Source: Basidiobolus meristosporus CBS 931.73 (taxonomy: Eukaryota; Fungi; Basidiobolomycota). From it: a stretch of DNA of 32,834 nucleotides. Shown in pieces: positions 1 to 32,834 of this stretch. Location of the stretch: NCBI GenBank assembly GCA_002104905.1, contig MCFE01000829.1:1-32834 (forward strand), written 5' to 3'. Every line of letters begins with the position of its first letter. Positions within the stretch are counted from its first letter, which is position 1. Under the pieces are notes generated by a model. That model searched no databases. It was not told the DNA's origin and saw nothing but the letters and a program-made list of their open reading frames with translations. Both the position numbers and the translations under genes were made by a program.

Positions 1-360
1 CTACACTTCAGCATGCTTAGTATTGCCCATTTGTAGCTCACTCATTCATCTCCTGATGAAGGAAGACAGATAGTGGTGGTCAAAGAAAAAGAGGACCAGT
101 ATGGGATTGATAACGTAAAAGACACACAAGAGGAGGCTCCATCTATCCTTTGGTATTCACCATGCGCAAGCACTTTTCCATCGTCCTTATGCGTTTAAAT
201 TCCGGTTCAGTCAATGTGGTAAGTGTGTTCATCTCTTCTCCAAAGCCGGGAAATGGTGTGTGGGTTCCAGCCAACCAGAGAAGATGCTCTCTTGTTTGAG
301 CTGCTAATCCATTACATCATGCTGTTAAGCTTACTATTAATACTGTCATCAAACACAACT
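1..360. repeat. Upstream flank of the array unit, diverged copy of ~2737-3200
   Basis: Shared motifs TACACTTCAGC, CATTTGTAGC.CACTCATTCATCTCCT, GGGATTGATAACGTAAAAGA and CACCATGCGCAAG. The A1-to-A2 start offset is 2823 nt. Confidence 0.8.
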
Positions 361-692
361 CTAAATCATGCAAAATAAAGGCCGATTTTTGCGGCACTCT
401 TTGGAGGCTCTCGCTACTTTTCTACCCATTTCCGGTTATGAGAGAAGTACCTACCACTTTCATGAAACACAGTATAGGCATCTTTATACCATGACTAGCA
501 TTGTTTATTGCGGTAGAAGGCAAACAGAAATCGAGTATTTATACTTCAGCTGCGGTGGTTGCCTCCGAAATATACTACATCATTTGACTGAAGCTTCCTA
601 GATGCGATATCTATAAGCCTCCGTCTTGTCCAAATGCTGTATCTGTATATAAAGGCTGGTGCTGAGCTTTATTAGAGTATTCGACTTTCACA

Positions 693-1129
693 ATGTACAA
701 ACAACTTACCGCAGCTTGTGCTCTATTAACGGTCGTCAGTGCCTTTGGAAGTCCCGTGGATGTGTCCAGCACAAATGTAGCGAGCGCATCCATCTCCGGT
801 AGGAACAAGTGGTGAAGAAGTTCTCGTCTAACAAGGAGGAGGATGCGCAAAATATTCGGCACTACATCGATGGCATTCTTGGCCAGATGTCAAGAAATGC
901 GTTCGATTGGACCCTCTCGGATAAGCAAGAAGCCGACCAAGGAGTCGAGGAAGAGGAGGGCGATCCTGAAGAGGCCGAGCTATGGGGGAGATACGGCGGA
1001 TATGGGCGGCGGAGGGGCAGATACTGGGGACGAGGACGCTACGGTCGCTACGGTGGTTATGGAGGTCGGTGGGGATATGGACGCTACGGGGGATATGGAG
1101 GGTACGGTGGATGCGACTGGGGTTGCTGA
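693..1129 (+). pseudogene. GY-family precursor copy A1, frameshifted
   Basis: ATG at 693 (MYKQLTAACALL...). It spans 437 nt versus 450 nt in intact copies, a net 13-nt loss near 798-806 giving TGA at 813-815. The rest of the precursor, including CDWGC*, lies in another frame (809-1129). Confidence 0.85.
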
Positions 1130-1265
1130 GTGAACTCCTTAATAACAAGGATCAAGGCTTTCATTCACTCCAACAACACAGCTTGTCTGTGTGCTTGAAT
1201 AAAGTACCGTTGCATTTTATCTATCGTAGTGAATGGCCATGTGATTATGACTCTTATTGAGAGTG

Positions 1266-1546
1266 CTAGCTGGCAGAGGCCCTCACTGCTCCAAAGGTCA
1301 CTTCTTTTCCGTTCTTCGCGATGTGTATCTCGAGTTGTTTGGAGGTAATCGTAGCAATCCTGTTCCTTTTCCTGTTGCAATCTTGCAGGGAAGGGTACAG
1401 GATCGCATTGGCGAAGGTGCTGGGCGGTCCGAAAGTGATGCTTGCGGTATCTACCGGTTCGCAGATCACGTGTTGGCATGAGCCGAGGTTGATATGTGGG
1501 TTAGCAGTACCACGGTTAAGGAGCAGAGAACGGATTTGAATTGCAT
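1266..1546 (-). pseudogene. D-family copy D1, frameshifted after the signal peptide
   Basis: ATG at 1546 reads MQFKSVLCSLTVVLLTHISTSAHANT*. The conserved body (CQHV...YPSLQDCN...KNGKEVTFGAVRASAS*) is in a different frame. Confidence 0.75.
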
Positions 1547-1941
1547 TGTGTGTGTTTCACCGCTGAATTGAATATTGAAGAGGATTGTATAAAGCTATAA
1601 GGAGATAAGCACGGTTGGCAAGGAGAGACAGGCAGAGTTACCATGACAATGAAGGGGAATATTTGATTATTGGAAGAACGGATATGATGCCAATTCATCA
1701 CGCTTACTTCAGTTTCTAGCCAAGAGAGCCCGTGCCTTGCTATTAGTATCACCAAGACGTTGCGGTTGCTACGGAGGATACACTCCATTCACCTTTTGCT
1801 GGATAATCATAATGATACGTAGGCATATTCTAGGCTTTCGTTCACTAGTCTGTTACAGTTGCTCTTTCATTCTGGCTGTGTATATCTAATGGGATGCATT
1901 CTTTGTAACTCCTGACTGAACAATGCGGTTTATTGAGGATG

Positions 1942-2368
1942 CTAGCTGACAGATACTCTTACTGCTCCAACAGTCACTTCTTTTCCGTTCTTCGCGATAT
2001 GTACCTCGAGTTGATTGGATGTTATAGCAGCAATCCTGTTCCTGCGATTGTTACAATCTTGCAGAGAAGGATACAAGATGGCTTGGGCAGAGGTACTGGG
2101 TGATTCAGGGGTGATGCTGGCAGTATCCACCGGTCCAAAGGTCACGCGTTGGCATGAGCCAGCTGAGAATGGTAGTTGTTGTGCAGTATCTTCAGGAGTA
2201 TTCACCAATTCTACATTGTAAGTATTTGGTTAGTAAGGCTCACTGGTTGCGGCTAGTTGAGTTATATACTGATTACATACTTAGTAACGCACTAGAGGAT
2301 TGTGCTGAAGTTGTTGTGCAGGCTAGTAGTGTCATGGTCAAGGAGAAGAAAACGGTACTGAATCGCAT
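1942..2368 (-). CDS. D-family copy D2: intact two-exon 118-aa secreted protein of unknown function
   Basis: Exon 1 is 2368-2281 (MRFSTVFFSLTMTLLACTTTSAQSSSALL). The 70-nt intron 2280-2211 has GTATGT, a CTAAC branch site and TAG. Exon 2 (2210-1942) joins in frame. ACACACAATG start context; two Cys in the mature part. Confidence 0.85.
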
Positions 2369-3075
2369 TGTGTGTGCCTCGGTGTGTGTGCTTCTGTGTG
2401 TACGTCTGATGAACAAGGTGAGCATTGTAAGCGATTTTATAGGAAATTAGCCCGGCTTGTAAGGAGAGACAGGCTGAGCTACCATGATGAAGCGGAACAT
2501 CCTGTACTATTGTATTCACTCCGAAATTTCCAAATTCGCTTTGGGCTAAGCATTTTTTTTAAAAGGAGAAACTATCGAACTCAAGCGAAGCTCCTTGTAT
2601 TGTTCGATTACACTGGGATGACTAGTGTTGGCTTGCATATGTGGCACGGATGCGTTGCCTGCTCACTTCCATTAGTATCGTAACGCCGATTATGGTGAGT
2701 GCGATCTAGGCGTAAATAAAGCGTTGTAGTTTCTGTTACACTTCAGCTTTAAATTTTGAGTACATGCTTAGTATTGAGTGTTACACATAGGTATTACCCA
2801 TTTGTAGCCCACTCATTCATCTCCTAGTGAAGGAATCAGATGGTGGTGATGACTTCTGGTGAAGAACGGCAAATGGTGGTGGTCGAACAAAAAGATGACC
2901 AGTGTGGGATTGATAACGTAAAAGATACACAAGAGTAGGCTCCGTTTATCCTTTGGTGCTCACCATGCGCAAGTACTTTTCCATCGTTCTAATACTTTTT
3001 AATGTGACAAGTGTATCCATCTCTTCTCCAAAGCCAGGAAACGGTGTGTAGGAAAAAGGTGCTCGCACCAGAGAG

Positions 3076-3147
3076 GGCAGGTGACGAGGTCGTTATGGTC
3101 ACTTCGGGGACTATGATGGTCGCTGGGAACTTGGAGGGTTTGCTTGA
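3076..3147 (+). pseudogene. Relic 3' end of a diverged GY paralogue (type C)
   Basis: Reads GR*RGRYGHFGDYDGRWELGGFA*. The same tail occurs at ~7836-7877. Confidence 0.5.
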
Positions 3148-3468
3148 GCTGCTAATTTAATACATCATGCTGTTAAGCTTACTACCAATATTGCGATCAT
3201 CCACAACTCTAAATCATGCAAAATAAATGCCAATTTTTGAGGCTCTCTTTTGAGGCTCTCGCTGTTTATCTACCCATTTCCGCTTACGAGATAAACACTT
3301 GCCACTTTCATATAACATAGTATAGAAATCTCTATACCACGACTAGTGTTGTTGTTAACAGAAATCGAGTGTTTGTACTTTGGCTGCGGTGGTTGCCTCC
3401 GAAATATACTACATCATTTGACTGAAGCTTCCTAGATGCGATATCAATCAACCTCCATCTTGTATGTG

Positions 3469-3476
3469 TATATAAA
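3469..3476 (+). promoter_or_regulatory. TATA box TATATAAA of GY type-A genes
   Basis: Starts exactly 47 nt upstream of the ATG in A1 (646), A2 (3469), A3 (5274), A4 (8199) and A5 (12260). TTCACAATG start context. Confidence 0.75.
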
Positions 3477-3515
3477 GACTGGTGCTGAGCTTTATTTGAG
3501 TATTCAACATTCACA

Positions 3516-3965
3516 ATGTACAAACAACTTACCGCAGCTTGTGCTCTACTAATGGTCGTCAGTGCCTTTGGAAGTCCCGTAGATGTGTCAAGCACAAATG
3601 TAGCGAGCGCGTCCATCTCCGATAGGGATCCACAAAGTGGCCAAGTGGTGAAGAGGTTCTCGTCCAACAAGGAAGAGGATGCGCAGAATATTCGACACTA
3701 CATCGATGGCATTCTCGGCCAGATGTCAAGAAATACGTTTGATCAGACCCTCTCGGATAAGCAAGACGCCGACCAAGATGTCGAGGAAGAGGAGGGCAAT
3801 CCTGAAGAGGCCCAGCTATGGGGGAGATACGGTGGATATGGGCGGCGGAGGGGCAGATACTGGGGACGAGGACGCTACGGTCGCTACGGTGGTTATGGAG
3901 GTCGATGGGGATATGGACGCTACGGGGGATATGGAGGGTATGGTGGATGCGACTGGGGTTGCTGA
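3516..3965 (+). CDS. GY-family copy A2: secreted Gly/Tyr/Arg-rich prepropeptide, 149 aa
   Basis: Hydrophobic signal peptide MYKQLTAACALLMVVSAFG, VVKR dibasic site, acidic tract, then WGRYGGYG...GGCDWGC. TATA box upstream and AATAAA at 4022. Confidence 0.93.
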   Translation: MYKQLTAACALLMVVSAFGSPVDVSSTNVASASISDRDPQSGQVVKRFSSNKEEDAQNIRHYIDGILGQMSRNTFDQTLSDKQDADQDVEEEEGNPEEAQLWGRYGGYGRRRGRYWGRGRYGRYGGYGGRWGYGRYGGYGGYGGCDWGC

Positions 3966-4021
3966 ATAATAAGAATCAAGGCTTTCATTCACTCCAACAA
4001 TACAACTTGCCTATTTGCTTG

Positions 4022-4027
4022 AATAAA
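4022..4027 (+). terminator. Putative polyadenylation signal AATAAA of GY genes
   Basis: Also found at 1198, 8752, 11863, 12813 and 15099 downstream of paralogues. Confidence 0.55.
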
Positions 4028-4090
4028 GTACCGTTGCATTTTATCTATTGATAGTGAATGGCCATGTGATTATGACTCTTATTGAGAATG

Positions 4091-4353
4091 CTAGTTGGCA
4101 GAGACTCTCACTGCTCCAACAGTCACTTCTTTTCCGTACTTCGCGATGTATATCTCGAGTTGTTTAGAGGTAATCGTAGCAGTCGTGTTCCTTTTACGGT
4201 TGCAATCTTGCAGGGAAGGGTACAGGATTACTTTGGCGGAGGTGCTGGGTGGACCGGAAGTGATGCTTGTGATATCTACCGGTTCGCAGGTCACGTGTTG
4301 ACATGAGCTGATGTTGACACGGTTAAGGAGCAGAGAAGGGTATTGAATCGCAT
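4091..4353 (-). pseudogene. D-family copy D3, frameshifted
   Basis: Reads MRFNTLLCSLTVSTSAHVNT*. The body frame 4294-4091 is open but out of frame with the ATG. Confidence 0.75.
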
Positions 4354-4745
4354 TGTGTGTGTTTCACCACTGAATTGGATACTGAAGAGGACTGTATAGA
4401 GCTTTAAGGGGATAGGGACGGTAGGCAAGGAGAGATAGGCAGAGTTACCATGGCAATGAAGGGGAATATTTGATCACTCCTGGGTGTATTACCCTTACTT
4501 CAGTTTCTAGCCAAGCGAGCCCGTTCCTTGCTACTAGTAACATAAAAAGGCTTAAATCAAGTGAAGTACGGGCTCTACAATTTTATAGTATGAGTAGCTT
4601 GTTTTAGTGTGCGTGGCTTGAATTTCTATTCGCTGTAAGTGTAAAACCGGATTGAATGCATGCATATATTTGTAGAGTGAAATAACTCATTGAAATCTCT
4701 ATAGTCTTACCGTTAGGCATATGACTGATAGTAGTGGTGAAAGAT

Positions 4746-4772
4746 GATGCCCCGTTGATGCCCCGTTGATGC
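4746..4772. repeat. 11-bp VNTR GATGCCCCGTT, 2.5 copies (3.5 copies at 13411-13448)
   Basis: Read directly from the sequence. Confidence 0.9.
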
Positions 4773-4892
4773 GTAGATAAGCCTTTCATACGAGGATTCT
4801 GTTTCAATATTGTCTGCCTCAAAACACGGATTTTTAAGATTTTTTACCCTGAGCTTTGTGGAGTGTATCATTTGAGCGTTTGTTTAATAACA

Positions 4893-4966
4893 AAGACACT
4901 GACTCTGAAGAGGCCGAGCTTTGGGGTAGATATGGTGGCTATGGAAGGTGGGGGAGCAGATACTGG
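4893..4966 (+). pseudogene. Internal fragment of a type-B GY gene
   Basis: Encodes DTDSEEAELWGRYGGYGRWGSRYW, matching B1/B2. Both ends are missing. Confidence 0.8.
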
Positions 4967-5320
4967 CTAATCTTCCATGAATGCCGTCTATAGCTTTCTT
5001 ATATTCATGTGGTGCTGTCGACCTGGACTGTACGAACCATTTTGCTTTACATTCTGCTTTCTATAGTATCTAATGGTCTGACTACTACTAATATGACGAT
5101 TAATTAGTATATACTATATGGTGACACTATTCTAGAGGCTCTTATTGTATCTTCCTAATGCCTGTAGAATAGATGCAAAATATAATATATCGTTCGTCCG
5201 AAACCCATCAATTTCGCGAAGCTTCCTAGATGTGATGTCTATAAACCTCCGTCTTGGCCAAAAGCTGTCCCTGTATATAAAGGCTGGTGCCGAGCTTTAT
5301 TGGAGTATTCAACATTCACC

Positions 5321-5713
5321 ATGTACAAACAACTTACCGCAGCTTGTGCTCTACTAATGGTCGTCAGTGCCTTTGGAAGTCCCGTAGATGTGTCAAGCAC
5401 AAATCTCCGATAGAAACCCACAAAGCGGCCAAGTGGTGAAGAAGTTCTCGTCCAACAGGGAGGAGGATGCGCAGAATTTTCGACACTACATCGATGGTAT
5501 TCTCAGCCAGATGTCAAGGAATACGTTCGATCGAGCAAGCAAGGCGCCGATCAAGGAGTTGAGGAAGAGGAGGGCAATCCAGAAGAGGCCGAGCTATGGG
5601 GCAGATACTGGGGACGAGGACGTTACGGTTGCTACGGTGGTTATGGAGGTCGATGGAGATATGGACGCTACGGGGGATATGGAGGCTATGGTGGATGCGA
5701 CTGGGGTTGCTGA
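5321..5713 (+). pseudogene. GY copy A3, multiple deletions
   Basis: A 17-nt deletion after ACAAAT gives TAG at 5411-5413. Further deletions include a 30-nt loss of GRYGGYGRRR. Confidence 0.85.
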
Positions 5714-5784
5714 ATAGTAAGAATCAAGGCTTTCATCCACTCCAACAATACAACTTGCCTATGTGCTTGAATAATAGCTTCAAT

Positions 5785-5966
5785 GGTCACTTCTTTTCCG
5801 TTGTTTGGAGGTAATCGCAGCAATCCTGTTCCTTTTCCTGTAGTTATCTTGCGGAGAAGGGTGCAGGATTGCTTTGGCGGAGGTGCTGGGTGGTCACATG
5901 TTGGCATGAGCTGAGGTTGATACGCAGGTTAATGGTTAAGGAGCAGAGAACAGTATTAAATCGCAC
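5785..5966 (-). pseudogene. Degenerate D-family copy downstream of A3
   Basis: Start mutated to GTG. Clear nucleotide homology to D1/D3 with several deletions. Confidence 0.7.
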
Positions 5967-6242
5967 TGTGTGTGTCTCACTGTTGAATTGAATATTAAAG
6001 AAGATTGTATAGAGCTATAAGGGGATAAGCACGGTTGGCAAGGAGAGACAGGTAGAGTTACCATGACAATGAAGGGGAATACTTGATTATTGGAAGAACA
6101 GATATGATGCCAATTCATCACGCTTATTCAAAGTCCTATAGAATATTAACTATATGGTTGGAGAGTGACAACATTGATAACTTTATTATGGGAGGTATTA
6201 TAATAGGGGAGTAGTATATATATGGTAATTATACTCATGTAG

Positions 6243-7319
6243 CTATCTATTCCAGAAGCAGCTAGCCCACGGATCAAATATTTCATCAATAGTGAATATT
6301 TCAAATTCATCTGTTTCAAACTCTTTGCAAAATGAGTTTCGCATATTAGGGTTTTGTGCAAAATATCTGTAAAGATATTGCAAATTCTCAGATTTCATCT
6401 CAGCTAATCGGTTAGCTGAAAATATTGTGGGGTAGGACAAAATACCAGTGCCTAAGAAGTTTGTGATCATATATACTGGCCCAGCCCGGTCCAGAGCCTG
6501 CTTAAAACGGTTATAGTTAAAATGAGGATATTGCTTACGTATTGTAAACCGTAATGCGCGTAGAATGATCTTGCTGGCCCCAAGAGCAGTTCAAATTGTT
6601 GATGGTTGGTGGTTTGTCAGTGTCATTCTTGCAAAGGTACTATAGCAGCTGTAAAGGTTATAGTAAAATGCATTGGATGCTCCGGTGGCTGCTTCTTCCA
6701 TAATTCTGCACTGATGTACATCCTTTGATAACATGCGCAAGAATCCTAATATTGATATTGGCATTTGTTGACTGCCGTAGCCATACACACCAGATTCTTG
6801 TGTTTCTGAAGGTGAGCAGCCAGCATCCTTTGCTAGCTGCTTGGCCAATCTGAACTTTGTTGTGTATTGCTGAATGTCGCAAATGAATTGGGATACCTTT
6901 GGATTCTGAATATTGCTAATATTTCCAGTGTTAAGCTCTGTTGCAGTGGAAAAGGGCGTAATGTTGTAGCTATTTGCTACTTGAATAGAATTCAGCAGTA
7001 AATGGCTAGTTGCATGCTCAAGAAACCTCAAATCATCCTCCATTGAAGTTCCATCGCAATAAACAGTAGTAAATATGCCACCTGATGAAGTTGATGTGAT
7101 CTTGAAGCGATGAAGAATTGCCTTGACGGTTGAGATTATTCTGTGGGCCTCTTGCCAGCTTCTGACCTCCAAGCAGAGCTTTACAGCACTGGCAACTGTA
7201 GGGTGCTCATTGGTCCATTCAAGGAGGGTTTGCATATTCACATAATTGCTTTGTTTTAAGGTGGGGTTTAAATCTCCACCTGGAGACAAAGCAATCAAAG
7301 CTCCGTGCATGGTAAACAA
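6243..7319 (-). CDS. Single-copy gene or young pseudogene of unknown function, probably spliced
   Basis: A 242-codon ORF (7319-6591) and a 75-codon ORF (6470-6243) on the same strand. A candidate intron GTAAGC...TTTAAG at 6538-6501 joins an upstream exon to the 3' ORF. One more splice or frameshift near 6590-6640 is needed and is unresolved. No recognisable domain. Confidence 0.45.
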
Positions 7320-7610
7320 AGAGTTTTATAAACAAGAAGCCATAGACAAGCCAGCAAAAATAAATACACATAAATTTTCAAGTTTAATCTATAATGAGTG
7401 GTAAATTGGCGACTTTGCCAAACTTGAAAAGTCCAATACATGCCTAGGCAGGTGGATAACTGGTTATCATATTGACAGTGTAACCTATAGATTCAATCTA
7501 TATGCGTGTTAATACGCAATCATATTGCAAATAAACTTGTAGAAGTCTATTACCGTTGTGATAGAATATTTGTAAGTTGAAACTTATAGAGGGGTGATTG
7601 CTTCCAAAAT

Positions 7611-7877
7611 ATACAATGGCAATTCCAGTCTGACAAGGAGGAAGATGCGCGTAATATTTGAGGCTTTATTGATGGCCTTCTTGGCCAAATATAAAAGAGT
7701 ACATTCATAAATATTGTCTCTAATTAAGGAGCCTCAGAGGAGGAGGAAAGTGATCCAGAAGCCCAGTTGTGGGGGCGATACAATAGAGAGGCAGGCATTG
7801 GGAATATGGACGCTACAGTGGATTTGGAGGTTTGCGGGGACTATGATGGTTGCTGGGAACTTGGAGGGTTTGCTTGA
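7611..7877 (+). pseudogene. Diverged GY paralogue (type C) with stops and frameshifts
   Basis: Reads QFQSDKEEDARNI*GFIDGLLGQI*...EEEESDPEAQLWGRY, homologous to the A/B pro-region and processing site. Confidence 0.75.
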
Positions 7878-8245
7878 GCTGCTAATTTAATACATCATGC
7901 TGTTAAGCTTACTACCAATATTGCGATCATCCACAACTATAAATCATGCCAAATAAAGGCCAATTTTTGAGGCTCTCTTTTGAGGCTCTCACTGGTTTTC
8001 TACCCATTTCCGTTTATGAGAGAAATACTTGCCGCTTTCATATAACATAGTATAGAAATCTCTATACCACGACTAGTGTTGTTGTTAACAGAAATCGAGT
8101 GTTTGTACTTTGGCTGCGGTGGTTGCCTCCAAAATATACTACATCATTTGACTGAAGCTTCCTAGATGCGATATCAATCAACCTCCATCTTGTATGTGTA
8201 TATAAAGACTGGTGCTGAGCTTTATTTGAGTATTCAACATTCACA

Positions 8246-8695
8246 ATGTACAAACAACTTACCGCAGCTTGTGCTCTACTAATGGCCGTCAATGCCTTTG
8301 GAAGTCCCGTGGATGTGTCAAGCACAAATGTAGCGAGCGCATCCATCTCCGATAGGGATCCACAAAGTGGCCAAGTGGTGAAGAGGTTCTTGTCCAACAA
8401 GGAAAAGGATGCGCAGAATATTCGACACTACATCGATGGCATTCTCGGCCAGATGTCAAGAAATACGTTTGATCAGACCCTCTCGGATAAGCAAGACGCC
8501 GACCAAGATGTCGAGGAAGAGGAGGGCAATCCTGAAGAGGCCCAGCTATGGGGGAGATACGGTGGATATGGGCGGCGGAGGGGCAGATACTGGGGACGAG
8601 GACGCTACGGTCGCTACGGTGGTTATGGAGGTCGGTGGGGATATGGACGCTACGGGGGATATGGAGGGTATGGTGGATGCGACTGGGGTTGCTGA
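8246..8695 (+). CDS. GY-family copy A4, 149-aa prepropeptide
   Basis: Intact and near-identical to A2, with an identical 48-aa C-terminal peptide. Confidence 0.93.
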   Translation: MYKQLTAACALLMAVNAFGSPVDVSSTNVASASISDRDPQSGQVVKRFLSNKEKDAQNIRHYIDGILGQMSRNTFDQTLSDKQDADQDVEEEEGNPEEAQLWGRYGGYGRRRGRYWGRGRYGRYGGYGGRWGYGRYGGYGGYGGCDWGC

Positions 8696-8820
8696 ATAGT
8701 AAGAATCAAGGCTTTCATCCACTCCAACAATACAACTTGCCTATGTGCTTGAATAAAGTACCGTTGCATTTTATCTATTGATAGTGAATGGCCATGTGAT
8801 TATGACTCTTATTGAGAATG

Positions 8821-9101
8821 CTAGTTGGCAGAGACTCTCACTGCTCCAACGGTCACTTCTTTTCCGTACTTCGCGATGTATATCTCGAGTTGTTTAGAGG
8901 TAATCGTAGCAGTCGTGTTCCTTTTACGGTTGCAATCTTGCAGGGAAGGGTACAGGATTACTTTGGCGGAGGTGCCGGGTGGACCGGAAGTGATGCTTGT
9001 GATATCTACCGGTTTGCAGGTCACGTGTCGACATGAGCTGATGTCGACACGCGGGTTAGCAGTGCCACGGTTAAGGAGCAGAGAAGGGTATTGAATCGCA
9101 T
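8821..9101 (-). pseudogene. D-family copy D4, frameshifted
   Basis: Reads MRFNTLLCSLTVALLTRVSTSAHVDT*. The body frame 9024-8821 is open. Confidence 0.75.
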
Positions 9102-9537
9102 TGTGTGTGTTTCACCACTGAATTGGATACTGAAGAGGACTGTATAGAGCTTTAAGGGGATAGGGACGGTAGGCAAGGAGAGATAGGCAGAGTTACCATG
9201 GCAATGAAGGGGAATATTTGATCACTCCTGGGTGTATTACCCTTACTTCAGTTTCTAGCCAAGCGAGCCCGTTCCTTGCTACTAGTAACATAATAAGGCT
9301 TAAGTCAAGTGAAGTACGGGCGCTACAATTTTATAGTATGAGTAGCTTGTTTTAGTGTGCGTGGCTTGAATTTCTATTCGCTGTAAGTATAAAACCGGAT
9401 CGAATGCATGCATATATATTCGTAGAGTGAAAGAACTCACTGGCTCTTGTGGAAATCTATTCAAAACACGAATCTTTATAGCCTTCCCACTACTGATAGT
9501 GGTGGTGAAAGACACGCCCAGTTGATGTGTAGATAAG

Positions 9538-9735
9538 GTAAAAGGCTTTACCAACTTAGGTATTTATCCCAAGTGAAATGTAAGTATCGGTGCTTAGTGA
9601 AAGGTTCCACGAGGTCGGGGTTCGCGAAGACTTTGCTAAAGACGTGGGGACAAAACCGGGGAGATACGCGATGAGAGACGGGGATTACGTCCTATTGAAC
9701 CTCCATCACTCCCTACCACGGCTGTCCCTCACCGG
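9538..9735. mobile_element. ~198-bp CpG-rich insertion absent from the paralogous spacers
   Basis: Paralogues read TAGATAAG|CCTTTCATACGAGG (~4775 and ~13450); here extra sequence intervenes. Possible GGCTT duplication at 9544 and 9734. No clear terminal inverted repeats. Confidence 0.4.
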
Positions 9736-9839
9736 CTTCCATACGAGGATTCTGATTCAACCTCTCGTCTGCCCCACAGCACGGATAAGATCTTATGACC
9801 ATCTGATCTTTGTGGAGAGTATCTTTTGAGCGTTTGTTC

Positions 9840-11290
9840 GATAACAATGATGGCTATGATAGATAAGTAAACTTACTTTGGCGCCTGATGGTAAGATGGA
9901 GCATCTATCACATCAAGCTGGCAGCATTCCACTTGCCAAGTTATTACCTACTGATACTTACATAGACGATCATAAGGTTTATTGTAGTCATACTCAAAAT
10001 ATTATTACCTCTTCAGTATTCTCCACAGCAGTGCAGTGGCCTCAGCACTTGCTGTTATGAACAGTTTCCTTCACAGGTATGGCTAAAGTCTCAATATACT
10101 GGGACATTGGCATGCTTTGTACGGTGCTCCAGCTGTCTTTCAGAGAGGCTCCTACTGTTTAGCTGATTACAGCACACTAGCATAAATAGGCCATGCTTAA
10201 TCATTATTTCTTGTCAATAATTGCCTTCTGCAGAAAGCCAAATACCAACACATGACTTGCTTTGTACTCCCTCTGCAGGTAGCTACCAGATATACAGCTG
10301 TACTGCATAGGACTCTGCTTCATATAGTAATTTGGTGTTATTTTGAACACTGATAAGCAAGAGTAGGAACTCTCTATTGCTCTAAAGCTACTGGTAAAAC
10401 ATACGCTCAGTAAACTTGTTCTAGGCGGCATTCCTACTCATGTTTTTGCAATAAATAATCTTATAGCATATAGAATGGTGCTGATAGCTCCTTGATCCAT
10501 ACTGTTGGCTATTGGAGTTAGCCTGCAGTAGGGATTTTGAACTTACATCGACTCCTTGGTGAGCAGTTCTTTATGTAATTGATGATTGAAAGTTGCTTAC
10601 AGGCTGCCCAGGTGTAATAGGCCTCTGCTTTCATCATTTTAGACACTTCTAAATCAGTGTTGTACTATCAAGTACCCTATATTCTCCACAATATCCCAAT
10701 ATTTGAAGATATTTGCAACAGATACTGTACAACTAAGAATGAAAATGGAATACTTGAGGCAATCAATGGTTGTCATTTAGTAATAATGATCGCAGCTAGT
10801 TCTCAGTGCTTGAACCGCAGCCCCTTCCAATATCAGCTAGCATGAACTTACAACAAGCTATATGCACTGAGAATATATGAGATAAGTACACTAATTTTTA
10901 TATTATCGCAGCCTAACTTGGAGCTTACTAATTCCGCTTACCATACACCGACCAAGTATATACTCCAGGATTTACTGCGGCAGGTTAACTGTATGTGTAA
11001 CCGACTGGGAATAAATGCTGGAGTTGGCTCAAGAGATGTCATCAATCATGCCATTCTTCAGTAAATATGAAGATACAAAGGAATCTATGGCATCAACAGA
11101 AAGGAATAATGACGCTACAGTGACAGGATACATTGGTACATGGAGATGACTGCAACTGGAAGTTCACACAATCAATATTAGCATATGGTTAATATGGAGG
11201 TGGCTAACCTGTAACATATCTGCTAAACAAATGATCTTTTTAAGCTTTTTGTTGTGTATTGCGTGTTTGATTGAATGAAGAGCCACTAAA
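9840..11290. repeat. CpG-poor spacer duplicated at ~13560-14620
   Basis: Shared blocks such as CCTTCACAGGTATGGCT.AAGTCTCAATATACTG and ACACATGACTTGCTTTGTA. No intact ORF. Confidence 0.75.
11075..11165 (+). pseudogene. Ancient GY relic (type E) upstream of B1
   Basis: GGAATCTATGGG...GACGCTAC...CATGGAGATGACTGCAACTGG, homologous to 14490-14585. Confidence 0.4.
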
Positions 11291-11422
11291 CAGCTTCTAT
11301 TGAACAGCCAAATGGATCACCCGCAGCGCTTCCCACTGAAGGCAGAGGTAAAGTTGAGTGTCTTTAATGCTGTGCGGGTATATATACTCATAATCAGCTC
11401 AAGTGCTTCATTCAGATTCACA

Positions 11423-11842
11423 ATGTACAAGCACTTCTCCGTCACCTTTGCTCTCCTAATTGCCTCATATGCGGTGGCAACCCCTGTGCAGACAGAAGCA
11501 ACCAATGTAGCAAGTGCTTCCATCTCCATCCGGGACCCACAAAGCGGCAAAATGATAACACAATTCCAGTCCACAAAAGACGAAGATGCTCGCGCCATTC
11601 TTGACGACATATTCGGCCAAATGTCAAGCGGTGGGTTGGCAGATGAACAAGCGTCTCCTACAAGTGAAGACACTGACTCAGAAGAGGCCGAGCTTTGGGG
11701 TAGATATGGTGGCTATGGAAGATGGGGAAGCAGATACAGGGGACGAGGACGTTACGGTCGCTATGGTGGCTACGGAGGCCGATGGGGATATGGGCGCTAC
11801 GGGGGATATGGTGGCTATGGTGGATGCGACTGGGGTTGCTAA
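11423..11842 (+). CDS. GY-family copy B1, 139-aa prepropeptide
   Basis: ATG at 11423 in TTCACAATG context with TATATATA at 11379. Signal peptide MYKHFSVTFALLIASYAVA, acidic tract, 48-aa GY peptide ending CDWGC. Confidence 0.92.
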   Translation: MYKHFSVTFALLIASYAVATPVQTEATNVASASISIRDPQSGKMITQFQSTKDEDARAILDDIFGQMSSGGLADEQASPTSEDTDSEEAELWGRYGGYGRWGSRYRGRGRYGRYGGYGGRWGYGRYGGYGGYGGCDWGC

Positions 11843-12021
11843 TGCACTACATCCTTACGTTTAATAAACATCATAATGACAATGCTCATCGTAATTAATC
11901 AGTGATGTTTACCAAGCTGCAGCATGGAGAGAAAGTCGGATATGTGTATGGATAAGGTGGATGTCTAGGCAAAGATAAGTCTTATTGCAGTTTGGCTGTC
12001 AATTATCTTCATAAATGGTGC

Positions 12022-12089
12022 CAATCTTTACCTTTAAATGCGGTCAATTTTTACCTTCAATGCTGTCAATTTTTACCTTTTAATGGTGT
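12022..12089. repeat. ~22-bp tandem repeat x3 (CAATTTTTACCTT..AATG..GT)
   Basis: Read directly; lies between B1 and A5. Confidence 0.7.
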
Positions 12090-12306
12090 ACTGTTAGTAG
12101 TCATTTTTTTTCGCATGATAACACTACTCTAGAAGCTCTTATTGTATCTTCCTAATGCCTGTAGAATAGATGCAAAATATAATATATCGTTCGTCCGAAA
12201 CCCATCGATTCCGCGAAGCTTCCTAGATGCGATATCAATCAACCTCGATCTTGTATCTGTATATAAAGGCTGGTGCTGAGCTTTATTGGAGTATTCAACA
12301 TTCACA

Positions 12307-12756
12307 ATGTACAAACAACTTACCGCAGCCTGTGCTCTACTAATGGTCGTTAGTGCCTTTGGAAGTCCCGTAGATGTGTCAAGCACAAATGTAGCGAGCG
12401 CATCCATCTCCGATAAGAACCCGCAAAGCGGTCAAATGGTGAAGAAGTTCTCGTCCAACAGGGAAGAGGATGCGCAGAATATTCGACACTACATCGATGG
12501 CATTCTCGGCCAGATGTCGAGGAATACGTTTGATCAGACCCTCTCGGATAAGCAAGAAGCCGACCAAGGAGTCGAGGAAGAGGAGGGCAATCCTGAAGAG
12601 GCCCAGCTATGGGGGAGATACGGTGGATATGGGCGGCGGAGGGGCAGATACTGGGGACGAGGAGGTTACGGTCGCTACGGTGGTTATGGAGGTCGGTGGG
12701 GATATGGACGCTACGGGGGATATGGAGGGTATGGTGGATGCGACTGGGGTTGCTAA
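12307..12756 (+). CDS. GY-family copy A5, 149-aa prepropeptide
   Basis: Intact from the ATG at 12307. One R>G change in the mature part. Confidence 0.93.
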   Translation: MYKQLTAACALLMVVSAFGSPVDVSSTNVASASISDKNPQSGQMVKKFSSNREEDAQNIRHYIDGILGQMSRNTFDQTLSDKQEADQGVEEEEGNPEEAQLWGRYGGYGRRRGRYWGRGGYGRYGGYGGRWGYGRYGGYGGYGGCDWGC

Positions 12757-12881
12757 ATAATAACAATCAAGGTTTTCATTCACTCCAACAACATAGCTTG
12801 TCTGTGTGCTTGAATAAAGTACCGTTGCATTTTATCTATTGATAGTGAATGGCCATGTGATTATGACTCTTATTGAGAATG

Positions 12882-13139
12882 CTAGTTAGCAGAGACTCTC
12901 ACTGCTCCAACGGTCACTTCTTTTCCGTAGTTTCGAGGTAATCGCAGCAAACCTGGTCCTTTTCCTGTTGCAATCTTGCACAGAAAGGTACAGGATTGCT
13001 TTGGCGGAGGTGCCGGGTGGTCCGGGAGTTATGCTTACAATATCCAATGGCCCGGCACTCACGTGTTGCCATGAGCCAAGGTTGATACGCAGGTTGGCAG
13101 TACCATGTTTAAGGAGGAGAGAACGGTATTGAGTCGTAT
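12882..13139 (-). pseudogene. D-family copy D5
   Basis: ATG mutated to ATA, the same frameshift junction (...AHGNT*), and internal deletions. Confidence 0.7.
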
Positions 13140-14489
13140 TGTGAGTACTTCACCGTTGAATTGAATATTAAAGAAGATTGTGTAGAGCCATAAGGGGATA
13201 AGCAGAGTTACTAAGATAATGAAGGGGAACAATATACAACTTTATCGTGTGTATGACTTGTTATAGTGTGTGTGGCTTGGGTTTCGATACGTAAACAAAT
13301 GGCATAGTTGCTTTGATTGAATGCATGCATATAATCGTAGAGTGAAATAACTCATTGAAATCTCTATAGTCTTACCGTTGGGCATATAACTGATAGTGGT
13401 GGTGAAAGATGATGCCCCGTTGATGCCCCGTTGATGCCCCGTTGATGCGTAGATAAGCCTTTCATACGAGGATTCTGATTCAAAAACGTCTGCCTCAAAC
13501 ACGGATTTTGACCAAGACAAGACCGTGTGACCATCTGAGCTTTGTGGAGTGTATCTAACCATGACGGCTATGGTAGATAAATACACTCATGATGAAGTAT
13601 TTATCACATCAAGCTACTAGTCAAGTTATTACTTACACTCTGATCACTGACTGACACTTACACCATCATATCTCTGGTGTATAGAAGATCATAAGGTTTC
13701 AAAGAACCATTATCTTTTCAGCATTCTCAGCAGAAATACTCACTTACTGCTATTCCCAGCTCTTCCTTCACAGGTATGGCTGAAGTCTCAATATACTGAG
13801 AGATTGGCAGGCTTTGTACAGTACTCCAGCAGTCTTTCGGAGATGCTTTCACTATTCAGCTCACTAAGCATAAACATGACATCAGCCAAGCAACAAGCAT
13901 TATTTCTTGGTACTCATAGCAAATTCCAACACATGACTTGCTTTGTATTCCCACTTCAGGTAGCTATAGGATATACATAAGACTCTGCTTCATACAGTAT
14001 GTTGGTGCTCTCTTGACTATTGCTAAGTGAATATATGCTCTACTGGCAAAACATAAACTCGGTAAACTTATTCCTGTCCTCACAATAGATACCTTTGTAG
14101 CATAAAGCATGTTGGTGGACTTTTTGGTATATGTTTTCTACAATATTTGAACACGCTTGCTACAACTCATTGGAGATATTCACAAATGAGACTATACAAC
14201 TAAAAATGATCACTTGATGCAATAAATGGACGTTGTTTGATAAGAATCCTTCAATGCTTGAACCAGCCCATACAAATATCAAACAAACTATATGCACTAC
14301 AAGGGAATATATCATATAAGTACAGAAGTACAATAATCTTTATATTTCGTATACCACCGTTCAGCTGAGCTATACACTGACTCCATATATACTTCAGGGC
14401 GTGCTGTGGCATGAATAACCGGCTAGGAATAAATAAAGGAGTTGGATGTAACTAGATAGGTTTATCAAGCTCCATCATCATTCCATTCC

Positions 14490-14585
14490 TGAAGATGTGG
14501 AGGGAGTTATGGCAGCAACGGAAGGAGATTAGGACGCTACGTTTCTGGGGCACATTGGGACATGGAGATGGCTGCAACTGGAGTC
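14490..14585 (+). pseudogene. Ancient GY relic (type E) upstream of B2
   Basis: Contains ELW, GGACGCTAC and GHGDGCNWS, which resembles GYGGCDWGC. Confidence 0.45.
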
Positions 14586-14671
14586 AAAATTTGGTCCGCA
14601 CAATCAACAGCGGTATCCTCAATATGTGGCTAATATGTACAATCCGCTCAACTCCTTCATTCAGATTCAAA

Positions 14672-15078
14672 ATGCACCATCACTTCTTCATCACCATTAC
14701 TCTCTTAATCGCTTCGTATGCAGTAGCGATTCCTGTGCAGCCAGAAGTGACCAATATAGCAAGTGCTTCCATCTCCATCCGGGGCCCACAAAGCGGCAAA
14801 ATGATAACACAATTTCAATCCACAAAAGACGAGGATACTCGCGCCATTCTTGACGACATATTCGGCCAAATGTCAGGCGGTGGGTTGGCAAAAGAACAAG
14901 TGAAGACACTGACTCTGAAGAGGCCGAGCTTTGGGGTAGATATGGTGGCTATGGAATACAGGGGAGTAGATACTGGGGGCGAGGACGTTACGGTCGTTAT
15001 GGTGCTTACGGAGGTCGTTGGGGATATGGTGGCTACGGAGGCTATGGAGGCTACGGTGGATGCGACTGGGGTTGCTAA
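14672..15078 (+). pseudogene. GY copy B2, frameshifted
   Basis: A 13-nt deletion between two ACAAG repeats (versus B1) shifts the frame before the acidic tract. The GY peptide is intact in another frame and ends CDWGC* at 15078. Confidence 0.85.
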
Positions 15079-15215
15079 TTCACCACATCCTTACCTTAAA
15101 TAAACATCACATTGTCAATGTTTCATGCTCAACTTCATACTTTCAATAGGCAACGCCCCATACTAAGCCTCATTGTAATTAACAGAAGCCACTCGGTGAT
15201 GTTTGTATAGTTCAT

Positions 15216-15268
15216 CAAGCTGCGGTTTTCATAGTTCCTCAAGCTGCAGTTTTCATAGTTCCTCAAGC
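15216..15268. repeat. 24-bp tandem duplication CAAGCTGC.GTTTTCATAGTTCCT x2
   Basis: Read directly from the sequence. Confidence 0.85.
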
Positions 15269-15407
15269 ACAAAGCTAGAAGCTCTGATAGTTTCTTCCTA
15301 ATGCTTGTATCATAGATTCGATTGAAACCCATCAATTCTGCGAAGTGTCGTAGATGCAATGTCTATTAACCTGGTTTAGTATATAAATCGAGTGTTCAGC
15401 ATTCACA

Positions 15408-15611
15408 ATGTACAAGCAACTTACCGCAGCTGGTGCTCTACTAATGGTCGCCAGTGCCCTTGGAAGTCCCGTGGGTGCGTCAAGCACAAATCTCCGATAG
15501 AAGCCCACAAAGCGGCCTAGTGGTGAAGAAGTTCTTGTCCAACAGGGAAGAAGATGCGCAGAATATTCGACACTACATCGATGGTATTCTCAGCCAGATG
15601 TCAAGGAATAC
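15408..15611 (+). pseudogene. GY copy A6, 3'-truncated
   Basis: Carries the same 17-nt deletion as A3. Homology stops after ...CAAGGAATAC, so the GY peptide and the D copy are missing. Confidence 0.85.
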
Positions 15612-16199
15612 TCTTATAAAATAACTGGCCTATGCACATGAATAGATTTTTGCTACTTGGCGTATGTGTAGTGAGTGCAATATAACTCGATAGTATGCGT
15701 GGCTTGGGCCTCTAAACGTAATTTAATGCCGTAGTGATTCTTTCTTGTCTGAATGCATGCAGAGTTCGATCGACGAATGTGAGTAAAGAGTAACAATGAG
15801 CTGGAACGAATTGTTCTTTCTACTTTTGACAAAATCACACGCCGACTCTTATCGCCGTATCAAGTAACCTTCAATTAGGCACTTTATCTGTTTTCTTATG
15901 CTACTCTGTACAGATTACTATGGATAGCTTACTATGGATAGCATATATATAAACTTTATTCTTTGGTATTGCACATCCATAATATGGTCATATGGGCAAG
16001 GAGCTCTTATCCTTCATATTTATATATGTTGTTCTTATTATATTTATTATTGTTACCATCTTTGGAGTGTATCTATGCATGGTTGATTGATAGTTTTGAT
16101 TGTCAGAGTAAACGAGTATTGTAGTTGTGCATAATGCCTCATTTTTTTGCTCCATTGTATTAATCTGTTACTATTGTGCTAGCCGTCAACTTGCTGATA

Positions 16200-19100
16200 C
16201 TTTTAGCCATCAATCAGCAACTCTTGTTCAAATCAGTCATGTCTACTGATGCATTGGGGCTCCAGATTATATCAAAAAATTTGCCCCTTTAAAGACTAAG
16301 GTACCATGAAATCATCTAGTTCTGCTTTCAAAACTTTGTATAGGTAGTGTGCTACATGAATATAGATTAATGCTTCTTTTAAAGCAGTAAAGGTATTGTT
16401 TAGTCCTTCCCCAAAGTCACTGTGTAGATGTTGTAAAGACCAGAGTATTTCTGCTCTTCCTCTATGGCCAGTGAAGGCAGTATAGGTGCTGCTTGTGTTA
16501 CATGACTTCCAACTTGCTTGTACCTGTCAATTTGCTTGTTTTAAAGCCTTCTATATACTTGTGTTATTTTGCAGCCCTCTGAGTTGTCAGAGTTGATAAA
16601 TGTTGAATAAAGTACTTGAGTGAATACTTGTTCCACCATGATCAATCTGAAACTTGCACCTCTTCTGATAATGTGTTGGTATTTGACTTTTATTCCAAGG
16701 GTATTTATCTGTCACTCAACTGGTGCTTTCCTTCTTATTTCTATTCAGAAATATTCATGAAAGTTTTGTGCAACTTATTGTCAAATTGATGTGTCTGTTG
16801 TTTGGTCTAGCCTCCTGTTAGTGTCTATTCCTCTTGTCTGCTCAATAGCTAGGGCCAGAGATATTGATCTTTATTAGCTCCATTAAGCTCTGAGTTCAGT
16901 AAACATTACAATGGTATTTTGCTCATCTTTAACTACTTTTCTACTCAGCGTAAGTTAGCTGCTAGAGAAAGCTCAAAGAACTAAATTTAAAAGGACAAAG
17001 GGACTCTATGCTAGCTGATTGTTGAACAAAGGGTTACCAAGCCTGTGTGTAGAGACAACAATGATCCCCATTCAGCTGCTAAGCTGTGAGTTTGGCATAT
17101 ACAGACTGTCTATAAATCAATGTAATTAGAACTATGAAATACACATAAGTCACTCTAAGTGGTGGAAATATACATGTCTTCACAGTGCTCAGTTAATAGG
17201 TTGCACACTAACTTAATCAGTGTATGCAAGGCAGCCACAATGTAGTTGTAGCAAAGCATTTCTTAGTAAAGTCCTGCAAGGTGATGCTATTTCTGGTGAT
17301 CACTGGTACTAGACCAGCTGTTGTTGTATCCCTAAACCTGCACAAGTCCCCAATATCAGTTTCCTTAATTATTTAGTCTGCTTGTCCTTTAGAAATGCCC
17401 AAAAGGCATTACACTAATCTGAAGCAGTGCTACACTGCAATGCTATGAATGAGTAGGTGATGTATATCTGCTCTGCCTTACTATTGCTGCAATGGATGCT
17501 ACTATGATGCACCCTTGTAAATTTAACCTCATTGAAAATCTCAAAGTTGGAATAAATCTGATTTTCTGCTAGTACTCAGTTGGTATTCTGATGGGATTTG
17601 AAGGTATTCAGCTGTTATTTTTTCTTCAAGTTGTTGGTTGCAATTTTTGTTTGAAGTAGTAAGCAGCTGTTAACCAAACCTGGTATGAATGCCAGTTGGC
17701 CTATCCTCCTCATACAGAATATATGTGCTGGTCATTCCAACAGGTAGTGCCTGATATATAAAGAGGTGTATATATAGAACACCTGAATTGAGCCAACATT
17801 ATGGTGGTATTTTGCTGACCATCTCAAAGTCCTTTCTGTTTGGGAAGAGTGCTTTGGTGCATATGTTGGGGACACAGGAGTAGCAGCTGATATTACTAAT
17901 TCTAATATTTCTGAGCTTCACATATATATTTGCAATCTACTTTACTGCAGGTAGGTTGTAAACCTAGTATATCACATACTAGTTCACTTTACTGTATTCA
18001 ACAAACTAATTCCAGTTGGGAGACAGTAAGTCTATATTTGTAGGCAAATATAGGATCACATGTGTAGAGAAGCAGTGGGCCTTATCAGTGCTCTGATGAA
18101 TGGCAAACTGGCAATGCAGTACTTGAGCTCTACTTTTGAGTTGCATAGCTGCAATTGTTGCCTTAGACAAAACCAATGCATCTACATATTTCTATAGCTA
18201 CTTCCTCAGAATTGCCAATGTTACTTGCTTAATCTCCTATTGAATCCTTGGTACTGATGGATATAGTCCTTGTGTGCTCAGTTAAACTGGTAATTGACTC
18301 TATGGTTTAAGTTATGCTCAGGAGACTAATTTAGGAGCCAAGAGCATCTTATGCACTTCAATACAGCTATATAACTCTATGTATGCTTTGCATACTCAAG
18401 TGACAGTATTTTTTTGTGGTACTCTCAGCTTTAATTCATTGGTTGGCTGTCATGTCATCTTCTATACTATAATACCAATGATACTGATGAGTTATTTGGC
18501 AATTGTAGATCACTAGAGCTACATGCTTGATACTGGGCAGTGAGCTACCATGAATGAGACAAAAGTGGGCTCAAAAAAGGTGACCAGGCACATATTGATC
18601 ACATCTAAATATAGCTACGGCTAAAAAATGGTGTGGAGCAATTCTGCAATTTACTGAAGCCCTCACCAATTGAATCAACAGTGGCCTGGAAATAGGTAAT
18701 CATCATGTACTGCACCAATGATGAGCATACTCAGTTCTGATAGCTCAATAGTAGTGGTTATACTAAGTGGTATATATTTTCATGAATGAAATATGTATAT
18801 TCAGGCAAAGCTAATGCATTAACAGACTGTGCAAATCTTTAAACACTTAAGATTCAAAATCCTTACCATTATAGTATCAGATAGCTTAAGCTACTTACAA
18901 GCTTTCATAGCTCATCAGAATGCAACATATATATTTGGTGTGTTTGGTTGTCAACTGGTGGTTATGCCATTGAGTTGCAAATGTTTTGTCAAGTTACTAA
19001 GTCAAGGTCAAACAAAGTCCAATGTAAGTCTGATATGCTGCTTTGCAGCACATTCCATCACTGCACAACATGATGTGGCACCCTTTGATACTTTGGGCAT

Positions 19101-32834: not shown

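Follow-up and report, generated by a model that had tools for sequence, protein, structure and literature searches.

A Basidiobolus family of small secreted proteins with an acidic N-terminal part and a cationic glycine- and aromatic-rich tail, with a probable role in defence or adhesion

The genome of Basidiobolus meristosporus contains dozens of near-identical copies of a gene for a small secreted protein. Judging from their sequences, these genes appear to be working members of a Basidiobolus-specific family of secreted two-part proteins, in which an N-terminal part (hereafter N-part) precedes a tail rich in Gly, Arg, Tyr and Trp. It is a genuine family, subject to selection and not described before, whose product is likely to be either a defence peptide or an adhesive. 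The possibility that the tail is an antimicrobial peptide resembling the NLP peptides and caenacins, freed from a two-part secreted precursor, is the one tentatively preferred here.

Gene copies, amplification and selection

The window analysed is an entire scaffold (32.8 kb) of B. meristosporus CBS 931.73, a fungus of gut and dung. It holds four intact genes, three broken ones and one 5' fragment, all on the same strand (Table 1), and a repeat search recovered seven copies of a 225-nt unit. The sequence-only reading had described four intact genes with EEA(E/Q)L and the tail in common, within limits of 693 and 15611; the genes are as described, and these limits agree with the first ATG (that of A1) and with where the last fragment ends.

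Table 1. Features of the gene cluster in the window.
Feature	Positions	Strand	Description
A1	693..1129	+	Broken; ATG at 693; 13-nt deletion past the signal peptide causes a frameshift (alignment and sequence)
TATA-type box, TATATAAAG	3469..3477	+	About 40 nt 5' of the A2 start codon; kept upstream of A1-A5
A2	3516..3965	+	Intact, 149 aa
A3	5304..5713	+	Broken; shifted in frame twice, by deletions of 17 and 10 nt; a further 30-nt deletion, in the tail, keeps the frame
A4	8246..8695	+	Intact, 149 aa; public model P0023
B1	11423..11842	+	Intact, 139 aa; second subfamily (B); public model P0034
A5	12307..12756	+	Intact, 149 aa; single tail substitution (R to G)
B2	14672..15078	+	Broken, B subfamily; 13-nt deletion in the N-part; 4 tail substitutions
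5' fragment	15390..15611	+	A3-like; matches the A3 5' end at 93% identity

A2 is laid out as a signal peptide (3516-3572), an acidic N-part (3573-3818), a tail (3819-3962) and a stop codon (3963-3965). B1 is 64% identical to it overall and differs from it at 4 of 48 tail residues, and from the B consensus at only one. The tail frame of A1 (809-1129) remains open and encodes the consensus tail; the public model P0024 spans the break in this copy by means of a 26-nt GT-AG "intron" (776-801) that is implausibly short. A3 has an identical broken counterpart in L001, and P0008 is its annotated alternative-frame product. Several public models carry acidic +1-frame products, which were considered as a second product of the genes and rejected, because synonymous changes track the Gly/Arg/Tyr frame; they are read-throughs of frameshifted copies.

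About 8 kb separate the tandem cluster from the edge of an rDNA array. Other B. meristosporus scaffolds carry the whole cluster and its flank again, at 91-97% identity, and the cluster-to-rDNA arrangement is seen again in L002 (about 93%). The proposal of an amplified gene family is upheld. Such a setting, and the fact that broken copies form the majority of the 31 examined (17, against 14 intact), would also be expected if the genes were passengers of a recombination-prone repeat flanking the rDNA, with a copy number that reflects segmental duplication and polyploidy and with little or no function. This explanation is distinctly improbable, since the 14 intact copies keep open frames and conserved promoters, and the tails of intact copies are under a constraint that is relaxed in the broken ones.

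Substitution patterns show strong purifying selection on the tail. In 24 A-by-B pairs its dN/dS is 0.05-0.09, with 4 of 19 changes non-synonymous (binomial p 8e-7), and the value for the N-part is 0.26-0.34. Intact copies carry on average about 0.5 tail substitutions and broken copies about 3.3. A Mann-Whitney comparison gave p 2e-4 for 13 intact (mean 0.38) versus 18 broken copies (3.28); one copy scored as broken in that grouping is in fact intact, which makes the corrected groups 14 and 17, and the p value belongs to the grouping of 13 and 18.

A two-part protein and its relatives

The intact product consists, in this order, of a 19-aa signal peptide, the acidic N-part and a 48-aa tail closed by CDWGC (C-x3-C). 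A hydrophobic core (mean KD 2.0-2.3) in the signal peptide and cleavage motifs of the AxG/AxA type (AFG-S or AVA-T), together with the TATA box, bear out the suggestion that these are real genes of the secreted type. In A2 and A4, counting confirms a tail of only six residue types, exactly G21 R10 Y10 W4 C2 D1 as claimed; Gly accounts for 44%, Tyr for 21% and G+Y+W for 73%, with a pI of 10.2. Its repeat unit is GRYGGYG; there are four YGG[YW] motifs, three or four of the YGGYG type, and RYGGY occurs three times (p 2e-5 versus shuffles).

Among 23 members, the acidic part carries a charge of -7 to -12 and the tail one of +7 to +9, and in A2 the final 30 residues of the N-part alone amount to -9. 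The notion of an acidic piece placed ahead of a cationic peptide is thus upheld as a rough balance of charge. The two parts meet at EEA(E/Q)L-WGRY, where Leu-Trp is invariant and no dibasic (Kex2-type) site is found; a KR pair at residues 46-47 is not conserved. In the AlphaFold2 model (mean pLDDT 45) the protein is predicted to be mostly disordered, with one helix in the N-part, and the tail falls below 45 with no secondary structure.

Three homologues in B. ranarum have the N-part but neither the tail nor the strong acidic tract, which is limited to tail-bearing members; the tail was found neither in these annotated homologues nor in six-frame translations of both B. ranarum loci. The mature B. 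ranarum proteins have a net charge of -3 to 0. Since they carry the N-part with no cationic cargo, the N-part is not merely a pro-piece, and an unprocessed two-part protein, like the tick cement GRP, is equally possible; since they lack both tail and acidic tract, the two go together. The sequence-only reading had taken the N-part as the pro-region of a prepropeptide, a view weakened by this cargo-free occurrence and by the junction devoid of a dibasic site. A tree of the N-part resolves three groups only and is unrooted, and fits gain of the tail in B. meristosporus and its loss in B. ranarum alike.

Outside Basidiobolus, no homologue was found in Pfam, NCBIfam, the PDB, or protein sets of 5.8 billion clusters and 1.84 billion representatives, which agrees with the earlier failure to recognise a described family. 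NCBIfam returned no family at E up to 5, the PDB search gave only noise from DnaJ G/F regions, and a word search with the tail alone retrieved just two short Basidiobolus models. The ESM Atlas offered no usable match to the tail, and the whole protein met a single oomycete "glycine-rich protein" cluster (0.83) at chance level. Metagenomes yielded no match to a profile scan or to an exact 22-nt tail pattern, and literature searches found no description of a fungal family of Gly/aromatic-rich cationic secreted peptides. The UniRef labels "RxLR effector" and "RSAM-associated Gly-rich repeat" come from automatic annotation, and neither was reproduced; the latter, given to two members, is unmatched by the NCBIfam model. 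A fungal ribosomal peptide precursor of the dikaritin type was likewise rejected, the protein having a single C-terminal tail, no KR flanks and no repeated cores. The neighbouring ORFs in the window are not enzyme-like and have no Pfam match, and no modifying-enzyme gene is found among them.

In Pfam, only sub-threshold matches appeared, to an apicomplexan microprotein and to GRP (PF07172; 12.9 bits versus a gathering cutoff of 30, E 0.18). Weak as it is, the GRP match, together with the Gly and Tyr content, recalls plant glycine-rich wall proteins and trematode eggshell proteins, and the tail might accordingly be pictured as a structural component of the cell wall or zygospore wall, embedded in chitin or glucan and cross-linked; the resting spores of Basidiobolaceae do have thick bilayered walls (PMC13370150). 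This is nevertheless rather improbable, given that the Pfam threshold is unmet, the tail is short, the B. ranarum homologues do without it, and the protein terminates at CDWGC with no GPI or wall-anchor signal.

Possible roles of the tail

According to the tentatively preferred explanation, the acidic tract would offset the charge of the tail within the same molecule. The protein as a whole would then carry about -2, like the tail-less B. ranarum homologues, and the tail would stay soluble and harmless during secretion. Once outside the cell the tail would be the selected, working part, most likely freed by a protease cut at Leu-Trp, and would act on the bacteria or fungi of dung and gut contents as a cationic Gly/aromatic-rich antimicrobial similar to the NLP/caenacin peptides of nematodes; a disulphide loop at the C-terminus may shield the end of the peptide, and the many near-identical copies may supply dosage. 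The observations counted in its favour are the promoter-like TATA boxes of the four intact genes, the signal peptide, selection on the tail, charge balance, the restriction of the strong acidic tract to tail-bearing members, the invariant Leu-Trp and the YGGYG-type motifs.

The analogy can be drawn from two sides. Precursors of alpha-defensins and of amphibian skin peptides ("Rana box") comprise a signal peptide, an acidic segment and a cationic C-terminal peptide, with a small disulphide loop. The fungal protein shares this plan, including an acidic segment that roughly offsets the cationic C-terminus, but has no Lys-Arg processing site, a C-x3-C loop shorter than the Rana box, and an N-part that is conserved by itself, cargo-free, in B. 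ranarum. The peptides of the nematode NLP-29 cluster and the caenacins (CNC) are secreted, basic and Gly/aromatic-rich, with YGGYG/YGGWG-type repeats, and are encoded by small, clustered, tandem-duplicated genes with lineage-specific expansions (PMC6780910, PMC2453101, PMC11112505); NLP-31 is antifungal in vitro (PMC11112505). The Basidiobolus family likewise has a signal peptide followed by a basic peptide with such motifs, and likewise consists of small genes duplicated in tandem and expanded within one lineage; the fungus lives in vertebrate guts beside dense bacterial communities (PMC7466969). Here, however, the carrier is a fungus and not an animal, the precursor is of unrelated sequence, none of the searches having given a match, dibasic processing sites are absent, and a long acidic N-part and a C-x3-C end are present.

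Several observations weigh against an antimicrobial role: the junction has no Kex2-type site, the N-part occurs cargo-free in B. ranarum, and with 10 Arg and 14 aromatic residues the tail would be short-lived amid gut proteases. The mature part also hardly varies, and it is the N-part that diverges, which is opposite to the diversification reported for nlp genes (PMC2453101).

The motif has also been linked to opioid-type receptors, on which nematode NLP-24 peptides act through Tyr-Gly-Gly-Tyr: YGGYG peptides are reported to activate NPR-17, and likewise the human kappa and mu receptors, in cultured cells (PMC11112505, PMC4427864). A tryptic map of the tail gives YGGYGR, YGGYGGR and YGGYGGYGGCDWGC, fragments that begin with Tyr-Gly-Gly-Tyr, and the recurrent RYGGY and the vertebrate-gut habitat (PMC7466969) could be viewed in the same light. 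The tail might then be a poly-precursor of opioid-like peptides, cut after Arg by gut trypsin, that alter gut motility or behaviour in the amphibian or reptile host or the insect carrier. This is highly improbable: the GRYGGYG repeat unit explains the motif with no need for a receptor, and the tail is absent from B. ranarum, which occupies the same niche.

The second of the two leading proposals, somewhat less likely than the antimicrobial one, is that the protein is a cohesive or adhesive material, not necessarily cleaved, which coacervates in the manner of tick cement or mussel mfp-3 and serves as a glue at the capilliconidial tip or as a coat of the spore surface. The acidic N-part would provide solubility, Gly-spaced Arg/Tyr/Trp "stickers" would bring about liquid-liquid phase separation after secretion by cation-pi and pi-pi contacts, and Tyr oxidation or the two Cys would cure the product. 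The tail, predicted to be disordered, does have Arg and aromatic stickers set at regular intervals among Gly residues. Phase separation is favoured by R-Y contacts in peptides of the RYGGYR type, and many near-identical copies would suit bulk production. The beak of the capilliconidia of Basidiobolaceae is covered with adhesive (PMC13370150). The tick cement GRP (UniProt Q4PME3) has an equal layout, with a 19-aa signal peptide, a negative, solubilising N half and a positive, phase-separating C half rich in Gly, aromatics and Arg (bioRxiv 10.1101/2023.03.27.534361); it is also disordered by AlphaFold and belongs to a multigene family, but is unrelated in sequence, and Arg plus aromatics make up 50% of the fungal tail versus about 20%. 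mfp-3 (46 aa, with RRYGGY, GW and RGRWGR motifs; PMC9287526) comes near the tail in composition and in mature size (46-48 aa for the two; mfp-3 is UniProt Q9GUX8), both being strongly basic, Gly/Tyr/Arg/Trp-rich products of many gene variants with RYGGY, GW and RGR motifs; mfp-3 differs in having neither acidic N-part nor Cys pair, and in containing Asn, Pro and Lys. The likeness to mfp-3 and to Gly-rich antimicrobial peptides pointed out earlier stands in motifs and composition, and falls as homology (BLASTP versus mfp-3, E 0.066 for a single pair), the similarity being insignificant after composition correction.

Against this proposal, adhesive spores would be expected in B. ranarum too, where the tail is missing from annotated homologues and loci alike. 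Furthermore, the position-by-position invariance of the tail exceeds the needs of a bulk material, and the window has no gene for a modifying enzyme.

Significance of the family

Because the tail is a peptide of 5.5 kDa with six residue types, and can be synthesised, both the antimicrobial and the glue ideas are directly testable. Should the tail prove antimicrobial, fungal defence peptides would gain a further, new class, contributed by a lineage that has been little studied and that shares its habitat with gut bacteria. Should it prove to be a glue, no component of an entomophthoralean-type spore adhesive would have been known at the molecular level before it, and mussel and tick cements would have an independently invented counterpart to their cation-pi chemistry. 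The tail-less homologues of B. ranarum offer a natural before-and-after case of a low-complexity tail and its compensating acidic tract arising together.

Organization of the cluster and its rDNA flank

Eight related units lie on the forward strand between positions 693 and 15611, grouped in subfamilies A and B (table). The sequence-only reading had described four intact genes with a common architecture, and this is confirmed in full by the frames and alignment of A2, A4, A5 and B1. In that alignment a hydrophobic N-terminus is followed by a moderately conserved middle and by an Asp/Glu tract, which terminates in EEA(E/Q)L, with a 48-aa tail directly after it. The composition that had been proposed for the tail, G21 R10 Y10 W4 C2 D1, is an exact match in A2 (pI 10.2; 5.5 kDa). 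Relative to this copy, the tail of A4 is identical, that of A5 has one change and that of B1 has four. In the A copies, a TATATAAAG box precedes the start codon by approximately 40 nt.

Features of the window
Feature	Position	Strand	Description
A1	from 693	+	broken: 13-nt deletion
A2	3516-3965	+	intact uninterrupted frame, 149 aa
A3		+	broken: 17-nt and 10-nt deletions; in-frame 30-nt deletion within tail
A4	8246-8695	+	intact uninterrupted frame, 149 aa
A5	12307-12756	+	intact uninterrupted frame, 149 aa
B1	11423-11842	+	intact uninterrupted frame, 139 aa
B2		+	broken: 13-nt deletion
Fragment	15390-15611	+	5' fragment alone
Tail +1 frame	843-1133, 3679-3969, 8409-8699, 12470-12760		open, acidic
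D copies	1266-1469, 1942-2208, 4091-4294, 8821-9024	-	second small family
ORF	6591-7319	-	242 aa, between A3 and A4
ORF	22954-23295	+	113 aa, signal-peptide-like start, 8 Cys; abuts truncated LSU; no Pfam match
Partial LSU	23446-26190		model positions 665-3399
5S	27030-27148	-	
SSU	29916-31722		
5.8S	31889-32042		
Next LSU	starts 32303		

In the +1 frame, the tail reads as an open, acidic sequence rich in Asp, Glu, Thr, Val and Met, so frameshifted copies have been annotated as acidic proteins, and this frame is read by many public models of broken copies (P0002, P0006, P0008, P0010-P0013, P0039, P0043 and P0044). These acidic proteins were rejected as a second product, being annotation artefacts of frameshifted copies. 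In A1, the annotation bridges the break with a GT-AG "intron" of 26 nt (776-801), too short to be credible.

The second small family, D, lies tail-to-tail behind each A copy, with further copies on two loci fetched for comparison (L001, 8427-8820; L002, 2679-3072). It is co-duplicated with A, most of its copies in the window appear truncated, and its model on other scaffolds is a spliced protein of 107 aa with a 70-nt GT-AG intron; searches of Pfam, NCBIfam and PDB gave no match for it. The 242-aa ORF, also without a family match, is conserved on a paralogous scaffold, where it contains a stop (L001, 14407-15167).

At its right end the window runs into the edge of an rDNA array, approximately 8 kb from the end of the gene cluster. 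The sequence between them (15600-22900) is AT-rich (GC 0.35-0.38) and nearly devoid of long ORFs. When annotated proteins are clustered at 90% identity, the A type amounts to 28 and the B type to 11; many more family models exist, and the family is spread over no fewer than 14 scaffolds, in most cases on short scaffolds or at the ends of scaffolds. Collinearity with the window extends through both genes and spacers in five fetched loci, at 91-97% nucleotide identity. One of them, L002, likewise continues into LSU rDNA and repeats the layout of cluster, AT-rich spacer and LSU at approximately 93% identity, which means that the array flank exists in at least two diverged copies. Given the tandem units within the scaffold and the collinear clusters on other loci, copy number is the product of two processes, namely tandem duplication within a cluster and copying of that cluster as a unit, rDNA flank included. 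The latter may have been either segmental or due to polyploidy.

Constraint on the tail and decay of copies

Between A and B, the tails differ by 12-16 synonymous and 3-5.5 non-synonymous changes (24 non-independent pairs), which corresponds in these same pairs to a dS of 0.47-0.71, a dN of 0.03-0.05 and a dN/dS of 0.05-0.09. Non-synonymous changes make up 4 of 19, against an expected 76% (p = 8e-7). Outside the tail, dN/dS is 0.26-0.34, with dS saturated. Intact and broken copies were also compared: in 31 tail-bearing copies from six loci, tail substitutions number 0-2 where the frame is intact (14 copies) and average approximately 3.3 in the 17 broken copies (p = 2e-4, computed on a split of 13 versus 18 in which one "broken" copy is actually intact). 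Within the protein, constraint is strongest on the tail, and the genes of the family are maintained. These selection data contradict the proposal that the family is a functionless passenger of the rDNA-flank repeat, which is decidedly improbable.

Exchange between subfamilies also takes place. A chimeric gene (L003, 3148-3567) joins a B-type front to an A-type tail, whose DNA is 96-97% identical to A tails versus 85-87% to B tails; this supports recombination or gene conversion between A and B, and it implies that conversion also homogenises the tails. Conversion reduces dS and dN equally, and does not explain the low dN/dS of the tail. In L006 (MCFE01000112.1, 148-164 kb) the family forms an older cluster in a more advanced state of decay, with 5-8 substitutions per tail and one copy (P0050) ended early by a stop codon within the tail.

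The tail DNA is a degenerate tandem repeat of 9/18 nt, a structure that accounts for the in-frame deletions of 3, 6 and 10 residues seen in some copies. The repeat also bears on the idea that trypsin frees YGGY peptides aimed at the host from the tail. The tail contains RYGGY three times (p = 2e-5 versus shuffles); however, this recurrence follows from the repeat unit itself, and such a role is very hard to credit.

Relatives of the front part

The sequence-only reading recognised no described fungal family here, and this still holds. Pfam, NCBIfam and PDB gave no match beyond Basidiobolus; among 5.8 billion protein clusters (word-indexed search) and 1.84 billion representatives (exhaustive profile search with the non-repetitive front part) the matches were confined to Basidiobolus, and two metagenome scans gave no family match. 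Family members are annotated solely as hypothetical proteins, and a literature search on Basidiobolus and glycine-rich peptides found nothing.

The profile searches with the front part did identify three proteins of B. ranarum (P0046, P0051 and P0052; 115-119 aa), which have the signal peptide and helical core in common with B. meristosporus at 33-39% identity (core motifs VVRKFKS..EEDA..IQH.IE.MIHRMS versus VVKRFSS..EEDAQNIRHYIDGILGQMS). They end in a mixed-charge segment without the Gly/Arg/Tyr tail. No frame of two fetched B. ranarum loci encodes this tail, although the fragmented assembly keeps its absence short of proof. The tree of the front part has only three groups and is unrootable; accordingly, the tail may have been either gained in B. 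meristosporus or lost in B. ranarum.

From the tail-less homologues it follows that the front part is more than a pro-piece: it is an older domain that exists independently. The acidic pro-region of the sequence-only reading is thus sustained in one respect, as the tract offsets the charge of the tail (front -11, tail +9; whole protein approximately -2), and revised in the other. The three B. ranarum proteins, in mature form, have a net charge of -3 to 0, similar to that of the whole B. meristosporus protein, and have neither the strong acidic tract nor the cationic tail. Strong acidic tract and tail therefore go together, and this co-occurrence offers the best support here for the suggestion that the tract neutralises the tail.

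Possible roles of the tail

To judge from its sequence, the protein is of secretory type. AlphaFold2, given a 14-sequence family alignment, predicts helices in the signal peptide and at residues 54-85 and nowhere else (mean pLDDT 45), with no structure in the tail, and the protein is accordingly treated as largely disordered. The acidic tract would keep the very basic, very sticky tail soluble and harmless during export, and the tail would act outside the cell.

In classical precursors of defence peptides, an acidic segment comes before the cationic peptide, and a small disulphide loop lies at the C-terminus. That the tail is an antimicrobial peptide is the favoured reading, held tentatively and at somewhat less than even confidence. 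The nearest described systems are the NLP-29-cluster and caenacin peptides of nematodes, which are basic, rich in glycine and aromatic residues, carry YGGYG/YGGWG motifs and are encoded by tandemly duplicated genes; one of them, NLP-31, is active against fungi (PMC6780910, PMC2453101, PMC11112505). In its habitat the fungus is surrounded by gut and dung bacteria (PMC7466969). Three points weigh against the antimicrobial reading: the absence of a dibasic cleavage site, a mature part that is invariant rather than diversifying, and the existence of homologues without the cargo. The Leu-Trp junction is invariant.

The other main reading, held with rather less confidence, is a cohesive or adhesive coacervate. 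The glycine-rich protein of tick cement shares this design, with a 19-aa signal peptide, a negative N-terminal half that preserves solubility and a positive C-terminal half of Gly, aromatic residues and Arg that phase-separates, uncleaved, by cation-pi and pi-pi contacts (bioRxiv 10.1101/2023.03.27.534361). Mussel mfp-3, of 46 aa, contains RRYGGY, GW and RGRWGR (PMC9287526), a likeness of motifs in which the alignment is not significant, and capilliconidia of Basidiobolaceae bear an adhesive-covered beak (PMC13370150). However, no such tail was seen in B. ranarum, and invariance at each position goes beyond the needs of a bulk material. A structural protein of the wall, proposed earlier beside the adhesive, is unlikely. 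A precursor of a dikaritin-type ribosomal natural product was rejected, given the single tail, the lack of KR flanks and the absence of nearby enzyme genes. The family belongs to none of the families tested; its design recalls known classes of animal peptides or adhesives.
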